Shown: positions 1-64,000 of the stretch, piece by piece
How the letters are laid out: every line of letters begins with the position of its first letter
Numbering within the stretch: position 1 is the first letter of the stretch
Virus record (IMG/VR): IMGVR_UViG_3300049489_001336
Location: 96,001-160,000 of that record
Strand: one strand, 5' to 3'
DNA from: a virus
Length of the DNA: 64,000 bases
Notes under the pieces: generated by a model
Told to the model about the DNA's origin: nothing
Seen by the model: the letters and a program-made list of their open reading frames with translations, nothing else
Database searches by the model: none
Made by a program: the position numbers and the translations under genes

Positions 1-98
1 CAATTAGTACAATCACAACCAAGGCAGGTACAGGGTTGCAGACAAAGACAATGACGTCACAAACAAAATCAAGTAACTCATCCGTTACTGTGGGTTCT

Positions 99-359
99 TC
101 ATCCGACATCGTCGACAAGAATCCAATCGTTTGCGAGAACATCTGTTTGCGACGCGAACCAAGGAACTAGTTTATTGTCTGCCGTCTTCATGACGATGAA
201 CGGCAACCATGTTCCTACGCAGGGATCGATTTCACGGACTTTGAATTCCTTGTCCGAATAAAGGTCCACGTAGCGTAGCCACATGCCTTTCCCGTTCCAG
301 CCGGTGCGTGCGACGCGTTTTCCTTGTTTAAGTAATGTGATGGCATCCCCGAAATTCAT
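99..359 (-). CDS. Tad2/DUF2829-family protein (putative Thoeris anti-defence nucleotide sponge), 86 aa; in frame with an upstream 83-aa extension starting at 608
   Basis: Family-typical pattern recognised by eye: MNFGDAITLLKQGKRVARTGWNGKGMWL...IVMKTADNKLVPWFASQTDVLANDW. Internal RBS (AAGGGG) just before the ATG at 359. Confidence 0.75.
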   Translation of the reverse strand: MNFGDAITLLKQGKRVARTGWNGKGMWLRYVDLYSDKEFKVREIDPCVGTWLPFIVMKTADNKLVPWFASQTDVLANDWILVDDVG

Positions 360-588
360 ACATTCCCCTTTCACCGTACGCCTTACCCCTAAGGCGCCAG
401 GTTCAATGTCTTCTAAGTCTAACAACGCAGGCGCTTTAGGCTGACTTACATGCCAAGCTTCAATTTGTGCATGTTCGTCGGCGCTAAGCGTCCACCAAAG
501 GTCACTGAGCTCTTCGGCACGTCGGGACTCTTCTGCGTCCGACAACGGCCTGTCTAATTCCAGTTTTATGAACAAATCGAGATAGCGC

Positions 589-933
589 TCAACACTCATG
601 GTGTTCACCTACCCAAGCCGTCGGGCCTAGTTCTGCAATTAGACCCCCAGGGAAGCGTACCACGGTAACGCGTGTTCCTACATTGTTTGTGTATTCGTAT
701 TCAATGGTACCGCGCGTGCCTGGCGCAACTCGCTGGTATGTGTTGGGCGTATCTTCGTGTTCGGCCCAAACCGAACCCAGGTTGACTACGTATTGCTCAT
801 CTACTGCCACGTGAAACTTACCTGTAGATGCGTCACGACATATTCGACAGCGCGAAATACAATGTAACCAGCGCCGCCAAGGGCACCCAAAAACATAACC
901 CATTCTCTGCGGCTGGTCACGAACATGGATCAT
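589..933 (-). CDS. hypothetical protein
   Basis: 114-aa ORF, overlaps neighbours in a tightly packed operon. Confidence 0.55.
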   Translation of the reverse strand: MIHVRDQPQRMGYVFGCPWRRWLHCISRCRICRDASTGKFHVAVDEQYVVNLGSVWAEHEDTPNTYQRVAPGTRGTIEYEYTNNVGTRVTVVRFPGGLIAELGPTAWVGEHHEC

Positions 934-1205
934 ACCTTCTTAGGGTATACCACCCCGGCACGGCGAAGTCTGGCCTCTAATGTTTTTACTTTACGTGAAA
1001 GCTTTTGGTTGCGCTCTTCGAGCGAAAATAAGCGGATGCGCAAATCACACTCAGAGCAAGTGCCGTAAATATGCCCATGTTCGCAGCCATCGTCGGTACG
1101 ATTGAACTGCCCACGGGGATCAATGGGCAGTTCGTGGATACGCGCTTTGAGTTTTTCGATGACAATTTTAGAAGACTTAAAGCGCAGAGGTTGCTTGACG
1201 TTCAC
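930..1205 (-). CDS. hypothetical protein with CxxxHxxxxCxxC cluster and C-terminal coiled coil
   Basis: CEHGHIYGTCSEC followed by a heptad-like tail; 4-bp overlap with the 589-933 gene. Confidence 0.55.
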   Translation of the reverse strand: MNVKQPLRFKSSKIVIEKLKARIHELPIDPRGQFNRTDDGCEHGHIYGTCSECDLRIRLFSLEERNQKLSRKVKTLEARLRRAGVVYPKKV

Positions 1206-1488
1206 GCGTTTTCTCTCCCGAGCTCAACAAATGCCGGATACGAGAAAGTGTATTTTCGACCCCTTGAATCAACTCGTGAGGCGCACTTTTGCCGTACCCT
1301 TCGTAGGTACTCAGCGTCGTAACGCCAAACAAGTCAGGTCTATCGGGTTCCCAGGTAACTACGATTTTGTCGCCGACATACGCAATATCAATGAACGTTT
1401 CATTTGGGTAGCGCTCTACCTCTAGATGTACATTTTCACATTTAGCTGCTTCTAGTTTGGATACAAGCAAATCAACAGGATGTGACAT
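1177..1488 (-). CDS. hypothetical protein
   Basis: 103-aa ORF with GGAGG RBS upstream. Confidence 0.65.
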   Translation of the reverse strand: MSHPVDLLVSKLEAAKCENVHLEVERYPNETFIDIAYVGDKIVVTWEPDRPDLFGVTTLSTYEGYGKSAPHELIQGVENTLSRIRHLLSSGEKTRERQATSAL

Positions 1489-1503
1489 AAAACCTCCAAA
1501 AGG

Positions 1504-1536
1504 AAAAAGACGGTGCAGCGATTAAGCTCACCGTCT
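1504..1536 (-). terminator. intrinsic terminator downstream of Y-like RNA 1
   Basis: AGACGGTG...CACCGTCT stem followed by a U-run on the minus strand. Confidence 0.7.
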
Positions 1537-1545
1537 GAAAATTAA

Positions 1546-1655
1546 AGAGTAGCAAAAAGAGAAGAGTATCGAGCTACCAATGCTCGGTCTGCGGCATAAG
1601 AGGAGCCGCAGATTGGATTCGAACCAATAATGTACACCCTTCAGGCATCTACTCT
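1546..1655 (-). ncRNA. Y-RNA (YrlA)-like RNA, copy 1, with permuted tRNA module
   Basis: Closing stem AGAGUAG/CUACUCU; inner stem GAAGGGUGUAC/AUACUCUUC; T arm AUUGG-UUCGAAU-CCAAU; closed acceptor hairpin CUGCGGC/GCCGCAG; D arm CGAGC-AUUGGUA-GCUCG. Confidence 0.75.
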
Positions 1656-1867
1656 AACGTTGAGTTTAGACCTATGTAGTGCAAAACGCAACTACATGGT
1701 CATATAACTCTTTTTACAACGAACACACGCTACGCGGTACGGCGGTGCTAGCCCCATAAAACCATGGGCTTCCAAAATCACGGTCGAATGAAAACCCATG
1801 AAACACAAAAAGCGCCCGAACATACGACTCCAACCTTGGCGTTTTGGAAGGGTTGTAAGCATCGCAG

Positions 1868-2113
1868 TTACGTTTTGGGTTTGACTCCCATGTCGGAGTC
1901 ACAGAGGGCTTTGGTGAACTTATTGATACTCATGTAGAGTTCACGCTCGGCTTGGCGCACCTTAGGTTGCGCGTCGTTATTTCTAAGCCAATTGAGCCGA
2001 GTATTGATTTCTTCTTGGAACTTTGCGAGATCGGCTCTGCCTTCACGCGTCATCACCAGCGTGCACATTTCATCGACAAGTTTATCTACGAGCCAATCCG
2101 TTACGGTTGACAT
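1868..2113 (-). CDS. hypothetical protein
   Basis: 81-aa helical ORF with RBS. Confidence 0.6.
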   Translation of the reverse strand: MSTVTDWLVDKLVDEMCTLVMTREGRADLAKFQEEINTRLNWLRNNDAQPKVRQAERELYMSINKFTKALCDSDMGVKPKT

Positions 2114-2170
2114 TGCGGTGTTCTCCTCCGATTAAAAGAAACACGATTACTACAAGACACTGTTTTTTGC

Positions 2171-2209
2171 AAAAAAAAAAACGTAGCTACAAACAAGCTG
2201 TAGCTACGT
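2171..2209 (-). terminator. intrinsic terminator after the tRNA/Y-RNA transcript
   Basis: 10-bp perfect stem ACGTAGCTAC/GTAGCTACGT followed by T10 on the minus strand. Confidence 0.8.
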
Positions 2210-2217
2210 AAAAAGAA

Positions 2218-2366
2218 GCGGTAACAAAAAGTGAAAAGTCGTTTGGCTTTTGCTCTACCAACTGAGCTACCAGCCTGTAAAGACTTCTGTAAAGACTTCT
2301 GGCAGGCTGGGATGGACTCGAACCACCGACCCAAAGTGTGGATGTAGACCTTTCGGCATTTACCGC
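2218..2366 (-). ncRNA. Y-RNA-like RNA, copy 2
   Basis: Closing stem GCGGUAA/UUACCGC; GGUCUACAUC motif; T arm GGUGG-UUCGAGU-CCAUC; acceptor hairpin CCAGCCUG/CAGGCUGG with CCA and a duplicated loop; D arm UAGCUCAGUUGGUAGAGC. Abuts the tRNA-Tyr 3' end. Confidence 0.8.
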
Positions 2367-2453
2367 TGGTGCAGGAGGAAGGACTCGAACCTCCGAAGTG
2401 CTAAGCACATCTGGTTTACAGCCAGACCCCTTTGCCGCTCGGGACAATCCTGC
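2367..2453 (-). tRNA. tRNA-Tyr (GTA), CCA-encoded, long variable arm
   Basis: Complete cloverleaf GCAGGATTGTCCCGAGCGGCAAAGGGGTCTGGCT-GTA-AACCAGA...GGTTCGAGTCCTTCCTCCTGCACCA; discriminator A. Confidence 0.92.
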
Positions 2454-2458
2454 AAAAA

Positions 2459-2591
2459 GAAACAGCAAAATTAGAAGAGTTTATTTTATACTGGTTACCC
2501 AACGCCCCCATAGATTGGTGGAGGCAAGCGGATTCGAACCGCAACAGTCCTTTTGGTCAAAAAAGATGTAAACCCTTCAGGTATCTGTTTC
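2459..2591 (-). ncRNA. Y-RNA-like RNA, copy 3
   Basis: Closing stem GAAACAG/CUGUUUC; GAAGGGUUUA/UAAACUCUUC; T arm GCGG-UUCGAAU-CCGC; acceptor GCCUCCA(CCA)/UGGGGGC; reduced D arm; AGUUUU 5' leader. Confidence 0.75.
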
Positions 2592-2615
2592 AAAACTCAG
2601 TATGCCGAAACGTGT

Positions 2616-3212
2616 TCAGTCGTGCAAGGCGCCCGAGAACGCAGCCATGAAGTCCACTTCTTCGAGCTTCTTCACGTCCACGATATCATGCTTGGCGCCC
2701 TTGAGGTCGTCATCCAACGCCGTCAAGAAGTTCTGCAGGTCGGGCGCGATATTTCCCACCGTGAGGAAGGAAATCGCAAACTCGTGCTCATCCCGAATGT
2801 CATTGCTGATGTCGATGATGACCTTCTTCACAGCCGCACGGTCCGCAGGCTCGCCGTCGGTGGCGACGAACAGTAGCGTCTGCGCGTACTTGCCTTCCTT
2901 GTGCAGGCTGTAGGCGGCCTTGATAAGCGCGGCGGTGTCCGTCATGCCTTCATTGGCCTTGAGCCCGCCAATGACGTCGTGGGCCTTTTCTGCGGTCACA
3001 TTGCGATAGGGCGTGACCTTCGCGCCAAAGGTGAGGACGTCGATTCCATCTTCGTCCCACTTGCTGGCCTCCGTAGCGAACGTCTTGACCTGTTCCTTGA
3101 GGTACTCAATGCGTGAGGTACCGTTGGGACAATCCGTGGTCTGCATCGAAGCAGAAACGTCCACGCCAAAGATGAAGTTGTCACCGCGATTGAGTTCAAG
3201 CTGAGAAGACAT
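2616..3212 (-). CDS. stand-alone von Willebrand factor A (vWA) domain protein
   Basis: MIDAS motif DVSASM, TDT, DGEP, FLTVG. Start placed at MSSQLE (3212). Confidence 0.85.
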   Translation of the reverse strand: MSSQLELNRGDNFIFGVDVSASMQTTDCPNGTSRIEYLKEQVKTFATEASKWDEDGIDVLTFGAKVTPYRNVTAEKAHDVIGGLKANEGMTDTAALIKAAYSLHKEGKYAQTLLFVATDGEPADRAAVKKVIIDISNDIRDEHEFAISFLTVGNIAPDLQNFLTALDDDLKGAKHDIVDVKKLEEVDFMAAFSGALHD

Positions 3213-3291
3213 GTTTCTTTTCTTTCTTTTTTCGGAAATCCACAAATAAATAAACAACAATTAAAGAAGAGACATCACCGAAAGTTTTGTC

Positions 3292-3624
3292 TCAAACAGC
3301 TTTGACTGTGTACTCGGGAGGTACAAAGAACGCAAGGACTTCTTTGTACACCAGCGAGTCATCGAGCTTATCATGCACATGGAGAAAATACCGAGAACCC
3401 CAACATAGAATTTCCACGCGAGGTTGAAACGGAGGAATTTTCACGTCCGTAACGAATTGACCATCTTTGGTGTAAAGATGCGCCACTTCGTAGAATTCGC
3501 CGTTGACTTTATCCACGGTCACTTCCAATTCCATAAGACATGACGGTGGATTTAAAGTGGTGTGACCACTCCCATTCGTCGAGGACGAATTGACAAAACT
3601 GCCGCTCAGTAACGGTAATTTCAT
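3292..3624 (-). CDS. hypothetical protein (true start probably at MELEVT)
   Basis: ORF in operon. Confidence 0.55.
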   Translation of the reverse strand: MKLPLLSGSFVNSSSTNGSGHTTLNPPSCLMELEVTVDKVNGEFYEVAHLYTKDGQFVTDVKIPPFQPRVEILCWGSRYFLHVHDKLDDSLVYKEVLAFFVPPEYTVKAV

Positions 3625-3937
3625 CGGCCGTGCTCATTTCGAGCATACGGATAGTCTTGTTGTATTCTTTGACATGCGATACAGGCTCAACGCAGCTGAT
3701 TTGGCGAATCACCTCAGCTTTATTGACTGCCTTGTCCAGCATCAGCGTAAGCTCTTGAATAGCTGCCGCACGGTAGGCTTTGCAGGCCAACACGTATTCT
3801 TCTTGATGCTTATTTCGGTTAAGCCGAATCGCATCCAAAAGCGTTTCTTTATTGATCGTTACCTTGCCCGTGCCAAAGTCATTTAACATACTTTGCCCTG
3901 TATTTAGAGAGTTCCGCTTTAAGTTCGCGGTTCTCAC
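3509..3937 (-). CDS. conserved-looking phage hypothetical protein
   Basis: KVTINKETLLDAIRLNR...YNKTIRMLEMSTADEI...FVLDEWEW. Confidence 0.65.
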   Translation of the reverse strand: MRTANLKRNSLNTGQSMLNDFGTGKVTINKETLLDAIRLNRNKHQEEYVLACKAYRAAAIQELTLMLDKAVNKAEVIRQISCVEPVSHVKEYNKTIRMLEMSTADEITVTERQFCQFVLDEWEWSHHFKSTVMSYGIGSDRG

Positions 3938-4088
3938 GTGCTAAAGAAGAAATCTTTGCGTCGCGCGCAACGATCATTTTACGAAATTTGTCGTAGTCTG
4001 CACATATCGTGCAGTCGTCTTTCCAACGCTTGTGCTCGCAGGCGCTGGGCCCTGTGTAATTGCCGCAGTCGTCGGTCCAATTGGGCAT
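3879..4088 (-). CDS. small Cys/His-containing coiled-coil protein
   Basis: CEH...CTIC followed by a coiled coil; RBS GGGGA. Confidence 0.55.
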   Translation of the reverse strand: MPNWTDDCGNYTGPSACEHKRWKDDCTICADYDKFRKMIVARDAKISSLARENRELKAELSKYRAKYVK

Positions 4089-4506
4089 AAATCCCCGTCT
4101 AATTTCTTATACCAAGAAAAGACGGGAAACCATCAATCGTTGATTGCCGTGCATTCTTTCGGAGAATGATGCTCCAGGCATTTATACATGAGCTCGTGTT
4201 TTTCACACGACTCAAAGCACGACGCAACAGCCCACGGCCCAAATAAAATCAACGCAAACCAAATGTAGTCGGGCATACTCCCTCAATCTGCCGGCGGTGC
4301 ACGTTGCGGTACACACTGTTCAATACACTCTTGATGCAGCCAATAATTTTGGCATGAATGAACGACGTTTAAAAGAAACAGCATCAACAAGACGAGGGCA
4401 AGTAAACCTTGATTCCCCACAAAGCCTCTTTGTAAAGACCCGCAGTATCTTTCCGCGCTGCGGGCGGCCACGGTCTACGAACACACACCTATTCGTAAAA
4501 TAGGCG

Positions 4507-4702
4507 AGGTTATTGCCTCTACGAAGTCGTGCGAATTCCAACCTACGTATAGGTATTTAAACTGGTTGGGGCGACCTTCCAGGAGCTATACGCGACTGCT
4601 CTGCTGCCACAGCACTGGCTTCATCCCACACCTGGCAGGGCGTGTTTATGGACTTATCCCAGTCTATAATCAAATTGCACGACTTCGTAGAAGCAACAAC
4701 CT
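4507..4702 (-). ncRNA. candidate 6S-like structured RNA (~196 nt)
   Basis: 26-bp terminal stem whose two mismatches are G-U wobbles only on the minus strand; A/U-rich central bubble containing an ACCUA-UACG-UAGGU hairpin; inner stem UAGACUGG/CCAGUUUA. Confidence 0.55.
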
Positions 4703-4738
4703 GAGGAGAAGGGACTCTACAAGGAGAGCTTTCTTCTT

Positions 4739-5644
4739 TCAAGGAGTTTTTTCTATTCTGTCGAGATAACGCTGCGCAAGGGTGCTGCACACGGTTTTAC
4801 GTGTTGCTTCACCCAAGTAAAAACCGGCATTTGGGTACTGATAGTCGCGCCACGCCGTGTCCAACCAGCGCGAATAATACGGGTATACTTCTTGTAAATT
4901 TGTTTTGAACTTACCGCGTTGACGGTCAATGACGTCTTCCACTCGCCGCAAACTATTGCGCGCGGGCCCGCCGTTGATTCCATCAAGGTATTTCAAAAAG
5001 CTTTCAGCTTCGGTGAGAGGCTTTGGCTTTTCGTCGGACTTCAGGGTTTTTAGGCATTCGTTTGCAAGAATGTCCAACGTCAAATTCGCCACGGTAGCCC
5101 CGACTTTTTTCTCGGCAGCGTAGTAACTGTTATAGCGGCGCATCGCATAGCTTACAGTTACATGCAGGGCGTTTTTTACGCTGTCCAATGTTAATTGATC
5201 TCTCGGTTTCTGCGAGATCATCGCAAAAACTTCTACATACCTTGCAATGACCGCATTCACAGGGCCTTTGGTAATGAAATGCGCAAACGTCTCTGCACGA
5301 GTTTTCTGCGCTTCTGTAGGCTCTTTTACCCGTGATTTTTCCGCGTCGACTTGGGGAATGACGCTGCTTTGGTACGTAAGATTGAGCCTTATTTCTTTGA
5401 CGATAGGCTGCAGTTCCGAAGTCCACGTACGCCCATGCTCTGCGCAAGCCACGCCCTGCTCGTGCAGCTTTTTACGCTTCTCCTCGGCGCACTTGGGACA
5501 GCTGAAGCGATGGGGGAGCTGAAGGTTATGCGCTTGGCAGGTGTACTTGAAAACGTCGTAACCCATGGAAGATCTCCTATTTACGGGGTTTATTACGAGG
5601 CTTTTTGCGGTGCTCTTTCTTTTCGAGCATCGTGGCCAAATCAA
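4739..5644 (-). CDS. hypothetical protein with N-terminal CxxH-CxxC zinc-finger-like motifs (start likely MGYDVF)
   Basis: CQAH...CPKC...CAEH. Confidence 0.6.
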   Translation of the reverse strand: MIWPRCSKRKSTAKSLVINPVNRRSSMGYDVFKYTCQAHNLQLPHRFSCPKCAEEKRKKLHEQGVACAEHGRTWTSELQPIVKEIRLNLTYQSSVIPQVDAEKSRVKEPTEAQKTRAETFAHFITKGPVNAVIARYVEVFAMISQKPRDQLTLDSVKNALHVTVSYAMRRYNSYYAAEKKVGATVANLTLDILANECLKTLKSDEKPKPLTEAESFLKYLDGINGGPARNSLRRVEDVIDRQRGKFKTNLQEVYPYYSRWLDTAWRDYQYPNAGFYLGEATRKTVCSTLAQRYLDRIEKTP

Positions 5645-5828
5645 AAAGCCGCGTCAGGTGGAGTTCCTTGGCGCGACTACGAATGAACGCAATGGTGTCT
5701 TCGAGTTCTTTTTCACGGCCTCGGGCGTAGGCCGTTTTATGTATTTTGAAAAAGGCCAACATCTCCGGATTGTCACGGAGATATTGTTCAAGTTCTTTTA
5801 CCTCGATCTCTTCGCTTTTGGTGCTCAC
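5577..5828 (-). CDS. hypothetical protein
   Basis: 83-aa ORF with RBS. Confidence 0.55.
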   Translation of the reverse strand: MSTKSEEIEVKELEQYLRDNPEMLAFFKIHKTAYARGREKELEDTIAFIRSRAKELHLTRLFDLATMLEKKEHRKKPRNKPRK

Positions 5829-5983
5829 GCCGCATTCTCCATAGTTTGTACTGGGCGAGTAGATGCCCTATCCAAAAACCCGCTAGGAGCAACACCACGA
5901 AAAGGTACTGACGCGTACCAAAGAAGAACCCGACGAGAAAAAGCAGCATAATTGCGATGGCTAGTTCTCTGTTTTTCGGGTCT

Positions 5984-6523
5984 TTAAACACGACGATCGC
6001 CCCAGAAGAAATAGTCGGTGTACAGCATAGCCACTGCGCGTCGCACATACGAGGTATCTTGGTACGCCATGACGGCTGCTTTGAGTTCTTCCGCAGCGGT
6101 TTTAATGACATCGACATAGCTGTGACTTGCTTCGGTCCACAGGGCATAAGCCCAGGCGGGGTCTGGTTCTCCTTCTCCAAGTTTTTGCAGCAAAGACTTT
6201 TCTACTGCTTGCTGTTCTCTAGCCGCTGCAGGCGAAGAGTTTTCAATCCAGTTAATCAAGGTAATAGCGTGGCCCGCATACTCTTGGTAGTCGATAATCA
6301 TGAGTTTATTGTACAAGTATTCCTGTAAATAATCGTAGGGTTCTACGGGTTGCTTGGGAAACAACGCGTGTTTTTCTGCGACGTAGAGACCGCGCTCCAA
6401 CAAAGACGTTACAGCTGTTTCTTGTTTACGTTCAGGGGGATCACAGTAATTGCATACGGCAGAGACAAACAACAACGTCATTTTTCGATAGCAGCCAGGG
6501 CAATAAAGTACGGGGTCAGTCAC
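5984..6523 (-). CDS. hypothetical protein, paralog of 6532-6987, with N-terminal CxxC-CxxC
   Basis: Shared C-terminus YTDYFFWGDRR. Confidence 0.7.
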   Translation of the reverse strand: MTDPVLYCPGCYRKMTLLFVSAVCNYCDPPERKQETAVTSLLERGLYVAEKHALFPKQPVEPYDYLQEYLYNKLMIIDYQEYAGHAITLINWIENSSPAAAREQQAVEKSLLQKLGEGEPDPAWAYALWTEASHSYVDVIKTAAEELKAAVMAYQDTSYVRRAVAMLYTDYFFWGDRRV

Positions 6524-6531
6524 AAACCCTC

Positions 6532-6987
6532 CTAAAGGTCAAAACGACGATCGCCCCAAAAGAAATGGTCTGTGTATCCCATGGCTAACGCTTTTTGAGC
6601 CACTGCAGGAACAGACTCCGGTGGAAAAGGAGGGCTGTCTTCTTTTTCCATTTTACATAATTTGGTGTACACGTGATGTGTTATGCCCCAAATTTCGTAC
6701 GCAGCAGGTTCTCCAACCTTGGTTAACGTGACGAGATCTGAGATAAATATCTCAATCTCTTTTTGTTTTTCAGAAAGCTCCGCAGAGCTTTCAATTATAT
6801 CTATCAAAGTCAGCGCTGCCGCAAGGTGTTCACTAGGATCTGGAATACCCAGTACACCTTTGAAATAACGGTCCAGGTATTCGATAATACTCGCTGGTTT
6901 TTGTTTAAATGCGGCGTGGTTTTGCGCAATAAAATCACAAAACTCTTTGTCTTTAGGGCTTGTGAACTTATCAGGGACTAAAAGCAT
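6532..6987 (-). CDS. hypothetical protein, paralog of 5984-6523
   Basis: Shared C-terminus YTDHFFWGDRR. Confidence 0.7.
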   Translation of the reverse strand: MLLVPDKFTSPKDKEFCDFIAQNHAAFKQKPASIIEYLDRYFKGVLGIPDPSEHLAAALTLIDIIESSAELSEKQKEIEIFISDLVTLTKVGEPAAYEIWGITHHVYTKLCKMEKEDSPPFPPESVPAVAQKALAMGYTDHFFWGDRRFDL

Positions 6988-7052
6988 TACAAAACCCTCC
7001 TTAACAACGGTTTACGCCGATGCTCAACTATGATTTTTAATTCAGTCCTTGT

Positions 7053-7268
7053 CTAGGGGACATCTACCCGGAACACTTCATCGAACATTTCGAGGTCAAC
7101 GATGTTAAACACATCAGGTGTCTCATTGCGTATTTCCCGTACCTTTCGTAATAAACGAACACGTGCATTAGCAAATTTAATCGCACTACCCGTCGTGCCT
7201 TTTCCAGTATGCACGATTGGGTAAAGGGCGAAAGCCGCAGCCCACACAAGCTTTTCAGTGTCATTCAT
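7053..7268 (-). CDS. hypothetical protein
   Basis: 71-aa ORF, coupled overlap. Confidence 0.55.
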   Translation of the reverse strand: MNDTEKLVWAAAFALYPIVHTGKGTTGSAIKFANARVRLLRKVREIRNETPDVFNIVDLEMFDEVFRVDVP

Positions 7269-7522
7269 GTAGTCGCTTTGCCTTCTGCTTTGGCTGCTTC
7301 TTGCGCGTTGAGCGCGTCACAAATACGCTTCGCCCATTTTCTTGCAACAGGCTCCGTGTCAAATAAGTCTCCAGGGGTCATACACACGGTTTGGCCGCCT
7401 AAACAAACATGGTACGTCTTCATACCATCTTCGTCATCGACGATGTCCATGTAAAAAGGTTTGTTGTCAGCACTCATCGTCCATCTCACTCCGTAACACG
7501 GGGTAAACCGTCGTGAGCGCAT
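7265..7522 (-). CDS. hypothetical protein (start likely MSADNK)
   Basis: RBS GGAG upstream of an internal ATG. Confidence 0.55.
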   Translation of the reverse strand: MRSRRFTPCYGVRWTMSADNKPFYMDIVDDEDGMKTYHVCLGGQTVCMTPGDLFDTEPVARKWAKRICDALNAQEAAKAEGKATT

Positions 7523-7835
7523 CTTTCTCTGACACGAGTATTTTCACAATATCCATGTGCCCTTTGTGCGCTTCTGCGCGCGTAGCGTAGCGCTTCACGG
7601 TTTTATCCATGACGCCACCAAAGACCATGGTTTCGAACAACAAAGGTTTTTCTTGGTTGTTATACGCATGGTTAATGCCCAAAAAGACGGTCGAAACAGA
7701 AAGCCTAGCGTCGTCTGTTTCGGTGTACAGCAATTGCGTATTATGCGTTGTAATCCACTCGATGTATTGCATCAGCGTTACATTTTGAACGGTATCCCCG
7801 TCAAAAGTATAAAAGGGCGACATTGATTCCTCCAT
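7467..7835 (-). CDS. conserved phage hypothetical protein
   Basis: VSTVFLGINH...PLLFETMVFGG...RYATRAEAHKGH pattern, common in phages. Confidence 0.7.
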   Translation of the reverse strand: MEESMSPFYTFDGDTVQNVTLMQYIEWITTHNTQLLYTETDDARLSVSTVFLGINHAYNNQEKPLLFETMVFGGVMDKTVKRYATRAEAHKGHMDIVKILVSEKDALTTVYPVLRSEMDDEC

Positions 7836-7875
7836 AGACTTTTACCAGAGATAGAGGCTAAAAAAGGCCGAAGCC
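7833..7875 (-). promoter_or_regulatory. short terminator-promoter module, identical to 8123-8165
   Basis: GGC-TTCG-GCC-TTTTTTAGC...CTGGTAAAAGTCTATG; 43-bp exact repeat. Confidence 0.75.
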
Positions 7876-7877
7876 AT

Positions 7878-8120
7878 TTAGCAAAACAGCAAATGCCCTG
7901 TACTTGCTCCTGTACGTGGATTCCACTGAACTACCTGATAACGAATCTCTCGGCATGTCTTTAAGTGCACGTAAACTACTACGGGAAGCGGCTTAAAGCC
8001 TATTGTCTCTAATGTTGCCGTATCAGGCTGTTTATACTGCGATAGATTCACGCCATATTGCTCCAATAAAGAATTGACATCACGTATTAAGCGCTGTTCT
8101 GCGTCTTTACGCACGTACAC
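7878..8120 (-). CDS. cassette-borne hypothetical protein
   Basis: ORF between two identical 43-bp modules. Confidence 0.6.
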   Translation of the reverse strand: MYVRKDAEQRLIRDVNSLLEQYGVNLSQYKQPDTATLETIGFKPLPVVVYVHLKTCREIRYQVVQWNPRTGASTGHLLFC

Positions 8121-8122
8121 CT

Positions 8123-8165
8123 CATAGACTTTTACCAGAGATAGAGGCTAAAAAAGGCCGAAGCC
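8123..8165 (-). promoter_or_regulatory. short terminator-promoter module
   Basis: Exact copy of 7833-7875. Confidence 0.75.
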
Positions 8166-8168
8166 CTT

Positions 8169-8411
8169 TCAAACATGCACAAATACCTGCGTGCACATCT
8201 GCTCGTCTACGAAGGAATCCAAGGCAGAGACGTAGTGTATGTATTCAAGGCGAGATGCTTTGATAAGCACCCCTTCCTTTTCTGCGTTTAGGTTGTGGTA
8301 CTCAAAGTAAAAGGATTGCGCTTCAGCACAGCCTTTTTGACTCGGCGCTTCTGCTTCATCAATCACAAAGTTTGGATGCCGATCTCCTTCAAAAACAAAT
8401 ACAGCGAACAT
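8169..8411 (-). CDS. cassette-borne protein, paralog of 9931-10170
   Basis: Shared MxAxFxF...APSxxxCxxAxSFYFE...ExxGxLxxASRL. Confidence 0.7.
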   Translation of the reverse strand: MFAVFVFEGDRHPNFVIDEAEAPSQKGCAEAQSFYFEYHNLNAEKEGVLIKASRLEYIHYVSALDSFVDEQMCTQVFVHV

Positions 8412-8416
8412 GGCAT

Positions 8417-8484
8417 TTTCTCCTTGTTAAAATCCTATACCAGGGAAACAGGGAGATTTATGAAGGCTAAAAAAGGCCGAAGCC
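8417..8484 (-). promoter_or_regulatory. long terminator-promoter-RBS module
   Basis: GGCTTCGGCCTTTTTTAGCCTTCATAAATCTCCC-N6-CCCTGGTATAGGATTTTAACAAGGAGA. Confidence 0.8.
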
Positions 8485-8506
8485 CCTTTATAGGCAATTA
8501 CGCACG

Positions 8507-9436
8507 TTACCCTTTGAGAGTCGTACATGCAATTTCCCAAACCTGGTCAGGGGTCAAGGAGGAGGACTTTCCTCCTTCGAGTCGAGGGCTACCTCCAATG
8601 GATGAGCCACCACCCCATCCGGGTTCCAGTGCCGCGAGAGCAGCCAGCAACGAGCCGGGCCTGCTAACGGGGCCAATGGCCAAGTTCACAAGGTCCGACC
8701 GCTTCGCCACGGTATATGTCCGGGTGCCATCAGCAGCATCCTGGAATAGGATGCCGCCGTCATAACCGTCCTCATACAAAGCGGAGAACCCAAAACCCTC
8801 GCATGTAGCGATGGCGAATTTGTGACCGTTGATAGTCACCGCGAGGCGGTAGTAGTCAAGCACTACAGGGGGTGTAGTACCGAGCGTCACGGTCCCCTCA
8901 ATCAGGGAGGTAATACCCTGAAAACATTGTTCAAGAAGTTCCGGCCATTGACCGAATACCTCACGAACCTTGCCACGGAGATCCGTGACAGGTTTGATGG
9001 CTGCCCTGAAAAACAGGGATGCCATCGAGTTCTCCTCCTTGGAAAGAAGAAGAGCGCCCGCGGGGCCATGCGCGTCAATCGCGCCCACTGCACGGACAAG
9101 GCTCCTCACACGGTCCTCGTTTGCCTTGTGGGCATTGTCCATGAGCCAAAGACTCATGACAGTATCTCCGTCTAGGTCATTGACGTACACAACACGGTCG
9201 TTAAGCCAGCCTGCGCCTCCAAGGCACAGAACGTTGCGCACCTGTTCGCAGGTGCTGAGGGTAACCAAACGAATGCAGTGGTCATGGTGGTCAAAGGACC
9301 AACGATCACCGGGGCCCTGTTGGGGACCTTGAACAAAGCCATCGAGCGAGACGCCTCGTTCCATAAGATCTGTGATACTGCCGTAATCGCCCGGAATGAG
9401 CTTAATGCTGTAGTTTTTACGTTGCATTGCAATCAT
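8507..9436 (-). CDS. DHH-like phosphoesterase / metal-binding protein, GC-richer than its neighbours
   Basis: FDHHD, NDLDGD and IDAHG motifs; C-terminal GWGGGSSIGGSPR. Confidence 0.55.
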   Translation of the reverse strand: MIAMQRKNYSIKLIPGDYGSITDLMERGVSLDGFVQGPQQGPGDRWSFDHHDHCIRLVTLSTCEQVRNVLCLGGAGWLNDRVVYVNDLDGDTVMSLWLMDNAHKANEDRVRSLVRAVGAIDAHGPAGALLLSKEENSMASLFFRAAIKPVTDLRGKVREVFGQWPELLEQCFQGITSLIEGTVTLGTTPPVVLDYYRLAVTINGHKFAIATCEGFGFSALYEDGYDGGILFQDAADGTRTYTVAKRSDLVNLAIGPVSRPGSLLAALAALEPGWGGGSSIGGSPRLEGGKSSSLTPDQVWEIACTTLKG

Positions 9437-9440
9437 GGCA

Positions 9441-9514
9441 TTTCTCCCTGTTAAAACCCTATACCAGAGAAGTAGAGAATTTTTTTTTTTTGAAGGCTAA
9501 AAAAGGCCGAAGCC
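9441..9514 (-). promoter_or_regulatory. long module with a T12 tract in the spacer
   Basis: Same module; homopolymer at 9480-9491 replaces the conserved ATTTATG. Confidence 0.75.
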
Positions 9515-9530
9515 AATTTAAGGATGCCCT

Positions 9531-9854
9531 TCAGTGTGCGAAAGCTCGCGGCGTAACATTCATTGGCCACTGCATTTCAATGGGACAATCCCCTTTCACG
9601 AGGGGAAGGACGATGCGCCAGTTGGCAGCTTCCACTGCCAGCGTCTCGTAGCGTTGATTGGTATTCTCAATGAGCCGGGTGCTGACTCGTTCTCCCGTAG
9701 GAGAGACCAACCAGGGCGTTTCCCCTGGTCGTATGTCTTCGATGACGTCGAGAACCACCTCAGCAATTAAGGTGTATGTGTCTTGTCCCCGTAAGGACAC
9801 GTCCACCTCAGGGGCATCAAGCACTACCAGCAAACCATAACTGTATACTTCCAT
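9531..9854 (-). CDS. cassette-borne hypothetical protein
   Basis: ORF between modules, RBS GGAGG. Confidence 0.65.
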   Translation of the reverse strand: MEVYSYGLLVVLDAPEVDVSLRGQDTYTLIAEVVLDVIEDIRPGETPWLVSPTGERVSTRLIENTNQRYETLAVEAANWRIVLPLVKGDCPIEMQWPMNVTPRAFAH

Positions 9855-9857
9855 AAA

Positions 9858-9919
9858 TCCTCCTAAAACCCTATACCAGGGAAAGCGTTGTATTTATGAA
9901 AGCTAAAAAGGCCGAAGCC
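9858..9919 (-). promoter_or_regulatory. long terminator-promoter module
   Basis: GGCTTCGGCCTTTTTAGCTTTCATAAAT...CCCTGGTATAGGGTTTTAGGAGG. Confidence 0.75.
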
Positions 9920-9930
9920 TCGACACACAG

Positions 9931-10170
9931 TCAAACGTACGTCGTCACAGACAAACAATGTATCGCACTATCTGGCAGCGTCCTGCGATATTCAATCGAG
10001 ATAAGCCGAGACGCCCTGAGCAAGGCACCGTCTGCTTCCTCTCTTTCCTGGTTAAGTTCAAAGTAGAACGACACTGCTTTTGTACATTCCAGTTTGCTGG
10101 GCGCTTTATCTGCAGGAACCGCGTAATATGAATTGATCATATTTTCGTCGAAAATGAAAATTGCGTACAT
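9931..10170 (-). CDS. cassette-borne protein, paralog of 8169-8411
   Basis: Shared motifs, see 8169-8411. Confidence 0.7.
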   Translation of the reverse strand: MYAIFIFDENMINSYYAVPADKAPSKLECTKAVSFYFELNQEREEADGALLRASRLISIEYRRTLPDSAIHCLSVTTYV

Positions 10171-10175
10171 GTGAA

Positions 10176-10233
10176 TCTCTCCTTGTTAAAACCCTATACC
10201 AGGGAAACAGGAGGATTTATGAAAGCTAAAAAG
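10176..10233 (-). promoter_or_regulatory. long promoter-RBS module
   Basis: TTTTTAGCTTTCATAAATCC...CCCTGGTATAGGGTTTTAACAAGGAGAG. Confidence 0.75.
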
Positions 10234-10895
10234 AACAGCAGAGCATATACGCGTCTGCTGTTTTGGCTGGTCATCGGACGCTCACAGCCATATCTAGCGT
10301 CCAAAAGATTTCATTATTGTAGAAATCACGACAAAGCTCTTCTTTTATTGATTGTGCCCTAGAGCTTAGAAAGTACGCACAACCTCAGCTAAGGTAACGC
10401 CCTTTAGCGGCGTATGGCGGGCATAAATTATGCGCGGGCGCTGCCAAAACGCTACAACCGCGCACAGACCAGAGAAGGAGAGGCCCTGATCAATTTATTA
10501 TACCAGGTAAACAAAGAGATTTATGTTATCAAATAAACACTTTAGGTGTTTCACCTCGTGCAAGCGCTTTCTTTAACTGCGCTTCTTGAGCTTTTTAATA
10601 CGCCGTTCTCTTCTGTTTTTAGGTTCTTCGATAATGCGAAGATACTTCGATGAATGATCACAAGCTACAACTCGTACTCTGCATTTCATGGTGCCTCCTG
10701 CGGTTATACTTAGTTCATCCCATATCGATAAAAATCTTAGGTGTTTCCCCTTTATCAAACGCGCGTTGAGCTTTGGCCTCCTGGGATTTACGCGCGCGTC
10801 GTTCACGCCGATTTTTAGGGTCTAGAACAATCCCTAAGTGGCCAGCAGGGTTAACTTCATCGCGAGAGTGTGTAACGTGCTTCGCACGTTGCTTT

Positions 10896-11129
10896 CTACT
10901 TTTCATGGCTCGGTTCCTCCGCAGGTTGTAATTGGCTTAGTTCATAACGAACTTGGAAGCTAAATACGTCTTTATCAAAGTCTACCTGACTTCCTGTGCT
11001 TAGACCAATCCACGTATAATACACTTGTTGATCTACCACGCGTTTAACCACAACCCGCGCATTACCTCCGTCACAAGGCTGCCAAATAGAGCCTGGTTTG
11101 ATTTCATGGGCTTTGAGGAATTTTTTCAT
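10896..11129 (-). CDS. small SH3-like beta protein, hypothetical
   Basis: IKPGSIWQPCDGGNARVVVKRV pattern. Confidence 0.5.
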   Translation of the reverse strand: MKKFLKAHEIKPGSIWQPCDGGNARVVVKRVVDQQVYYTWIGLSTGSQVDFDKDVFSFQVRYELSQLQPAEEPSHEK

Positions 11130-11179
11130 GAGGTTATGTCTTAGCTAAAAAAGCCTGAGGGTAAATCAGGCTTTTCGGT

Positions 11180-11614
11180 TTAGAAAAACTCTTTGCCACC
11201 TTGGTTGTATAGCTGCACCAACGCCACATTAAACGGCGCTTGGTATTTGCTCGCCACTTGGTGCGCCACCAAGATGGTAGACGGTAAGACTACCTCTGCG
11301 GCCAACGCAAAGATTTCTCCACGACCATTGTACATCGGCGTATCTACGCCCCGGTCGATGCGCTTCCAAACCTTGTAGACGCGCTTCATGTTAAAGCGCT
11401 TGCTTAGACGCGTATACGAGCTTTCCAGCGCGTAGAAACTACGCCAACGCTCGATGTGTCTTTTGAACTGTTTATACGTGCGAACTTGTAGGAGTTCTGC
11501 ACGGTAATATTTCCCTATGTTGACGTTGTCATCCGAATAGAGAAACGCGCTGGCGCCTACTTTGTTTAAAACCTCGACAACGGGTTTTACATCATAGAGA
11601 CGCACCATGCTCAA
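11180..11614 (-). CDS. conserved phage hypothetical protein
   Basis: 144-aa ORF coupled to the upstream gene; terminator at ~11140-11178. Confidence 0.6.
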   Translation of the reverse strand: MSMVRLYDVKPVVEVLNKVGASAFLYSDDNVNIGKYYRAELLQVRTYKQFKRHIERWRSFYALESSYTRLSKRFNMKRVYKVWKRIDRGVDTPMYNGRGEIFALAAEVVLPSTILVAHQVASKYQAPFNVALVQLYNQGGKEFF

Positions 11615-12018
11615 GTCTCAAGTGCTTCAATGCGCTTCCTGAGCTCTTCCTCGGTAAGCGCGCTGAGCTTTCCTGCCTGCTTTTCCGCAAGGACCTCAAG
11701 CAGTTTCTCTTTCTCAATTTTATTGTCTGCGCGCTTCTTGGCCGCTTCTTCTTCTTTCAGCCGCACATTGATGATGTGCTTGACGATGTTGAGCGCGGTT
11801 TCCAACTTGATGTGCAAGTGGTTACGCGCAGTTTCAACAAAGCTTTCTTCCGTGGCATCTTTCAAGGCTTTGTTTGCGGTTTTTGCCACGGCATTGAGAT
11901 TGAAATCATCTTTGGAACGAAGCGGCACATCCCAAAGCTGCTCGACACTGAGCTCGCCTTTGATAGATGAAAAGCGAAGCTTATAACGTGTCGCGTACTC
12001 GAACATTTCAGAACTCAT
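11611..12018 (-). CDS. conserved large-phage coiled-coil protein, usually paired with the ~700-aa gene
   Basis: MFEYATRYKLRFSSIKGELSVEQLWDVPL...ESFV pattern recalled from large phage genomes. Confidence 0.7.
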   Translation of the reverse strand: MSSEMFEYATRYKLRFSSIKGELSVEQLWDVPLRSKDDFNLNAVAKTANKALKDATEESFVETARNHLHIKLETALNIVKHIINVRLKEEEAAKKRADNKIEKEKLLEVLAEKQAGKLSALTEEELRKRIEALET

Positions 12019-12287
12019 GGTTTTTCTCCTCGATCAAACACGTGAAAAATGAGGTTCCCCTCTAATTGTTGAAACGTACCTACGTACTTTCCAGGATTTT
12101 CAGGGAGCGAATGCCCTGTGCCCGCAACGCGAAAGTAACGGTCTACTTTGGGAGCCTCCGGGTCTACAAGCGCCCAGATACAGGGAACCCTGTGTTGTAC
12201 TTGAACCGTGAGAATCTCCGCTCCCACGGGCATCGTAATAATTACGGAATCGTCGATCGAAAATGGGTACTTGTAAATCGTTTTCAT
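12015..12287 (-). CDS. conserved phage protein (DUF7352-like)
   Basis: KTIYKYP...MPVGAEILTVQVQ...IWALVD...GTGH...YVGT...FHVF. Confidence 0.65.
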   Translation of the reverse strand: MKTIYKYPFSIDDSVIITMPVGAEILTVQVQHRVPCIWALVDPEAPKVDRYFRVAGTGHSLPENPGKYVGTFQQLEGNLIFHVFDRGEKP

Positions 12288-14380
12288 GTTCCTACCAACA
12301 CGTTGAACAATCGTTGCTTTTTACCTTGTTGGGTTCGCACGATAAAGGAGTCCTTTTTGGTCGATGAAAACCCCAGGCCCGCGAGTTGATTGTCCGAGGG
12401 CTGGCATTTGGTTTTATCAGCGATAACTTCAAAAACTTTGCGATGCGGCTCTAGGCGCGAGTGCAGGAACTCGTTGTAAAAGCCGCGAATTTCTTCATCA
12501 CATTTAGCGCCCTCCAGCACAAAGAATGTGTGTTTGTTACCCACTGCGTTATCCCCCCAGTAATTGGGACTGAGCATCACAGCGTTGACTTTGACGTATT
12601 GTTCGGTCGTGAGTCCCCATTTCTCTTTCGAGAGATTGGACGACGTAATGGCAGGGTCTCCCACATCCACACGTTCAATACTGCCATTTTTGAGGTAGAG
12701 CGTAGCAACGGTCACGTCTTGACGTGTACGCACAATTTTGTTGTAGGAATAATGGGAAAGTTTACCGCCGCTTTCAGTCTCCACGACAAACCCAGGATTG
12801 CTGGTCTCACGCTGAGAGTAATTATTCACCACGATGCGATACGCGCCGTCGGGCGGGTTAGTCGCCCAAACAATGTTTTCCACAGGCTCTCGTGTGGTAC
12901 CACTGCCTGCGTTCATGTCGACGTCGAGCACACCCCCGGTCCAGCCGCGTTTGTTCCCGAAGTAAATATGTTGCAATGTGGTTTTGACTCCACGACCTGC
13001 AGGCTCATGGATGTGTAAATCCAGGTCGTCGAAGTTGAACCATGAAAGAGATACACGAAGGATGGCGCCGTCGACTTTGCCGCCTGCTTTCTTCACGCGC
13101 TCTTTGATGGAGTCCGCGACATTGCCTCCGTAAGACCATGCAAAGTCATTGGACCAACGAAAGAGTTGCTTGGGCTCGGGATGCGCCGGCGCCGTAATGG
13201 CCATGAGGTTACCCAAGTGCTCTCCTTTGACCAAAAGCTCAAGGCTTTGCGTCTCAGGCAGGACTTTGGACATGAAATCATCGATGCTGATAGACTCAGC
13301 ACGTTCTTCGTCTTTGGCTATGTCACGGGCGGCGTGGGCAGTGGCGTGGTGCATCAGCACGTCGCCAAGGCCGCCACGCATCAGCGGTTTCACGGAACCA
13401 TCGACCCACTTGACATCGTTCACAGAAACGTCGCCAATCACGGCAAAGCGGCGTTCCAGAGCCGCCTCAAGCCCAAGCTCTTCGATGGTTTCCATGGCCT
13501 TTTTGACCATGCCAGGCGTAATCAGCGCGGTCGTACGCTTGTAATTTTGGGGCGCGACTTTGGTTTCAAAACTCGCTACAGCTTGTTCTATATCTTTGCC
13601 TTCCGATAGGTCTTGGACGAGTGTTCCAATCACCGTGTTACGAAAACGCGCCGCAGGACTCTGCGCATTGGCCCAAGCAAAAATACTTTGGTCTTTCGGG
13701 CTACTCTTCAAGAACGTATTTTGTAGCTTTTGAAATTGCTGAAGAGCAGAGCGATGTTCTTGGCCTCGGTACAAACTACTGGCGTCCACCAACGAAAGCA
13801 CCGTGGACACTGCCTCAGGCGTTAATTCCCGAAGACCTCGTTCAAAGACCTGCACCGTCGTACGGTAATTACCACATACGGTGTCAGGCGACGCTACACG
13901 GAGCTTACGCGGAATTTCTTCGGTGTGAAGGTGTCCCCACGTCGTGACCTGTTGGGTTTCTTTGTCGAGAGACCTTGTTTGCACGGCGCCAAACCGTAGC
14001 TCATTGACCCCAACACGAAACAAATCACGAATGCCTACTGAGAGCACCGCGTTTTTCAAGGCTGTGGCGACGTCCGCGTAAAAGTCAGGTCCTTTCTTCG
14101 CGGCTTGGTCCCAGACCGTGTGAAGCTTACCTTTGTCAAAAGACACGACGTTGCCCGCACGACGAATAAACTGCCTGCACATGGAGCAGTCGTGCTCTGT
14201 CTTGGTCTTGAAAATGGGATTGGTGCCTTCAGGAAACGAGGCAAGATAAAGCGCATACAACGCGTCGCCCTCGATGTCGGCGACAAAGGCTTCTTCGGAA
14301 TTGACAATTTCACGGAAAGAAGCAGCGACCCACGTATGGAATTGTTTGCTTCTCTTTTCAGCGACGGCATATTGCGACAT
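12284..14380 (-). CDS. conserved 698-aa large-phage protein with N-terminal HDCSxC motif and C-terminal YfaP/DUF2135-like domain
   Basis: YLASFPEGTNP...EHDCSMCRQFI; LRVSLSWFNFDDLDLH...GGVLDVDMNAG...PVENIVW. Confidence 0.7.
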   Translation of the reverse strand: MSQYAVAEKRSKQFHTWVAASFREIVNSEEAFVADIEGDALYALYLASFPEGTNPIFKTKTEHDCSMCRQFIRRAGNVVSFDKGKLHTVWDQAAKKGPDFYADVATALKNAVLSVGIRDLFRVGVNELRFGAVQTRSLDKETQQVTTWGHLHTEEIPRKLRVASPDTVCGNYRTTVQVFERGLRELTPEAVSTVLSLVDASSLYRGQEHRSALQQFQKLQNTFLKSSPKDQSIFAWANAQSPAARFRNTVIGTLVQDLSEGKDIEQAVASFETKVAPQNYKRTTALITPGMVKKAMETIEELGLEAALERRFAVIGDVSVNDVKWVDGSVKPLMRGGLGDVLMHHATAHAARDIAKDEERAESISIDDFMSKVLPETQSLELLVKGEHLGNLMAITAPAHPEPKQLFRWSNDFAWSYGGNVADSIKERVKKAGGKVDGAILRVSLSWFNFDDLDLHIHEPAGRGVKTTLQHIYFGNKRGWTGGVLDVDMNAGSGTTREPVENIVWATNPPDGAYRIVVNNYSQRETSNPGFVVETESGGKLSHYSYNKIVRTRQDVTVATLYLKNGSIERVDVGDPAITSSNLSKEKWGLTTEQYVKVNAVMLSPNYWGDNAVGNKHTFFVLEGAKCDEEIRGFYNEFLHSRLEPHRKVFEVIADKTKCQPSDNQLAGLGFSSTKKDSFIVRTQQGKKQRLFNVLVGT

Positions 14381-14405
14381 ACGAATCTCCTAGAACGCTT
14401 ATCCT

Positions 14406-15044
14406 TCAGAGGTACTTACTGTTAAGCACGGACATTAAAATAATTTGCATGGGCGCTAATACCACTTGTCCAAAAGTGGTTTGGTCCGCGTACATCAATT
14501 GGAATTGAGCCGATACATTAAAGTCAGGGTTCCATGAAATTACTTCGGCCGTGTCGACTTGGTCACAAAGCGCAGGATCGCTAATCACCGAATAATTACG
14601 GCACGCCAATGGGCGATCTTCATAAATGCTGCACAGGTTGTTCTCTAGGAACAAACATTGCTGCTGCATCTCCCACCATTTGGTGCAAATTTTCTCTCGG
14701 TTTTCACCTGCGGTAAAATCCAAGCGGTTGCCATGCTCATCAATATGCGCTTGCTCCATCAACGTGCACTGCTCTTCGAGCAAGACGTATTTCTTTCGTA
14801 ATAGCTTTCCGTGTTTGTGCACCAAATAAAGAGCTTCTCCCAAGGACAAAGCTACGACTTGTTTGCAGCAAGCGCTACAGCCCTTGACACACGTCAAAGG
14901 TGGTTTTTCTGCGTCGTCTCGCTTTTTGTCATAGGTATTGTAGATGTTAGAGACCATCGCGCGCAGTTTGGCGTTGGCTTTTTCCTTGGCCTCTTTTTCG
15001 CGAACCCCTTGTGCCCGTCGTTGTTTACGGTTGAGTTGCAACAA
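14406..15044 (-). CDS. YkgJ-family (CxxCxxCC) cysteine-cluster protein
   Basis: CVKGCSACC...CLFLENNLCSIYEDRPLACR. Confidence 0.85.
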   Translation of the reverse strand: MLQLNRKQRRAQGVREKEAKEKANAKLRAMVSNIYNTYDKKRDDAEKPPLTCVKGCSACCKQVVALSLGEALYLVHKHGKLLRKKYVLLEEQCTLMEQAHIDEHGNRLDFTAGENREKICTKWWEMQQQCLFLENNLCSIYEDRPLACRNYSVISDPALCDQVDTAEVISWNPDFNVSAQFQLMYADQTTFGQVVLAPMQIILMSVLNSKYL

Positions 15045-15046
15045 AG

Positions 15047-15099
15047 TCTCTCCTTGTTAAATGAGGGCTATAGTCTTTTACCGTAGAGCAGCTAAAAAG
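15047..15099 (-). promoter_or_regulatory. short promoter module with RBS
   Basis: TTTTTAGCTGCTCTACGGTAAAAG...TTTAACAAGGAGAG. Confidence 0.7.
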
Positions 15100-15129
15100 A
15101 AGGATAAGCACTCTAAGTACGCGCCACGC

Positions 15130-15519
15130 TCAGAAATTCAAGTCGTACACGTTGTCATACTTTTCGCGCGGATACGTAGGGCTGAGGCGCTCCGCGATGG
15201 TCATCAAGATCTTTTCAAAGCTACGGTCATCGCAGCTCAATTTGCTGCACACCCATACGGTGTCATTGGTGTAGCGCTTGAAGGCAACGATCACCTGCGA
15301 GGCCTGGTAAATGCCATCGCCATCGTGGGCCACTGCGCCAAAGGCAAAGTAGTCCCGTCCGTGATGGTCTTTGCCGTAAATCAGCTTGTTGTTTTTCACG
15401 GCGGCGTACGGAATTTTGTCGATGTAATCGGTGGGACCGACCCATTCCTTGGGCGCGTCCATGTGAACCAAGATCTTGTTATGTTTGATGGCAAAGATGT
15501 TGAGAAGGTCGACGTTCAT
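15130..15519 (-). CDS. cassette-borne hypothetical protein
   Basis: ORF between modules. Confidence 0.65.
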   Translation of the reverse strand: MNVDLLNIFAIKHNKILVHMDAPKEWVGPTDYIDKIPYAAVKNNKLIYGKDHHGRDYFAFGAVAHDGDGIYQASQVIVAFKRYTNDTVWVCSKLSCDDRSFEKILMTIAERLSPTYPREKYDNVYDLNF

Positions 15520-15524
15520 GTGAA

Positions 15525-15594
15525 TTTCCCCTTGTTAAAACCCTATACCAGGGAAAGAGGGAGATTTATGAAGGCTAAAAAAGGGCTGTAGCCC
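15525..15594 (-). promoter_or_regulatory. long terminator-promoter-RBS module
   Basis: GGGCT-AC-AGCCC-TTTTTTAGCCTTCATAAATCTCCC...CCCTGGTATAGGGTTTTAACAAGGGGA. Confidence 0.75.
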
Positions 15595-15601
15595 AAACGA
15601 C

Positions 15602-15868
15602 TCAAGCGGAGGCCAAAGCCATATCAATGTGCCGATGCATCGCTCGCAAAAGTTCCATAGGCTGTTTGTGGTCCACGTTGAGAACTTCTTTATTCATGGC
15701 AAACAACGCCTCTTGGAACTTCTTGTCAAACAATGCTTTGTCCGAGGTAAGTGCCCGTTTGACCATGCGCTTCAGTCCTAGGTACTGCAGCGACAACAAG
15801 AGACAAGCAAACTCTTTAAGAGCTGGCGCGTTTTCTTTGACGGAATGAAGCGTTGCTTGAGTGATCAT
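15602..15868 (-). CDS. cassette-borne hypothetical protein
   Basis: ORF between modules. Confidence 0.65.
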   Translation of the reverse strand: MITQATLHSVKENAPALKEFACLLLSLQYLGLKRMVKRALTSDKALFDKKFQEALFAMNKEVLNVDHKQPMELLRAMHRHIDMALASA

Positions 15869-15872
15869 GGCA

Positions 15873-15930
15873 ATTCTCCCTGTTAAAACCCTATACCAGG
15901 GAAAGAGGGAGATTTATGAAGGCTAAAAAA
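15873..15930 (-). promoter_or_regulatory. long promoter-RBS module
   Basis: Same consensus as 8417-8484. Confidence 0.75.
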
Positions 15931-15958
15931 GACAAGAAAGCCACGGACCGTTCCGTGG

Positions 15959-16261
15959 TTAATGCAATTGCGCCTGCCGCAACGTGGTCACAGTTTCCAC
16001 CAAACGAAGCACGTTCGCAGCCAGATCGTCGACTTTCTTTTCGTTGTCTTCGAGAACCAGCATTAGTTGTTCCGGAGTCACGCCGACGAGGCCTTGACCC
16101 ATGCTCAGATTGATGACTTTGAGCTTAAACACGACTTGCAGGAGCTGCGTGCTGTAGCTTTTGACAGCGCCCAAATCTTTGTTTTGACAAGCACTGTCAA
16201 GGTGGGTCAACAGCACGTTGGCTTTGATGATTTCTGCGTCGAACAATTGAATGAGGCTCAT
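15959..16261 (-). CDS. cassette-borne helical protein (start MSLIQL)
   Basis: ATG follows the module RBS AAGGAGA. Confidence 0.65.
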   Translation of the reverse strand: MSLIQLFDAEIIKANVLLTHLDSACQNKDLGAVKSYSTQLLQVVFKLKVINLSMGQGLVGVTPEQLMLVLEDNEKKVDDLAANVLRLVETVTTLRQAQLH

Positions 16262-16265
16262 GGGG

Positions 16266-16334
16266 TTTCTCCTTGTTAAAACCCTATACCAGGGAAACAA
16301 AGAGAATTATGAAGAGCTAAAAAAGGCCGTGGCC
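16266..16334 (-). promoter_or_regulatory. long terminator-promoter-RBS module
   Basis: GGCC-AC-GGCC-TTTTTTAGC...CCCTGGTATAGGGTTTTAACAAGGAGA. Confidence 0.75.
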
Positions 16335-16377
16335 TCACAATATTCAAACGCTGGACCGTAACATGTCAAAGACATGT

Positions 16378-16659
16378 TCACGCGCGTTGGAATTGTTTCC
16401 GCGCAACGCTCGCAAATTCTCGTACCACACTCAAAGCGTTGCGCCTTATATGTGCCGCACGTTTATGGAACGCAATGACCAACATAGACGTGCAAAGCAT
16501 ACTTGCAAAGAACCACCCTGCGAAGATCTCGTAAGGCCTATTGAGTTCTAACGCAGCTTGGATCTGCGCATCCGTCATAGGTGACGGCGGGGCTTCCACG
16601 TTCACAAATAAGCTGGCGATACTGAGAACAACCGAGAAGGCTGAGGCGTGCTTTTTCAT
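16378..16659 (-). CDS. cassette-borne membrane protein (signal/TM segments)
   Basis: Hydrophobic N-terminus plus a second TM segment. Confidence 0.6.
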   Translation of the reverse strand: MKKHASAFSVVLSIASLFVNVEAPPSPMTDAQIQAALELNRPYEIFAGWFFASMLCTSMLVIAFHKRAAHIRRNALSVVREFASVARKQFQRA

Positions 16660-16664
16660 GGTAA

Positions 16665-16712
16665 TTTCTCCTTGTTAAAACCCTATACCAGAGAAACAGG
16701 GAGATTTATAAA
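16665..16712 (-). promoter_or_regulatory. long promoter-RBS module (outermost copy)
   Basis: ATAAATCTCCC...CTCTGGTATAGGGTTTTAACAAGGAGA. Confidence 0.7.
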
Positions 16713-16739
16713 GCGTTAACCAAAGGCTATAATCCAGCT

Positions 16740-17171
16740 ATGTCACATTATGAATTAGGTAAACAGACAGCTTTGGTTAAACTGGGGTTTGTTAAAGCGG
16801 CAGGGTTACAGCCGTCTACGCGAGTCATGCTTTCAGAGATCGCGCATGGAGCTGTTCCAGGTCTTGCGGCAGGGGCAGGTACGTACGCCGCTACAGACGA
16901 CCCGATGCTTGCTGCAGGAGCGGGACTGGGCGTGGGTTCGCTTGGGTATGGCACAAAGCTTATGCTCAATCATCCAAGGAAAAGGGATTTGGACTTTGTA
17001 AGTCGCATGCATAGGAACACACGGCAAGGCTTAGACGATATCAATGGCAAAATTAGAGCAGGCGCTGACCCTGCTATGTATGACGGCGTAAAAAAGATTA
17101 AGGAAACGCAGCTTAAACGGGACAAGGAAGAGATGGATAGACTACAAAGTAAATTACAAGGACTTCTTTAA
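16740..17171 (+). CDS. hypothetical protein with Gly/Ala TM-like segment; N-terminal YxxGxxxALxKLG motif
   Basis: TATAAT-N6-ATG directly upstream; motif shared with 17197-18051. Confidence 0.65.
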   Translation: MSHYELGKQTALVKLGFVKAAGLQPSTRVMLSEIAHGAVPGLAAGAGTYAATDDPMLAAGAGLGVGSLGYGTKLMLNHPRKRDLDFVSRMHRNTRQGLDDINGKIRAGADPAMYDGVKKIKETQLKRDKEEMDRLQSKLQGLL

Positions 17172-17196
17172 GAATAAAATGATGTAAACGTTGGGG

Positions 17197-18051
17197 TTAC
17201 TCTTTACCATCAACGGTATCAAGTAATGCAGTAGCTCCGTACGTTCCAAGGGCTACTGCAGGTAACTTCATTGCAGTGCCTGCGTAGGTGCCAAAGGCAG
17301 GTAACAACGTCTTAATACCTTTTACCATATCTCTGCGTGTGGCTCCGTTGCGGTACATATTCAATAAACCATGCCCACTGGCATAAGCTTCTTCCGCAAG
17401 TACGGGCACCGTCGGTAGCACAGAGCTGGCTAAATAAGCGTTGCGTTTCGTTTTACTTTCCTCGCCAGGATTCGATTTTTCAGCGTCATACGCGTATAAA
17501 CCTGGAATAAGCCCCAACCACGGTTTACTGAACGTGCTATACCCTAAATTGCCCAACATATGCATTATTTTAGGGGTTTTTTCAAAGTAATGTTTATGCC
17601 CTAACTCATGCGCCAAAGTAGCTGGATTTTTCTGGAATGACGCCTCGCCTAACGTAATCACGTTTTTCTTTGAACTAAAGGATCCCCGGTATGGGGACGT
17701 TCCAGGTTTCCCCCGTTCAACGTTATGTCCTTGAACGAGCTTTTCATAAATCTCTTTTTCTCTAGCCAAATCGTCTAAGTGCGCCTGGCTAGGCTTCTTT
17801 GCATTGGGCGTTAAATGTGCTGTATCTGCATAATAAGATTTATTCAATTCATCCACGATAGCGTTATTACTATGCGTCCCGACCGCGTCACCTAAGAGGT
17901 AACCTGAGTAACCTCCCCCTGCTAGTAGACCCGCATTGAGAATTCTCTGGTCTTCATCACTTAATTCTTTAGCTACCGGCGCAGTAGATGAGCCTGTACG
18001 CATACCCAGTTTGGTAAGAGCAAAATGACGGCCTGCAATATAAGAATTCAT
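17197..18051 (-). CDS. putative HExxH zinc metallopeptidase with membrane-like C-terminus; N-terminal YxxGxxxALxKLG motif
   Basis: ATLAHELGHKHY and a downstream LAEEAYAS; TATAAT-N6-ATG. Confidence 0.6.
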   Translation of the reverse strand: MNSYIAGRHFALTKLGMRTGSSTAPVAKELSDEDQRILNAGLLAGGGYSGYLLGDAVGTHSNNAIVDELNKSYYADTAHLTPNAKKPSQAHLDDLAREKEIYEKLVQGHNVERGKPGTSPYRGSFSSKKNVITLGEASFQKNPATLAHELGHKHYFEKTPKIMHMLGNLGYSTFSKPWLGLIPGLYAYDAEKSNPGEESKTKRNAYLASSVLPTVPVLAEEAYASGHGLLNMYRNGATRRDMVKGIKTLLPAFGTYAGTAMKLPAVALGTYGATALLDTVDGKE

Positions 18052-18094
18052 AAGGGTATTATACGCGGTTGCTAACAGCTAAAAAAGAACAACC

Positions 18095-18385
18095 TTAGAG
18101 CTCTTCGATGCTCAGCCCGGTGTCCTTTAAAATCAAATTAACCCGCTTAACCACAAAGTCTTGCTCTTCAGGACTCAGCGCTGCCCATACAGAGTCTACA
18201 CCGTCTCGTAGCAGAGGATCTACCTGGTCACATGCAGGGCAATACACAAAGCCCCAAATGTGAAATCCAAGGCGACACCATAACCTACGCCACCACCCGT
18301 CTAAGCGTCTAGGCGGCGCTGCGTTACACATGTGAATGATATCGAAGTATTGATGGTGGCGTGGGCCTGGGTATTTGTGAGGCAT
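18095..18385 (-). CDS. hypothetical protein
   Basis: LWCRLGFHIW...CPAC; C-terminal VWAALSPEEQ helix. Confidence 0.55.
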   Translation of the reverse strand: MPHKYPGPRHHQYFDIIHMCNAAPPRRLDGWWRRLWCRLGFHIWGFVYCPACDQVDPLLRDGVDSVWAALSPEEQDFVVKRVNLILKDTGLSIEEL

Positions 18386-18387
18386 AA

Positions 18388-18636
18388 TTACTTGGGGTCT
18401 GTGTCTTTATTCTTGAATAAGTGCACGTACGCAGAATGGCAAAGAAATACGAACACCGCGGTGACAATCAGTGCGCCTAACGCGCTTGCGACAATGCCAA
18501 ACAACCAAAAGAAAATACGCAACGCAAACAGCGCGATTAACGCCGCTAGCCCGTAGCTGAGAATCACGGCGACATCACGGGGAATCCACGAAGGGTATTT
18601 GTTGAGAATGTGTGCGGGGATTTCAGGGAGTTTCAT
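18388..18636 (-). CDS. two-TM membrane protein
   Basis: Two hydrophobic segments. Confidence 0.65.
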   Translation of the reverse strand: MKLPEIPAHILNKYPSWIPRDVAVILSYGLAALIALFALRIFFWLFGIVASALGALIVTAVFVFLCHSAYVHLFKNKDTDPK

Positions 18637-19082
18637 TGAGGGCCTTTGAGCAGGTTAGGTTGAAGCAGACTATGGAGCATCTTTGTAGCTTTTCCTTCTT
18701 CCAATAGCCAGCGGTCTACCTCTCGAACATTGTCGACGTTTACGTTATGCCCCCGCGAACACTGCAACTTGGGCACATGACCAAAGGCTTGGCAAATCCT
18801 GGGTCGAACTTCGTAAATGGCACATACGCCTCGTTGATAAAAAGGACAAGTTAACCCTTGGTCCTTAGGAACAATGTTGTGCTGCGCAATATATTGCTGG
18901 ATTCTCTTGAGCTGTTTATCAGAGACAAACACAGGTCCACAACAATCGCCGCAGAACTTTTCACAGGTCATGCTAGGGAACGTGGGGAGTTTTAGTTTGG
19001 CCAAAGGACCTCCAACGTAAGAGATCTTGCTTACTGCATTGGCTTTTAAGCCGTGTTGGCTCGTTGCGCCGCCGTGGACCAC
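18633..19082 (-). CDS. second YkgJ-family cysteine-cluster protein
   Basis: CEKFCGDCC...CPFYQRGVCAIYEVRPRICQ. Confidence 0.8.
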   Translation of the reverse strand: MVHGGATSQHGLKANAVSKISYVGGPLAKLKLPTFPSMTCEKFCGDCCGPVFVSDKQLKRIQQYIAQHNIVPKDQGLTCPFYQRGVCAIYEVRPRICQAFGHVPKLQCSRGHNVNVDNVREVDRWLLEEGKATKMLHSLLQPNLLKGPQ

Positions 19083-19275
19083 TCAAGAGCTCAACTTTGA
19101 AATAGCGTACTAAAAAGCAATAACGACTATCTAAAAACGCGTAACAACCAATGCGCCATTCTCCGCATGTCAACGACCTCCAACATTTGTTTAGACATGC
19201 GCCTGTAGGTCTAGAGTACGAATATTCAGGCAAACGCTCAAATTCATCGAGCCATACACGCATGACATTGGCCAT
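18973..19275 (-). CDS. hypothetical protein
   Basis: FERLPEYSYSRPTG...KCWR pattern. Confidence 0.5.
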   Translation of the reverse strand: MANVMRVWLDEFERLPEYSYSRPTGACLNKCWRSLTCGEWRIGCYAFLDSRYCFLVRYFKVELLSGPRRRNEPTRLKSQCSKQDLLRWRSFGQTKTPHVP

Positions 19276-19278
19276 AGC

Positions 19279-19385
19279 GTTCGTGCAAGGACTCGAACCT
19301 TGCTCCCGTTAAAGAATGGAACTGGGGGGAACTCCCTCTAACGGTGTCCAGGTGGCAGGGCATTTACCACAAACAAACAACGAAC
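19279..19385 (-). ncRNA. tRNA-shaped ncRNA, family CCUGGACA, copy 1
   Basis: Acceptor GUUCGU/ACGAAC; D-like hairpin; CCUGGACA; stem CCGUUAGA/UUUAACGG; GA; T arm GCAAGG-UUCGAGU-CCUUGC; no CCA. Confidence 0.65.
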
Positions 19386-19387
19386 TA

Positions 19388-19705
19388 TTATTTGGGCTTG
19401 CCCAAGTTAAAATATTTGCGAATTTCTTCGCCACGTTCTGTGCAACGATACGAGTAGGGTAAATACGGGTGCTTTTCGAGTAAACCCTTAGTAACCAAGA
19501 CCTTGGCGCGCTTACTCTCGGAAGCAGTCAAAGTCTTCGGCGCATCGTACGCGCACAAACTAAGGATATTAAAATCATAAAACGTAAGCCGAAGGGTATT
19601 GCGTACAAAAGGCCAAATCAACTTGGCTGCAGCTTGTATTCCTTCATGGCTTGCAACATCGATAATATCACAGACCAATTCGAGCTCATCGTCGGTGACT
19701 TCCAT
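19388..19705 (-). CDS. hypothetical protein with C-terminal winged-helix-like segment
   Basis: AKVLVTKGLLEK...YRCTERGEE; flanked by the two tRNA-shaped RNAs. Confidence 0.55.
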   Translation of the reverse strand: MEVTDDELELVCDIIDVASHEGIQAAAKLIWPFVRNTLRLTFYDFNILSLCAYDAPKTLTASESKRAKVLVTKGLLEKHPYLPYSYRCTERGEEIRKYFNLGKPK

Positions 19706-19715
19706 AACACCTCAG

Positions 19716-19811
19716 TATTCGTGCAAGGACTCGAACCTTGCTCTCTATATAAACAGTGTATCCCTCAGTTTATACAGATGTCCAGGCGGCCGAGGAGAAC
19801 AGCCACGAATA
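19716..19811 (-). ncRNA. tRNA-shaped ncRNA, family CCUGGACA, copy 2
   Basis: Acceptor UAUUCGU/ACGAAUA; GGCUG/CGGCC hairpin; CCUGGACA; 11-bp stem UCUGUAUAAAC/GUUUAUAUAGA; identical T arm; no CCA. Confidence 0.7.
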
Positions 19812-20209
19812 TAAAAACAAAGAGCGATAGATCGAGATTGCAACCGATGCCTGAGCTACTAACTAAGCCACTGTCTCTTTCAGGCACTGCCAAGAACAGT
19901 AAGCACGAGATGCGACAGCTCAAGCAAGACGTGTTGCGATGTATCGACTCGCGCCGATTCAGTAGAAAGTGCTCTTTGTTCCACCATGCACAGGGTTCGG
20001 AGCGATGTGCACAGTGATAAAAGGTTCGGGTGAAAAGCGGGAAGATTCTCAGATTTTTAGATGGATTACAGAGCTGAACATGCGACTTCAATGAGTAGAG
20101 GCACTGCCATTTCATTGACTTAGTTGTCGACGAGTTGTTGGCTCTGTACAAAGGTTGTTGCCCATGACGGGCGACTTGCTTTTCACCCTAGGAAAACCTC
20201 AACGATAAA

Positions 20210-20716
20210 CTACTCGAAGAGGTCTTCCGTAAGCGTTTTGATTTCGTGCTCCTCCGCATTGCCTTGAGCAATGGCAGCACGCATGGCACTCGCACGCTTG
20301 GCCGCACTCGTGGCATTTTTCAATGCATCACTTGCGCTGACCTGCGTCTGTGCGTAGATTTTGTTCGGGTCCCGCTCGTCTGCAGAATAGCCGTAGCGCT
20401 CTTTCTTGCTGCCTGTGGCTGAGCGCCACATCTTTTCTGCGCGGGCGAGGCCCCCAAGCGCCTTCACGGCAAAGCCCAAGGTGATCAATTCACCGTCAAA
20501 AGGCACTTTGACCTGAAGGTTGTACATCGCCTGTGCTTCTTGCAGCTTGGCAATGGCATACTCTGCCGCCAAATACTGCTTGACTGCATCGACGGGATGT
20601 TCCTTGGTTTCCCCAGGATAAATCTTCAACGAATCATCGAACACTCGGGAAGCCGCGTCTTTACGCAGCTCCCATTGTTTGATGGCTTCACGGATTTTGT
20701 AGCCAGTGACTTTCAC
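20210..20716 (-). CDS. helical conserved hypothetical protein directly downstream of the Y-like RNA array
   Basis: 168-aa ORF (GTG start), GGTAAAAG promoter motif upstream. Confidence 0.7.
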   Translation of the reverse strand: MKVTGYKIREAIKQWELRKDAASRVFDDSLKIYPGETKEHPVDAVKQYLAAEYAIAKLQEAQAMYNLQVKVPFDGELITLGFAVKALGGLARAEKMWRSATGSKKERYGYSADERDPNKIYAQTQVSASDALKNATSAAKRASAMRAAIAQGNAEEHEIKTLTEDLFE

Positions 20717-20780
20717 AAAGCCTCACTAGATAGTAGATGAGAGATACTTATTTACTTTTACCGTACAACAGCTAAAAAAA

Positions 20781-20852
20781 TCGAATATCTGCACGGTCTT
20801 CCATGGGATTTCCCAGCATTACTGCTGAGTCACACCCCGTGCAGATATTCGA
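20781..20852 (-). terminator. 16-bp perfect stem enclosing two mini-hairpins, followed by U7-AGC; terminator or small RNA closing the array
   Basis: TCGAATATCTGCACGG/CCGTGCAGATATTCGA. Confidence 0.6.
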
Positions 20853-20861
20853 AAAACAAGC

Positions 20862-20938
20862 GTGGAAGCAAACTTGCGATGTTCCGTTTTCGGATCCCTT
20901 TTGGGGAGCGTAGATGTAGACATCACGACATCTTCCAC
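20862..20938 (-). ncRNA. Y-like RNA, copy 4 (minimal, no tRNA module)
   Basis: GUGGAAG/CUUCCAC; AGAUG...GUCUACAUC...UUUGCU; two GAAA/AAAA mini-hairpins. Confidence 0.65.
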
Positions 20939-20948
20939 AAACTTAAAC

Positions 20949-21079
20949 GGCCAGCAAAGATTTGAGAAGTCTATTTTACGCGTGCTGCCATTACACCACC
21001 AACAGTGTTACCTGCTGGACAGGATTCGAACCTGCTCCTCGTCCGCCCAATGGATGTAAACCTCTCGGGGCATCTGGCC
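20949..21079 (-). ncRNA. Y-like RNA, copy 5 (full)
   Basis: GGCCAG/CUGGCC; GAGAGGUUUA/UAGACUUCUC; T arm GCAGG-UUCGAAU-CCUGU; acceptor CCAGCAG/CUGUUGG; D arm. Confidence 0.8.
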
Positions 21080-21090
21080 AAAACTTAAAC

Positions 21091-21224
21091 GGTCAGCAAA
21101 GATTGAAGAGTCTATTTACGCGCTCTACCACTGAGCTACCCCGGCATAGATGGCGCCAGGGGCAAGGATTTGAACCTTGCATCCTCGTCCTTAGCATGGA
21201 TGTAAACCCTTCGGGCATCTGACC
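21091..21224 (-). ncRNA. Y-like RNA, copy 6 (full)
   Basis: GGUCAG/CUGACC; GAAGGGUUUA/UAGACUCUUC; T arm CAAGG-UUCAAAU-CCUUG; acceptor CCCUGGC(GCCA)/GCCGGGG; D arm UAGCUCAGUGGUAGAGC. Confidence 0.82.
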
Positions 21225-21234
21225 AAAACTTAAA

Positions 21235-21375
21235 GCGACAGCAAAAGGCGCAGTGTCTAAATCCCTTGCGGGAGTCTGCTGCTCTACTTTTGAGCTACAC
21301 GCTTAAACAACAAGCGTAACTGGATTTGAACCAGTAACCCGCAGATTTCAATGTAGACACTACTACATCTGTCGC
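21235..21375 (-). ncRNA. Y-like RNA, copy 7 (full)
   Basis: GCGACAG/CUGUCGC; AGUGUCUA/UAGACACU; T arm ACUGG-UUCAAAU-CCAGU; acceptor UACGCUU/AAGCGUG; D arm. Confidence 0.8.
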
Positions 21376-21386
21376 AGACACTAAAA

Positions 21387-21470
21387 GGGATAGCAAAGAG
21401 TTGTCGAGTTTAGCCCCTTGCGGAGCAATTTTCTTAGCCAGAAATGTAAACCCAACGGGGCATCTATCCC
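21387..21470 (-). ncRNA. Y-like RNA, copy 8 (minimal)
   Basis: GGGAUAG/CUAUCCC; GGGUUUACAU...UAAACUC; UUUGCU. Confidence 0.65.
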
Positions 21471-21481
21471 AAAACTTAAAC

Positions 21482-21544
21482 GGGCAGCAAAGGATCGTCT
21501 GAGTCGCAATTACCAAAAATGTAGACCCAAACAAGCATCTGCCC
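21482..21544 (-). ncRNA. Y-like RNA, copy 9 (minimal, 63 nt)
   Basis: GGGCAG/CUGCCC; GGGUCUACAU...GACUC; UUUGCU; AGUUUU leader. Confidence 0.6.
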
Positions 21545-21614
21545 AAAACTTCTTTACCTCTCGATGCTCAAGCTGTCAAGCGAGCGTCGGAGAGGTCTAT
21601 ATTCTTATACCTAA

Positions 21615-22292
21615 TTAATCCTGTTTTTTCTTAGGATTAACTCGTTTTTCTTTTTTGTCTTCGCTCTCAAGAAAATCCATCGTCCTCTTGATGCTGACAA
21701 ACACAAGCTCACGCATAGACTGCGGATACCCAGCCTTGCCCTTGTGCTTCTCCAGATACGTAGAGATGCGCTTATGCAGGTCCAGAGGGATAGGCAAGCC
21801 CATCGTCTTAAACTTCATAGTGCGTTGCTTCTCGGTGAGACGGTACGTGGAAAAGAACTCCAACACGTTAAAAGACACGCTTGGAGCTTCGCCTGGCGCC
21901 TGTTCGGGCTCAGGCACAATCACAACTTCAACAGATTCAACGGGAGCTTCAAGCATAAGAGGCTCGGGCTCAACCACAACAAGTTCTAGGGTTTCAAAAC
22001 TTGGTTCTTGCACCGTTGCAGGTACAGAGCTACTCTCTACGCGGGGTAGTGTATCTTCTACGAAAGATATTTCGGTAGGAGGCGCTTCTTCAATCGCCCA
22101 GGTCCCTGACTCTTCTAGCGAAGGCTCCTCTACTACAGGAGCCGGCGGAGGAGTTTTGTTTTTGGCCTTGGCTTTTTTCTTTGGCTTTGCAGCCACGACA
22201 GGCGCTTCGACCGACGCAGCTTGTGCCTTTGGCGCTTGCCCTCGGAGTTGCTGCTCAGCCTTTAGATACCGTTCAATCTGGGACAGGAACAT
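21615..22292 (-). CDS. protein with a disordered acidic/Pro-rich middle and a C-terminal ribbon-helix-helix-like DNA-binding domain
   Basis: KTMGLPIPLDLHKRISTYLEK...SMRELVFVSIK beta-alpha-alpha pattern. Confidence 0.55.
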   Translation of the reverse strand: MFLSQIERYLKAEQQLRGQAPKAQAASVEAPVVAAKPKKKAKAKNKTPPPAPVVEEPSLEESGTWAIEEAPPTEISFVEDTLPRVESSSVPATVQEPSFETLELVVVEPEPLMLEAPVESVEVVIVPEPEQAPGEAPSVSFNVLEFFSTYRLTEKQRTMKFKTMGLPIPLDLHKRISTYLEKHKGKAGYPQSMRELVFVSIKRTMDFLESEDKKEKRVNPKKKQD

Positions 22293-22299
22293 ACTACCT

Positions 22300-23830
22300 A
22301 CTGGTCGTTAAGACATTTGTTCAGTGCCGCCTTGGGAAAACTTTTTGGCGTTTTCTAAATGACTTAAGCCCTATTATCTGGGGTTGACTCGTTGTGTGTA
22401 TCAAGGACAACACTACGACTGTCCTTACTCAAAGTGTAGCACATAACTTTGGCTAAATAAAAAAGCCTCCCATTAGCCAACATGAATAATTACTTTGATT
22501 AATCAAAGACTTTGATCTTTGACGCATCTAGGTACCTATACAGGCTAGCTAATGTGGGTAGTAGGGCGGGGAGGCACGCCCAGCCGACGGCACAGCTGGA
22601 GGGGGAGACTCTGCGTTCGTCGGTACCCGGCCGAGGTGCTGGCGGCACCTCAAAACTGGCTAAATCTTGGACCGACCCCCAAAGGGGCCGGCAGCGGTGT
22701 TACCACCGCCAAACATATATTTTACAGTCCGAGTCAACTCAGCTTGTAAACTTGTTAAGGATACATCTAGCGGTAACAAACAACGACGGCGTGGAAGAGA
22801 ACGTCGGCGGTTTCTAGACATCTACTTACTTATACCACATCTAAGTACATTTCTGTAAATTTGAATACTGGCGACTGAAGTAGCCATGCAATGCTTATTG
22901 CAGTAGCCGCAGACAGAGTAGCAGCAAGAGGCCTTGCACAGAGCAACCAAGGTTGCTGCAAGAGAACTTGCCCGGTGCAAGAACCCTTGCATAGAGCAAC
23001 CAAGGTTGCTGCAAGAGAACTTGCCCGGTGCAAGAACCCTTGCATGGCAATTTGAGTAGCCGCAAGAGAAATTGCGCAACGGTGCTTGCCCTGATGCAAG
23101 ACCTCTTGCTGCAATTTTTGTTGACCGCAAACAGCAAAAAACCCCAAAAACGTTCCTCGATTCGCCTGTGGTTGTACAATGAACACAGGAGGTTGTGTGT
23201 GTTCTTTGACTTTTCTTTGCTTTACCACTTGCTTAAGAAACGAGTAACTGCTCTAATGGGAGTGTGTTTACTGACGACTTGCAACGCCCCCCTATTAAGT
23301 TTTTAGAAAGGCATAAGCAAGCCAAAGTACGGTGCGGCAAGGTTGGCACGGTCTCTTGCATTTGCCGGTTTTGTTATTCTTTTTTTTTATTTCCTTACTT
23401 TTCCTTACATGTCGTACTTTTCCTATTATATTTATGTTACATTTATGAAAACTATAATAATTATAATAAGATAAGATAAGAACATGCGCGCACGAACCTG
23501 TTACATACGCTCGACAACACCCCCTGATACGTGCCAACTTTCACACAACATATACCCTGACGCGCGCCCGAGCAGCGCCCACGCGCTGGTGTGGCAAAAA
23601 GTAACATATGCGCGAGTTATTAACTTTGATACTCGCGCGTCACGAGAACCTCGTGAGGAGCACCAAGGGGGTACCCCCTGTGTGGAATCTGGCCAAGACG
23701 ACAGGGGTATCGAAACAGTTTCGAAACATTCAAAATAGAAGTCAATGTTTATAACCAATGAATTAAACTCAGCTTCACCTAGAAGTCACAAAAAAAAAAA
23801 ATCCGATATCCGACATGTAGGTAAAAAAAG
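22300..23830. other. divergent non-coding region; candidate replication origin or genome terminus
   Basis: ~1.5 kb without a convincing ORF; iteron-like repeats; very AT-rich tract at ~23370-23485; strand switch. Confidence 0.4.
22932..23043. repeat. 53-bp tandem repeat (2 copies, 1 mismatch, plus the start of a third) rich in TTGC/GCAA half-sites
   Basis: CCTTGC recurs at 22932, 22985 and 23038; unit contains GCAACC-AA-GGTTGC. Confidence 0.9.
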
Positions 23831-23833
23831 AAA

Positions 23834-26122
23834 ATGAAAAAAATCCATAACAATCATGGCTTTCATGCAAACGCATGCCAACCGCATAGCACTATACTTC
23901 GCCTTAGCGGTGACCAACTACTTTGGTGTTTGTCACCAATCTGGCCACGCAATCGAACTGAGGCGCTAAGTCAACAAACCATCCGACAGGCCCCCACCTT
24001 ACTCCGACGTAACCGCAATCTCGTAGATGTCGGGGTATGGAAGATGGTGGACGTTGATGTGTGCCTACATGATGAAATTGGTTGGTTCATCCTCCATTGG
24101 CCCCGTGTTTTGGACACTTTTTTGAAAAGCGGAATTACTATCGACCGCGTAACCCGCTGCATACCGAGCCTCAAGACCCTGCAGACAGCCTGCAGGAACG
24201 ACCCTGCAGCGCGCTACGCGGCCTGGCGAAGCCTCCAAAGCACTTTCGACGCCCAGATGCCGCCAGGCGCCCTTTTGCGGGCTCCTATGAGCCTCACAAG
24301 CGTTTTGTCCGAGTTTTCCACAGAAAAATACGATACAGCTGGAAATCCCCAGGGGTACCTAGATGAATTTTCAGTAGTGAAATGTGGACAGTTGTCCGCT
24401 ACAGCGCACGAAGGCAATGTTTTAGACCTCGAAACACGCCTAAACCGACTGTCAGTTTTTCAACTTGTAAATTTGATGAAGATCAACCCTGTACTGCTTG
24501 ATTTGGGTCATCCCCTCATCAAGTTCTTGTACATGGCGCTCATGCGGCTACACACCACGCCAGAGCACCACGGGTGGGCCCACTGGGGTATCTTATGGAC
24601 CAAAAAAGGTCTGGTGTTCAACCCAGCCATCGCAGCAAAGCACGTGGAAGATGACCCAGCCGTGGCAGTACAACTTGGTTTGCGTACGTTCACAGATGAG
24701 CGTGCGCATGACCTCATTGCGCGCACGACAGACCCCAGCACGTTCTCGCGTAGAGACCTTGCGACGTTCCCTCCTATCGACAGCTTGATTACGAACACAC
24801 CTGCGTCGAGAGAGCACATTGCTAAGTCTATTGAGCCCCTGAAAAGCCTGTACACAAACACCGAATTAGCTGTGTATCAATCGTGCCACAAGCGAGAGTG
24901 TTTGTATTTCCCTATCGAAAGTGAAAAATCAGGGATTATTCAATATTTCAAACAACTAATACTTGTCTCCGCTGAACTCACAAAACCTGACCCTAAACTC
25001 CCTCGGGCCTTGCGGCGCTGCTTTCCCCAGTTCGCACCCAAGACTAAAAAATACATCCCAAAACACCGAGGTGTGGAGCATTCCAAACTCGATTTGGAAG
25101 ACAAAGAACGCATGAGGCCTGTCGCCCTCTGTCAGTTCAACGCTTTTGATCTCTCTTATTGGGACCCCGACCGTTCCGAAACCCTAGAAGAAGGTCTTCC
25201 TTTCCAACCTATGACTATGGAGTTCGCACAATGGGCAGGCTACCAGTACATGTCTTTTCCCGTCGAACTCGCAGAAAAGCTTCCTGAACTCAAAGAGCCT
25301 GTTCTGCTCAAAGACACGGTAATCAGCGCTAATTTAGGTTGGCAGGAATACCCTACGTCTGTAGGAACGGGCGTCGAGCACATTGTTTTGCGCATCAATG
25401 ATGATGTTCTGACAGTTAAAAGCCCTCTCAATACCGTAGAAATTAACTACGGTAAACAAGAGCGGCGCCCCGATCGTTCTCCCAATACGTTCAAGCCCAA
25501 AGTAGGGATTGGGTACTTTATTCATCCTACCTTATTTGTACCAAATGGGCCGGCACACCTTCTACTGGACGCCATCAAGGACAACCGGCCAGGTATCAGT
25601 ATTGCTACAAAGAATCTCATAGAGGCTTTTCAAGTTCTTTGTCGCTGGATTTATAGCCCAGAACTATGCACAGGCATGATCTCGGGAGAACTCGAAGCCG
25701 CACTAAGCCCTGAGAGTCCAGTTATCCTAGACACCCCCAGTGCCCGGCTAAAGTTTTTGCAAGAAAGAGCCACCCGTTCTCGTTATCATGTGCCTCCCCA
25801 TGAAAGTGAGCTCGGCGCCAAAGGTCAACGCTCCAAACAAATGGTCGACTACGACCGGTTTTTGTATTGGTACGTCGCCAAATACGAGCTGGCTGTTCTG
25901 TGGGAAACCAAAAAATGGGCTTTCTGCAAAGAAGACCAGGCCCAGTACATCTGCAAACGCTGGATGCGTTGGCGCCGCGAACTCGCAAGCATGCCGCACC
26001 TGGTGGATCCTTATCCTGGGATTTCTCGCAGGGACGTGAAGGGCTTGATTAGTTACAACGACTGGAACAAGCTCCTTACTACCGCCAATAAGATGTTTGG
26101 CCGCTCCCCGATGGAGCTCTGA
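23834..26122 (+). CDS. large orphan protein (762 aa; start uncertain)
   Basis: Long ORF opposite to its neighbours; no motif recognised. Confidence 0.75.
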   Translation: MKKIHNNHGFHANACQPHSTILRLSGDQLLWCLSPIWPRNRTEALSQQTIRQAPTLLRRNRNLVDVGVWKMVDVDVCLHDEIGWFILHWPRVLDTFLKSGITIDRVTRCIPSLKTLQTACRNDPAARYAAWRSLQSTFDAQMPPGALLRAPMSLTSVLSEFSTEKYDTAGNPQGYLDEFSVVKCGQLSATAHEGNVLDLETRLNRLSVFQLVNLMKINPVLLDLGHPLIKFLYMALMRLHTTPEHHGWAHWGILWTKKGLVFNPAIAAKHVEDDPAVAVQLGLRTFTDERAHDLIARTTDPSTFSRRDLATFPPIDSLITNTPASREHIAKSIEPLKSLYTNTELAVYQSCHKRECLYFPIESEKSGIIQYFKQLILVSAELTKPDPKLPRALRRCFPQFAPKTKKYIPKHRGVEHSKLDLEDKERMRPVALCQFNAFDLSYWDPDRSETLEEGLPFQPMTMEFAQWAGYQYMSFPVELAEKLPELKEPVLLKDTVISANLGWQEYPTSVGTGVEHIVLRINDDVLTVKSPLNTVEINYGKQERRPDRSPNTFKPKVGIGYFIHPTLFVPNGPAHLLLDAIKDNRPGISIATKNLIEAFQVLCRWIYSPELCTGMISGELEAALSPESPVILDTPSARLKFLQERATRSRYHVPPHESELGAKGQRSKQMVDYDRFLYWYVAKYELAVLWETKKWAFCKEDQAQYICKRWMRWRRELASMPHLVDPYPGISRRDVKGLISYNDWNKLLTTANKMFGRSPMEL

Positions 26123-26227
26123 CACAAGATATTGACACGCACACTGCCGTGGAGTAGTGTTTTAAGGCTGCGTCGTGTGGTCGTGCACGTCTGTTGGTAA
26201 TGGTGGACTCCGAGGGTGTTGGCAAGC

Positions 26228-26274
26228 ACTCTCGGAGTTTTTATTTTTGAGCTAAAAAAGAGCACTAGGCTCTC
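26228..26274. terminator. bidirectional terminator between convergent units
   Basis: Plus strand: ACTC-TCG-GAGT-T5. Minus strand: GAGAGC-CTAGT-GCTCT-TTTTTAGC. Confidence 0.65.
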
Positions 26275-26762
26275 ACAATACACTGCTGGTCATTTAATTT
26301 AACTTTGACTTGAACAGCCTTGGTCTTCTTGGCCGGGCTGTCCAAGTACAAGATGCTGTGGCAAGTACGTTCGATGTCGTCGAAGTCAGTGATATAATAA
26401 TCGACTAACCTCTCCGTCTTGTAACATCGATAAATCACTGAAATCACCTTTGGGAAACCTACCCACAAAGACCCGTGAGTCACGTTGTGGGTTGCACTAA
26501 CTACACTGTGTAGAGTCCACCAAAAATGGCGGTTTCTTTTCAGCATACCTTGTTCTGGGTGCTCATATTTTATAGAGAGGTTGTTGTACGTTGAATGTCT
26601 CTTAACGTACCAGGTAAGCCCCAAAGGCGCATAGCAATAAGGCAGCCATGTGATTAGATATGGTTTATAATTAGAGTCTAATACGTGGCCGCTTTGTATT
26701 TCCCAAACGTAATCCACGCGCCTTCCCAATAATTCCGGCAATGCACGCTCATTAATGTACAT
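26265..26762 (-). CDS. tandem array family A member
   Basis: LLGRRVDYVWE...FW...HGSLWV...VISVIY...DYYITD...VKVKL. Confidence 0.75.
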   Translation of the reverse strand: MYINERALPELLGRRVDYVWEIQSGHVLDSNYKPYLITWLPYCYAPLGLTWYVKRHSTYNNLSIKYEHPEQGMLKRNRHFWWTLHSVVSATHNVTHGSLWVGFPKVISVIYRCYKTERLVDYYITDFDDIERTCHSILYLDSPAKKTKAVQVKVKLNDQQCIVRA

Positions 26763-26767
26763 ATGCT

Positions 26768-27295
26768 TTACGCCTTGACGATGCGTCGATCATCATCGAG
26801 TTTAACTTTGACTTGGGGTTCGATGCCTTGGTTGTCTAATGCCAAAGGGCTAAGGCTCTCAGCCAAATAGCTACTGTTAAAATTGTAGCTATAATAATCG
26901 GTATAGTTGGTTTTAACCGAGGAATCATAGCGGTATAGCACTGCTATAATCCGAGGGAAGTCTACCCACAAAGAAACGGACTGAACGCCTAGTGTATAGC
27001 GGGTAAGCCGTGCTAAATTTAACCAAAAGTATTTGTTTTTAGCCCTAGTTTGTAGGTTAAATGTCCCTAACCTAACGTAAGGTTTACGAATGCTATCCGT
27101 ATTCGTAGTTGTACGACTCAAAGAATGACGTTCAACGTCGTATGTCAGGCCGTTTTGGTTGTAGTAAATAGGTAACCACGTCGAGTGTTCAGGGAACACG
27201 TAAGGGATATTGTCAGTAGCAGGCCCTGGTAATTCCCAGACATTAAGCACTCTTCGTCCAAGCAGAGACTTCACGACGTTGGCGTTGACGTACAT
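26768..27295 (-). CDS. tandem array family A member
   Basis: LLGRRVLNVWE...FW...VSLWV...IIAVLY...DYY...VKVKLD. Confidence 0.75.
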   Translation of the reverse strand: MYVNANVVKSLLGRRVLNVWELPGPATDNIPYVFPEHSTWLPIYYNQNGLTYDVERHSLSRTTTNTDSIRKPYVRLGTFNLQTRAKNKYFWLNLARLTRYTLGVQSVSLWVDFPRIIAVLYRYDSSVKTNYTDYYSYNFNSSYLAESLSPLALDNQGIEPQVKVKLDDDRRIVKA

Positions 27296-27786
27296 ATACG
27301 TTTGTCCTTATCAAGGAAAATGCGGACAGCTTTAAAATCAGACCATAAAACGAACCCAATATACCCATTACAAAGATTATGTGTGTCTAAATCACTTATG
27401 TAGTAGTCAACACCAAGCTTGGTATTTACCACCGTAATGCTCTTGTGGTTGTCTAAAAACCACAAAGTGATGTGTCTTGTATACCCGCGTGCGGCTACGC
27501 GCGATAAAAACAGCCAAAAGTCTTCGTAAAAGGCACGGGTGTCTGCATCAAGATCTCTGTGATTTTGATGTATGCACTTGTTATTGCGCCTCCATACGTG
27601 TCTTTTATCAGTGTAAAAACTGACTCTATTGTTGTAGTACAGCTGCGTAGGCACTCCTGTAGTGCTGGTAGGCCAGGGTTCGTGATCTACGATGACGTAA
27701 TTACGCGCATGTTCGATGTCTAGCTCCCATACATGACAAAGTTTACGCCCTAGGACGTACAACAAAAGGTCTTTACTTACGAACAT
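27271..27786 (-). CDS. tandem array family A member
   Basis: VLGRKLCHVWE...FW...HITLW...DYYISD...VRIFLD. Confidence 0.75.
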   Translation of the reverse strand: MFVSKDLLLYVLGRKLCHVWELDIEHARNYVIVDHEPWPTSTTGVPTQLYYNNRVSFYTDKRHVWRRNNKCIHQNHRDLDADTRAFYEDFWLFLSRVAARGYTRHITLWFLDNHKSITVVNTKLGVDYYISDLDTHNLCNGYIGFVLWSDFKAVRIFLDKDKRICTSTPTS

Positions 27787-28267
27787 ACGGTAGGTCTTTA
27801 TTGTTTACGTACGTTACTTCGTCTATCGGCGGGCGGGACTCAGTGTATTCACTGCAGATAAACCTGTTGCACTCTCCAAAGGTCTTAAAGTCAGTGATAT
27901 AATAATCGTAACAACCACTACACCTAAACACCGCCACTACTTTGTAATTCGCAAAGACCCACAACGAGATATGCTGAATATAACGTTCACGTGTAACGTT
28001 TGTTAAAAAGAACCAGAAGTTCTCACTGAACTTCTTGAACCGCTCTGATTTACCCTCTAATGACTCTCTGTAATTAACATCAGTTCGATCCTTATAAACA
28101 CTGATTCGCGTATTACTGTTAATGCAACTAGGCACTATTGACGTGCTTGTAGGCCATGCGCAATACGCTGCAAACGTATTATCTAGACAGAACTGGGCGT
28201 CGAGTTCCCATACGGCAATAAGCGTACGTACATCGACAGCCTTTAAAACGTTGGACGGTATTCGCAT
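27773..28267 (-). CDS. tandem array family A member
   Basis: MRIP...AVWE...FW...HISLWV...DYYITD. Confidence 0.75.
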   Translation of the reverse strand: MRIPSNVLKAVDVRTLIAVWELDAQFCLDNTFAAYCAWPTSTSIVPSCINSNTRISVYKDRTDVNYRESLEGKSERFKKFSENFWFFLTNVTRERYIQHISLWVFANYKVVAVFRCSGCYDYYITDFKTFGECNRFICSEYTESRPPIDEVTYVNNKDLPYVRK

Positions 28268-28743
28268 ACTTTGCCTTGGTCGTCTAATTGAATGCGCGCA
28301 TACCCTGGTGCTCGTAATACTGCACCTCTAAATAGCAGATAATGATTATTAAAACGCGTCCCATGGACGTGAGAATAGTAATAATCTACGTAGGTAGTAT
28401 GGCTTGAGCGCTGATGAAACACGGAAATGACGCTTAACCCAAAAACCCATAACGTGACGTGGTTGTTTGACACGGTTATCAAACCGCGGAGTCGTTCGTA
28501 GAACGAGATACGTGATTCTCGGTTTTCGTCATAGTCGCCCTCTTTTAATATATCCCTATTACGCCGTTGCCCCTTTCGAACGCTGTAGCTTTGAACTTTC
28601 CAGGGGGACAGTAAAGGGTTGCCTGTAAAAATCGTCCAAGTAAGGCCGTGTTTCTTTATGTCTACAAAAAAAGAATCTATCTCATGGGTATAATCTAATT
28701 GAAGCCCGTTTATTCGCTCGAAGACAACTTGGGGGACATACAT
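28243..28743 (-). CDS. tandem array family A member
   Basis: MYVP...HVTLWV...VISVF...DYY...ARIQLD. Confidence 0.75.
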   Translation of the reverse strand: MYVPQVVFERINGLQLDYTHEIDSFFVDIKKHGLTWTIFTGNPLLSPWKVQSYSVRKGQRRNRDILKEGDYDENRESRISFYERLRGLITVSNNHVTLWVFGLSVISVFHQRSSHTTYVDYYYSHVHGTRFNNHYLLFRGAVLRAPGYARIQLDDQGKVCEYRPTF

Positions 28744-29213
28744 AGGATTCCCTCTTTATTGAGAAAAATAGAACAAAAAGATTCGTGATTAGCTACGTCC
28801 TGATACAACGCATTGTGATTAATGAAATCAGTAGGATGGACATGGGCGTAATAGTATTCAGTGTGCTCTACGTGATAGATCACCGAAATGACGTGGTAGT
28901 TGAACATCCACAATGACACGTGCTGCGTACTGTACATAACAAAGGACGACAGGCGTGTGTAAAACTCCGCGTACATTTGCCATTCTGAGTTTGCTTTTTC
29001 GAATTTATTTTTACCCTTTTTTAAGCTGAAAGTACGCACTATCCAGGGCACTAAAACAGCGCGCGCAGGATTGGTCCATGTGGCTTTGCGTGCTAATCCA
29101 CGAAAGTGGGCGGGTTCCATTTCAAAGACGCAATCTAATTTATTGCCCACAATGGCTTGGGCTACGCGATATGGGACGCGCATATTAGGCCTTACAAATG
29201 ATGTGGTTTTCAT
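28710..29213 (-). CDS. tandem array family A member (start likely MRVPYR)
   Basis: HVSLWM...VISVIY...EYY. Confidence 0.75.
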   Translation of the reverse strand: MKTTSFVRPNMRVPYRVAQAIVGNKLDCVFEMEPAHFRGLARKATWTNPARAVLVPWIVRTFSLKKGKNKFEKANSEWQMYAEFYTRLSSFVMYSTQHVSLWMFNYHVISVIYHVEHTEYYYAHVHPTDFINHNALYQDVANHESFCSIFLNKEGILCMSPKLSSSE

Positions 29214-29655
29214 TGAGGCGAATCTTCACGTGATCTCTCCAATAAACGGGTTCGTAAATTCCCAGGTAACCCGTGACGTGCTCCCGTTGCAACGTGTAAA
29301 AACAATGCCAGTACATGATTGACCCACTGGCGACGTGCAGTGCAAACACGTGCTCTTCGCGAGAGAGCTCTAAAAGAGTACAGTGGTAGGAGTCCATTGC
29401 TTGCCATTTGGTCTGCATCTGGGACCATAGGTGCGAATTATTGGCGATGTTAAGCAAGGTGGTGGTGTACGTGCCATACCCTTTGCCTATACAAATACAT
29501 TCGCATTTTTTGTGCGGAGGCACAGTGGCGCGTACAACCATCGCGCTGTGTATGGTAACGCGTTGCGTATTGAACCGTACCGCGTCGTGGATTTCGTAAC
29601 AGTTGTAGAGCTTCCGCCGTAGCAGTACATCGGCGACTGCTTTAGGTACGCGCAT
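29185..29655 (-). CDS. tandem array family A member
   Basis: MRVP...LLRRKL..CYE...VKIRLN. Confidence 0.7.
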   Translation of the reverse strand: MRVPKAVADVLLRRKLYNCYEIHDAVRFNTQRVTIHSAMVVRATVPPHKKCECICIGKGYGTYTTTLLNIANNSHLWSQMQTKWQAMDSYHCTLLELSREEHVFALHVASGSIMYWHCFYTLQREHVTGYLGIYEPVYWRDHVKIRLNENHIICKA

Positions 29656-30120
29656 TTACCACCTTATAACAATGTGCCTGTTTACCCCTTTTACCAGATA
29701 GAGCGCCTCAGTATTCGTGTATACGAATTTACTGGCGATGTATTCGTGATTAGGTTTGTAATAAGCGCCTGTCTCGTTGAATTTAGACAGGTAATAGTTA
29801 ACTCCGCCTTCGTTGCGCGTTAGTACAGTAATTACCCAACCGCCGTCCAACAGCCATAAACTACTGCTTGTAGCGTATTCACCCGTATAGAGATTTCTTA
29901 GAGTTTGCCAGAACGGAGCATCTACTTGGATAGAATCATCCCAGACCGCCTTGCCTTTATTAAGCGAAAAACGCAAGGCGTGCAGGACAGGATGCAGTCC
30001 TTGTGTATTATTTACAAAATTTATATGCTTGGTGGATGTGAAAGGCTGTCCACTAAACTCAAGGCAACTCAAGAGGCAACGCCCGTAGAGTTTGTGAGCG
30101 ACTTTACGAGGGACGTACAC
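29656..30120 (-). CDS. tandem array family A member
   Basis: MYVP...FW...SLWL...VITV...NYY. Confidence 0.72.
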   Translation of the reverse strand: MYVPRKVAHKLYGRCLLSCLEFSGQPFTSTKHINFVNNTQGLHPVLHALRFSLNKGKAVWDDSIQVDAPFWQTLRNLYTGEYATSSSLWLLDGGWVITVLTRNEGGVNYYLSKFNETGAYYKPNHEYIASKFVYTNTEALYLVKGVNRHIVIRW

Positions 30121-30562
30121 AGTACACTACTCCGTCTTTATTGAGTCGCACTAGACACTGGGATTTGTGCTTTGTATTGTCAAACAATCGGTCCCAGTAG
30201 GAGGCTACCTTATCATGCACCGGAAATGCGTCGTTGAAATCGCAGTAGTAATACTTACGAAGGCGTTGATTGTCTTTGTTTATATACGTGACCTCGTACA
30301 ACACCAAATTATGCGCAAACAACCACATGCTAACATTCTTGGCGCTAATGCCTGTACTATTCACAAATAGGTGCTGATAAAACAGACCCATATCAAACGT
30401 ATTAGTCCTTATTTTAAATTCTCTATGATTAACCGAAATACGCTTGTAATTAGTAGCGATGCCCTTAGCAAGGCATGCGGCTTCGGATAACCACTTAAAG
30501 TCCATGGCGCATTCAAGGCGCTTGCCTTCGATGAGTTCCCCTACTTCGTTAGGGACGTACAC
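30104..30562 (-). CDS. tandem array family A member
   Basis: MYVP...NVSMWL...KYYYCD...LVRLN. Confidence 0.72.
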   Translation of the reverse strand: MYVPNEVGELIEGKRLECAMDFKWLSEAACLAKGIATNYKRISVNHREFKIRTNTFDMGLFYQHLFVNSTGISAKNVSMWLFAHNLVLYEVTYINKDNQRLRKYYYCDFNDAFPVHDKVASYWDRLFDNTKHKSQCLVRLNKDGVVYCVRPS

Positions 30563-31046
30563 AGGTTAATTCTCCTGTTTGAGGGTCGTGTTTTAAGTAA
30601 ATGCCTGAATGCTCCAAAGAACTTATTTTACCCAAAAACTGATGATTCGTGAAATTGGTTTCATCAAATATTGTTTGGTAGAAATGATGAATAAGAGGGT
30701 GTTCATGCTCCACGTGCAGAACCGAGGTGTAAATTGTAATGATTGTTTTGAAATTACAAAATAGAAAAGTCATTAAATCGGCATGATCTCGTTTAAAGAA
30801 TATACGTATATGCTCTGCTATATTATCTATTAGGACACAGTGGCGGTCATTAGGGATGACACCCCTTACTTTTGTATAATCAGATTTGCGTAATAAAGAC
30901 TCAACGCTTTTACCTTCAACAAAGCCTGATTGTAAAAACGCCCTAGTCAAACTCCGATTGACTTCAGGACCTGTCATCATAGCTATACGCTTTACCTTTA
31001 GCCCCGGTATTATATGAGCGACTTCAATGGGGATTAACAGAGACAA
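30549..31046 (-). CDS. tandem array family A member (divergent)
   Basis: LIP...IPG...MTFLF...IITIY...CVRP. Confidence 0.65.
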   Translation of the reverse strand: MSLLIPIEVAHIIPGLKVKRIAMMTGPEVNRSLTRAFLQSGFVEGKSVESLLRKSDYTKVRGVIPNDRHCVLIDNIAEHIRIFFKRDHADLMTFLFCNFKTIITIYTSVLHVEHEHPLIHHFYQTIFDETNFTNHQFLGKISSLEHSGIYLKHDPQTGELTCVRP

Positions 31047-31543
31047 ATGACACCTTCTTCATCCAGTTTAATACGAACTAATCCTGCTCGCGGTCTGTCA
31101 CTACACGCGGATCCGTGGTTAATGCCTAGTCTCGGATTAGTAAGATAAAATGTTTTTGTGACCCATCCACTTTCTTGAAGAGGTCTGTAGTGATAAATAG
31201 ACACAATACGGGTAGACTTTAATACCCACAATGTGACATTTACAATCGCTTTATTATTGGAAATGTTTATAACACTCGCCCAAAAGTCCTGGCTGTGTTC
31301 GTACGCTTGTGAACGGTCCGATAACCTTGGTCTGGTAAGGCCCTTACGTACAGACCGAACCCTGTAAGGAAAAGAACTTCGAATGATAAAGTCATCGGGA
31401 CAAGGGTCCAGGTCTTTTAGTAGCTCTGGTTTAACCATTTCTATGCAGCAAATGATCGTGTCACCGCTAATCTTTTTTGCGAGGAATCTAGGAATCCACA
31501 TCGAACTTAGCCATTTCAAATTTAATACTTTCCTGAAAAACAC
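31034..31543 (-). CDS. tandem array family A member (start likely MWIPRF)
   Basis: CCIE...DFW...NVTLWV...IVSIY...VRIKLD. Confidence 0.72.
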   Translation of the reverse strand: MFFRKVLNLKWLSSMWIPRFLAKKISGDTIICCIEMVKPELLKDLDPCPDDFIIRSSFPYRVRSVRKGLTRPRLSDRSQAYEHSQDFWASVINISNNKAIVNVTLWVLKSTRIVSIYHYRPLQESGWVTKTFYLTNPRLGINHGSACSDRPRAGLVRIKLDEEGVICLC

Positions 31544-31967
31544 TAGCTTTAACTATTCGTATATGTAACGTATCTGTAAGAAAACCTACGTGAGAAAGAA
31601 GCATCCACCCTGAATAATCATCAAAAATGTAACAAGCCATGTGAACTAGTCCTAATTCACTACGCCGTATATCGATGTAATTAATCCAATCGTCGAGCAA
31701 TCGATGTATAAGCACCCTAGCTACACCCTTTTGTATTCTAATGGCACCTTTGTTAGAGATCCGCGTGACATAGGCATATTCAAGCCACTCGTTACACGTA
31801 ATCGAATGCGGGTTTTTGAGGTTGAGCGGGTATCTAGTAAGATTGACCCAGCTAGTCGGGCTACTCAGCTCTAACTGATATTTTAAACTTTTACCCCTTG
31901 TTTCCTTTTTTATTTTCGTTAGTGCTTTGCTGTAAAGACGAGGAGCAACCTTGATATACGTTGTCAT
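31488..31967 (-). CDS. tandem array family B-related member
   Basis: CYIFDDYSGWMLL. Confidence 0.65.
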   Translation of the reverse strand: MTTYIKVAPRLYSKALTKIKKETRGKSLKYQLELSSPTSWVNLTRYPLNLKNPHSITCNEWLEYAYVTRISNKGAIRIQKGVARVLIHRLLDDWINYIDIRRSELGLVHMACYIFDDYSGWMLLSHVGFLTDTLHIRIVKASVFQESIKFEMAKFDVDS

Positions 31968-32389
31968 ACGTGCTCACACAAAATCACTGAAGCGTCAGCT
32001 CGACATTCAATGCTGTAGTACTCTAACGCCCCGTCATGTCTATAAAACAAAACCCAACCCGTAAAATCAGAGTACACAAAAACCGACGCTGTATCGAAAG
32101 GTACAACACTATTACGCGTGCGTATTCTTATTTTAGCGATTAATGCTCGCTCGTTACGTATACTATTCGAATACGCAGACGCCAGACATCGGCCTCTAGG
32201 AAAAGAAATATTACGTTGATCTAATGTTAAAGCAGGATACCCTGGCGAAAGACTCTCAGGTTTAAATACGTTTCCTGTTAGCCTGTAGTACGGATAGACT
32301 TTGCTAGGTAACACGAAGTGATAGAGTAATTCCTCTTTTCTTCGTTGATACTCTTCGCGTAATTGTTTAAAAAGGTAGTCTTTGGTCAT
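31964..32389 (-). CDS. tandem array family B member
   Basis: EEYQRRKEELLYHFVLP...VYSDFTGWVLF. Confidence 0.75.
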   Translation of the reverse strand: MTKDYLFKQLREEYQRRKEELLYHFVLPSKVYPYYRLTGNVFKPESLSPGYPALTLDQRNISFPRGRCLASAYSNSIRNERALIAKIRIRTRNSVVPFDTASVFVYSDFTGWVLFYRHDGALEYYSIECRADASVILCEHV

Positions 32390-32807
32390 GATACGCGACT
32401 AAGCACAGGCTACTCGAATGCCACTCAAAGGCGTAGTAAGCAGTATCGCCTTGGTTAAGGCTAAACAAAACCCAACCGGTATAGTCACGGTAAACATAAA
32501 CGTTAACACACAGAATGTCTGTAGGGGTATTCCGGATTTTTTCGCGTACTCGCGCTAAGAGTACATGGTCATTTTGTACCGGGTCTAGCGATACACGGTT
32601 ACCGTATCTAGACTTTGGAAAAGATAAACTTCTTTTTTCAAGAGTATTTAATGGGTATTTGTGTGAGAGGCACGGTACGTCATCGTACGCGTTGTTTACT
32701 CCACCGTATATAAAATACCTAGGCGGCAAAACGAAGTAATAAAGCAGTTCCTCCTTTCTACGTTGATACTCTTCTTTAATCTGTTTACGTAGTAGCGACT
32801 CGTCCAT
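32367..32807 (-). CDS. tandem array family B member
   Basis: EEYQRRKEELLYYFVLP...VYRDYTGWVLF. Confidence 0.75.
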   Translation of the reverse strand: MDESLLRKQIKEEYQRRKEELLYYFVLPPRYFIYGGVNNAYDDVPCLSHKYPLNTLEKRSLSFPKSRYGNRVSLDPVQNDHVLLARVREKIRNTPTDILCVNVYVYRDYTGWVLFSLNQGDTAYYAFEWHSSSLCLVAYHDQRLPF

Positions 32808-33270
32808 ACTGTCTCTTTAGCTTTTTTACGCTTTCATGCCGATGCCGCAGTGTGTATCTATTATCGCGTACTACGCGGTGTACGCTGATATTAAACACGT
32901 CATTATACGTGTAGTGAATAACGACGTAGCCCTCTAAAGTATCCGTCAAATACATTGACACATGCTTTAGGCCAATACCATTCCCTCTATAATTATCGTA
33001 GATATTGTACGTCGTGTGAAAGAACTTATCGAAGAGATCATCGCCGCCTTGCCTTTTAAAGCGAACACAACGCATCGCTGAAGGGTGCCGAGGTATCCGT
33101 TTGTAATAAGACAGCACTCGATACATTGGGTAGTTCGTACCAAGACTCGCTAGGTCTTTGGTAATACAACGCCCTGTAAACCATTTAGCGCGGCACAGGA
33201 TGCTAAAAGCTTCTGGATCGAGTTCGATGACGCGTACGTAGATAAGAAATCCAAGAAGGCTTGGGATTAT
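32785..33270 (-). CDS. family A-like member; frame open to 33270 with no ATG/GTG/TTG before 33126
   Basis: Upstream extension reads IIPSLLGFLIYVRVIELD, matching the family N-terminus; HVSMYL further on. Confidence 0.55.
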   Translation of the reverse strand: MIPSLLGFLIYVRVIELDPEAFSILCRAKWFTGRCITKDLASLGTNYPMYRVLSYYKRIPRHPSAMRCVRFKRQGGDDLFDKFFHTTYNIYDNYRGNGIGLKHVSMYLTDTLEGYVVIHYTYNDVFNISVHRVVRDNRYTLRHRHESVKKLKRQYGRVATT

Positions 33271-33815
33271 TCATGTGTTTCTATATGTAAAGGAAACTTA
33301 TAAAAGCACTCAATGTCCGTATCAGAACCTCGTCGAGTGCTCCAACAAGCCGCGTATGTAGTCGCCATACGCGTATTGTCGAAGTAAGTGACATCGGTGT
33401 AGATGGCTTCTATGACTGCGAAGCTGCCTGAACTGCCTCCTTCAAAGACGTGCACGCGGCAGTAATCAAAGTTATCGCTACGTGCTGCGTGAAGGATGCG
33501 ATCAACCTCACGCATTAAAATGTTGTTGTGCGCAGCCGCAAGACGCCTAACCCTACCCTTGAGAACGTTATAAATATCTACGTCGGCTAGTTCAGGAATT
33601 ACAGTACGAGCTAGCGTCAGATTGCGAACAGGCTTTTCTCCTTTTCTGTAATTTTTGTATTCAATAAAGGTGAGATCCGCGTCGGCAATGCTATTCGCAG
33701 CCCACGCATCCTTATAAAGATGAATGCTGCTCGTGATATAGTTTTCAATCGTAAACAAGCGCTTCTTGATTTTTAGTAATGCGCGTAAGGGACTGTTATT
33801 GTCATAGCGTATCAT
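33267..33815 (-). CDS. tandem array divergent member
   Basis: Similar size; CRVHVFE-GG-hairpin. Confidence 0.65.
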   Translation of the reverse strand: MIRYDNNSPLRALLKIKKRLFTIENYITSSIHLYKDAWAANSIADADLTFIEYKNYRKGEKPVRNLTLARTVIPELADVDIYNVLKGRVRRLAAAHNNILMREVDRILHAARSDNFDYCRVHVFEGGSSGSFAVIEAIYTDVTYFDNTRMATTYAACWSTRRGSDTDIECFYKFPLHIETHE

Positions 33816-34417
33816 GCTGAAAACCGCTCGTCGTATTTAGTAATCCATTCTTGATCTAGGCTTAGTTGAACGTCTTCTCTAATTTCTTCGCCTCTCACGG
33901 GCCAATAAATAGTACGGGCCACGTACCTGTAATAGCAGGTAGACCCATCATCTTGTTTAAAGATATACACAGTACTGTGTAAAACAGTAGGCTTACCTCT
34001 GTTAATCTTATTTAAGATGGCTCGGTCCGCGTTCTTATATAGATGCGTGGATGAATAATCACGCCGTATGCTGCTAACCACTGCTTGGCGGGCGCGATTA
34101 ATACCTTGCTCATGAAATCGTACTTTCTTGCCGGCACCGCGGTAATACGATATCGTGATTTTATCACTGTGTGTATGGGGTGTAACACAGATACGCCCTG
34201 CTAAATGGGTCACTGGCGATAGCCAACCGTACACATCTTCAATACACGCTACGTACTTGTATCCATTGAACTCTAATGTATCACGTAATTGTCGTATTAA
34301 CGTAATAGGGTTCATTGTAAAGGCAATCCCAGGTGTCTCTTTCTCCGTATTGAACCGTTTCAGCCAAGTATAGAGGTACTTCATTGACGATATCGACGTA
34401 AAGAGCGTAAACCACAT
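33812..34417 (-). CDS. tandem array divergent member (start likely MNPITL)
   Basis: VACIED...HSTVYIFKQDDGSTCYYRY. Confidence 0.65.
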   Translation of the reverse strand: MWFTLFTSISSMKYLYTWLKRFNTEKETPGIAFTMNPITLIRQLRDTLEFNGYKYVACIEDVYGWLSPVTHLAGRICVTPHTHSDKITISYYRGAGKKVRFHEQGINRARQAVVSSIRRDYSSTHLYKNADRAILNKINRGKPTVLHSTVYIFKQDDGSTCYYRYVARTIYWPVRGEEIREDVQLSLDQEWITKYDERFSA

Positions 34418-34802
34418 ACTTTAAATAGTTGTTGGGTGTTCCGTATAAGTACAACGTACTGTATTGAACACGATTAAGACGTATCCAAAGACGTTCTAAT
34501 AGGAGCATATCAACGTAAGACTGTGCGAAAATTTTCTTTAGGTAACCAGTACCCGTCGCGTACAAGAGATACCGTTTGCGTCCACTGTATAATCCCCATT
34601 GGCTGTATTTATCCAACCGATACATCGACAGGAAAATGTCCTCATCATAACACGCTGCGGTACCGCTGTAGTCGCCTTTGTAGTGCGTATTAGGGGTCAT
34701 CCAGGCTTGAGGCTGTTCAATACACGCGACTAAATTTGTTCGATTACCTGTTAGTTGTTTATGTTGTTCTTTTATTACTTGTAGGGCTTGCGGACTTGGC
34801 AT
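34281..34802 (-). CDS. tandem array divergent member
   Basis: VACIEQ...YSTLYLY. Confidence 0.65.
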   Translation of the reverse strand: MPSPQALQVIKEQHKQLTGNRTNLVACIEQPQAWMTPNTHYKGDYSGTAACYDEDIFLSMYRLDKYSQWGLYSGRKRYLLYATGTGYLKKIFAQSYVDMLLLERLWIRLNRVQYSTLYLYGTPNNYLKYVVYALYVDIVNEVPLYLAETVQYGERDTWDCLYNEPYYVNTTIT

Positions 34803-35329
34803 AATACAACGGTCTTATGCAGCTTTTCAGAGACGGCCAGCCAGTCGTAACGCGCCGAGTTGATGTGGAACAAATACACGTAGATTTGTTTTTTACTTTT
34901 ACTTTCGATGTAACGGTAAACAAATAAACGCCCGTATTCTGTGTGTAGGTCTACATGCCCTTCTACGAGGGCGTGTTCACGGGACACTTTATTCAACGAA
35001 TTAAAGTACGAAACAAACGGCATAAAGTACGAAGATTCCCGCATTCTATTTAATGCTTGAATCCTGTAAGCATAAGGATGGTCTCTATTCTTTAATAACA
35101 AAGACACACGCTTTGATCGGTACCCGTTGCAGTCGGCTGTAAACGTAATGGACCACTTTCTCATTTTAAATCTAGTACCTGCACCATAGCTAAGCGCACT
35201 AAACGTCGAAATATCTTCGTAAATGCCAACGCGCTCGCCTCCATGCCTTAGGATGTAATCGTGACAATGCTTTAATGCCGCAAGGCACGACATTCTTTCT
35301 ATGGTTTGGCTAGGTTTAAGTAAAGGCAT
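34775..35329 (-). CDS. tandem array divergent member
   Basis: VGIYED...GHVDLH..GRLFVYRY. Confidence 0.65.
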   Translation of the reverse strand: MPLLKPSQTIERMSCLAALKHCHDYILRHGGERVGIYEDISTFSALSYGAGTRFKMRKWSITFTADCNGYRSKRVSLLLKNRDHPYAYRIQALNRMRESSYFMPFVSYFNSLNKVSREHALVEGHVDLHTEYGRLFVYRYIESKSKKQIYVYLFHINSARYDWLAVSEKLHKTVVLCQVRKPYK

Positions 35330-35834
35330 TTAACGTAATGATGGTTTGGCGCTGTATTAGTGCGTACCTATTTTGGTTAGGTACAGGTTCAGGGTACCAC
35401 GTGAGCTTATGCGCACTGTCATACCCTAATTCTCGTACAAGCACACCGCCTTGTTTTGTGTCTTCAGTAAGATATACAAAACTAGTCATGTATTTACTGG
35501 TTGGAAAAGGAATGCTCCAAAGGGCTTGTTGTACTCTTGAAAAAGCCACGGTGTGCTTATTAAGTATAATAGGTTTTTTCTGATGGCTAATTACTTTGTC
35601 AGCCGCATGCATGGCTGTATTGAGCACAGTTTCACCTAGTATATGGTCACTCCTATTTTCTACGACCGCCACAAGGCGTAGTCCCAGACTGCACAGCTCT
35701 GTATGCGCTCGTTTAGTGGCGCTATACAGGCGTCGCAATTTACACGATACTTTAGGTATTCGTACGTAGTCATCCCTCATCAATTGAATAAACAGAGGGT
35801 TCAAAGCCAAGTCGAGTATAGATGCGTTGTCCAT
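35316..35834 (-). CDS. tandem array divergent member
   Basis: VAVVEN...TSFVYL. Confidence 0.62.
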   Translation of the reverse strand: MDNASILDLALNPLFIQLMRDDYVRIPKVSCKLRRLYSATKRAHTELCSLGLRLVAVVENRSDHILGETVLNTAMHAADKVISHQKKPIILNKHTVAFSRVQQALWSIPFPTSKYMTSFVYLTEDTKQGGVLVRELGYDSAHKLTWYPEPVPNQNRYALIQRQTIITLNAFT

Positions 35835-36298
35835 ATGTGGTTGTCGTTGGAGGTTAACACGTCCCAGGCAGGTATTGGGTTTGAGTAAGCGCCGCGTCTT
35901 TGTATGAAACCGTAGAGCAGAGACGCCTTTGCCGTAGTTTCTGTGTGGTAATAACTTAGGTACTCACCGCGTAATACATCTCCGATGTTATGCATACTCA
36001 CAACGGTGTTCTTCGTGTACATGCCGTAGCCTACGTAGCTCTTTTTACTAGTTGAAGGATAAACACTCATCCGGTTAATGGGGTAAGGCGTTTTAGCGTG
36101 TACACTGTACAGAGGGTGATTGTTGTAGGGGTAAACCAAAGCCCAATACTCGTTGATATCTGTAATGTGAGTTGTTACTTTAAACCCTTGGCTCAAGCAT
36201 GTCTTATGCAGTTCTTTAGCTTTAGCAAAACACCGAAAATAAGACTTATTACAATAGACATGGTTGGCGAAGCTCATTTTAGGGAAAGCTCTTCCCAC
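35801..36298 (-). CDS. tandem array divergent member
   Basis: Size, Tyr/His richness, coupled overlap. Confidence 0.6.
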   Translation of the reverse strand: MGRAFPKMSFANHVYCNKSYFRCFAKAKELHKTCLSQGFKVTTHITDINEYWALVYPYNNHPLYSVHAKTPYPINRMSVYPSTSKKSYVGYGMYTKNTVVSMHNIGDVLRGEYLSYYHTETTAKASLLYGFIQRRGAYSNPIPAWDVLTSNDNHIWTTHLYSTWL

Positions 36299-36789
36299 TG
36301 CTGGTACCTGTTTAAAAAGTGCACTCTGTTAAAATGCCTCGTGTCTTTACCAATAGGTTCCCACTGAGTCGTCTGGGTCATAAAGTAGTGTTGATTAAAT
36401 TGATAAAAAGTCATATAGAGTGAACGGTCATGTCTAATACATGGGTGAACATTAAGTATTTGAAATAGACGAGAATCCTCTTCACCCACAGCACTCGCGG
36501 TTTTATGCAGATACTCCTGTGTGTAACACTTAAAAATAAAAGATGGCGAGTGGAGGCTCTTCACAGATAACCCCTCGCCATCTACGTACGCGCGTGGAAC
36601 ACTATGTTCCAGTTCGTTCTTGTACGCAGCGTCTAGCGTATGGGACACGCCCATCCTGGCGTGGTTAATAAACCACCACCAGTGAAACGCGTCCTCAATA
36701 ACGCGTAACTTTTTATATTTTTCGTAGTGTTCCCGTTCATACCGGGGAAGAAACTGAAAATAATAGGTCAGAGGTCGAGCGGCTTCCAT
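36274..36789 (-). CDS. tandem array divergent member
   Basis: LRVIED...YMTFYQF. Confidence 0.6.
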   Translation of the reverse strand: MEAARPLTYYFQFLPRYEREHYEKYKKLRVIEDAFHWWWFINHARMGVSHTLDAAYKNELEHSVPRAYVDGEGLSVKSLHSPSFIFKCYTQEYLHKTASAVGEEDSRLFQILNVHPCIRHDRSLYMTFYQFNQHYFMTQTTQWEPIGKDTRHFNRVHFLNRYQQWEELSLK

Positions 36790-37298
36790 CCTTCCTCCGG
36801 AGTATCTTCATTGTACTCCCATTGATCAAATACGCGCGTGTACACGTAGTAGTAATTGCCTGACGACTGCTTAAAGACTTGTAGATTCGACGAATCCGCA
36901 ATCAGCGGTTCGTTGTACTGAACCGCGTATTTGCGAAATAGACTTACAAGTCTTTGTTCATAGTCATTGATTGGTTTTTGTTCCTGAACCAAGTCAATCA
37001 ACGAATGTTTTCGCAGAATAACCTTGATCACTTTTTCAGGAATCAACATGTGTACGCTGTGAATGCGCCAGTGTAGCCCCTCTTCTTCAAGGTGGTGATC
37101 TACAATGTCCGCAAACCGTTGACTCGGACCTACGTACGTGAGGTCGTATTGCGTCTTGACGATTTGGTGCGACTCCACCGAAGGGTCTTGGAGCTTCTTT
37201 TTGACAATCTCATAGAGGTTGTACACCGCATGGGCATTCGCAAGCGTAGTTTCGTACTGCTTCTCAGTAGATGACACAGGACTCTCCTCGTACGGCAA
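36768..37298 (-). CDS. tandem array divergent member (first in operon)
   Basis: SNLQVFKQSSGNYYYVY resembles the 33812 motif. Confidence 0.62.
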   Translation of the reverse strand: MPYEESPVSSTEKQYETTLANAHAVYNLYEIVKKKLQDPSVESHQIVKTQYDLTYVGPSQRFADIVDHHLEEEGLHWRIHSVHMLIPEKVIKVILRKHSLIDLVQEQKPINDYEQRLVSLFRKYAVQYNEPLIADSSNLQVFKQSSGNYYYVYTRVFDQWEYNEDTPEEGWKPLDL

Positions 37299-37491
37299 AC
37301 TCAGCCATCGTTTTTATGAGGTCAAATAGATTAGGCTGATATTCAGGCCCTTCAAATTCAATTACTTGAGACACATCCGAACCAATGTAAATAGCCCGTG
37401 CTTCTTCCGACATAAGGTCTAGGTTCTGTTTGGTAGTGAAACCCAAACATCTTCCGTCATGTCCTTTGAGGGCTACGTAAAGCATACGCAC
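37264..37491 (-). CDS. hypothetical protein
   Basis: 75-aa ORF. Confidence 0.55.
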   Translation of the reverse strand: MRMLYVALKGHDGRCLGFTTKQNLDLMSEEARAIYIGSDVSQVIEFEGPEYQPNLFDLIKTMAEFAVRGESCVIY

Positions 37492-37615
37492 CTTTAATTA
37501 AAAAGCCTCGCTTGGTTTTACCCAAACGAGGCGACCGAGCTGCGACACCTGTAACATGAAGGGGGGGCGAACAGGCGACTGGAATGAAGGGGGTGGGGCG
37601 TATTCCGTTGCAGCG

Positions 37616-38137
37616 TCAGGTCGTCAGCGAGTCTTCCACAAATGCCGGGGCACTTGCAACATATTCTTCTACCACAGGCGGGGTATCCGTAGAGTAAGTA
37701 ATAAAATTGCGGGCTTCTTCAGGCACAAATGCCTGCTCTTCAGCCTCTTCAACAGCTACTGCTGCAGCCGTTTCAGGTTCTGCAAGGGCACTTGCTGGTT
37801 CTTCTGCAAACACAGGTTCACTCTCTGTAGCTTCAACGCCTTCGGGTGCTGCCGCTGCTGCTTTAACCTTGGGCTTGTTCTTTGAACCCTGAGGACGGCC
37901 CCTGGGTTTACCGCTCAGTTCACAGAGGTAAAGCTTGTCTTTACGCTCACGGACCTGGAAAAACTGCCCGTCTACGTTCACCGTGGCGCCGTTTGCACAA
38001 GTCTTGATGGCCTTGAGGGCGTCTTGGACGCGGCGCTCAGCGACATCGAGGTGCTCCATGGCAGCATTGTACTCAACCAGAGCTTGGCGAACGTCGGGAC
38101 TTTGGGTATTGGAATCGCTCATCGTAAAACTCCCCAT
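37616..38137 (-). CDS. small protein with one AT-hook and an acidic disordered tail
   Basis: KPRGRPQGSKNKPK. Confidence 0.65.
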   Translation of the reverse strand: MGSFTMSDSNTQSPDVRQALVEYNAAMEHLDVAERRVQDALKAIKTCANGATVNVDGQFFQVRERKDKLYLCELSGKPRGRPQGSKNKPKVKAAAAAPEGVEATESEPVFAEEPASALAEPETAAAVAVEEAEEQAFVPEEARNFITYSTDTPPVVEEYVASAPAFVEDSLTT

Positions 38138-38176
38138 AGCACGAATGCTAGTGGAGAGTTATTATCACGCCGGTTT

Positions 38177-38794
38177 TCAAAAACCAAGTTGTTTATGGTC
38201 TTTGAGCTCGTACTTACTTGAAGTTAAATCGAGCTGGATGAAGAGACTTCCTCCTTCGTGTTCTTCGAACCCTGTGGGGATCGAGAAGATAGATGTGTCG
38301 TCGGGACCATTGGCTTTGAGCGTGGTCCAAGCGGCGACCATGGCTTTGGTAGGGACGACCCAGCCAATGGGGCCATCGAAGCAGGTGAATAGGTAATAGT
38401 TAGGGGCGTTGTCACGCAAGAAGTTGCGCACCCCGAAAACGCAGCAGGATGCCGTGGTGGGCTCGTTGGCGTAGCGCCAATTCACGTACACGTTTTTGCT
38501 GCTGCGTCGCAACATCAAATACTGTGTGGCTTTGCAGTCGTGCACCACAATGCGGATCCCCAAAGGGTCCATGAGATATTTCACTGCACCCAGGCCCAAG
38601 CGATGGGACAAACCCCATTCAACACGCTTACGGCCGAGCAGTGCGGGTTCTTTGAACACGGCATCGAATAGCCCGCCATCGTAGTACCCATCAACAACTA
38701 CGATGCCCTTTGCACTCAACATCTTTTTCACGTCAGTGGCAGACTTCTTCAGCTCTGTCGCCAGCGCATCCACGCGGCGTAGACGGATTGTCAT
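38177..38794 (-). CDS. hypothetical protein; N-terminal HTH-like segment, possible nuclease-like C-terminus
   Basis: RVDALATELKKSATDVKKMLSAKGI resembles IF2_N-type helices. Confidence 0.45.
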   Translation of the reverse strand: MTIRLRRVDALATELKKSATDVKKMLSAKGIVVVDGYYDGGLFDAVFKEPALLGRKRVEWGLSHRLGLGAVKYLMDPLGIRIVVHDCKATQYLMLRRSSKNVYVNWRYANEPTTASCCVFGVRNFLRDNAPNYYLFTCFDGPIGWVVPTKAMVAAWTTLKANGPDDTSIFSIPTGFEEHEGGSLFIQLDLTSSKYELKDHKQLGF

Positions 38795-38814
38795 TGTTAA
38801 GCCCCTTCAGGTCG

Positions 38815-39240
38815 TCATACCGAACCTTCAATCATCTCTCGAATGTCACACAGGCGTATTCCAATCAGGAGTTCGCCTGCCCCTACATCCGAGGGCGTTC
38901 GGTACCACCAGTCAATGGTGTAGTGCAAATCAAAATCACGTATGGTTTTATCTACTAAACGGTAGATAGCGGATGTTACAATACGGGCCATGTGCCGTGT
39001 GAAATACTGATTAAAGCCAATGATTAATTCATAGGGTACATCCACGTGCTCATTGGCTTCTGCGTAGGTGAATAACACTGATACAACGTCGTCAGGATGT
39101 GTTGTACATAGAATAAACGTCGCAGGACGTGTTGCGTGTTTAGAGACTTCACGTTTTTTCATAACTAAAAAAACGGACATGTATAGCCTTTGATAATGTA
39201 CTAAGAATCGACGAAGCAGCGTAAATTTGAGCTTTGTCAA
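38815..39240 (-). CDS. hypothetical protein
   Basis: 141-aa ORF, start uncertain. Confidence 0.5.
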   Translation of the reverse strand: MTKLKFTLLRRFLVHYQRLYMSVFLVMKKREVSKHATRPATFILCTTHPDDVVSVLFTYAEANEHVDVPYELIIGFNQYFTRHMARIVTSAIYRLVDKTIRDFDLHYTIDWWYRTPSDVGAGELLIGIRLCDIREMIEGSV

Positions 39241-40158
39241 ATTTGCGCTGATGAGTCGAGTTCTTTGTAAATTTTTGAAGAGCTCTTACTGAAGACAACG
39301 CAAGCGGAGCGCCTGCAACTACAGTGGTGCGCTATACATGTCGAAACTATTTACCACACACTCGTTTTGTACGATCACGAAGGAGCTCTGGTGCCCACAA
39401 GAGTTCACTTGATAGGTATCACGCGTAGCACCCCAAGCGGAGCTTGGAAAAAAGAGACTGGCGATTCACCAGTCACAGGTATTTTATGGGTTACAAGGCT
39501 GTGAGCGCGTCAGGGGCCTCTGCAGCAGACGAATAACGTCACGCAATACCTTTGGGACAGTTTCTGTGTGGTTGCGAATTATGGTGTAGTGTCCTTGTTT
39601 CCTAATAAATATATAAAGAACTATTTGAAGTTATAGTTTTGAAATGGCTACCATTACGCGGCGAGTATCAATACTGATCCGCGCAGCGGCACAGAGAAAA
39701 TGGCGGTACGCCATTCTTGGGAGCGTTATTTCACGCAGAGTACTCATCCCTCGCGATGGGCCTTTCCAATGCATCCACGACGCATCCCTTCGTACGATGT
39801 TCGACACTACAGACAACTAGTCTCAGTAGTCGTAAAAAACGTGAATTTCTTACGACACAGAATCTTCGGCAACAACGCGAAGCTGAGTCTTGGAAAATTC
39901 AGCGATGGTTACTGCGAAGGGGCTTGTCTCCCTTTGCGTTACCGCGAACCCCACAACGTGCCCACCCCGCACATGCAGATATCGCGGATGTACCACAGCT
40001 ACGTCATCCCCCCGGATGAGTAGCGAGACAATTTTCTTGGACGTCCCCCTCGTAACTTCACTATCGACTGTATTTTTCATAGTTCCCTTTGGTGGCTTTA
40101 AGAGACTCTACTCATCTTCGTGCACTATGCACCTTTTATTTAGTACAGCGGGTTGTTT

Positions 40159-40569
40159 TTAATGCACCGGTTCAATTCGCACGACTTTCGCTATGGGAAT
40201 AGCAAAGGCTTTATGCGGCATGTCCCGTGGCAACGTGTAAATAGAACCGCCTACTTCGGGCAATTTCCCGGTAATGCGGATGTGCTCTCGAATGGAGTCG
40301 AGAGACGCTTCCGCTTCACCTAGGTGATGCTCCACAAATACTTTTACCGTATTTGCGTCCTTTGTACTGATTTCTGAGGGCGGCTCAGAACTAAAGAACG
40401 CGCGCATTTTGTTTACCATGTCTGCACGCGTTAAACGTTGGGTCACAGTTTTACACTGTGTGCAGAGCATTTCGGCTTCGCCCGTCGCAATGACAGGACG
40501 CACTCGTTGCTCTGTATTAATTTTGCACCGAGGGCAAAGGCAGTATTGCGCGAATTTAGGAAGCGTCAC
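40159..40569 (-). CDS. zinc-ribbon protein
   Basis: CPRC...CTQC. Confidence 0.65.
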   Translation of the reverse strand: MTLPKFAQYCLCPRCKINTEQRVRPVIATGEAEMLCTQCKTVTQRLTRADMVNKMRAFFSSEPPSEISTKDANTVKVFVEHHLGEAEASLDSIREHIRITGKLPEVGGSIYTLPRDMPHKAFAIPIAKVVRIEPVH

Positions 40570-40964
40570 AAACGTACTCTAATACGCTGCACGAGTTTGT
40601 TAAAGCGCTCTGCATTGCAAAGAATGTGAATGGGGTCGTCTTCGTTCACGGTTTTCTTCACAACACGCTTATGTTCATCGCGTTCTTCGACGTAATTGAG
40701 CCTGTGGTGGGTCTTGAAATTTACTTTTCCGTGTTTAGAGACGTTAATAGGCGCTGCGTAGTGCGCGTACATTCGGTAGCGTTGGACACGTTCTTCTGTG
40801 CAACGTTGTTCCCATGTTTGGTTCAAACGTGTGTCATAGAGGACCGTACCATAGTTAGTGTCACGGACTGCTTTGGTGTTAAAGCGAATAACGACTTCGT
40901 CTTCGGTCGTGACCAAAACTTCCCGCTCAGGGAGTTTCTCTAGGAGTGCTTTAGGTTTGCCCAT
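40566..40964 (-). CDS. paralog trio member 1
   Basis: KHGKVNF...LVQRIRVRL. Confidence 0.65.
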   Translation of the reverse strand: MGKPKALLEKLPEREVLVTTEDEVVIRFNTKAVRDTNYGTVLYDTRLNQTWEQRCTEERVQRYRMYAHYAAPINVSKHGKVNFKTHHRLNYVEERDEHKRVVKKTVNEDDPIHILCNAERFNKLVQRIRVRL

Positions 40965-40967
40965 GGG

Positions 40968-41330
40968 TTAAAGCCTTATTTGGATGACCCTGGCAAGCTT
41001 CCGTAAGTGTTCAGGATCGTCGTCGTAGCTGTACGGCTCTTCTTCGATCCCTGCGTTGTATTTTTCTTGAAAAGCTATTTCTTCCTCAAACTGCGTGTTA
41101 TGTTCAGGATAACACTTAGAATAGAGTTCCCAACGCTGTTTGGTGCGTTCGACGTCGTAAGGTGTTTTTTGCACTTTACCTTCGAAAAACCGGTACTTGC
41201 CTTTCTTGCTACAATAACCGGGGGGCGTTTTTGCGGTGTAACCCTTTGCTTCAAGCGGAATGGCCAAGTTTAATTTGTAAACCAGCTCATCTTTGACCGT
41301 GATTACGAAGTGCCCTGGAATGTAGGTCAT
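40968..41330 (-). CDS. paralog trio member 2
   Basis: KKGKYRFFEGK...PYSYD...LARVIQIRL. Confidence 0.7.
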   Translation of the reverse strand: MTYIPGHFVITVKDELVYKLNLAIPLEAKGYTAKTPPGYCSKKGKYRFFEGKVQKTPYDVERTKQRWELYSKCYPEHNTQFEEEIAFQEKYNAGIEEEPYSYDDDPEHLRKLARVIQIRL

Positions 41331-41728
41331 AGTTTTATAACCACGCGCTGTACCATTCGATGTAAATCGCCGATATTTACGTCGTAGGTATAGGGCTTGT
41401 CAGGGTCATTACAGTAAAGCCACGTATATTGGCTCCTGAATTTGTACAATTTCTTGGGGTCGTTTTTACATTGCGTGAATTTCTCTTTGTACTCTTCTTC
41501 TGTGATAATTTGCTTTTTACCCGCAAAGAACGAGTACTGGCCTTTTTTGTCGACGTGACCGAGGTGTACGTTGTTCACGACATAGAAATCCTGAGAACAG
41601 TAGTCATAGTTATTTTGTCTGTACAACAGCCAGGATTGCGTAGAAAATGCGAACAGGTTACTACTGAGAACGTACTTTAGGTCTCCCTCGACAGAGTTGA
41701 GGAAGAACCCTTCTGCAGAGATTGCCAT
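41327..41728 (-). CDS. paralog trio member 3
   Basis: KKGQYSFFAGK...PYTYD...MVQRVVIKL. Confidence 0.7.
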   Translation of the reverse strand: MAISAEGFFLNSVEGDLKYVLSSNLFAFSTQSWLLYRQNNYDYCSQDFYVVNNVHLGHVDKKGQYSFFAGKKQIITEEEYKEKFTQCKNDPKKLYKFRSQYTWLYCNDPDKPYTYDVNIGDLHRMVQRVVIKL

Positions 41729-41731
41729 GGT

Positions 41732-42694
41732 TCACTCTTTGGTTGCGCTCTTTCGCTTACGAGATTTGGCAACGGCCAAGCGCAGCTTTTCTAGGCTGTT
41801 TTGGAATTGAACCGCGACGTCGCCCTTGAGCGTGATTTCGTCTTTCTCGAAGATCTTCAGCATTTGAAGAGCTGCGTCGTTGTCGCCGAAGCGCACTTGT
41901 TCTTCGACACGGCGTTTCATTTGGTCGAGAGCCGTCGCCTTTTCAAAGTACTTCTTGGAGACCTCGCAAATCTCGTCAGAAATACCGGGCATGCCTCTGT
42001 ACAGGGTTTTGTTGATTTGGCGTTCAAGCTCCTGGCCTTCTTTGCCTTTGGCTTCGATTTGCTCAATCAGAGCTTTGCGCTTTTCTTCGATGCTCTTTAC
42101 ATGAGCCCGGAATTGACCAATGGTCATGTTTTGGTCGATGTCTGCCAGCGAAATATCCTCGCTGAGCTCATTGAGCTCATCAACAAGGTCTTGCGCCTCG
42201 GTTTCGAGCGCGTCGCGGCGAATCATCTTGGTAGCTGTCTCGGGGTCCAAGACTTCCATTGCTTTGTTGATGCTCGGAAGCATCTTCAACAATTCGGTGA
42301 CGCGATTGTTGACGATAATTTCAAGGTCTTGGACAGACCGCTCTGTGCCCGCTACTAGGTCTCCCGAGTAGTACTGTTGCCCCCAGTTGCTACGGCCGAT
42401 TTCTTCGCCGAGTTCCCGGAAACGAGGCGTGCCCAAGAAGTGCTTCTCATTGGCACGCCGCGCAATCTCGTAGCTAATACGCCTAAAGATATAAATTTCA
42501 GCGTTGGCGCGTTTGTTGAAAAGGGCAACGTAGTCTTTCTTCTTGTCGTCGCTCCAGGTAGCGATGGCGCCGGAGTTCTCAGAAGCAACAACCAGACTGT
42601 CGAATTCACTCATTTTACGTTTCCTTGTTAGACAAATAAAAATGGCCCTTGTGAGAAGGGCCGCGTTAGACATACGTCTATGTACTTTTACCAA
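41732..42694 (-). CDS. coiled-coil protein (start likely MSEFDS)
   Basis: Long heptad-rich helices. Confidence 0.7.
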   Translation of the reverse strand: MVKVHRRMSNAALLTRAIFICLTRKRKMSEFDSLVVASENSGAIATWSDDKKKDYVALFNKRANAEIYIFRRISYEIARRANEKHFLGTPRFRELGEEIGRSNWGQQYYSGDLVAGTERSVQDLEIIVNNRVTELLKMLPSINKAMEVLDPETATKMIRRDALETEAQDLVDELNELSEDISLADIDQNMTIGQFRAHVKSIEEKRKALIEQIEAKGKEGQELERQINKTLYRGMPGISDEICEVSKKYFEKATALDQMKRRVEEQVRFGDNDAALQMLKIFEKDEITLKGDVAVQFQNSLEKLRLAVAKSRKRKSATKE

Positions 42695-42702
42695 AAAACT
42701 GA

Positions 42703-42948
42703 TTACAGTTTTTCTGGGGGTGTAATAAAGGCTTCAACGGCTTCGGCTAATTTGTCATCTTCGATTTGAAATAACAAATCAGGGCATGCGTTGAGAAGTA
42801 ATTGACCAAGCCGTTGTTCAGGAACCGACAACCACGCGTTAAAAATGCGAATCAGAATCTCTTTCTTTGTACGAGCCGAAACAGCGCGCCCACGCCGCTC
42901 AAGCTCTTTTTCAATTTCACTGGGGCTGGGTATCATTGGTATACCCAT
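42703..42948 (-). CDS. small conserved phage protein
   Basis: AWLSVPEQRLGQLL...DLLFQIEDDKL pattern. Confidence 0.6.
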   Translation of the reverse strand: MGIPMIPSPSEIEKELERRGRAVSARTKKEILIRIFNAWLSVPEQRLGQLLLNACPDLLFQIEDDKLAEAVEAFITPPEKL

Positions 42949-43759
42949 TATAGATAGCCTCCAAGTACTTGCGTTGTTCCTCGGATAGGTTATCCATCCG
43001 CAAGCAGAATTCCAGGTAGTCGGGCTCGATGCTGAGTACTTCCGCTACAAAGCGCCCTGAATGTTTTCCTGCGGTGAATTTCCAAATGTTATTTTCGGAA
43101 TCAACCTTGGTGATGATTTTGCTGAAGCTCTTAGGCTTCTCCAACGCTTCTTTCACAGCATTGGCATCAACAACGATTTGACCCTTGAGGGTGTCACGCA
43201 TTTTCTTGAGGATATCCACCATGGCGAGCACGTCGCTTAGAGACGTATGCGCTTCGGTGTGAGTCACACCGTAGGCTTCGCTCAAGACCTGCAAACGGTA
43301 GGCAGGGCGCATAGCCCCCAACGTCACCAAGTCAGTGAAAATGGCAACGCCAACCGTGTCCAACCCATGATAACCAAAGATACTGTCATAGCCCTTGGAG
43401 TGCTTTTCCTTTTTCCAGTGCTTGTTGAACAAAGCCTTGAGAAAGCCACGGTCAAAGGGCAAGTTGTGCGCAATCTGTTTGAGACGGCTGTAGCCCTTTA
43501 AAAAGGCGTACACGCCGTTAAACATTTCTTCTTGGGTGACGGCACCGAGAGAATCCCATTTCTCTTTGGTATAGCCGTTGACTTTAAGAGCGCCTTCGTC
43601 AATAACGGCACCCTCGGATGGATGCGCGAAAAAAGTAACACCACTGACCGTATTGAGAGACTCATCTAATACGAGCATGCTGATGCTAATGATTTCGTTT
43701 ACTTCTTCGTTGAGACCTGTGGTCTCTGTATCAAAGGCGAGAAACTCAGCTTTAGGCAT
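42917..43759 (-). CDS. DEDDh 3'-5' exonuclease (DnaQ/epsilon-like) with small C-terminal FxxGKH domain
   Basis: FDTETTG, AHNLPFD, AHTSLSD; WKFTAGKHSG. Confidence 0.88.
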   Translation of the reverse strand: MPKAEFLAFDTETTGLNEEVNEIISISMLVLDESLNTVSGVTFFAHPSEGAVIDEGALKVNGYTKEKWDSLGAVTQEEMFNGVYAFLKGYSRLKQIAHNLPFDRGFLKALFNKHWKKEKHSKGYDSIFGYHGLDTVGVAIFTDLVTLGAMRPAYRLQVLSEAYGVTHTEAHTSLSDVLAMVDILKKMRDTLKGQIVVDANAVKEALEKPKSFSKIITKVDSENNIWKFTAGKHSGRFVAEVLSIEPDYLEFCLRMDNLSEEQRKYLEAIYNGYTNDTQPQ

Positions 43760-43762
43760 GTT

Positions 43763-44380
43763 CTAAAACCCCAGTGTGCTAAGGAATTCTTCTACGAGAT
43801 CTCGCAGAAGATACAATTCCCGCCCTTTGTTGTCGATGACATAATCTTCTTTTATCTCGCTTAATTCCGTTTCTGATTTATGCGAGGATGTTTGCAAGTC
43901 CGCTTCGGGGCGCTTCACGCGTACGATCAAACCGCCTGCGTTTTGTATCGCATTTGCCTCGGACAGAAAGCGAATGTCAGACACCACCACAAGCTTTGTA
44001 TGGTTGCTCGGGTGGTCGAGGAGCTTGCGCGCACGTCCAATCATAAGTTTCGACCAAACGTCTTCGTGGACATGGCGAAACCCTTCTGTACCTACGTACT
44101 GCAAAATACGCCGCCCACTCCAACCGGGGACGCTTTCTAAAAGCGCTTCTTTTTGGGCTTGAGAGCCGTAGAACGCTTCGCGAGGAACATCGAACGCCGT
44201 CGAGAACACGTCAAAGCACATTTCTTTGAGCGGATCTGCACAGGCAATTTTGGTTGCTTGGTGGAAGTGTTTGCTGCGGAGCTTGACAAGCTCGCAGATA
44301 AAGTCTGAAACGGTGTCTTTGCCTGCCCCTGCGCGGCCAGTAATCCCAAGGATGGGCGTTGCCAATTCAATTTTTGCCAT
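43763..44380 (-). CDS. deoxynucleoside monophosphate kinase
   Basis: GITGRAGAGKDT, ADPLK, RRILQYVGTEGFR, SDIRFLSE, HKSE. Confidence 0.9.
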   Translation of the reverse strand: MAKIELATPILGITGRAGAGKDTVSDFICELVKLRSKHFHQATKIACADPLKEMCFDVFSTAFDVPREAFYGSQAQKEALLESVPGWSGRRILQYVGTEGFRHVHEDVWSKLMIGRARKLLDHPSNHTKLVVVSDIRFLSEANAIQNAGGLIVRVKRPEADLQTSSHKSETELSEIKEDYVIDNKGRELYLLRDLVEEFLSTLGF

Positions 44381-44431
44381 CCGCGCAAGATATCAAATAC
44401 ACATTTAGGTGTAAATGGCTATGCTTATGCC

Positions 44432-44728
44432 ATGAATACAGTAACAGTACGTGGAGTACTCAAAACATGTCCCGCAACGGGCGCACGTAAATGGGCGGGT
44501 TACGTGTCAGAAGACACAGAAGTACCTGCTGGTTTGGTGGCAGCCTCAATTGAGGTGTTGGACCCTGAAGACCAGACGGGTAATCGCTGGATTTTAGCAG
44601 TCTCGGAGCCCTTGACGCCTTTGGATTCTGCGACATTAGACGCGCTTGCGCAGGGAGACGCTGTGCGCTTGGCAAAGTCTAAGCTAACCGACGCAGACCT
44701 CGCGGCATTGGGTCTCACGCGCGAATAG
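44432..44728 (+). CDS. hypothetical protein, probably leaderless
   Basis: TATGCT-N6-ATG; isolated plus-strand ORF. Confidence 0.55.
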   Translation: MNTVTVRGVLKTCPATGARKWAGYVSEDTEVPAGLVAASIEVLDPEDQTGNRWILAVSEPLTPLDSATLDALAQGDAVRLAKSKLTDADLAALGLTRE

Positions 44729-44735
44729 CTAAAAA

Positions 44736-45217
44736 AGAGTGAGTGCCTTGAGTAGCCTACTTGCTACACAGTAGGCTGTGCTTTGTCACGAGATAAGAGA
44801 GTCGATCTCGTGATTAAGCGTGTGCATAAAACATCTCAGTGACGGAGCGTCACTGGTTGCGTGTTCACGCGCGCACCCACTCTTAAACTCTACCTTGGTT
44901 ATCTGGAAGACCAAGTCCGAAGGACAGGGTCTGACTTTTACTTTTTAACCACCAAAGGCCTATTTATGCATGACGGAACATCATGCCGATAAGGATCTTG
45001 TCATCAAGACGCGTAGAGTTTAACCATGCTTTTTAGTTTGGCCTGGAGCCGTGCTGGAGTGTGCGAAATTTCTCATGCGACCGACCGAAAATTTCGCGAC
45101 ACGGAAGCTTCGGCGCAAGGGCCCGACGTCGTATTAAGCGTGCTTAATCGCGTCGGTGTTCTATTTGATCAGCGGTACACTGATGCGTTTATCCTAGGAT
45201 GCCATGGTCAAACAAAA
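44736..45217. ncRNA. candidate structured RNA region of three abutting multi-branched domains
   Basis: Closing stems at 44736-46/44873-83, 44883-93/45013-23 and 45031-43/45206-17, each enclosing 3-4 hairpins. Confidence 0.5.
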
Positions 45218-45220
45218 CTA

Positions 45221-46222
45221 TTACGACTTACGCTGCGAACCGTTGTTCTCGGCGCGCACCGTTTGCAGGTCGCGAAGCTCGGTAAGAGCCTGACGACCCG
45301 AAGCAGCGTCGAGCGCCTTTTCGGACAAAGAAACGTTCTTGGCGTAGGCTTCGCTGAGCTTGACGCCAAGGTCCGTGACTTGTGCGCTGAGGCGAGAAAC
45401 CTCGTCCTTCGCAGCATGCAGTTGTGCTTGTAGTTGGGCCACTTGAGACGCGTGGTCGCGCGAAGCCAGTTCGGACGCGTGCTTGTGATCGCGAGAAATG
45501 GCACTTGCAACAGTAGCCACTTCCTTCTTCACCGCAGCGTCGATTTCATCCTGGATGCCAGCAATGCGAGTCATTGCAGCAATAAATTCAGACTCGCGCG
45601 CCTTGAGGGCGCTTTCACGAGACTGGAAGTTACGTTCGAATTCCGCCGCGCGAAGGCTTTCGGCCCGCTTGGCGTCTTCCATGGCGTTTTTCCACACGGT
45701 CTCTTCGTTCCGGCGACGGAGATCTCGCTCGTACTTGTACTGCTCTTCTTCGCGAATGCGCGTCTTAAGCGCTTCGTCGTTTCGTTCCTGGACCAGCTTG
45801 GCGTGTGCGGCCTTTTCGACATCCCACTGCTGACGAAGTGCCGCAATCTCGCTTTCCAGAGCCAACTTCTGCCGGTCATGGTCTTCGACCAACGCGGCAA
45901 GCGACGAACCAATGACCTCTTTGGCAAACAACGCCTCAAGGTCTTTCTGTTTGACCTGAATTGCGAGATCGATCTCTTCGAGACGACGGGTCTTTGCCGT
46001 GAGCGTTTCGCTCAAGCTCGAAAGAGCACGGACGGTGCTCAAGCTGGCGTCCGTGATTTCTTTGACCACGGAGTCTACGGTGATTCCCTGAACCGCTTTG
46101 CGTGCAGTATCTGCGCGGGCTTCTGCTGCTTCACGTTCCTTGGGAGGAATTCCCGAAGCCTGAGACAACTGAGCCTTAAGATTTGCAACGTCGCGTTCGA
46201 GATCTGCTTTGGTCTTACCCAC
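45221..46222 (-). CDS. long coiled-coil protein
   Basis: 333 aa, heptad and EE/RR-rich (RIREEEQYKYERDLRRR). Confidence 0.75.
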   Translation of the reverse strand: MGKTKADLERDVANLKAQLSQASGIPPKEREAAEARADTARKAVQGITVDSVVKEITDASLSTVRALSSLSETLTAKTRRLEEIDLAIQVKQKDLEALFAKEVIGSSLAALVEDHDRQKLALESEIAALRQQWDVEKAAHAKLVQERNDEALKTRIREEEQYKYERDLRRRNEETVWKNAMEDAKRAESLRAAEFERNFQSRESALKARESEFIAAMTRIAGIQDEIDAAVKKEVATVASAISRDHKHASELASRDHASQVAQLQAQLHAAKDEVSRLSAQVTDLGVKLSEAYAKNVSLSEKALDAASGRQALTELRDLQTVRAENNGSQRKS

Positions 46223-46400
46223 AAGTACCTCTGTCTTTTACTTTACCGAATTCAAAAAATGCAGGTGATAAATATATCGCGTTTTTAACGGCAACGCTTG
46301 CTTTTAAGAGGTTTGAAAGGTCTGTAGCGTACACGCTAGTGCAGCGAAAGACCCGCAAACCGAGAAAGTTGCGCAGCAATGCGCGATTAATCAGTATTTT

Positions 46401-46700
46401 TGGCGGTGCGCCAAATTCCGTTTGTAGACGGAGCCGTTGCCGTAATGCTGTGCTCTACAGATAATGCGGACCGGAACCCTGGAAGGGTGTAGGTCCTACA
46501 TTATTTGTATACTGGCTAAGTTTGTTATTATTTAACACTAGCGGTTCACTAGCTTACTGTTTAAGTGCCATTACGAACAGCTATGCTTGAATGCTCAAAA
46601 CTTGGAATCCCGCAAGTTTTGGGCGGATCTCGGAAGGACCCCGCGTAGGGGTACGAAGTTGACGGAACGTCAACCAGGGAGTGGCTTTACCACAACGCCA
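46401..46700 (+). ncRNA. candidate ~300-nt structured RNA with GGA(A) loops
   Basis: TGGCG/CGCCA closing; stems 46457-66/46499-508, 46596-604/46613-21 and 46658-74; wobbles favour the plus strand. Confidence 0.45.
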
Positions 46701-46974
46701 TAGCTGTCACCTCTTCCTGTATTGCCCCGCTTTATTGCATTCGGTGGAGCATTGGAGAGCCATACGCGAAGCGTGGTCGCGCTGGGACTATCATATACAA
46801 GACCGGCGAAACACCGATCGATACAACGATTGCGAAGAGGCCAAAATGATTAAGACTATTCTGGATATACCTTTAAGTCAGGTTGATCTAGTTACTGCAT
46901 TGTGGATCGCACCTTTCTTTATTTGTATTCCAGCTGTCTTTTCTGCGTTCATGAACGCAGGTAAATAAATCCAC

Positions 46975-47420
46975 ACGCCTGGTGTGTAATAATTTTAATT
47001 AAAAGCGTAGCATTTAATTAAAATTATTTGAGCAACGCGTACCACACTGAAAGTGTACACGTATTTAACTACAACGACGGTTCGTCGTCTTGTGAGCTTT
47101 CCGGAATGAAGCTAACTCACAATTTGGTTCGCGTGTGATGACATGCCTGTTATGTGTAAGCGACTTATTACTTAACAACGCAGTTGTTAATTAATAAGGC
47201 AGCGACGTTAGCGTACCGACTTCTTTCGAAGAAATTTTAACGGACTAATAGCGTAGGCGTAAGCCGTAGTTATTAGTACTTTAAAATTGCGTCCCCACAG
47301 GGGTCGAAAGAAGGCGACGCGCAGTATCCTATACAGCCGTGATGGCGATACGCCATCTAAAGGAATTCCTTAGCGCATGTCGTAAATACTGCGTATACCG
47401 AAGTACACGCGTAGTCAAAT
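46975..47420. ncRNA. candidate ~450-nt structured RNA region
   Basis: 16-bp inverted repeat 46988-47003/47013-28; many hairpins; C(UUCG)G hairpin at 47391-47410 on the minus strand right after a GGTAAAAG motif. Confidence 0.45.
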
Positions 47421-47445
47421 TCTTTTACCGTAAAAGGTACATTTA

Positions 47446-48372
47446 TTAGACTGCGACAGGGAATTTGATGGCTGGATGAGGGTCGTAGCCTTCTAGGCGG
47501 AATAAAGACAGAAGCTTCTCAAGAGGAGGCTTTTCTGTAATCAACGCTTCAATGTCTTTGAGCTCTTTAATCGAAGAGTCAATGATAAGTCTAGGAAGCT
47601 CCCTAGGTTCCCTCTTCAACTGTTCTTTGATACCGTCAATTTGGTCTACATAGATATGGGCATCGACAAGGGTATGAGCAAATTCTCCGACCTTCAGGCC
47701 AGACAAGTGTGCCATGAGGTGGAGCAAGAACGAATACCCCGCAAGGTTGTAAGGCACACCAAGAGGCACGTCACAGCTGCGCTGAAGTAGCGCAAGGTTA
47801 AGACGCAACTCTCCTTGTTTGTCGTATTGGGTGTTGAGCACCCAAGTTACGTGACAGGGAGGAAGCTTGCTGGTTTGGGCATTTCCAGGTGCCCACGCAG
47901 AAATCACAATTCTGCGTGATAGGGGGTTTGTTCGCAGCTCGTTGAGCGCGAACTTGATCTGGTCGTTGTACGCAGCAATGGAACCTGTCGTTTGTCCATC
48001 AAAGCTAGAAAGCTTTTGGTGAACAGGAAATCTTACCCAGTAGTTACCGTAACTACTCGGCACTTCACCTGCTTCATCAGCCCAGGGGTCCCAGAACTTC
48101 ACACCGTAATGGCGAAGAAAGTCAATGTTTGTAGCCCCCGACAAAAACCATAGATTCTCAATCACAATATGTTCCCACTTCATCGCCTTGGTGGTCAACA
48201 AAGGGAAACCATTGTTTAAGTCATGTTTATAGAAATACCCAAAGACACCGATCGTATCGACGCCTGTGCGGTTTTCTTTACGGGTACCATTTGTCAAAAT
48301 ATGCTCAGCAAGAGCCAAGTACTGTTCCATTACGGTAATCTCCAATAAAAAGCCCTGCGTGATACTTACCAC
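47446..48372 (-). CDS. thyA: thymidylate synthase
   Basis: RTGVDT, FPLLTTK, WDPWAD, SRRIVISAW, LPPCH, QRSCDVPLGVPYN, DAHIY, YDPHPAIKFPVAV. Confidence 0.97.
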   Translation of the reverse strand: MVSITQGFLLEITVMEQYLALAEHILTNGTRKENRTGVDTIGVFGYFYKHDLNNGFPLLTTKAMKWEHIVIENLWFLSGATNIDFLRHYGVKFWDPWADEAGEVPSSYGNYWVRFPVHQKLSSFDGQTTGSIAAYNDQIKFALNELRTNPLSRRIVISAWAPGNAQTSKLPPCHVTWVLNTQYDKQGELRLNLALLQRSCDVPLGVPYNLAGYSFLLHLMAHLSGLKVGEFAHTLVDAHIYVDQIDGIKEQLKREPRELPRLIIDSSIKELKDIEALITEKPPLEKLLSLFRLEGYDPHPAIKFPVAV

Positions 48373-48399
48373 GCAGGGCTTAAAAGTAATTGAGTAATT

Positions 48400-49296
48400 T
48401 CAGTTCACAAGAGCTTCGGTGTAACCACGGTCCTTGGGCACGATCGTACCGTCAGCAAGGATGGTCACTTCTTCCCCATCGTCGAACTCTTCGCTAGGGT
48501 CTTCTGTGGAAGTCACCGTGTAGCTCTGTACGGTCTGAGCAGCTTCGAGCTTGGCACGCTCTTCGGCTTCTTTCACAGCTTTCGGCTTGCGGCCACGGCG
48601 CTTAGGCTGGGCGGCAGTTTCAGCAACAGGTTGTGCGTCAGTCTTTGGCTTTCGTCCTCGCTTTGCGGGCACGGGGGCGGGAGCAACGTCGACCTTTGGC
48701 TTGCGACCCCGCTTTTTAGGTGCCTCAGCGACTACAGGAGCAGCTTGAACCTTGGGCTTGGGCCCGCGCTTTTTAGGAGCTTCTGCAACAGGAGCTGCAA
48801 CCACGGGATTCTTCGGGGGACGACCGCGACGCTTCGGAGCCTCGGCGGCAACGGGGGCTGCAGCGACAGGGTTCTTCGGCGGACGACCTCGACGCTTGGG
48901 AGCTTCAGCAACAGGAGCTGCCACGGCCACGGGATTCTTCGGTGGGCGGCCCCGACGCTTGGGAGCTTCGGCAATTGGCGCAACAGGCGCCGCGGCAACC
49001 TTAGGCTTGGGCCCGCGCTTCGCAGCAATCTTCGCAACAGGTGCAGGAGCTGCTGTAGCTACTACGGGGCTCGGAAGCTGCAGATTGGCAACGTGCGCAA
49101 ACTGCGTCAGCTGCTTTTTAGCGACGCGCACAGCGTCTTTGTAGCCCCGGACTTCTTCAGCCGTGAGCAGCTTATTCTCAGCAAGCGCGCGTTCCACGGA
49201 ACTGATTGTGTCAGTCAGACGAGCGACCTGATTCTGAGCAAGTCGAAGTCCATATTCGAGGGTACGCAAAGCATTAGGACGGGCAGCCATAAACAA
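48400..49296 (-). CDS. histone-H1/HMGA-like DNA-binding protein with 8 AT-hook-like motifs
   Basis: RRGRPPK x3, RGRKPK x3, RGPKPK x2 in Ala/Pro linkers; acidic tail. Confidence 0.8.
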   Translation of the reverse strand: MFMAARPNALRTLEYGLRLAQNQVARLTDTISSVERALAENKLLTAEEVRGYKDAVRVAKKQLTQFAHVANLQLPSPVVATAAPAPVAKIAAKRGPKPKVAAAPVAPIAEAPKRRGRPPKNPVAVAAPVAEAPKRRGRPPKNPVAAAPVAAEAPKRRGRPPKNPVVAAPVAEAPKKRGPKPKVQAAPVVAEAPKKRGRKPKVDVAPAPVPAKRGRKPKTDAQPVAETAAQPKRRGRKPKAVKEAEERAKLEAAQTVQSYTVTSTEDPSEEFDDGEEVTILADGTIVPKDRGYTEALVN

Positions 49297-49379
49297 CTCC
49301 TACCAATAACTCTTTATTGATTAACGAAATTCAAGTTAGAGTTATTGGCTAGGAGAGTCAAGTAGCGCAGCTGTATTTT

Positions 49380-49787
49380 TTATGCGTTTGCGTCATAAAA
49401 ATCTTGAGCCCCGATACAAATGCTGTCGAACTCTTCGAGCAACGCCGCCTTCTTTTCGGGAGTCATGGTTTTTGCTTCTTCTGCGTTTTGAGGTTGGCCG
49501 TAGGCGATGCGTAATTGAATGGTTGCCAATGCAATTCCGAAAACCGTTTCAATATCGCTTAGTTCGCGCAGCTTTTTCTGTTCGACGACAAAGGCGATGA
49601 GGTCTTCACAGAAGCTCCCGGCACGCGTGATGAACTCTGTCTCCCGTTGTTGCTGATACTTTTTGAGGGCTTCTGGCTTTATTTGTTGGCCCTTGGCCAC
49701 TGAGACGTATTCGGCTTCGCCTCCTGCACTGAGGAACTGCCTGCTGAACGTATCGAGGCCTTTAATACTGATGTCTTGCTTAGCCAT
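49380..49787 (-). CDS. hypothetical protein
   Basis: 135-aa ORF with RBS. Confidence 0.65.
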   Translation of the reverse strand: MAKQDISIKGLDTFSRQFLSAGGEAEYVSVAKGQQIKPEALKKYQQQRETEFITRAGSFCEDLIAFVVEQKKLRELSDIETVFGIALATIQLRIAYGQPQNAEEAKTMTPEKKAALLEEFDSICIGAQDFYDANA

Positions 49788-49893
49788 GTACGGCTCCCTC
49801 TCTGAACTAGATTTAGAAACCTAAAATAAAAAACCCTTCCCTGCAACGCGTGCAAGGAAGGGCTAACGCCTACGTAACCATTGTGAACAGTTA

Positions 49894-50223
49894 TTAGTGC
49901 CCGATGATGCGGCCATTACCTGTTTTATCGGATAGCTGCTTGAGTAAGTCGGCTTTGCTGAGTCGAACACTACGAGGGGTAAACTCGCCACAGTTGGCAC
50001 GAACTTCCCCTTTGCGAACAATGACAGGCTCTGCGCGTTCGCCAGGCTCTGCGCGGGTTACCCCGGAAGGGAACTTCTGACCGGGTCCCTCTTTAGCAGG
50101 GTATTTACTTTTCTTAGCGCACCAACCCCACGCAGTTTCACGCAGGCCGCCTTTGGCAGTCTGTCCGCGCATGACGGGGTCAAAGTGCTCGCAACTGTCG
50201 CAAGGCTTATCGTTGATGGCCAT
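49894..50223 (-). CDS. Cys-containing hypothetical protein
   Basis: CDSCEHF...WCA...C. Confidence 0.65.
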   Translation of the reverse strand: MAINDKPCDSCEHFDPVMRGQTAKGGLRETAWGWCAKKSKYPAKEGPGQKFPSGVTRAEPGERAEPVIVRKGEVRANCGEFTPRSVRLSKADLLKQLSDKTGNGRIIGH

Positions 50224-50228
50224 AGTGG

Positions 50229-50726
50229 TTACATCTTATAAGGGCGTATCTTAAATGACTCAAGTTTTTTCTTGAGCTCTGGGTCAAAATACAGACGCAT
50301 CATCGCTTGGATGAGCTGAAAGCACCCTTCGTCACGGGTACGTGCATTAGGTACGGCAAGCATCCAGCCGTCACCTCGTTGGATATAAAACTTGAGGTTG
50401 GTGCTTTTTTGAACAGGGAGCTGCGCAATCACGAGACCGAACTCTGTAAAAGTTGGTTCAATCTCTTTTCGGTGGGCTACGCAGAACTCAAGTAAACGTA
50501 CGGCCGCAGCTTGGATATGGTCCGTACCAGTTACCGTAATACCCCCGTAGCCTTTCAGTTCAATGGTTGCCGTTGCTGCGTGGGTCTCGTTGTTATCAAT
50601 GTCCTCTGCGTCTACCTCTGGAGGTTCCTGAGCTTCTACTTGACGAGAAGGTGCGGGGGCTGCTGGAACCGCAGAGCGCCAAGGGTCCCGCAATAAACCA
50701 GGTGTTTTTTTACCAGAGGTAGGCAT
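50229..50726 (-). CDS. hypothetical protein
   Basis: 165-aa ORF in operon. Confidence 0.65.
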   Translation of the reverse strand: MPTSGKKTPGLLRDPWRSAVPAAPAPSRQVEAQEPPEVDAEDIDNNETHAATATIELKGYGGITVTGTDHIQAAAVRLLEFCVAHRKEIEPTFTEFGLVIAQLPVQKSTNLKFYIQRGDGWMLAVPNARTRDEGCFQLIQAMMRLYFDPELKKKLESFKIRPYKM

Positions 50727-50732
50727 GCGCTA

Positions 50733-51161
50733 TCACCCTGTGATTAGGATGTTTGAGGAGTGTTTATTTAAACCAGGGTTAGCGCAATCGCAGTGCACAA
50801 AATACACGCGTTCGTTGAGTGAAATGCCCACATCGCTAGGGTCATTAGGGTTTACGGCGCGCGGGTCAAGCACCTGAAACACCGGTTGAACCATGTCTGT
50901 GGCTGCAATGTGTTTCTTACAGCGAACGCATTGTTGGATATCGGGGGTCATTTTCCATTCCTTGGCGGAAGGCTTCTGGCAATCGAAGTGTACCCAAACA
51001 TTTCGTATTTGAGCCCCGATAATACCTAATTCAACTTGCCGCTCAAAGCTCCGTAAGTCGTGGCGCAAGTATGCAGTAAGTACGAGGTGTGTGTCTACAA
51101 AGCCCTTGTCACAGGCGGCGCAGCGGTGAGCAAGAGCTTCGATTTTTAGGCTATCGAGCAC
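50733..51161 (-). CDS. two-repeat zinc-finger (CxxC...HxxC) protein
   Basis: CAAC...HFDC; CVRC...HCDC. Confidence 0.7.
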   Translation of the reverse strand: MLDSLKIEALAHRCAACDKGFVDTHLVLTAYLRHDLRSFERQVELGIIGAQIRNVWVHFDCQKPSAKEWKMTPDIQQCVRCKKHIAATDMVQPVFQVLDPRAVNPNDPSDVGISLNERVYFVHCDCANPGLNKHSSNILITG

Positions 51162-53328
51162 GGTTTTCTAACCCTTTACACACAGCGTCTAGACTTGAGT
51201 GATACTTATGTAGACCTAGCGTGTCAAAGACCCTTTTTCGATAGCGTTTGTTTGGATCGAGTACACGCGTGTCTAACAAGGCAATTAAGCCGCGATCTTT
51301 TTGAGTTCGAATCAGACGCCCAACCCCTTGGCGCAAATCAAAAAGCATTTCGGGAACGTCCACGGCATTAAAGCCTACCCCGAAATTGGAGTAAGTCTCT
51401 TTTCGTGCGGAATTGATGCGATCTTTGAAATTGGGAAACGGCAGTTTCGTAATAATGACTAGAAACAGCTTGTCACCCGGTACGTCGATACCTTCCCAAA
51501 AACTCTTCACTCCCAGAATAGAGGACTGCGGTGTCGCCTTGAATCGTGCGAGTACGTCGGATGCTGCCATCCCATCCTGGGTAAAGAACGGATAGGGGTA
51601 ATTATGCGAATCCAAGTAACGTTGTACGTGCAGCATTTCTGCGCGCGAGGTGAACAGCACAAAGGCGTCGCCGCGATTTGCTGTAAGTAGTCTGCGAATG
51701 ACTTCTGCGGACTTATCGCGGTAGTTGTCTTGAGCAAACCCGCCTTGGGTCACGGGCTCAGGGACGTCTTCTGTTTTAGGAATATACAACAACGCTTGTT
51801 TGGTGATGTCAAAAGGAGACGGAAAGACCTCTGACTGGTACGGGATGTTGGTAACGCCCACCCGTCCTGCAAAGACATCGAAATTATTTTCAAGAGCCAG
51901 CGTCGCCGAAAGATATGTGACGTCTTTCTTAGGCATGAAGCATCCGATGTTTACCGGCATGCTTTTAAGAGTCAGGTATTGCTGACCCTTGAAGAAGGTC
52001 GTGTCGATGTCCCATGTACGATTTTTCTGAGTCCCTGCCAACGCCTCGAATGTCTGTTGGGATTCCTTGACCATGTCTAAGAAGATTTCGAGAACAGCAA
52101 GGCGCTCTTGGTCTTGGTCCAACAGGTTGAATTGGGGCGTAGCAACGCCTCCACCATTGACAGCTGCGGGGCCTGTTGCGTCGTTAACAGGTGCAGTACT
52201 TATTTGGGTGGTGGGATTAACCCCTTTTGCAGCGTAGACAGACTGCAAATATCGCTGCATGGAGTTGTACTTTTGGCCAAATACTTCAGTGATAAACTTT
52301 TCACTGGTGGCTTGGACCAAAACTGCGTCAAGCCATTTCACCGTGTCGGCAACGGACATTTCTGCATACGAAGGCAACACTCTGTCGCCGCTTTGTAGAA
52401 CTCGTTGCAGGTCTTGGAATACGAGGTCCCAAGCAGGTTGAAGTGCTTGTAGTTCTGGGAGCTCTAAAGGTACTGCAGCGTGCGCACTGAGATCATCGAA
52501 TGCTTTTTGGATTTTCGTAGGTTGATCTAAACGCGTTTCGTAGGTGTACGCTTGTCGAATGCCGTCTTCGATTTTATGGGCTTCATCAACAATGAGATGC
52601 TCAAAAGGACCCAATAAGCTGATATTGAGCTCATCCCGGCATTTGTAATGCATGCCGAGGAGCCAGTTATTGGTGACAACGATTTGCGCTTGCGCAACGT
52701 TGTTACGCGCTTTGATATACCCACATTGCTTGTAGTAGCTGCACGATGCACCGATACAGTGCTCTGCGCTCAAGCTTTGATCTAAACGCAAATGCAGTTT
52801 ATCTGCGTCATCCCAACGCCCGTAATCGCTTTGATTGAAGAACGTTTCGTAGTTGGGCCAATTCGCTTTATCGTGCTGCTTTTCGCGTTTGCAGCGGGTG
52901 TAGCAGGCGTAACGGTTTTTTCCGTAGGCTCCAAAGAAGGCAAAATCACCGGAGGGGTGTCCGAGTTTGTTTAAATGGCTTTGGATGTACGGCAGGTCTT
53001 TTTCCAGCAGCTGGGTCTGCAGCGTGACTTTGGCCGTAGAGATAACGATGCGTTTTCCGGAAATGATGGCGGGCAGAAGGTAGGCAAAGCTTTTACCAAC
53101 GCCTGTGCCGGCTTCAAAAAGCGACACTTTGTTGTGGCGAATGCCTTCGGTGACTTCTTCAGCTAAAGAGATCTGCCCCTTTCGAATCTCATTAACAAAT
53201 CCCAACGCAGGCTGACTCAATAAGTCAGCTGCGTCGGGGACTTGCCGTCCTGCACAGTAAATACAGTCATAACCATAGGGTTCGTCTTCGACGAACGGCA
53301 TTGTACTTTTGCAAGATCGGCAATACAT
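51151..53328 (-). CDS. DinG/YoaA-family ATP-dependent helicase with Fe-S cysteines and N-terminal Zn ribbon
   Basis: EAGTGVGKS, STAKVTLQTQL, DEAH, SAT, FWEGIDVPG, QGVGRLIR. Confidence 0.93.
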   Translation of the reverse strand: MYCRSCKSTMPFVEDEPYGYDCIYCAGRQVPDAADLLSQPALGFVNEIRKGQISLAEEVTEGIRHNKVSLFEAGTGVGKSFAYLLPAIISGKRIVISTAKVTLQTQLLEKDLPYIQSHLNKLGHPSGDFAFFGAYGKNRYACYTRCKREKQHDKANWPNYETFFNQSDYGRWDDADKLHLRLDQSLSAEHCIGASCSYYKQCGYIKARNNVAQAQIVVTNNWLLGMHYKCRDELNISLLGPFEHLIVDEAHKIEDGIRQAYTYETRLDQPTKIQKAFDDLSAHAAVPLELPELQALQPAWDLVFQDLQRVLQSGDRVLPSYAEMSVADTVKWLDAVLVQATSEKFITEVFGQKYNSMQRYLQSVYAAKGVNPTTQISTAPVNDATGPAAVNGGGVATPQFNLLDQDQERLAVLEIFLDMVKESQQTFEALAGTQKNRTWDIDTTFFKGQQYLTLKSMPVNIGCFMPKKDVTYLSATLALENNFDVFAGRVGVTNIPYQSEVFPSPFDITKQALLYIPKTEDVPEPVTQGGFAQDNYRDKSAEVIRRLLTANRGDAFVLFTSRAEMLHVQRYLDSHNYPYPFFTQDGMAASDVLARFKATPQSSILGVKSFWEGIDVPGDKLFLVIITKLPFPNFKDRINSARKETYSNFGVGFNAVDVPEMLFDLRQGVGRLIRTQKDRGLIALLDTRVLDPNKRYRKRVFDTLGLHKYHSSLDAVCKGLENRAR

Positions 53329-53330
53329 GG

Positions 53331-54128
53331 CTAGCTTGCGTCTCCTTGAACTGGAATCCTGAAAAATTCGAATTCATGAATGAGATATCGTGCGTAACTA
53401 CCGTGAGTAGCACTGAGGTAGAGATCACTACCACCCCAGTTGTACCGTTCAACCACCATAAGCTCCCTGGCAAGCTTTGCTGCAGGGGTCCCCTTTCGTG
53501 GTCCCATTACGCCAAAAAAAGCCAAATCAGCGTTAGAACGCTCCTTTACATGAAGGCGAGTAAACGCAGCAGAGCGATACATCTGGATGTACCCTGCCAC
53601 GCGCTGAGTGAGAATACACGCCCCTACGAGATACGCGTACTCTATGTCATTGAGGAGTCGGTGTAAATCCGAGGATTCTCCTACGCCACAAGTTTTTGCG
53701 GGCCGTGAAGGAGCCCGTACTTGCATAACGCCAAAATCGGCACGTGTCACCCCTTTCGGAAGGTTAGACAACACCGTGTTATCATCAAGGCGTACGACAG
53801 ATCGGAACGAGGATTCCCGAAAGGCCAACGCAGCAATAAGCGCTGGCAAATCTCTTTCGGGACTGAATTCGGTCCAGCCGCCAATCTCAACGAAATCTTC
53901 CCACTCCTCACGATACTGGTCTGCGGCTGAAACGATAGCGATAGCGTGTTCGATTGCGCGAAGTTCCCTTTCGTCAGTGTCCCCCAGTGCACCACGGGTA
54001 TAAGGTGCATCTGGCAATTTATCTAGTATCCTGCTCGTCAGATGGAGTACTCTGTAATCCGGTGCCTGTGCGTGGGTTGCACTGTTAAAAAATAACGCGA
54101 ACAACACCACAAGCATCGTAATGTGCAT
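53331..54128 (-). CDS. lytic transglycosylase (SLT/lysozyme-like) with N-terminal signal peptide; candidate endolysin
   Basis: ALAFRESSF (catalytic E-S), FGVMQV; hydrophobic N-terminus ending THA-QA. Confidence 0.7.
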   Translation of the reverse strand: MHITMLVVLFALFFNSATHAQAPDYRVLHLTSRILDKLPDAPYTRGALGDTDERELRAIEHAIAIVSAADQYREEWEDFVEIGGWTEFSPERDLPALIAALAFRESSFRSVVRLDDNTVLSNLPKGVTRADFGVMQVRAPSRPAKTCGVGESSDLHRLLNDIEYAYLVGACILTQRVAGYIQMYRSAAFTRLHVKERSNADLAFFGVMGPRKGTPAAKLARELMVVERYNWGGSDLYLSATHGSYARYLIHEFEFFRIPVQGDAS

Positions 54129-54174
54129 AGTTTCCTCCGTTTTCTTTTACCGTAATTAAGCCAAGGAATAGGAA

Positions 54175-54810
54175 ATGAACCGACCCGTGATCGGCGCATA
54201 CCGCAAAAAGTCGCCTACCTCAGACTCGGATATTCAGACAAATATCGGAGCTGAGCCTGAGATTATTAATCGCCAACCTAAAGTTGAAACTCCCGCGACT
54301 TCCCTATCAGAAGGTATTCAGGAAGATTTGCAAGAGAGTATCGACAAGACAAAAGGGTTAGCGGACAAAGCAAAGACATACGAGCAGATCCTTTCAGAGC
54401 GAGGCATTACTCTGAGTAAGGCCCATGCAGTAATCGATTCGATGCTGGAAAAAGGGTATTACGAAGAAATAATACCCCTCAAACTGCCTACTCCTGCACC
54501 CATCACCGTCACTTTCAGAACACGCACTCAAGCAGACTACATTCGTTATTTGCGTGCGCTAGAACTTTATAATCCCAAATACGTAGAAGAACAACAAGAG
54601 TTGCAACTACGTTACTTCTTGGCAGCGTCTTTAATTTCTTTCAAGGGAAAAACGTTCACAAATACAGATCCCGATAAATTAATTGATGAAAAAATTGAGT
54701 GGCTTGAGAAAATGCCTGAGCGCATCGTCAGTCTTTTGGGCCTAAAACTGACAGAATTCGACCTACAAATTCAGGCAATTATGACTGAAGGAGCCGTCGA
54801 AAATTTCTAG
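54175..54810 (+). CDS. tail assembly chaperone (G-like)
   Basis: Position upstream of tape measure; ends at a slippery heptamer. Confidence 0.65.
   Translation: MNRPVIGAYRKKSPTSDSDIQTNIGAEPEIINRQPKVETPATSLSEGIQEDLQESIDKTKGLADKAKTYEQILSERGITLSKAHAVIDSMLEKGYYEEIIPLKLPTPAPITVTFRTRTQADYIRYLRALELYNPKYVEEQQELQLRYFLAASLISFKGKTFTNTDPDKLIDEKIEWLEKMPERIVSLLGLKLTEFDLQIQAIMTEGAVENF
54801..54807 (+). other. programmed -1 frameshift site A_AAT_TTC
   Basis: X XXY YYZ heptamer in frame before the TAG; the -1 frame is open into 54828-55262. Confidence 0.75.
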
Positions 54811-54827
54811 CAACCCCGAGAGGGACA

Positions 54828-55262
54828 GTGCGCGCGGAGCTGTACGTCCGTTCACTGCCCACTCGGGGGCTCCCGCCTCGGGGCTCTATCCAAGACCGAA
54901 TCGCGTGTGAGATGGTGCTTCGAGAACGGCGGCGCAGCGTTGTAGAGCAAGTTTACTTAGCACGAATACTTTCATCGAGTCTTAGAATTCCAGAGAAACT
55001 CTTGCAGCTTTGGACGACGATGCTTTCTATGGAAGTTTTCCAAGAAAGCTACTCCCCAGAGGTGGTCAAAGAGAAGGAGCACGCACTAAAATTAATCCAA
55101 GAAAACGTCACGCAACGCAACGACGCGCAAGTGCGTATGTTCAAGAAGCTGCACAAGCTTACCGCGAACGAGCACGACTTACGTCCTGCGACTCCCAAGG
55201 AGATCGAGGAATTTAGACGTAAGCTGCGTAGGCGACACCTAAATGCGGCCCAGGGTAATTGA
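54828..55262 (+). CDS. tail chaperone T-part (expressed as a GT fusion)
   Basis: No RBS; in the -1 frame from the heptamer. Confidence 0.6.
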   Translation: MRAELYVRSLPTRGLPPRGSIQDRIACEMVLRERRRSVVEQVYLARILSSSLRIPEKLLQLWTTMLSMEVFQESYSPEVVKEKEHALKLIQENVTQRNDAQVRMFKKLHKLTANEHDLRPATPKEIEEFRRKLRRRHLNAAQGN

Positions 55263-58200
55263 GAATGCCATCTTTCCAAGACCAACAGGCAATCCAGCAA
55301 TTACTGTCTGGGCTGAATACTATGCAAATGCAGGCGGGCTTGATGCCAGGAGGCATCCCTGCTGTTAACCAGACGAATCAAGTTACGCCCCCGCGAGTTA
55401 TGACTCCGGGGGAGTTTTCTAATAATCTATTACTCAATCTAAATAGAACGTATTCGCCAGTACCTCTGACGCCGCCTATGTTTGGCGGTGTTACTCCCGT
55501 TCCGCGCAATGACTTTGCCAATAGCATTTTACCTCCCAACACCATGGGTGGGTGGGGCGCTGCCAGGCAACAAGCTAACGCGGGTGCAAACAGCTGGCTC
55601 ACCAACGCACAAACCGTAGCGGGTTTAACAGGTCGAACAGGCTTTGACGCTGCTGCAGGTTTGGCAGGTCGCGCAGTCGCTGGCCGCTATTTAGGCGGTA
55701 TTTTGGGGTCGGCTGCTGGACCTGTAGGTACCGTGGCTGGCGCATTTTTAGGCGATGCGTTGTTAGGCGGAACGGTTGAGTCAATGATGACGATGCCTTT
55801 CCAGCCTTGGATTCAACAAAGACAGCGCGCCTTACAATTACAGAATTCTAGCTTAGGGTTTGTGAATCGCGGCCCTGACATGAGCGCTGCGGGCATGGGT
55901 TTAACGCTTAATGCGTCCATGGACTTAGAGCGCCAGCTTGTACGCATGTCGGGTAATACCCAGTTTAAGATGGATACGCAGAATGCGTTTACCAAACAAG
56001 ACATGATGAAGTTGACGCATTTAGCGTCACAAACCGGTCTCTTAGATAATGCGCAGTCGGTAGATCAAATTGCCCGGAATATGGGCAAAATATCGCGAGC
56101 CCTCCACACCTTCATGAAAATCGTGGAAGAGCCCGACGTGCAGCAAGCCATGCAGATGATGGGCAACATGCGTCGTCTGGGCATGAGCATTCCCGAGACC
56201 AACGTGGCAGCGGCCAATGCGCGTGTATTTGCACGTATGGCAGGCACTTCTGTGCAAGGCGTCATGCAAGCCGGCATGCAGGGTGCAGGGATTTACCAAC
56301 AATACGGTATGTCTGCCGCAAGCGGCTTAAATGCAGGTATGGCTGCTACAGGCGCTGCAGGTTTACTGGGAACTATTCTAGACCCCCGCACTTTGAACAT
56401 GCTGGGTGGGCGCGAAGGAATCGCACAAAATCTCGTGGGAGCGTCTGCGAGAATGACGCAAATTGACGCGATTTTACCTGCGTTGCTCAAAGCAGGTAAA
56501 GACGGTCTTTCTGTGGACCAGAGCGCTTTGCTTGATTTAGCGCGGGGTAAACGAGATATCACAGGGCTCGTCCAAGAGAGCGCTCGCCGCATGACGGGGT
56601 TTGGCCCGAAGGGCTTTGTCAACGAATACTCTACGCGTCAGAGTGAGCTCAAAGACGAATTAATGAATTCGTTTGGCGGCCAAGGCGCGTTGTTAGCCCC
56701 GATGGCTCTTGCGCGCAGCATTATGCAAGAACAAGGCGTTGATTTTAGAGGCGCCTTAAGCCTGATGTATCCTGACGACGAAAAAATGCGTCGTACGCTT
56801 GAAGTCGCGTATCGCAGCAAAGATTTTTGGTCAGGGTTAAAAGAACAACAACGCCTTGAGCCTTTGCACAGACAGGGACAAGTCGCTGAGCGTAGACGCC
56901 AAACGGACAGCGCCGCAAGAACTAAAGCATTTCGTAAATTGGGAGTAGGGGCTGCGAATGCTTTGTTAAGCATCACAGGGGACGAGACGGGCAGGCAAGC
57001 CACTGTAGAAGATATTGCTAAAGATTTACGTTACGCTGGAAATAGAGTAGACGCCTTTTTTCAAGAGAATTTTGGAGAAGACACCGACCTCGAAGAAATA
57101 CAAGCGGCTACGGGTGGAGGCGCTGTTATACGCACGGTGCGATCGGGTTTACGCTCGGCGGACCAATTGCGGCAGGTACGCGAAGCCATCGCTACGCCAC
57201 AAGGCGCCGAGAGCATGCGTAGACGCGTTAGACGCCTTCAGAAAGAAGTTATCGAACCTGGTATTGCTCAAGAAGAGGCGGAGGGTAGGCGGCGTGCGCA
57301 TCGCTTATTTGGAGGGCCCGACGCGTTCATAGGTAACTTGAGTGGCGAATACTTACGCGACACCGTGTTACGCAATGAGGGCTGGGTTACCCGTGCAAAA
57401 CACGCATTAGCTATCGGGGGAACACCTTCCGATGAGTACGTAAATGCACGTGCGCGTAATATGATGGATAGCGGTGCGCTCCTCGAAGACGCACGTGCAA
57501 CACGTTATGACGTTGCTCGCACACGCCGAGTCGCAGAAGCAACAGGCCTTAAAGGAGATGACTTTAATAAAGCGATGGGCACTGCGTCTGCTGCTTTCAG
57601 TGGTTATACAAAAAGCATCCTTGGCGAGTTCGGAGAACAGTCAGGGAAATTTGATATGGAAGGCGCAAAATACAAAGTACGCGAGGCCTTGCTTAAACAA
57701 GGGTCGTTGAAGGCGAGTGACGTAGACCGCCTTATGAAAAACCCTGACTTTATGAAGGAAGTCATCGCTACGGGAGAGTTTACACGTAGTGAAGGGGAAC
57801 AAAAGATTATTGATAAAGCCATTTCTGCAGGCGCTGAAGTTTCAGGAAATATCGAAGCGCGAACCCGAAAATTATTAGTAGGCAGCGCCGATGCACACCG
57901 TAAGAATGTGTTGAAGTACCTTGGTGTTTACGGGGATAGTGCTTCTACGGATGAAAAGAAGACACTACTCGGTATTTTTGGCGAGACAGGTAAAAAAGGT
58001 GAGATACGCCAAAAGTTACTTGTCGCCAAAGCCCTAGCTGCTCAAGGAAAAAATGAGCAAGCCGATCAACTAATCCAAGAAGTAAAAAATAGCGGTATTA
58101 GTGAAAAAGAACTTGCAGCGGAGATGGACTACGTCGATGGGGCGAAGTCTACCATAGACGACGCCACTATGCGTGACGTCGGTAAGAAGTTTTCTGACCA

Positions 58201-58753
58201 CTTCGACGCACGTGAGTTTGTTTTTAAGCGAGCCCGCGAAGAAGCTACAAACGTTAAGACCAAAGAAGTAGGCTCTGCGTTAGCAGATCGAATCGGAGCC
58301 GACGCTTTCGCAAAGTATAATGAAAAAGGTATTGAAGGTCTTAAAGAATTTATCAATGGATCCGGTAAAGACCGTTTAGGAAAACTCAGTAAAGAAGAGA
58401 CTGCGCGTATCCTTTCGGGGGATATGTCAGAAACCGAACTAGAGCGAAGCGCTGTTGACAGTCTTAGTTCTAGAGCCGACGCGGTGGTTGCAGACGGTCT
58501 TACCCAACGAACAGACGCTGCAACCAATGAAGTAACAGATCAATTAATCTCCACTCTCTCCGAAGCCGCCAAACGCGACAATGAGCGTATGGAAAAGACT
58601 TATGGAGATTTCGATAAGTCCGTGGGTACTTTCGATAAAGCGTCGCATACTTTGTTACAGGCAGCAGAAGTGATGCGGGACGGAAAAATAACCGAAGGGT
58701 TGAACCGTGCAGCCCGTGAAGCATTTACTTGGGGTAACGAGGAGAACCGATGA
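55259..58753 (+). CDS. tail tape measure protein
   Basis: 1164 aa, Ala/Gly-rich and helical with a glycine-zipper segment; follows the G/GT pair. Confidence 0.75.
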   Translation: MRMPSFQDQQAIQQLLSGLNTMQMQAGLMPGGIPAVNQTNQVTPPRVMTPGEFSNNLLLNLNRTYSPVPLTPPMFGGVTPVPRNDFANSILPPNTMGGWGAARQQANAGANSWLTNAQTVAGLTGRTGFDAAAGLAGRAVAGRYLGGILGSAAGPVGTVAGAFLGDALLGGTVESMMTMPFQPWIQQRQRALQLQNSSLGFVNRGPDMSAAGMGLTLNASMDLERQLVRMSGNTQFKMDTQNAFTKQDMMKLTHLASQTGLLDNAQSVDQIARNMGKISRALHTFMKIVEEPDVQQAMQMMGNMRRLGMSIPETNVAAANARVFARMAGTSVQGVMQAGMQGAGIYQQYGMSAASGLNAGMAATGAAGLLGTILDPRTLNMLGGREGIAQNLVGASARMTQIDAILPALLKAGKDGLSVDQSALLDLARGKRDITGLVQESARRMTGFGPKGFVNEYSTRQSELKDELMNSFGGQGALLAPMALARSIMQEQGVDFRGALSLMYPDDEKMRRTLEVAYRSKDFWSGLKEQQRLEPLHRQGQVAERRRQTDSAARTKAFRKLGVGAANALLSITGDETGRQATVEDIAKDLRYAGNRVDAFFQENFGEDTDLEEIQAATGGGAVIRTVRSGLRSADQLRQVREAIATPQGAESMRRRVRRLQKEVIEPGIAQEEAEGRRRAHRLFGGPDAFIGNLSGEYLRDTVLRNEGWVTRAKHALAIGGTPSDEYVNARARNMMDSGALLEDARATRYDVARTRRVAEATGLKGDDFNKAMGTASAAFSGYTKSILGEFGEQSGKFDMEGAKYKVREALLKQGSLKASDVDRLMKNPDFMKEVIATGEFTRSEGEQKIIDKAISAGAEVSGNIEARTRKLLVGSADAHRKNVLKYLGVYGDSASTDEKKTLLGIFGETGKKGEIRQKLLVAKALAAQGKNEQADQLIQEVKNSGISEKELAAEMDYVDGAKSTIDDATMRDVGKKFSDHFDAREFVFKRAREEATNVKTKEVGSALADRIGADAFAKYNEKGIEGLKEFINGSGKDRLGKLSKEETARILSGDMSETELERSAVDSLSSRADAVVADGLTQRTDAATNEVTDQLISTLSEAAKRDNERMEKTYGDFDKSVGTFDKASHTLLQAAEVMRDGKITEGLNRAAREAFTWGNEENR

Positions 58754-58989
58754 AAACACAAATCCTATATCCCAATGCCATCGACTACATCCGGCTCATT
58801 AACAAAAACGCAGTAGATAATGCGCTAGGTGGACGTAGCGCGTTTGTGTTGTTGCCTTCTTTGTATCAGCGTGCATTTATTTTGACGCACGAAACAGGCG
58901 AATTGCCTCTTACGTCAGACTTTGTTGCACCGGATGAGACGACAACGACCGAGCGCAAAAACCAAGTCAACATTATCACAACAGCGTGA
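58750..58989 (+). CDS. small tail-module protein
   Basis: ATGA coupling to the tape measure gene. Confidence 0.55.
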   Translation: MKTQILYPNAIDYIRLINKNAVDNALGGRSAFVLLPSLYQRAFILTHETGELPLTSDFVAPDETTTTERKNQVNIITTA

Positions 58990-58995
58990 CCTGAC

Positions 58996-60153
58996 ATGGC
59001 GATACCCGGCATTATTACAGGGAATCCAGGACCGATATTTACGTCACGCATGGATGCTTTCGTCCCTGTGAATGACAGACGCGGTGTTTTTGCGGGGCAC
59101 CCCGGAGCTACGCCTAAGACTGCTATCAATCGCGGTCCTCGCGACGCAGAGCACAAAGAGTCTATGGCGCGTATTTTTATTGACGTACCTGAGGCGCGTC
59201 GGAATGAAATACTGCGTACTGTCTCAAAAGAGGCAGAGCCTCTAGCCAAAGTTCTTCTTACAGGAACGGGTACAGGCGGAGCGCTTGGTACCGGTTTCAT
59301 AGACTTCTTACTTACAAACGTTCAAGAGAATTTCACCGAGAAATTCCAAATCACAGACACGCTTACGGATAACTACGTAGTGTATTTCTCGGGGCGAGAG
59401 CCCACGATGTGCAGTTATTCTGGTGTATTGCTTAATACGTACCAGGATGATCAACGTGTTTGGATGTTGCGGCTTTACAGTGAGCTGCTTCGAGGTACAC
59501 GCCTTGCGACACGCAATATAATTGCGCGTATTCGCTATGACAGCTTGATTGTGTCGGGCTATTTAACTGATTTACGCTTAGGTCTTGAAGGCGCGACAGA
59601 TCACAACGCGTCACAGTTTAGTTTTAACTTAATTGCAAAACGTATCCAGATAGTCACGCCAACGGTATCGCAACCAACGATCTTAGCCACAGCGGTAACA
59701 ACTGACGGCGCGCTTGATAGCTCTGAAAACTTAGCGAGAACGCAGACGAGAGCGGGGGACGTGACTGCAGAAACGCCGCCCACTGCCAGAACAGCCCCCG
59801 CTGCTGAAGTCGTTGCGGCTACGAATGCAGCTACACGCGCGGCCCTACGCGCCAAAGGACTAAGTGATTCTCAAATTGTAGCAGTCATGGCGCGTTCTAT
59901 GGAGATTAGCGTCAGGCCTGAGGTAGACCCGCGAGAGCAACAAAACACACAAGCACAACAAGGGGCACAGCGGGTTTACGACCTCGTAAAGGGCACAGAC
60001 CCCTCAAAAACAAATCCTGATAATATTTCAAATGACGCTGCAGGTGGACGCACTAACATTCTGGGTTCTACAAATCCAGAGGCGCAACCCCTCGTAGCGC
60101 GCAACGCCAATCGTACCCGAGGGTCAAGGGCTTTTCACACTGCCACACTATAA
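58996..60153 (+). CDS. putative tail-tube initiator/baseplate protein
   Basis: FLLTNVQENFTEKFQI...YFSGREP..CSYSGVLLN pattern typical of post-tape-measure myovirus genes. Confidence 0.55.
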   Translation: MAIPGIITGNPGPIFTSRMDAFVPVNDRRGVFAGHPGATPKTAINRGPRDAEHKESMARIFIDVPEARRNEILRTVSKEAEPLAKVLLTGTGTGGALGTGFIDFLLTNVQENFTEKFQITDTLTDNYVVYFSGREPTMCSYSGVLLNTYQDDQRVWMLRLYSELLRGTRLATRNIIARIRYDSLIVSGYLTDLRLGLEGATDHNASQFSFNLIAKRIQIVTPTVSQPTILATAVTTDGALDSSENLARTQTRAGDVTAETPPTARTAPAAEVVAATNAATRAALRAKGLSDSQIVAVMARSMEISVRPEVDPREQQNTQAQQGAQRVYDLVKGTDPSKTNPDNISNDAAGGRTNILGSTNPEAQPLVARNANRTRGSRAFHTATL

Positions 60154-60187
60154 TTAGGCGTTCGCAGAACGAAAGGTACCTAGCTAC

Positions 60188-61609
60188 ATGCCCGCCAGCA
60201 TTGTTATTAACCAAACAGGCCAGCCGGCAGGAGTCGCAGGTACCGCACGCGATGACGGTGTAACAGGCCAGTTGGTGACATGTAGCAACGCTACGGTCGC
60301 TGCTACGTATTTGTGGACCCTTGTTGACGTGCCTATCCGTTCTGCGCTTTTGCGTGGCACCACAGGTACGAGCGCTACTTTTACGTTTACGCCCGACGTA
60401 AAAGGCACATATCTTGTGAGTCTGCGGGTGAATAACTCGCCCATTACGGCAGATAATGCGCAAAGTTTTATCGCTATTTTAAGCAGCGGAACTGACACCC
60501 GTGGCTGGCGATACCTAGCAGCGGGTGAGACCAAAGCAGATACCTTAGAATACCCTGGTCTTGGGTTTACTTCTAATGTGAATACTCGTGGCTGGGCAAC
60601 CAATGATGATTTGCAGCGAGAAGAAATAGAAGTAGCAGTTTCTCGGGTATACGGTGCGGTTAGCGTTTCCCCAGGAGCCGGGTCTTCTCCTTTAGTAAAA
60701 CTTAATTCACTAACAGGTCAACTAGACGCTACTTTAGTCGCAGCAGTAACAGCCATTTCTATTGCGTCGGCAAACGGTTTTGCGGGCTCCGTAAGTAACC
60801 CGACGACAACACCAGAGTTGACCCTTAGCACATCCATAACCGGTTTATTAAAAGGAAACGGCACGGCCATTAGCGCTGCTGTTTCCGGAACGGACTACCA
60901 AGCTGCCGGTAATTACATCACAGCATTGTCAGGAGACGCTACAGCGACAGGCCCTGGCAGTGCTGCAGTGAGTGCAGTCAAAGCCTCTGTCCTAAAGTCG
61001 GCAACCACAGAAATAGATATAGTATCAGCAACAGCCCCTGTAAATGGGCAGGTGCTTACTGCTACCAGTGGCACTGCCGCAACGTGGCAAACGCTTAACG
61101 CGATTACCGCTTTAACAGGAGATGTAACCGCTACAGGTCCTGGTAGCGCTGCAGCCAGTGCGGTCAAAGCGTCCGTACTTAAGTCTGCTACGACAGACGT
61201 TAACGTAAGCGCTGCTACTGCCCCTGTAAGCGGGCAAATTCTGACGGCCACAAGCAGCACGACTGCAACATGGCAAACGTCTATTTACGCAACTAAGTTT
61301 ACTGCGGGGACTGCGATAAGCAGCACCCCCACGACACTAGCCGCGTCTGATGCGTATAAATATCGAGAAGTAACAACGGTAGGCGCGCAGCTAATAAACA
61401 TATCAGGCACCGCAGGTCACGCAGCAGGGGACCGCATTCAGATTTACCACAACGGCACAAGTACCCTTACTTTTGCGGGTACCAACGGCATGACCGTCGA
61501 GAAACCTGCAGGCGCGGCATTAACTGCGTTTGATAGGTACTCGTGGATTGAGATTGTATTTTTATCCGCGACGCGTTGTTCGCTCGTAGGAAGGTTGACA
61601 CCGGCATGA
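60188..61609 (+). CDS. tail fibre/structural protein with N-terminal PKD/Ig-like domain and an internal ~62-aa tandem duplication
   Basis: YLWTLVDVP...FTFTPDVKGTYLVSLRV; ITALxGDxTATGPGSAA..AVKASVLKSATT x2. Confidence 0.65.
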   Translation: MPASIVINQTGQPAGVAGTARDDGVTGQLVTCSNATVAATYLWTLVDVPIRSALLRGTTGTSATFTFTPDVKGTYLVSLRVNNSPITADNAQSFIAILSSGTDTRGWRYLAAGETKADTLEYPGLGFTSNVNTRGWATNDDLQREEIEVAVSRVYGAVSVSPGAGSSPLVKLNSLTGQLDATLVAAVTAISIASANGFAGSVSNPTTTPELTLSTSITGLLKGNGTAISAAVSGTDYQAAGNYITALSGDATATGPGSAAVSAVKASVLKSATTEIDIVSATAPVNGQVLTATSGTAATWQTLNAITALTGDVTATGPGSAAASAVKASVLKSATTDVNVSAATAPVSGQILTATSSTTATWQTSIYATKFTAGTAISSTPTTLAASDAYKYREVTTVGAQLINISGTAGHAAGDRIQIYHNGTSTLTFAGTNGMTVEKPAGAALTAFDRYSWIEIVFLSATRCSLVGRLTPA

Positions 61610-62277
61610 GCAGTACAGGAGCCATTGCGTCTAGTCACCCTCTTTACACTGTCGCCAACGCGTACTGGCACGGCAGTGATATTATCGATAACGGCGCAAT
61701 ACCTCCCAGGCTATCAAGCTGGACAGACCGGCTAGGAGGTTACGTAATTAACGCGGATGGCGGCACTGCCGCAGGGGTAGCCACATCGCCTTGGCGTTCC
61801 TTAGGCGGGGGATCTGGGTTAAATGAGGCGTTTGCGCGGTCCTCCGCGCTTGTTGACGGCTGCAAGAATCGCGGTGTGTTCTCGTTTGTGATGCGTACAT
61901 ACCCAACAACCACCAGTAACTGGTGGGGTATTTACCCCGACACGACAACTTCTCGGTTTTTGACGGCGCTCGATGCTACGAACAATCGGATTAACATACA
62001 ACGCGACACGACTACACTGCAATTCAGTACGACGATTGACGCTGCGGTGAAATATACGGTTGGTTACGTTTACGACGGCACTAATTCTATTGTGTATAAG
62101 AACGGGGCGCTAGTTGGTAGTCAGGCTGCTACCCAAAACATTAACACAGATGCAACACGCTGGGGGCGTCGTACGAGTAGCCCTTTAGATGGAGCCGTAA
62201 AACTGTGGATAGGTGTTGCGTTGACCGCCGCACAAATGGCGTACGAGCATACGCAATTAACCGCTGAATTCCCTTGA
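61576..62277 (+). CDS. LamG/concanavalin-like beta-sandwich structural protein
   Basis: YTVGYVYDGTNSIVYKNGALVG; start likely MSSTGA (61607). Confidence 0.7.
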   Translation: MFARRKVDTGMSSTGAIASSHPLYTVANAYWHGSDIIDNGAIPPRLSSWTDRLGGYVINADGGTAAGVATSPWRSLGGGSGLNEAFARSSALVDGCKNRGVFSFVMRTYPTTTSNWWGIYPDTTTSRFLTALDATNNRINIQRDTTTLQFSTTIDAAVKYTVGYVYDGTNSIVYKNGALVGSQAATQNINTDATRWGRRTSSPLDGAVKLWIGVALTAAQMAYEHTQLTAEFP

Positions 62278-62304
62278 AATAAAATAACGAATGCAGAGAC
62301 CGCA

Positions 62305-62496
62305 ATGAATAAGTTAGAACAAACAGAGCTAACCATCCCCGCAGCATGGGCCAATATTGTTAGAGTCGTGCGTGCTTTCACAGCAGATGCACAGACGCAT
62401 GAGATTCTCCGTGACTCTCTCGCAGTAATCAAACAACGTGTCGAGCGTTGTAATGAACTTGAAAAAGCCGTCGAAAAGACGGAAGTGCAGGAATAA
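62305..62496 (+). CDS. small coiled-coil protein
   Basis: 63-aa ORF in operon. Confidence 0.5.
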   Translation: MNKLEQTELTIPAAWANIVRVVRAFTADAQTHEILRDSLAVIKQRVERCNELEKAVEKTEVQE

Positions 62497-63381
62497 ATGT
62501 CAACTTGGGGTCGAGGTTCTTGGGGTGTAGCGCAGTGGGGCGACCTTACGGGGATCTCGGCCTTAATGGTTGCGAGTACGTCCCCTCAGATTATTGAACG
62601 TTACCCGGTAGCTAACGAAACGGCAGTCGTTGAAAACCCTGTAATCACTTTAAAGTTTTTCTCTAAGTACGACATATTAGATCCTACCAAGACAATTGTG
62701 TGGATCAATAACGAGATTGTGTACGACGGGTCTGTAGGGTTTACCGCGGGCTATGCCGGCAGTACGCAAGACTTGTCTACCGTCTTTGTTTTACAGTTTA
62801 CCAAAATCAACGGTTTTTCTTTTGGTGAAAAAGTAACTGTACGGGCTTACATAGAAGACACAAATACTATTTCAGTTGATCAAACGTGGTCTTGGCAAAT
62901 ACGTAAAGACACATCGGTCTATGACGGTATTCGGCCTTTGGCAATTGAGACCGCAATACAGCAGCCACTGACTACTGCCTTAGAGCTCGAATTGTTCAGA
63001 CAGATTTTCCTGAACAACGCACTCCGCGTACAAACGCGCTCTACAGACGCTGCAGGCAATAAGGCAGCGCGGGTACTGTACCAGACAGCGTTTGCTACAG
63101 AGCTTTCGACGCTCCAAAATGCGTTTGCTTTGCGCGATGAAAACGCATTGGCGGTCACGGTCGCCGAACGGCAAAGCACACGTGTTTTAGACAACGTGTT
63201 GAGCAAATACAGAGACCGGATTCCTACCGCCATCTCGTCTATGCAGACGCTAGGAATCCTTCCTGAAGCCTACACTTCCGGCTTCCGGGATTATCTTGAT
63301 TCTGCGCTGTACGTCTACCGTGTAAGTTTAGTCGCAAATATGTTACTATACGCCAAAGCATACGAATTACAGCGGGTATGA
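62497..63381 (+). CDS. structural protein with Ig-like (Big_5-like) domain
   Basis: IIERYPVANETAV..NPVITLKF; WSWQI. Confidence 0.6.
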   Translation: MSTWGRGSWGVAQWGDLTGISALMVASTSPQIIERYPVANETAVVENPVITLKFFSKYDILDPTKTIVWINNEIVYDGSVGFTAGYAGSTQDLSTVFVLQFTKINGFSFGEKVTVRAYIEDTNTISVDQTWSWQIRKDTSVYDGIRPLAIETAIQQPLTTALELELFRQIFLNNALRVQTRSTDAAGNKAARVLYQTAFATELSTLQNAFALRDENALAVTVAERQSTRVLDNVLSKYRDRIPTAISSMQTLGILPEAYTSGFRDYLDSALYVYRVSLVANMLLYAKAYELQRV

Positions 63382-63382
63382 C

Positions 63383-64000
63383 ATGGCGAATGAGACGCGA
63401 GATCCTGATACAATCAACGTAAATCGCGCGTTTCAAACAGCGTGGATTGTTTACATCAACGGGCTCGAAGTCCCCGTGTCGTCGGTGTCCATCACAAGCG
63501 GTGTTTGGGAAATTCCCCAAGCAGAGATTGTAATGGTGCCTGACCCCACGATTTTACGCTTTGGCGCAGAAGATCGCGTCACCGTACAAGTTTTTTATTG
63601 TGATCAATGGATAAACCCGGCAAAGCCAGAGTTTAGGCTTTGTTTTGACGGCGAAATTGTGGCGTGGAATTACGTCAACGTAAATAAGAATCGTACGATT
63701 TCTTTTACGGCTATTGATTATATTCAGATATTTACGCAGATATTCTTTTTCTTCATGTCGAGTATTGATGACATGGCGGTTGGTGCAACAGGAGCTTTAT
63801 TAGGCGTAGACGCTAGCGGCGTAAAGCTCGCGGGCCTTGGTGCTTTGTTTCCTTACTCTCTATTTGCACAAGGACTCACACAACAAACACCAACGGCTGA
63901 AGACGGTAGCATCGCACTCATTAAGCGTCCCATTGAGTATGTCTACAACTTGGTAGACGGGATGACTTTGGCGAATATACCTAACCGCAGTCTTCCTGTA
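63383..64000 (+). CDS. baseplate hub-like protein (partial, runs off the window; not in the ORF track)
   Basis: Open frame of 206 codons: MANETRD...WIVYINGLEVPV...LCFDGEIV...FTAID. Confidence 0.6.
   Translation, partial: MANETRDPDTINVNRAFQTAWIVYINGLEVPVSSVSITSGVWEIPQAEIVMVPDPTILRFGAEDRVTVQVFYCDQWINPAKPEFRLCFDGEIVAWNYVNVNKNRTISFTAIDYIQIFTQIFFFFMSSIDDMAVGATGALLGVDASGVKLAGLGALFPYSLFAQGLTQQTPTAEDGSIALIKRPIEYVYNLVDGMTLANIPNRSLPV

What the first reader, a model, noticed from the sequence alone, without database searches (positions are those of the whole stretch)
1546..2591. Second cluster: three Y-like RNAs interleaved with a genuine tRNA-Tyr
Seen: copies at 1546-1655, 2218-2366 and 2459-2591 have the same architecture as the 21-kb array. 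Copy 2 starts on the base after the tRNA-Tyr CCA and shows a compensatory change in the conserved loop closure (AAAUG/UUUGUU instead of AGAUG/UUUGCU). Copies 3, tRNA-Tyr and copy 2 look like one transcript ending at the 2171-2209 terminator. Inference: they are co-processed by the tRNA machinery and arose by repeated capture of different tRNA 3' and 5' halves into a common scaffold. A stand-alone vWA gene lies directly upstream.
Basis: partly seen in the sequence, partly recalled or inferred. Interest (0 to 1): 0.7.

Follow-up and report, generated by a model that had tools for sequence, protein, structure and literature searches.

The report
Phage Y RNAs flanking a tRNA-Tyr
A 190-kb phage that carries its own Ro60 (Rsr) protein encodes here three tRNA-mimicking Y RNAs, two of them packed against a tRNA-Tyr gene in what reads as one transcription unit. 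They are new, divergent members of the known bacterial and phage YrlA-type Y RNA class, not a new kind of element.

Summary
Three minus-strand elements lie at exactly the stated coordinates: 1546-1655, 2218-2366 and 2459-2591. All three have the Y RNA build:
- a 7-bp terminal stem;
- a conserved AUG/UUUG internal loop;
- a second stem;
- a circularly permuted tRNA-like module (T arm, 7-bp acceptor-like stem, D arm).

Copy 2 matches Rfam YrlA (58 bits, E 1e-10, below the 69-bit gathering score). A covariance model built without any of the three copies recovers all three (E 3e-13 to 3e-17).

tRNA-Tyr(GUA) is genuine, and its CCA abuts copy 2. The G-C to A-U swap at the loop-closing pair is real.

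The genome holds nine such RNAs and a full Ro60/Rsr gene 10.7 kb away on the same strand. Related phages show Rsr followed by four Y RNAs and a tRNA, or vWA followed by Y, a tRNA-like element and Y.

- **Co-transcription and tRNA-type processing:** plausible, not shown.
- **Repeated capture of tRNA halves:** not supported.
- **vWA gene as a specific partner:** no.

This scan has already noted multi-copy Y-like RNAs beside Ro60-like genes in other phages.

Verdict: new members of a known kind, with two unusual features, namely an encoded N73-CCA in the acceptor loop and fusion to a tRNA.

The parts
2616..3212 (-). Stand-alone vWA gene (198 aa, P0001). Its stop codon lies 24 nt before Y RNA copy 3, so it is probably on the same transcript.
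   Evidence: Pfam VWA_2, E 3.4e-9. It has hundreds of 66-88% identical homologues. BLASTP shows no significant similarity to the phage Rsr beyond the MIDAS DxSxS motif.
2459..2591 (-). Y RNA copy 3 (133 nt). Closing stem GAAACAG/CUGUUUC and an AUA/UUUG loop. The T arm is canonical. The 7-bp acceptor-like stem is followed by an encoded A-CCA and the loop AUCUAU. The D arm is degenerate.
   Evidence: Fold z -3.59. R1 87.6 bits. Leave-out model R2 68.7 bits, E 2e-14. Acceptor anatomy. Partial hits to permuted and cyanobacterial tmRNA models on the T-arm/CCA part only.
2367..2453 (-). tRNA-Tyr(GUA), class II, with encoded CCA. A 5-nt U spacer follows copy 3. The CCA abuts copy 2.
   Evidence: ARAGORN. 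Rfam tRNA 40.7 bits against a gathering score of 29. It is the only tRNA outside the 62-74 kb tRNA region of the genome.
2218..2366 (-). Y RNA copy 2 (149 nt). Closing stem GCGGUAA/UUACCGC with an A-U loop-closing pair, and GCCGAAAG, which fits the GNCGAAN0-1G motif. It has a V hairpin, a canonical T arm, a 7-bp acceptor-like stem with encoded G-CCA, and a canonical D arm. The acceptor loop is 27 nt and contains an exact 12-nt tandem duplication.
   Evidence: Rfam YrlA 58.2 bits, E 1.3e-10. Fold z -3.39. R2 81.1 bits, E 3e-17. Orthologue at L126:4605-4742.
2171..2209 (-). Intrinsic terminator ending the vWA / copy 3 / tRNA-Tyr / copy 2 unit.
   Evidence: 12-bp stem plus a T10 run. Hairpin -16.4 kcal/mol, z -4.0.
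1868..2113 (-). ORF of 81 aa with a strong GGAGGAG ribosome-binding site. It starts the next unit, which ends with copy 1.
   Evidence: ORF list. Sequence read. No Pfam or PHROG family.
1546..1655 (-). Y RNA copy 1 (110 nt). Closing stem AGAGUAG/CUACUCU and an AUG/UUUG loop. It has no V arm. The T arm is canonical. The 7-bp acceptor-like stem is followed by U-CCU-CUUAU, and the D-like hairpin has 5 bp.
   Evidence: Fold z -4.04. R1 89.8 bits. R2 64.1 bits, E 3e-13. Anatomy.
1505..1536 (-). Terminator-like hairpin with a U-run after copy 1.
   Evidence: Hairpin -16.9 kcal/mol, z -5.67. The consensus scan did not list it.
20862..21545 (-). Context: a tandem array of six more Y-like RNAs of the same family, three with a tRNA-like module and three short.
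   Evidence: Rfam YrlA 42.7, 34.1 and 25.8 bits. R1 and R2 give 30-121 bits. The whole genome holds exactly nine copies.

Best explanation
The three elements are genes for YrlA-type Y RNAs. Each is a small RNA in which a terminal bulged stem (the Ro60-docking module) clamps a circularly permuted tRNA mimic.

Their most likely partner is the phage's own Ro60/Rsr orthologue, encoded 10.7 kb downstream on the same strand.

Inferred expression:
- Copy 3, tRNA-Tyr and copy 2 are made as the 3' part of the vWA transcript, which ends at the 2209-2181 terminator.
- Copy 1 forms the 3' end of the next small-ORF transcript.

Inferred maturation by host tRNA and RNA-processing enzymes:
- RNase P at the tRNA-Tyr 5' end frees copy 3.
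- A cut at or after the tRNA CCA frees copy 2.
- 3' exonucleases trim back to the closing stems.
- All modules have tRNA-length 7-bp acceptor stems, and copies 2 and 3 encode N73-CCA. RNase P may therefore also open the acceptor loop, as shown for M. smegmatis YrlA.

Inferred function, by analogy with D. radiodurans, S. Typhimurium and Thermus phage phiLo: the RNAs gate the Ro60 ring or tether it to a host 3'-5' exoribonuclease such as PNPase. This would redirect RNA decay or quality control, or counter a host defence, during infection.

Shown here: the sequence and structure family, covariation, gene layout, presence of Ro60, and conservation in related phages.

Not shown: transcription, RNA ends, Ro60 binding and function.
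For: - An independent family model agrees: Rfam YrlA on copy 2, E 1e-10.
- Leave-out model R2 recovers all three copies at the exact coordinates.
- Covariation in all four helices: 96.7% paired, 21 of 25 pairs with double changes, slid controls 35-51%.
- Fold z-scores run from -3.4 to -4.0.
- The genome encodes a 580-588-aa TROVE + vWA_Ro60 protein. It matches D. radiodurans Rsr 2nvo (E 2e-14), Thermus phage Ro60 9kop/9l5y and human and Xenopus Ro60. It is 48-50% identical to bacterial Rsr proteins.
- There are exactly nine Y-like RNAs in the genome, all on the Rsr strand.
- In relative L154, Rsr (59% identical) is followed directly by four R1 hits and tRNA-Asn. In L155 one hit lies 650 nt upstream of Rsr.
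- Five phages without TROVE have no full Y RNA.
- No terminator lies between vWA and 2209.
- The abutment of a tRNA or tRNA-like element against a Y RNA recurs in L126 and L128.
- 7-bp acceptor stems stack directly on the T stem in 11 of 13 long copies.
- Phage Ro60 bound to Y-like RNAs and PNPase is published (PMC12135203).
Against: - All YrlA scores fall below Rfam's gathering score (58.2 against 69). Copies 1 and 3 get no YrlA hit at all.
- The GNCGAAN0-1G motif thought to contact Rsr is exact only in copy 2.
- The RNAs lie 10.7-31 kb from Rsr, outside the 4-kb criterion of Chen et al. No Y RNA lies within 10 kb of Rsr on either side.
- How a tRNA whose CCA is followed directly by a stable stem would be released is unclear.
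- The phage has no RtcB and no CCA-adding enzyme.
Confidence: 0.75

Rival explanations
1. Ro60-independent tRNA decoys. The RNAs are opened by RNase P into two-piece, CCA-ended pseudo-tRNAs. These titrate or mislead host tRNA-binding proteins such as anticodon or acceptor nucleases of defence systems, modification enzymes, synthetases or EF-Tu. The shared stem is then only a clamp.
For: - The acceptor stems are 7 bp and N73-CCA is encoded in copies 2 and 3, in A4 and in L126a.
- U at position -1 occurs in several loops.
- The RNAs lie far from Rsr.
- They sit among tRNA and tRNA-like genes.
- Anti-defence genes lie nearby, such as a Tad2-like gene.
Against: - The most conserved part of the family is the terminal-stem module, not the tRNA part.
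- Three of the nine copies have no tRNA module at all.
- Presence tracks TROVE in the phages examined.
- There is no anticodon arm.
Confidence: 0.12
2. Cis-acting processing and stability elements. The structured units and the tRNA punctuate polycistronic phage transcripts and protect the 3' ends of the vWA and ORF81 mRNAs. They have no trans function.
For: - Each cluster sits at the 3' end of a coding unit just before a terminator.
- U-rich spacers between the units resemble RNase E sites.
- tRNA-like elements also sit between ORFs at 19.3-19.8 kb.
Against: - A conserved, covarying internal-loop and helix motif shared with YrlA is not needed for a mere 3' stabiliser.
- Arrays of four to six units exceed what end protection needs.
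- In L154 the array has its own promoter-like motif after Rsr.
Confidence: 0.06
3. tRNA gene debris or a false positive: tandem or rearranged tRNA pseudogenes whose T arm and D arm mimic a YrlA hit, or permuted tRNA genes that mature into real tRNAs.
For: - Weak Rfam tRNA and tmRNA partial hits fall on the modules.
- Chen et al. warn that tandem tRNAs can score as YrlA (PMC4201824).
- Both halves of the copy 2 module match single phage tRNA-Asn or tRNA-Phe genes.
Against: - The acceptor strands flanking each loop are complementary to each other, so they are not strands of two neighbouring tRNAs.
- There is no anticodon arm.
- The enclosing stems are conserved and covary.
- ARAGORN calls no tRNA, permuted tRNA or tmRNA there.
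- Orthologues are maintained in other phages.
- Bacteria are not known to have the splicing endonuclease that permuted tRNA maturation needs (10.1101/312249).
Confidence: 0.03

Closest known systems
YrlA / YrlB Y RNAs bound by bacterial and mycobacteriophage Rsr (Rfam RF02553, RF02565; Chen et al. 2014, PMC4201824; Wang et al. 2018, 10.1101/312249)
   Same: - The 5' and 3' ends pair into a stem with a conserved AUG(C)...UUG internal loop.
- YUAC follows the second stem.
- The tRNA module is permuted: optional V arm, T arm, closed acceptor stem-loop, D arm.
- The genome also holds short copies without a tRNA module, like YrlB.
- A Ro60 gene lies on the same strand.
   Different: - Scores fall below the Rfam gathering threshold.
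- GNCGAAN0-1G is exact only in copy 2.
- There are nine copies, in three places 10.7-31 kb from Rsr, instead of one to a few within 4 kb.
- Acceptor stems are uniformly 7 bp, and N73-CCA is encoded in 4 of 13 long copies.
- One copy is fused to the 3' end of a real tRNA.
M. smegmatis YrlA (Chen et al. 2014)
   Same: It has a 7-bp acceptor-like stem. Experiments show cleavage by RNase P and a CCA end on the 5' half, with both halves staying bound to Rsr.
   Different: There the CCA is completed after transcription. Here CCA is already encoded in copies 2 and 3, and cleavage is only predicted.
Thermus phage phiLo Ro60 with Yrl1 and Yrl2 (PMC12135203), and Bas63 gp130 (10.1101/2024.10.10.617714)
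   Same: A phage-encoded Ro60 comes with phage-encoded Y-like RNAs. For Bas63 the Ro60-like gene sits next to a tRNA cluster, and the authors suggested some of those 'tRNAs' are Y RNAs. Proposed roles are PNPase hijacking and counter-defence.
   Different: phiLo has two Yrls directly upstream of Ro60, and no tRNA-like module is described for them. Here there are nine RNAs, six of them with tRNA modules, dispersed and interleaved with a tRNA.
Circularly permuted tRNA genes (Cyanidioschyzon merolae) and two-piece (permuted) tmRNA genes
   Same: The gene order is T arm, 3' acceptor strand, (CCA), linker, 5' acceptor strand, D arm, with the transcript ends paired.
   Different: There is no anticodon loop and no tag reading frame. 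ARAGORN makes no tmRNA call. The paired ends form a Y-RNA-type bulged stem.

Membership tests
YrlA (Rfam RF02553) | Covariance-model score at or above the curated gathering score (69 bits) | tested here: not met
   Copy 2 scores 58.2 bits (E 1.3e-10 in the window). Copies 1 and 3 get no hit at E<=10. The similarity of copy 2 is significant, but it is below the curated cut-off.
YrlA (Chen et al. 2014) | The 5' and 3' ends pair into a stem interrupted by a conserved internal loop (the Ro60-docking module) | tested here: met
   MFE folds. RNAalifold consensus. Helix 1 is 99.4% paired and helix 2 is 93.2% paired, with 15 of 16 pairs covarying.
YrlA (Chen et al. 2014) | GNCGAAN0-1G motif near the 5' end | tested here: inconclusive
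   Copy 2 has GCCGAAAG, an exact fit. Copies 1 and 3 have CCUGAAGG at the same place, and other paralogues vary. The deviating positions lie in a covarying stem.
YrlA (Chen et al. 2014) | tRNA-like domain: T arm with a UUCRANY loop, acceptor-like stem-loop, D arm with GG, and YUAY before the V region | tested here: met
   The T loops are UUCGAAU or UUCGAGU in all three copies. The acceptor stem is 7/7 paired. The D arm is canonical in copy 2, has 5 bp with a GG loop in copy 1, and is degenerate in copy 3. The YUAY position reads CUAC, UUAC and GUAC in copies 2, 3 and 1.
YrlA (Chen et al. 2014) | Encoded within 4 kb of a Ro60/Rsr orthologue, on the same strand | tested here: not met
   Rsr lies at G000:C1:85070-86836(-) and the cluster at 97546-98591(-). 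The strand is the same but the distance is 10.7-11.8 kb. In relative L154 the criterion is met.
YrlA / Y RNA | Bound by Ro60/Rsr in vivo | not testable with these tools
Ro60/Rsr (the partner protein) | TROVE HEAT-repeat ring plus a C-terminal vWA_Ro60 domain | tested here: met
   Pfam vWA_Ro60 E 7e-14 and TROVE E 2e-7, both above their cut-offs. The protein aligns over residues 32-483 with D. radiodurans Rsr 2nvo. PHROG 850, RNA-binding protein.
tRNA (for 2367-2453) | Cloverleaf with an anticodon, scoring above the Rfam tRNA gathering score | tested here: met
   ARAGORN calls tRNA-Tyr(GUA). Rfam gives 40.7 bits against 29. It has a long variable arm, G1-C72, A73 and an encoded CCA.
Two-piece tmRNA / permuted tRNA gene | Tag reading frame with pseudoknots, or an anticodon arm formed after processing | tested here: not met
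   ARAGORN finds no tmRNA. Only 19-22-bit partial hits fall on the T-arm/CCA part, against gathering scores of 47-70. No anticodon-arm sequence is adjacent to the D arm.

The most novel reading that the evidence does not exclude
These phage Y RNAs are built to be opened. The tRNA-length 7-bp acceptor stems and the genomically encoded N73-CCA would let host RNase P and 3' trimming convert them into two-piece, CCA-ended pseudo-tRNAs held together by the Ro60-docking stem. The nine paralogues would then form a panel of Ro60-tethered tRNA decoys or adaptors. They would engage tRNA-recognising host factors, such as tRNA-targeting defence nucleases, synthetases, EF-Tu or the CCA enzyme, and not merely tether an exonuclease. 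The fusion to tRNA-Tyr would couple their production to tRNA maturation.
Probability: 0.12. Interest if true: 0.7.

Novelty: new member of a known kind. Interest (0 to 1): 0.42.

Why it matters
Ro60-Y RNA particles are known in bacteria and in a few phages, but what phages use them for is largely open.

This phage family offers a rich natural set. One genome holds nine paralogous Y RNAs. Six of them carry different tRNA mimics, some with a built-in CCA, and one is fused to a real tRNA.

Three questions therefore become directly testable:
- whether Y RNAs are matured by RNase P and other tRNA enzymes;
- whether different tRNA modules recruit different partners;
- whether a phage Ro60 serves counter-defence.

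The finding also shows that the usual search rule (YrlA within 4 kb of Rsr, above the Rfam cut-off) misses most phage Y RNAs.

Tried and rejected
- **Close relatives by peptide words:** single-sequence look-ups of Rsr and of vWA in viral contigs found nothing.
- **DNA pattern scan:** the AGATGCC...GGTYTACAT pattern in viral contigs returned more than 120 loci, expected to be mostly chance. They were not pursued.
- **Near or distant DNA search of 1400-3400 against GenBank phages:** only the tRNA-Tyr matched.
- **Candidate promoter for copy 3:** GGCATACTG at 2598-2590 resembles the recurrent GGYATAAGA motif. I rejected it because it overlaps the closing stem of copy 3, and a start there would truncate the stem. 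The genuine-looking motif lies about 50 nt upstream of the Y arrays at 21603 and in L154.
- **vWA as a split-off Ro60 domain:** rejected. BLASTP finds only the MIDAS motif, and vWA homologues occur in phages without TROVE or Y RNAs.
- **Donor tRNAs for the modules:** none found among the phage's nine tRNAs or among GenBank phage tRNAs beyond generic arms.
- **RtcB and CCA-adding enzyme:** absent from the phage.
- **Model R3 for the tRNA-like 'X' elements:** it found no members beyond the five it was built from.
- **Papers:** the supplementary tables of Chen et al. and two Wolin reviews are not held. I therefore could not check how many Y RNAs per phage have been reported.
Full report
**Context**

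The window is bases 96001-160000 of a 189,879-bp IMG/VR virus record that CheckV rates as complete. Everything discussed here lies on the minus strand. The order in the direction of transcription is as follows:

- vWA gene, 3212->2616
- 24 nt of spacer
- copy 3, 2591->2459
- UUUUU
- tRNA-Tyr(GUA), 2453->2367
- copy 2, 2366->2218
- a U-rich spacer and a strong terminator, 2209->2171
- an 81-aa ORF with a good ribosome-binding site, 2113->1868
- about 210 nt
- copy 1, 1655->1546
- a terminator-like hairpin, about 1536->1505

Yes, on four lines of evidence.

- **Fold.** Each stated interval folds alone into the same shape. It has a 7-bp closing stem, an internal loop (5' AUG/AUA plus 2-3 nt, 3' ending UUUG), a second stem of 8-10 bp, and a multiloop carrying a T arm, an acceptor-like stem-loop and a D-like hairpin. 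Z-scores against dinucleotide shuffles are -3.4 to -4.0.
- **Rfam.** An independent curated model, Rfam YrlA, matches copy 2 end to end (58.2 bits, E 1.3e-10 over the 64-kb window). It also matches three units of the 21-kb array (42.7, 34.1 and 25.8 bits). All of these are below the 69-bit gathering score.
- **Own models.** My model R1 finds exactly nine copies in the whole genome. The copies under test were part of R1, so I built R2 only from the three long 21-kb units and six units from other phages.
- **Covariation.** On 24 distinct sequences, 96.7% of cells pair. The figures are 70% in column shuffles and 35-51% when partners are slid. 21 of 25 pairs carry double changes, and the closing stem is 99.4% paired although its sequence differs in every paralogue. 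That alignment is fitted to the model, but an unfitted MAFFT/RNAalifold run gave the same picture.

- tRNA-Tyr is genuine (ARAGORN; Rfam 40.7 bits against 29). It is a bacterial-type class II tRNA with G1-C72, A73 and an encoded CCA.
- Its A76 is base 2367, and the first base of copy 2's closing stem is 2366.
- The loop-closing pair is A-U in copy 2 (UAA-AUG / UUUG-UUA) and G-C in the other eight copies. In relatives both states occur, 11 each, and the pair is never broken.
- The terminator call is sound.

**Module anatomy**

- In copies 1, 2 and 3 a 5-bp T stem with a canonical UUCGARU loop runs without a gap into a 7-bp stem, and both strands of that stem pair 7/7.
- After the 3' strand come U-CCU (copy 1), G-CCA (copy 2) and A-CCA (copy 3). 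A loop of 5-23 nt follows, then the 5' strand, two nucleotides, and the D arm.
- The same 7-bp geometry holds in 11 of 13 long copies from four phages.
- Encoded N73-CCA occurs in four of them (copies 2 and 3, A4, L126a). Near-variants followed by UCUAU/CUUAU-G occur in others.
- This is more tRNA-like than S. Typhimurium YrlA, which has a 6-bp closed stem and no CCA. It resembles M. smegmatis YrlA, whose 7-bp stem is cut by RNase P and whose 5' half carries CCA in vivo (PMC4201824; 10.1101/312249).
- Cleavage here is an inference.

**The partner**

- The window has no Ro60 gene, but the genome does. It lies at G000:C1:85070-86836(-), 10.7 kb downstream of copy 1 on the same strand.
- The protein has 580-588 aa with TROVE and vWA_Ro60 domains.
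- It matches D. radiodurans Rsr, Thermus phage Ro60 and vertebrate Ro60 structures by sequence. It is 48-50% identical to bacterial Rsr and 54-72% identical to metagenomic, apparently phage-borne ones.
- No Y RNA lies in the 20 kb around it.

**Relatives**

- **L154 (Rsr 59% identical).** The gene is followed by a GGGTATAAGAAGATAG motif, four Y-like RNAs separated by U-runs, and tRNA-Asn.
- **L155.** One Y RNA lies 650 nt upstream of Rsr, and tRNA-Leu follows it.
- **L126 and L128 (vWA 85-86% identical).** The vWA stop codon is followed within 10 nt by a Y RNA. In L126 this is the orthologue of copy 2. Next comes a 90-105-nt tRNA-like element, whose acceptor 3' strand plus U-CU abuts the next Y RNA.

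Y RNAs interleaved with and abutting tRNA-type RNAs are therefore a recurrent design in this phage group. That is the best available support for shared processing.

**The vWA gene**

- The vWA gene is probably co-transcribed but is not a specific partner.
- Its homologues (60-73% identical) sit in five complete or near-complete phage genomes that have neither TROVE nor a full Y RNA. L129 has none next to its vWA gene.
- It shares only the MIDAS motif with the vWA domain of Rsr.

**Origin**

The 'repeated capture of different tRNA halves' idea fails the tests I could make.

- Each module's two acceptor strands belong together.
- Copy 2 and L126a are orthologues that differ by a compensated pair in the acceptor stem (G6-C67 to A6-U67) and share the closing stem.
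- Several paralogues share the first three acceptor pairs (GCC/GGC) and the CCA/CYA-UCUAU-G junction. Independent captures would not recreate these.
- No module resembles the phage's own nine tRNAs.
- BLAST against 50,697 phage genomes finds only generic D-arm and T-arm matches for copy 2, with both halves in single tRNA-Asn or tRNA-Phe genes. It finds almost nothing for copy 3.

Duplication and divergence of one ancestral YrlA-like gene under tRNA-mimicry constraints is the simpler account. An ancient capture cannot be excluded.

**Mechanism**

The best-supported reading is that these are Y RNAs for the phage Ro60.

- They are transcribed as the 3' parts of protein-coding units. Consistent with this, the scan found no terminator-like site in 1400-3400 upstream of the 2209-2181 terminator, and no sigma-70-like promoter on the minus strand there.
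- They are released by RNase P at the tRNA, by an endonucleolytic cut at the CCA/stem junction, and by trimming of the U-rich spacers.
- They act as gates or tethers for the Ro60 ring. This has been shown for D. radiodurans and proposed for Thermus phage phiLo, whose Ro60, Yrl RNAs and host PNPase form a complex (PMC12135203).
- A counter-defence role is conceivable. The Ro60-like gp130 of phage Bas63, which sits next to a tRNA cluster, counters the Ppl system (10.1101/2024.10.10.617714).

None of this is shown for the present phage.

The rivals are Ro60-independent decoys, mere mRNA 3' structures, and tRNA debris or permuted tRNAs. They are weighed in their own sections. The main arguments against them are:

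- the best-conserved part of the family is the docking stem;
- three paralogues have no tRNA part;
- presence tracks TROVE;
- there is no anticodon arm.

**Comparison and novelty**

- In architecture and genomic company these RNAs work like YrlA and YrlB.
- Strict membership fails two of the published criteria: the Rfam cut-off and the 4-kb distance to Rsr. It is ambiguous on a third, the GNCGAA motif.
- I file them as new, divergent members of the known Y RNA kind.
- Four features are unusual:
  - nine copies in three places;
  - uniform 7-bp acceptor stems;
  - encoded N73-CCA;
  - a head-to-tail fusion with a functional-looking tRNA.
- Notes of this same scan describe multi-copy Y-like RNAs beside Ro60-like genes in the tRNA clusters of other phages, and the same nine units in this genome. 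The theme is therefore not unique to this window. I used those notes as leads only.

Noticed in passing
window 19714-19811 (-) and 19276-19375 (-); L126:4748-4846, L126:4987-5091, L128:4729-4816: These are tRNA-like 'X' elements of 90-110 nt. Each has a covarying 7-bp acceptor stem, a D-like hairpin directly after it, a CYUGG linker, a long hairpin in place of the anticodon arm, and a 6-bp T arm with a canonical loop. They have no CCA, and ARAGORN and Rfam do not call them. In L126 and L128 they sit between Y RNAs and abut the next one. In this window they sit just upstream of ORF start codons. Model R3 found no members beyond these five.
   Followed up: partly
window 2277-2300 (-): An exact 12-nt tandem duplication (AGAAGUCUUUAC x2) lies inside the acceptor loop of copy 2. 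It is absent from the orthologue in L126.
   Followed up: partly
window 21589-21603 (-); L154:5588-5603; also window 4097-4105 (-) and elsewhere in the genome: The motif GGTATAAGAA(T/G)ATAG lies about 50 nt upstream of the first unit of the 21-kb Y array and of the Y array in relative L154. GGYATAAGA recurs in nine places in the genome, eight of them on the minus strand. It is possibly a phage promoter element. No such motif lies in a usable position before copy 3.
   Followed up: partly
G000:C1:67464 and 63429 (minus strand, outside the window): Two canonical T arms are each followed by an acceptor-like 3' strand and ACCA or ACCG. ARAGORN calls no tRNA there, and no obvious 5' acceptor strand lies within 100 nt. 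They may be further non-canonical tRNA-like RNAs.
   Followed up: no
window 99-608 (-): A 169-aa protein carries a Thoeris anti-defence 2 (Tad2-like) domain (Pfam E 1.7e-26). It lies 1 kb downstream of copy 1.
   Followed up: no
L153 (= G000:C1:76001-96000): 7779-8354 (-), 15690-16610 (+), 18299-18961 (-): An RNase T/DEDD-type exonuclease gene lies 0.7 kb downstream of the phage Rsr gene. It could be a nuclease partner or simply a replication proofreader. A response-regulator-GGDEF diguanylate cyclase and an HD_4-domain protein are also nearby.
   Followed up: no
window 2616-3212 (-): The stand-alone vWA protein is unusually well conserved. It is 66-88% identical across hundreds of metagenomic contigs and 60-73% identical in complete 45-109-kb phage genomes that otherwise lack Ro60 and Y RNAs. 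Its function is unknown (PHROG 5359).
   Followed up: partly

What the first reader, a model, noticed from the sequence alone, without database searches (positions are those of the whole stretch)
20862..21544. Tandem array of six Y-RNA-like ncRNAs with co-varying stems, and no Ro60 gene in the window
Seen: six minus-strand units separated by short A/U-rich spacers, mostly UUUAAGUUUU. Each closing stem differs in sequence but pairs perfectly: GUGGAAG/CUUCCAC, GGCCAG/CUGGCC, GGUCAG/CUGACC, GCGACAG/CUGUCGC, GGGAUAG/CUAUCCC, GGGCAG/CUGCCC. All share an AGAUG/UUUGCU internal loop and a 5' GU(U/C)UACAU motif, which most pair with UA(A/G)AC. Three units carry a tRNA module in the order T arm, closed acceptor hairpin, D arm. 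Established: that permuted order is the hallmark of bacterial YrlA Y RNAs, which bind the Ro60/Rsr (TROVE) protein and are usually encoded next to it, often with RtcB. Inference: the phage mass-produces a diversified set of Y-RNA mimics to titrate or retarget a host Rsr-PNPase/RtcB RNA repair and decay system, or as decoys for tRNA-targeting defence nucleases. I know of no described polycistronic six-copy phage array like this, but have not searched.
Basis: partly seen in the sequence, partly recalled or inferred. Interest (0 to 1): 0.92.

Follow-up and report, generated by a model that had tools for sequence, protein, structure and literature searches.

The report
Six-gene Y RNA array in phage
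A 190-kb freshwater phage carries six back-to-back small RNA genes of the Y RNA type, and it also encodes their likely partner, the Ro60/Rsr ring protein, 30 kb away just outside the window, so this is an enlarged and detached version of a known RNA-protein pair rather than an orphan decoy system.

Summary
Six minus-strand units (63-141 nt, window 21544-20862) share one scaffold: a unit-specific 7-bp closing stem, an AUG/UUUG internal loop, a second co-varying stem ending in UACAU, and a variable head. In U3-U5 the head is a T arm, a closed acceptor-like hairpin and a D arm.

Rfam YrlA matches U3-U5 only below threshold. A model built solely from relatives scores five of the six units at 33-97 bits.

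The "no Ro60" premise is a window artefact. The genome encodes a full-length TROVE+vWA Rsr on the same strand, 30 kb away. Three more units flank tRNA-Tyr at window 1546-2591, giving nine in all. RtcB is absent.

In 52 related IMG/VR phage loci, all 140 family matches lie on the rsr strand. Arrays of 6-10 units and clusters detached by 10-40 kb both occur among these relatives.

Best reading: one transcription unit yields six cognate Y RNAs for the phage Rsr, with different heads acting as adaptors.

Published work describes only one or two Y RNAs within 4 kb of rsr. However, this scan has already found such arrays repeatedly on other DNA. I rate it a real, moderately interesting variant of a known kind.

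The parts
21551..21579 (-). Promoter-like element: TTGACA, 17 nt, TAAAGA. The -10 hexamer ends 6 nt before the first base of U1.
   Evidence: Read from the sequence. The -35 hexamer matches 6/6 and the -10 only 3/6, and the consensus scan did not call it. Similar elements, TTGCAC-17-CATACT and TTGCGT-17-TAAACT, sit 7 nt before units A and C. This is an inference.
21482..21544 (-). U1: 63-nt hairpin-type Y RNA-like unit with a U-rich loop (YrlB-like).
   Evidence: Fold z -2.98. Scores 33.0 bits with model R2, built from relatives only. Rfam YrlB gives 19.1 bits, E 1.1.
21387..21470 (-). U2: 84-nt unit whose head is two small hairpins, one with a GCAA loop.
   Evidence: Fold z -2.93. R2 41.6 bits.
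21235..21375 (-). U3: 141-nt unit with a tRNA-like head (T arm, 7-bp acceptor-like hairpin, D arm) plus an extra GCAA hairpin.
   Evidence: Rfam YrlA 34.1 bits, E 2.7e-5. R2 80.3 bits. Fold z -3.93.
21091..21224 (-). U4: 134-nt unit with a canonical T arm and D arm. The acceptor-like hairpin loop begins G-CCA.
   Evidence: Rfam YrlA 42.7 bits, E 9e-8. R2 97.4 bits, the top hit of the whole search. Fold shown.
20949..21079 (-). U5: 131-nt unit with a tRNA-like head.
   Evidence: Rfam YrlA 25.8 bits, E 0.0067. R2 83.1 bits.
20862..20938 (-). U6: 77-nt unit whose head is two small hairpins.
   Evidence: Shares the closing stem, the AUG/UUUG loop and UACAU. Fold z -3.05. R1 38.6 bits, by construction. 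Not recovered by R2 at E<=1e-3.
20774..20851 (-). Intrinsic-terminator-like element: a 15-bp stem with an inner hairpin, then A and U7.
   Evidence: Fold -36.9 kcal/mol, z -6.83. The simple scan missed it because the loop is long.
2459..2591 (-). Unit A, the seventh family member, with a tRNA-like head. It lies directly upstream of tRNA-Tyr.
   Evidence: R1 85.6 bits. R2 69.7 bits. Sequence.
2367..2453 (-). tRNA-Tyr(GUA) with an encoded CCA, abutting unit B.
   Evidence: ARAGORN. Rfam tRNA 40.7 bits.
2218..2366 (-). Unit B, the most canonical YrlA-like unit. It starts one base after the CCA of tRNA-Tyr and is followed by a hairpin and U11.
   Evidence: Rfam YrlA 58.2 bits. R2 90.8 bits.
1546..1655 (-). 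Unit C, a single unit with its own promoter-like element and terminator-like hairpin.
   Evidence: R1 82.6 bits. R2 75.6 bits. Sequence.

Best explanation
The six units form one transcription unit: a promoter-like element, six Y RNA-like modules and a strong hairpin-plus-U7 terminator. The roughly 770-nt precursor is cut in the conserved A/U-rich spacers and trimmed back to the closing stems, giving six stable RNAs of 63-141 nt.

All six present the same docking module: the closing stem, the AUG/UUUG internal loop, the second stem and UACAU. This corresponds to the Ro60-binding module of bacterial YrlA/YrlB. The RNAs are therefore the cognate ligands of the phage's own Ro60/Rsr protein, which is encoded 30 kb downstream on the same strand.

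The variable heads are three tRNA-like domains, one U-rich hairpin and two double-hairpin heads. They act as adaptors that connect Rsr to different partners. These partners are probably host 3'-5' exoribonucleases such as PNPase, and tRNA-recognising enzymes. One protein would thus be given several specificities during infection.

Shown here: the units, their shared architecture and covariation, their family membership, the phage Rsr gene, and the strand-linked association of this RNA family with rsr in relatives.

Inferred: the transcript boundaries, the processing, Rsr binding and the adaptor role.
For: - Architecture and compensatory stems are established.
- Rfam YrlA aligns U3-U5 end to end (E 9e-8 to 7e-3 locally; 2.9e-9 to 2.2e-4 genome-wide).
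- The genome holds a 588-aa TROVE + vWA_Ro60 protein. It matches NCBIfam Rsr at 81 bits and D. radiodurans Rsr (2nvo) at E 2e-14 over nearly its full length.
- A genome-wide search with model R1 finds exactly nine units, all on the rsr strand.
- In 52 loci of related phage Rsr genes, R1 finds 62 matches and R2 finds 140. Every one is on the rsr strand, in 35 of 52 loci.
- Covariation on 55 distinct sequences from relatives: 91% of cells paired against 60% in shuffles and about 40% when partners are slid; 449 two-sided changes against 129.
- Model R2 was built without the window's units, yet it scores U4, U5, U3, U2 and U1 at 97, 83, 80, 42 and 33 bits. It finds nothing else in 84 kb of this genome.
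- Whole-genome searches of relatives place the family near rsr, or 10-40 kb from it on the same strand.
- Published precedent: M. smegmatis YrlA and YrlB are cut from one precursor and bind Rsr (PMC4201824). Thermus phage phiLo Ro60 binds two adjacent Yrl RNAs and, together with them, host PNPase (PMC12135203).
Against: - No unit reaches the Rfam gathering scores (69 for YrlA, 97 for YrlB).
- The published GNCGAAN0-1G motif is not literally present. It reads G-N-C-A-G-A-U-G, with the opposite strand changed to match.
- The array is 30 kb from rsr, against the published rule of within 4 kb.
- No expression or binding data exist.
- The -10 hexamer is weak (3/6), and the phage reportedly has its own RNA polymerase, so the promoter call is uncertain.
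- U6 is not recovered by the relatives-only model.
- R2 descends from hits recruited by a model of the window's own units, so it is not fully independent.
Confidence: 0.75

Rival explanations
1. Rsr-independent tRNA mimics. The heads act as sponges or decoys for host tRNA-binding enzymes or tRNA-directed defence nucleases, and the shared stem only stabilises the RNAs.
For: - U3-U5 have near-canonical T and D arms and 7-bp acceptor-like stems.
- The D arm of U4 is tRNA-like enough that contigs of unrelated organisms align to it.
- The high copy number fits a titration role.
Against: - No unit has an anticodon arm, which is the usual target of anticodon nucleases.
- Three of the six units have no tRNA-like head, yet they keep the shared docking module.
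- The family is linked by strand and by position to rsr in relatives.
- The most conserved part is the module that matches the Ro60-binding site, not the head.
Confidence: 0.1
2. One reading: the array titrates or retargets a host Rsr-PNPase/RtcB system.
For: - The docking module resembles that of bacterial YrlA/YrlB.
- The phage has no RtcB and no PNPase/RNase PH domain of its own, so host enzymes must be involved in some way.
Against: - The phage brings its own Rsr.
- The docking motif is a clade-specific variant (CAG.AUG/UUUG.CUG). It is shared with units lying directly beside rsr in relative L090, which points to co-evolution with the phage protein.
- The host is unknown, so whether a host Rsr exists cannot be checked.
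Confidence: 0.07
3. Decayed remains of a tRNA cluster or a repeat family with no present function.
For: The heads are tRNA-derived. Related phages interleave such units with real tRNA genes.
Against: - Every closing stem is perfectly compensated.
- Covariation across 55 distinct relatives is strong.
- Each of the three clusters is flanked by a promoter-like and a terminator-like element.
- The sequence is identical in contigs from two freshwater studies.
Confidence: 0.03

Closest known systems
YrlA / YrlB of Salmonella Typhimurium and Mycobacterium smegmatis (Rfam RF02553, RF02565; Chen et al. 2014, PMC4201824)
   Same: - The closing stem plus AUG-containing internal loop forms the Ro60-docking module.
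- The YrlA head has the order T arm, closed acceptor-like hairpin, D arm.
- A hairpin-type second RNA (YrlB) also exists.
- In M. smegmatis both RNAs are cut from one precursor.
- The RNAs lie on the same strand as rsr.
   Different: - There are six units in one array (nine per genome) instead of one or two.
- The array is 30 kb from rsr instead of within 4 kb.
- The docking motif has two base pairs swapped (CAG/CUG in place of CGA/UCG).
- The acceptor-like stems are 7 bp with longer loops, some of which start N-CCA.
- Scores fall below the Rfam thresholds.
Thermus phage phiLo Ro60 with Yrl1/Yrl2 (NAR 2025, PMC12135203)
   Same: A phage-encoded Ro60 with phage-encoded Y RNA-like partners. That work demonstrates binding and a ternary complex with host PNPase, which is the mechanism proposed here.
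   Different: There are two adjacent RNAs without tRNA-like heads. Here there are nine RNAs in three detached transcription units, six of them with tRNA-like heads. The proteins are only distantly related: our Rsr hits 9kop/9l5y at E 1.7e-9.
Rsr-linked Y RNA arrays in uncultured large phages (IMG/VR relatives L071-L122) and Myxococcus phage Mx1
   Same: The same RNA family and an Rsr 39-49% identical. There are arrays of 6-10 units (L078, L079, L084, L088, L071) and clusters detached by 10-40 kb (G011-G014). Mx1 has two unannotated units inside its tRNA cluster, 11-12 kb upstream of rsr.
   Different: - Most relatives keep the array beside rsr, and many interleave it with tRNA genes.
- This array contains only Y units, with a nearly uniform spacer.
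- I found no published description of these relatives.
Deinococcus radiodurans Rsr-Yrn1-PNPase (RYPER)
   Same: The functional model is the same: the Y RNA docks on the Ro60 ring and its distal part tethers an exoribonuclease (as summarised in PMC4201824).
   Different: Yrn1 belongs to a separate sequence lineage and orders its tRNA-like elements differently. No homology to it was detected here.

Membership tests
YrlA (Rfam RF02553) | Score at or above the curated gathering threshold (69 bits) | tested here: not met
   U4 42.7, U3 34.1 and U5 25.8 bits. Nothing appears in the array at the gathering threshold. The best unit in the genome, unit B, scores 58.2 bits.
YrlA (Rfam RF02553) | tRNA-like domain in the order T arm, closed acceptor-like hairpin, D arm, enclosed by the docking stems | tested here: met
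   Met for U3, U4 and U5, with full-length alignments to model positions 1-114 and matching MFE folds. U1, U2 and U6 lack the domain and are YrlB-like.
YrlA (Rfam RF02553) | GNCGAAN0-1G motif near the 5' end (Chen et al. 2014) | tested here: not met
   All six units read ...AGAUG, for example GGUCAGAUG. Relative to the motif, two pairs are exchanged and the 3' strand compensates (CUG in place of UCG). Most relatives carry the canonical CGAAUG, and L090 carries the same variant as here.
YrlA (Rfam RF02553) | Encoded within 4 kb of rsr on the same strand | tested here: not met
   The strand is the same, but the distance is about 30 kb: the array is at genome 116,862-117,544 and rsr at 85,070-86,836.
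YrlA (Rfam RF02553) | Bound by Rsr in vivo or in vitro | not testable with these tools
   No RNA-protein modelling tool is on hand, and no run recorded as RNA holds the locus.
YrlB (Rfam RF02565) | [quoted passage not shown] | tested here: not met
   U1 scores 19.1 bits, E 1.1. Its shape, a 63-nt hairpin with a U-rich loop, is similar.
Rsr-linked Y RNA-like family of large phages (model R2, defined here) | Significant score against a covariance model built only from units in Rsr loci of other phages | tested here: met
   U4 97.4, U5 83.1, U3 80.3, U2 41.6 and U1 33.0 bits. U6 is not listed at E<=1e-3. The family was originally recruited with a model of the window's own units.
Ro60/Rsr protein (partner, outside the window) | TROVE ring domain plus a C-terminal vWA domain with a MIDAS motif, over the full length | tested here: met
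   PF05731 31.2 bits and PF25045 52.4 bits, both above cut-off. Aligns to 2nvo over residues 32-483, including the DVSGSM motif. The NCBIfam Rsr equivalog cut-off of 900 is not reached (81.4 bits), so the protein is a divergent member.
tRNA | Cloverleaf with an anticodon arm, detected by ARAGORN or Rfam RF00005 | tested here: not met
   ARAGORN finds no tRNA in the array. The only Rfam tRNA match is a chimera of the U4 D arm and the U5 T arm with a 75-nt insert: 28.7 bits against a threshold of 29.

The most novel reading that the evidence does not exclude
The phage Rsr is a hub served by a bank of nine adaptor RNAs whose heads are functionally distinct. Some tRNA-like heads would be cut by RNase P in the acceptor-like loop and end in the encoded CCA, as M. 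smegmatis YrlA does. That would give two-piece, Rsr-anchored tRNA mimics. At least one of them, unit A (G1-C72, G2-C71, G3.U70, A73-CCA), could be charged by alanyl-tRNA synthetase, as tmRNA is. The same phage also appears to run a second system of one protein with many arrayed RNAs (a retron-type RT with twelve RNA units; from earlier notes, not tested here). Arrayed RNA banks may therefore be a general strategy of this phage.
Probability: 0.1. Interest if true: 0.8.

Novelty: new variant of a known kind. Interest (0 to 1): 0.5.

Why it matters
Ro60/Y RNA particles are conserved from bacteria to humans, yet their function in phages is essentially unknown. Published cases involve one or two Y RNAs beside rsr.

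This phage has nine Y RNAs that share one docking module and carry different heads. That gives a natural test of the adaptor model, in which the Y RNA decides what the Ro60 ring is tethered to.

It also shows that searches limited to within 4 kb of rsr, and the Rfam thresholds, miss most phage Y RNAs. For genome annotation, such arrays are currently left blank or called as small hypothetical ORFs, as in Myxococcus phage Mx1.

Tried and rejected
- Rfam at gathering thresholds finds nothing in the array.
- The consensus promoter/terminator scan called neither flanking element. Both were read by eye and by folding.
- blastn of the array against 50,697 phage records gave no match.
- The search for related loci with the single Rsr protein returned nothing. 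The two-sequence alignment worked.
- A 16-base motif scan of IMG/VR gave 47 stretches. Only one (L047) was a real unit, and the rest are at the level expected by chance.
- Rfam and R1 hits in Mx1 at 48.6, 49.3 and 50.1 kb overlap tandem tRNA genes. I rejected them as the dimeric-tRNA artefact described by Chen et al..
- Sequencing runs: no RNA holder is listed. The DNA contigs of two freshwater studies are identical to the window, so they add no covariation.
- The mechanical ORFs over the array have no Pfam family; the only hit is a sub-threshold DUF7429 match.
- No RtcB, no RNase PH/PNPase domain and no T4 Rnl1 were found in the genome. The Rnl1 control rang nowhere, so that blank is uninformative.
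- The Rsr neighbours in this genome are not conserved beside rsr in relatives.
- The Annual Review on bacterial Ro60 (PMC10870794) is not held.
- The host could not be assigned. The nearest cultured relatives by one structural protein infect many different Gram-negative genera.

Full report
**What is there.**
On the minus strand of window 20862-21544 lie six units of 63, 84, 141, 134, 131 and 77 nt. They are separated by 10-11-nt A/U-rich spacers, most often GUUUAAGUUUU.

Each unit has four parts:
- a closing stem that differs in sequence between units;
- an internal loop, AUG plus 1-4 nt on the 5' side opposite 3-5 nt plus UUUG on the 3' side;
- a second stem of 7-10 bp that also differs between units and runs into a conserved UACAU;
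- a variable head.

With its own partner, every closing stem pairs 7 of 7. With the partner strand of another unit, the mean is 4.5-4.7 of 7. All six MFE folds give the same architecture, with z-scores from -2.1 to -3.9.

In U3, U4 and U5 the head is a T arm (GGUUCRAAUCC), a closed 7-bp acceptor-like hairpin and a D arm. U1 is a plain hairpin with a U-rich loop. U2 and U6 each carry two small hairpins.

The AG and CU of its "AGAUG/UUUGCU loop" are paired, and U1 and U6 do not use the UARAC pairing.

**Transcription unit.**
Upstream, TTGACA-17 nt-TAAAGA ends 6 nt before U1 (21579-21551). Downstream, a 15-bp hairpin followed by U7 (20851-20774) folds at -36.9 kcal/mol, z -6.8. The simple scanner called neither element, and the -10 hexamer is weak, so the promoter is an inference. 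It gains some weight from two similarly spaced elements in front of units A and C.

The mechanical ORFs over the array have no family. The 225-aa ORF upstream and the 168-aa ORF downstream have no Pfam or PHROG hit.

**Identity.**
At gathering thresholds Rfam finds nothing in the array. With E-value reporting, YrlA (RF02553) aligns U4, U3 and U5 over all 114 model positions, at 42.7, 34.1 and 25.8 bits. YrlB touches U1 at 19.1 bits. Genome-wide, the YrlA E-values are 2.9e-9, 8.7e-7 and 2.2e-4. The units are thus YrlA/YrlB-like but not members by Rfam's criterion.

**The Ro60 gene.**
The window is bases 96,001-160,000 of a 189,879-bp IMG/VR virus record judged complete. That record encodes a 588-aa protein at 85,070-86,836 on the minus strand. 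Its evidence:
- TROVE at 31 bits and vWA_Ro60 at 52 bits, both above cut-off;
- NCBIfam Rsr at 81 bits;
- a near full-length match to D. radiodurans Rsr 2nvo (E 2e-14), and matches to Thermus phage Ro60 and to Xenopus and human Ro60.

RtcB, an RNase PH/PNPase domain and T4 Rnl1 were not found (the Rnl1 control was uninformative).

**More copies.**
A covariance model of the units (R1) finds exactly nine in the genome, all on the rsr strand. These are the six of the array plus unit A (2591-2459), unit B (2366-2218) and unit C (1655-1546).
- Unit A is followed after UUUUU by tRNA-Tyr.
- Unit B starts one base after the encoded CCA of that tRNA.
- B is followed by a hairpin and U11.
- C has its own promoter-like and terminator-like elements.

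This second cluster lies 10.7-12 kb from rsr, and the array lies 30 kb from it.

**Relatives.**
The closest cultured phage by Rsr is Myxococcus phage Mx1, at 44.6% identity. It has two unannotated units of the same design inside its tRNA cluster, 11-12 kb upstream of rsr. One overlaps a 40-codon "hypothetical protein". Other hits there are tandem-tRNA artefacts.

An alignment of two Rsr proteins recovered 52 IMG/VR loci with Rsr at 28-49% identity, on contigs of 12-512 kb.
- R1 found 62 units in them, all on the rsr strand.
- On those 55 distinct sequences, the structure is 91% paired against 60% in column shuffles and about 40% when partners are slid. There are 449 two-sided changes against 129. 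The alignment is fitted to the model, which inflates this somewhat, but the margin is large.

A second model, R2, was built from those relatives only. It finds 140 units in 35 of 52 loci (about 120 after collapsing six near-identical locus pairs). Again all are on the rsr strand. R2 scores the window's U4 as the best hit of the whole search (97.4 bits), with U5 83.1, U3 80.3, U2 41.6 and U1 33.0. It finds nothing else in 84 kb of this genome. U6 falls below E 1e-3.

**How unusual the layout is.**
Tandem arrays are common in these relatives:
- L078: ten units directly after rsr;
- L079: seven units before rsr;
- L084/L086: six units;
- L088: nine units, interleaved with tRNA genes;
- L071: about ten units.

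Detachment is also common. In four genomes with no unit within 10 kb of rsr, clusters lie on the same strand:
- G011: 10-17 kb away;
- G014: 21 kb away;
- G012: 24 kb away;
- G013: 33-40 kb away.

Neither the copy number nor the distance is therefore unique to this phage. What is particular here is a pure six-Y array with an almost uniform spacer. An AAGUUUU-like motif recurs in the spacers of L078 and L090. It fits the A/U-rich single-stranded sites preferred by RNase E-type enzymes (my own knowledge, not tested).

**Docking motif.**
The published motif GNCGAAN0-1G (PMC4201824) is present in most relatives (CGAAUGC ... UUGUCG). In this phage, and in L090, the two pairs next to the loop are exchanged (CAGAUGC ... 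UUGCUG). That is a compensated change within the presumed Rsr-binding site, consistent with co-evolution with the phage protein. This is an inference.

**Mechanism.**
The best-supported reading is that the array supplies six cognate Y RNAs for the phage Rsr. The precedents are direct:
- M. smegmatis YrlA and YrlB are processed from one precursor and bound by Rsr.
- YrlA heads are recognised by RNase P, the CCA-adding enzyme, TruB and DusA (PMC4201824).
- Thermus phage phiLo Ro60 binds its two adjacent Yrl RNAs and forms a ternary complex with host PNPase (PMC12135203).

The conserved part of the nine units is the docking module, and the variable part is the head. That is what an adaptor bank would look like.

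The decoy reading is weakened in three ways. No head has an anticodon arm, three heads are not tRNA-like at all, and the family is tied to rsr. Titration of a host Rsr cannot be excluded, because the host is unknown.

**Expression.**
No run recorded as RNA holds the locus. Contigs from two freshwater studies carry it without a single difference. There is therefore no evidence either way on expression or processing.

**Novelty.**
In the literature I could search, phage Ro60 with one or two nearby Y RNAs is known:
- 22 phages in Chen et al. 2014 (PMC4201824);
- phiLo in 2025 (PMC12135203);
- a suggestion for Listeria phage CKA15 (PMC12282133);
- a mention of TROVE proteins in jumbo phages (PMC7824862).

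I found no description of multi-unit arrays or of detached clusters. Within this scan, however, Y RNA arrays of five to ten units beside phage Ro60 have been reported repeatedly on other DNA, and a first-stage note on this genome already lists the nine units with the Rsr gene.

I rate it a new variant of a known kind. The feature is real, and it is of moderate interest.

Noticed in passing
window 1546-2591 (minus strand): A second Y RNA cluster. Unit A is followed by UUUUU and tRNA-Tyr(GUA) with an encoded CCA. Unit B follows immediately, then a hairpin and U11. After a small 81-codon ORF comes unit C, with its own promoter-like and terminator-like elements.
   Followed up: yes
window 2459-2591 (unit A), minus strand: The acceptor-like stem of unit A reads G1-C72, G2-C71, G3.U70, G4-C69 and is followed by A-CCA. 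This is the identity set of tRNA-Ala and tmRNA. Rfam gives weak permuted-tmRNA and cyanobacterial tmRNA hits on its T arm and acceptor strand (21.6 and 19.2 bits). It may be chance.
   Followed up: partly
window 21091-21224 (U4), 2459-2591 (A), 2218-2366 (B), 1546-1655 (C): The loop of the acceptor-like hairpin starts with one base and then CCA in U4, A and B, and with U-CCU in C. It looks like a circularly permuted tRNA with an encoded 3' end. Only about 4 of 38 tRNA-like units in relatives show this. It suggests RNase P cleavage and a CCA end, as in M. smegmatis YrlA.
   Followed up: partly
window 20210-20716 (minus strand): The 168-aa helical protein right after the array's terminator has homologues (35-38% identity) directly downstream of the Y RNA arrays in relatives L071 and L084/L086. 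It has no Pfam or PHROG family. The Atlas leads are Siphovirus Gp157 and DUF6847, at low recognition. It may be a conserved companion of the arrays or simply synteny.
   Followed up: partly
L123:7779-8354 (minus strand; genome 83,779-84,354): A 191-aa DEDD (RNase_T family) 3'-5' exonuclease lies about 700 bp downstream of rsr on the same strand (Pfam 27 bits; PDB 7t2s E 3e-17). It is a candidate nuclease partner, but it is not conserved beside rsr in the 52 relatives.
   Followed up: partly
L064:2169-2294 and L064:2521-2624 (Myxococcus phage Mx1, OR576727.2 45,169-45,294 and 45,521-45,624): Two unannotated Y RNA-like units sit inside the Mx1 tRNA cluster. The second overlaps the annotated 40-codon CDS WNM70101.1, which is probably not a gene.
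   Followed up: yes
L078:12019-13829, L090:11554-11856 and window 20939-21481: An AAGUUUU-like motif recurs just upstream of units in the spacers of several arrays. It may be a shared processing signal.
   Followed up: no
L123:15690-16610 and L123:18299-18961 (genome 91,690-92,610 and 94,299-94,961): The phage encodes a response-regulator-GGDEF diguanylate cyclase (GGDEF 156 bits) and an HD_4 (RelA/SpoT-type HD) protein between rsr and the second Y cluster.
   Followed up: no
window 39176-47383 and beyond (from earlier notes of this scan): The same genome is reported to hold twelve retron-like RNA units in arrays about 40 kb from its only reverse transcriptase. That would be a second system of one protein with many arrayed RNAs in one phage. 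I did not check it.
   Followed up: no

Follow-up and report, generated by a model that had tools for sequence, protein, structure and literature searches.

A terminator-bounded block of 23 small tandem ORFan genes, including an eleven-member diverged family, in an uncultured freshwater phage

Organization of the gene block

Analysis of a 64,000-nucleotide stretch of the 190-kb genome of an uncultured freshwater phage (the window, to which all coordinates refer unless genome positions are given) revealed a block of 23 small genes that takes up 6% of the genome. The block and its boundaries comprise the following features.

26205..26274, unstranded: 3' boundary region with two hairpins
26265..37298, minus strand: whole block, from g01 (3' end) to g23 (5' end), defined by ORF list, translations, junction table and shuffle control
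37264..37491, minus strand: g24, acidic, 75 aa, overlapping g23; first gene past the upstream terminator, outside the families
37505..37532, minus strand: strong hairpin terminator (11-bp stem and T-run), immediately upstream of g24 and bounding the unit at its 5' end

As originally predicted, the block at 26265-37298 consists of 23 head-to-tail, mostly overlapping minus-strand ORFs; all are consecutive and co-oriented, and they range from 113 to 184 aa. Among the 22 junctions there are 18 overlaps of 4-35 nt, three abutting arrangements (0 to 5 nt) and a single gap of 140 nt. The ribosome-binding site of each next gene sits in the codons of a conserved C-terminal L-[DN]-x-[DE]-G, which, together with the overlaps, fits coupled translation. 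Stop-free stretches of at least 140 codons number 22 in the block versus 0.12 per strand in mononucleotide shuffles. The ORFs are real and maintained.

The products are mostly basic (pI 8-10) and rich in aromatic residues, with g23 acidic (pI 5.3). Relative to the rest of the genome they are enriched in Tyr (2.1-fold), His (1.9-fold), Trp (1.7-fold) and Cys (1.5-fold), so that the predicted richness in Tyr, Trp and His is borne out at 1.7- to 2.1-fold. The GC content of the block is 0.41-0.45 in 2-kb windows versus 0.47-0.52 in the flanks and is reduced at each of the three codon positions; the block is therefore AT-richer than its surroundings, as had been claimed, but the figure of about 35% GC sampled earlier did not hold. 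No hydrophobic leader or membrane-spanning stretch was evident in the products when judged by eye.

At the 3' boundary a small minus-strand hairpin with the genome-typical TTTTTAGC tail lies at the g01 stop (26258-26274), and a 16-bp hairpin (26205-26240) terminates the convergent gene for a 762-aa protein. At the 5' boundary a weak, near-leaderless promoter candidate (TTGGGT, 17 nt, TTTAAT) overlaps the 37505-37532 hairpin. No convincing promoter for the unit was found; a k-mer search gave a strong cassette elsewhere in the genome and none upstream of the block. The 23 translationally coupled genes, or 24 counting g24, make up a single discrete unit bounded by terminators.

The block sits among replication genes and is distant from a plus-strand block at genome 20-54 kb, presumably the head module. 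Genes upstream of it on the minus strand encode a DNA polymerase exonuclease subunit, a dNMP kinase and a helicase. On one side of the block (window 20.8-21.5 kb) lie what are presumably Y-RNA-like genes, and on the other (window 39.3-47.3 kb) presumed retron-like units.

An eleven-member family with a predicted scaffold and a variable insert

26265..31501, minus strand: family A, eleven paralogs (g01-g11) of 152-175 aa, defined by BLASTP matrix, alignment, leave-one-out HMM, tree and Mantel test
26553..26693, minus strand: hypervariable insert as seen in g01, residues 24-70 (pLDDT <50 over residues 32-69)

The original prediction described eleven consecutive genes with common motifs; these correspond to g01-g11, and leave-one-out HMM searches agreed. 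Pairwise protein identity within family A is 9-40%, g07 and g10 being the most divergent. When each leave-one-out HMM was searched against all 596 ORFs of the genome, every member ranked right behind the other ten, with E-values of 1e-9 to 1e-23 for nine members, 7.7e-5 for g07 and 0.025 for g10. The full profile had only 11 matches in its own genome, all in the block. The closest relationships are those between neighbours in the array (pairs with 40, 30 and 35% identity; Mantel p 0.035).

The AF2 model of family A (pTM 0.71) predicts an alpha+beta scaffold composed of an N-terminal strand-helix-strand, a long helix and a beta-meander. The conserved columns hold, for the most part, hydrophobic or aromatic residues of the core, while an insert of 30-55 residues is variable in length and shows the lowest conservation and low AF2 confidence. 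The most conserved stretch is formed by the N-terminal 23 residues, which end in [VC]-x-E, and AF2 builds the N-terminal strand-helix-strand into the fold at pLDDT ~90. The idea of one fold with variable surfaces is therefore supported for family A by the confident model, the hydrophobic core and the variable insert, while for the other 12 genes it is at most hinted at. The fold search that had been proposed as a check was run with the family A model, and no hit from Foldseek (PDB, BFVD) or from a VIA-align wide search stood out from background. A cystatin-like or NTF2-like alpha+beta roll was considered as a candidate for this fold. For g06 and g16 the ESM Atlas gave poor models (pTM 0.19 and 0.37, respectively) with meaningless neighbours.

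The other twelve genes

31488..32807, minus strand: family B core, g12, g13 and g14 (g13/g14 E 1e-33; g12 weak, E 0.003-0.04)
32785..33270, minus strand: g15, 113 aa as called from the ATG at 33126; weak reciprocal best hit of g12
33267..33815, minus strand: g16, singleton of 182 aa with no pairwise or HMM link; ESM Atlas uninformative
33812..34802, minus strand: family C, g17 (167 aa from the ATG at 34315) and g18 (173 aa), E 1e-8
34775..37298, minus strand: g19-g23, five genes of 165-184 aa without a significant pairwise link

Genes g12-g23 comprise small families (g12-g15; g17/g18, perhaps with g22) and singletons. The pair g13/g14, earlier called near-identical, is 38% identical overall, and near-identity is confined to a 17-residue N-terminal stretch. 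The frame of g15 stays open for 47 codons upstream of its ATG, as far as the g16 stop, and g15 is probably a 161-aa member shortened at its 5' end by a frameshift; the extended g15 has weak collinear matches to both family A signatures. Weak reciprocal hits connect g20 with g23 and g17 with g22, and sequence comparison (shuffle p 0.003) makes g22 a possible third member of family C.

Whether g12-g23 come from the same ancestor as family A was approached by profile comparison. All HHalign probabilities for A-B, A-C and B-C were below 1%, leaving the families unlinked, and the 12 proteins outside family A did not score higher than shuffled sequences with the family A HMM (p 0.09-0.8); the strand and hairpin homology claimed for the remaining members is accordingly not established. 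These results speak for a reading with no common function: family A would be an expanded accessory family, g12-g23 would be unrelated ORFans or small families gathered in a hyperplastic region that tolerates them, and coincidence or generic beta-hairpin patterns would account for the similar sizes and hairpin motifs. Against it stands a core motif, H-[VIMSGCL]-[STA]-[LVMC]-[WYF]-[VLIMF], found in 8 of 22 array ORFs, g12, g15 and g17 among them, versus 0 of 218 others and at relatively equivalent positions, although it was defined post hoc from the alignment. The order helix, insert, helix, four strands is common to the A and B models, although the family B model is of low confidence (pLDDT 49, too low for a fold search). 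The collinearity of the extended g15, the narrow range of sizes, an unusual Tyr/His/Trp-rich composition common to the families and weak reciprocal best hits inside the array, far above the ~4% expected by chance, also speak against unrelated genes. We regard the absence of a common function as somewhat unlikely. The post-hoc motif and the matching secondary-structure order hint at a single origin of the block genes, and g12-g23 may or may not descend from the ancestor of family A.

Age of the copies and selection

Even the most similar pairs are saturated at synonymous sites, yet 32-40% amino-acid identity persists. Since paralog dS is saturated, synonymous differences were instead expressed as a fraction of the codons for identical residues: 57-65% of these codons differ, versus 64-66% expected at saturation, which indicates that selection maintains the amino-acid identity. 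A 25.8-kb Logan contig from a second sample carries the block with the same gene order and lengths, and two shorter contigs are 99.97-100% identical (three other samples in all), so that there is no polymorphism for a dN/dS comparison.

The copies are therefore ancient, as had been proposed, and under purifying selection rather than the product of a recent accordion. A recent accordion was rejected because the copies are 9-40% identical in protein rather than near-identical and because the layout, instead of varying in copy number in the population, is the same in the second sample; the term accordion used in the original prediction is a misnomer. The block originated by old local tandem duplications, retained by purifying selection.

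Searches for relatives

The statement that no family was recognised holds: searches of the block proteins against Pfam, PHROGs, PADLOC, NCBIfam and PDB gave no match. The best E-values in Pfam, NCBIfam and PADLOC were ~0.01-0.02, each to one member only, PHROGs had no block match at E up to 0.01-0.1, and PDB sequence-profile searches with families A and B gave nothing at E <0.06. Among 1.84 billion representative proteins the family A profile matched only proteins of its own genome, which fits a fast-evolving accessory gene set. Families B and C are orphans, family B in a search of 5.8 billion proteins.

No match to the block was found by megablast in 50,697 phage records. The family A alignment varied too much to serve as the seed of an IMG/VR scan, and IMG/VR relatives sought via the 762-aa protein, one family A member, the DNA polymerase exonuclease subunit and g26 were not found. 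tblastn of the helicase and the phrog_1735 protein recovered distant phages only (at most 48% identity); no related phage was found in these searches.

Possible functions

The most likely function of the block, put forward tentatively, is that of a panel of intracellular host-directed binding proteins. The proteins would be made together inside the infected cell, alongside the products of the neighbouring replication and nucleotide-metabolism genes, and would act as binding or inhibitor proteins. The paralogs would be built on a common scaffold but differ in insert or surface, each directed at its own host target (a defence protein or a host factor). An arms-race or inhibitor function is plausible by analogy, the fold having no informative match. 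Counting against the binder panel are the strong terminator immediately upstream with no convincing promoter, and the fact that only 11 of the 23 genes have been shown to have a common scaffold. The basic pI and aromatic richness would equally suit nucleic-acid binding or DNA-associated virion proteins. A 2H-phosphoesterase assignment from H-x-[ST] was dropped, there being a single motif per protein and no fold match.

The main rival, which we consider improbable, is packaging in the virion: the block would encode internal head or ejection proteins that enter the cell with the DNA. Targeting peptides of phage T4 are cleaved after (L/I)-x-E, and the [VC]-x-E that ends the highly conserved family A N-terminus recalls them; that N-terminus, however, is predicted to lie inside the fold at pLDDT ~90 and so is unlike a removable peptide. 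The mostly basic array proteins would suit such cargo, and a precedent exists in paralog family B of the giant phage SPN3US, whose 20 members (gp83, gp138-154, gp161, gp237) were all detected in heads, their function being unknown (PMC5694885). Against packaging speaks the position of the block among replication genes, a long way from the plus-strand block at genome 20-54 kb; its proteins also have no sequence relation to phage virion families in PHROGs or in the 1.84 billion proteins. An N-terminal G-x3-A-x3-L-G, a candidate for this phage's own cargo tag, is found in eight other ORFs at residues 6-9 but not in the first ~20 residues of g01-g24, and so in none of the 23 block proteins. Peptidase_S77/S78 prohead protease models had no match in the genome, an uninformative result in that the S77 control matched in no genome, and Pfam HK97 capsid and prohead protease models found nothing in this divergent genome.

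It is very doubtful that the proteins bind nucleic acids as partners of the phage's putative small RNAs (Y-RNA-like, retron-like), with one or few proteins per RNA: basic pI, richness in aromatic residues and His, and the presumed Y-RNA-like and retron-like units flanking the block would fit, but adjacency is the sole link, no known RNA- or DNA-binding domain or fold was matched, and the unit is set apart by its own terminators. That the 23 proteins are matched nucleic-acid-binding partners for ~21 putative small structured RNAs, co-diversified into a multi-channel ribonucleoprotein system, is less likely still.

Should the preferred reading of target-specific binders or inhibitors be true, the scaffold would provide a hitherto undescribed natural framework for binders and could yield new counter-defence proteins.

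Comparison with known systems

Large phages repeatedly spend several percent of their genome on old, diverged tandem paralog families, and we know of none of these for which the mechanism is known. On present evidence the block is a well-documented ORFan expansion of this familiar kind and not a new kind of system. It is a clean case, with an 11-member family, a confident scaffold-plus-insert model, long-term purifying selection and no relative outside the phage.

Of the SPN3US family B members, 17 come from consecutively numbered genes (gp138-154), and copy number is reported to range from 2 to 20 among related phages (PMC5694885). The block resembles this family and the phiKZ-like head paralog families in having ~20 diverged members, mostly in consecutive genes, in a large phage. 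The SPN3US members, however, were shown in heads by mass spectrometry, while the block is known from its genes and has no detectable sequence relation to them, and, unlike SPN3US family B, only 11 of the 23 block genes are demonstrably one family.

The internal protein (IP) loci of T-even phages encode polymorphic small basic proteins with a common N-terminal capsid-targeting sequence, of which at least IPI* acts against restriction. The block likewise encodes a set of small basic proteins in which a conserved N-terminus precedes a variable remainder; unlike in the T-even proteins, conservation in family A spans the whole scaffold, and the model places the N-terminus inside the fold.

The MGF110, MGF360 and MGF505 families of ASFV consist of long-diverged paralogs in tandem, take up several percent of the viral genome and are presumed to be host-directed. 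The block shares the age, tandem arrangement and genome share of these families but differs in protein family, with no homology, and was found in a single phage lineage.

Counter-defence loci are also amplified as genomic accordions, as with poxvirus K3L. SegB-driven amplification in phage T6 is a segmental amplification of such loci (PMC13096335). Like these, the block consists of tandem head-to-tail copies from local duplication in a virus under host pressure; but accordion copies are recent, near-identical in DNA and variable in number, whereas the copies of the block are diverged, dS-saturated and constant in layout in a second sample.

Organization, composition and novelty of the array

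Inspection of the ORF list revealed 23 consecutive minus-strand ORFs at 26265-37298, coding for proteins of 113-184 aa each and numbered from g01 at the 3' end to g23 at the 5' end. Eighteen of the 22 junctions overlapped by 4-35 nt, three abutted and one showed a 140-nt gap. Stop-free stretches of at least 140 codons numbered 22, compared with a mean of 0.12 per strand in shuffles of the same composition. Relative to the remaining genome the array was enriched in Tyr (6.95% vs 3.24%), His (1.9-fold), Trp (1.7-fold) and Cys (1.5-fold) and contained half as much Ala and half as much Gly. The GC content was 0.41-0.45 in the array and 0.47-0.52 in the flanks; the fall was greatest at codon positions 1 and 2, where it reflects the residues encoded, and position 3 showed a lesser, still significant decrease (0.46 vs 0.51, p 0.002). 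The unusual composition noted in the original prediction was thus confirmed.

The window covers bases 96001-160000 of an IMG/VR virus record (189,879 bp) rated complete by CheckV. No close relative of the phage, cultured or uncultured, was found, the best identity of its conserved proteins to other, scattered phages being 26-48%; the block gave no match by megablast, and no relatives emerged from four IMG/VR scans, whose queries were neighbouring genes and one family A member (family A, g01-g11). Essentially the same phage occurred in three other samples (nucleotide identity 99.97-100%), and a 25.8-kb Logan contig from one of them showed unchanged gene order and gene lengths over the whole block. 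No match came from PHROGs, Pfam, PADLOC, NCBIfam or PDB sequence profiles. Genes of this phage alone were returned when 1.84 billion representative proteins were searched with the family A profile, and likewise in word-indexed searches of 5.8 billion proteins with families A, B (g12-g14 core) and C (g17/g18), in agreement with the earlier statement that no family was recognised.

Neighbouring genes and expression signals

The features surrounding the block are as follows.

23834-26122, plus strand: convergent gene for a 762-aa protein
37532-37505, minus strand: strong hairpin terminator, 14 nt upstream of g24
37556-37602, minus strand: two direct repeats CCCCCTTCAT, 28 nt apart, the sole two copies in the genome
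37616-38137, minus strand: gene for a 173-aa protein directly upstream of the array, no family matched
8441, 9465, 9877, 10200, 15549, 15897, 16290 and 16689 (approximate), minus strand: eight near-identical promoter-like cassettes, a small gene behind each
7864, 8154, 15098 and 20778, minus strand: TTTTTAGC[CT] followed after 7-10 nt by GGTAAAAG

The unit begins with g24, coding for a 75-aa acidic protein, whose 3' end overlaps g23. At the other end, the stop of g01 sits within a small hairpin bearing the genome-typical TTTTTAGC tail, and past it lies a large hairpin terminating the convergent gene, whose product matched neither PHROGs nor Pfam and had no relatives in either the phage or the IMG/VR collection. 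The CCCCCTTCAT copies are located between the hairpin terminator and the stop of the 173-aa gene; the C-terminal half of its product is long, acidic, Ala/Glu/Pro-rich and of low complexity. Further upstream on the same strand are genes for a DNA polymerase exonuclease subunit, a dNMP kinase and a helicase. A long plus-strand block at genome 20-54 kb, a putative head module, is far from the array.

No convincing promoter candidate was found for the unit; a candidate that is weak and near-leaderless lies across the upstream terminator. The strong eightfold cassette of window 8.4-16.7 kb is absent at the block. Its order (GC hairpin, TTTTTAGC[CT], TCATAAATCTCCC..TTTCCC, TGGTATAGGG, TTTTAACAAGGAGAAA, then ATG) looks like that of an extended -10 promoter plus a strong ribosome-binding site, reused by highly expressed small genes. 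The TTTTTAGC[CT]-GGTAAAAG motif may be another promoter class, perhaps one that drives small RNAs. Ribosome-binding sites of downstream genes fall within the family A codons for the conserved C-terminal motif L-[DN]-x-[DE]-G.

Family A

BLASTP connected g01-g06, g08, g09 and g11. In leave-one-out HMM searches of all 596 genome ORFs each of the 11 members ranked right behind the other ten. Nine members had E-values between 1e-9 and 1e-23; g07 reached 7.7e-5 and g10 0.025. The family profile had exactly 11 matches across the genome, none of them outside the block. Pairwise identity was 9-40%. Since the mutual nearest relatives are adjacent (g01/g02, g03/g04, g05/g06) and sequence distance tracks physical distance (Mantel p 0.035), family A bears the signature of local tandem duplication. 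Among same-residue codons of the closest pairs, 57-65% differed synonymously, compared with 64-66% expected for fully randomised synonymous sites. Hence the duplications are old, and purifying selection maintains the 32-40% identity that remains. The array is therefore ancient, as originally proposed, and the term accordion, taken to mean recent amplification (PMC13096335), does not apply.

The AF2 model from the 11-sequence alignment (mean pLDDT 73, pTM 0.71) predicted a strand-helix-strand unit over residues 1-23, a stretch of low confidence at 32-69, then a helix of 20 residues and a meander of six strands. Conserved columns are chiefly hydrophobic or aromatic core positions, together with P4, G13, E21, S/T98, N134 and H135; an insert of 30-55 residues is the least conserved segment. 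Foldseek searches of PDB and BFVD with this model gave no match below E 0.1.

The other 12 genes

Clear pairs were formed by g13/g14 (E 1e-33) and g17/g18 (E 1e-8). Recent gene conversion was ruled out for a near-identical 17-residue stretch of g13/g14 because its 16 identical residues carry 8 synonymous differences. Weaker links joined g12 and g15 to g13/g14 (reciprocal best phmmer hits, E 0.02-0.04), g22 to g17/g18 (shuffle p 0.003) and g20 to g23 (weak reciprocal hits).

That g12-g23 have no kinship to family A is rather unlikely in our estimate. It would agree with HHalign probabilities below 1% for each of A-B, A-C and B-C, and with the family A HMM, by which no non-A member scored above its own shuffles. 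Hints of a shared origin come from three sources. A core motif (His, hydrophobic, Ser/Thr, hydrophobic, aromatic, hydrophobic), defined post hoc once the alignment had been seen, is carried by 8 of 22 array ORFs, among them g12, g15 and g17, where its relative position agrees, and by 0 of 218 others. The low-confidence AF2 model of family B (pLDDT 49, pTM 0.40) repeats the family A arrangement: a helix, a disordered insert, a second helix and four strands. The third is the 5' region of g15.

33127-33274, minus strand: 47 codons open 5' of the g15 ATG, reaching the stop of g16

This extension spans the sole gap in the array and begins with a family-A-like N-terminus. Extended g15 gave two collinear local matches to family A signatures; the total score was not significant (p 0.12), the N-terminal part alone giving p 0.012. 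An ATG overlapping the stop of g16 lies one frame off from g15 and opens a 23-codon ORF only. Together, the open frame and the off-frame ATG suggest a 1-nt frameshift that has become fixed, programmed frameshifting, or initiation at a non-canonical codon. In a second sample g15 was likewise called as 113 aa. One ancestor for all 23 genes is possible, though short of probable.

Function and comparison with known systems

The evolutionary and structural description of the array is secure; its function we infer. Our favoured reading, a tentative one, is that the proteins would be expressed together and act inside the cell as a panel of binders or inhibitors that share one scaffold with variable inserts. 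The main rival, packaging in the virion as head or ejection proteins, appears unlikely: the model predicts a structured N-terminus, the block sits among replication genes, and the array lacks the N-terminal G-x3-A-x3-L-G motif that eight otherwise unlike proteins of this genome carry at residues 6-9.

25143, 41451, 53676, 69779, 73721, 75200, 112740 and 113197 (genome coordinates): starts of the tagged ORFs
16740-17171 (window), plus strand: tagged ORF 112740
17197-18051 (window), minus strand: tagged ORF 113197

Packaging does have a precedent in SPN3US paralog family B, whose 20 members, 17 of them from consecutively numbered genes, were all found in heads (PMC5694885). The array is a new family of a kind already known.
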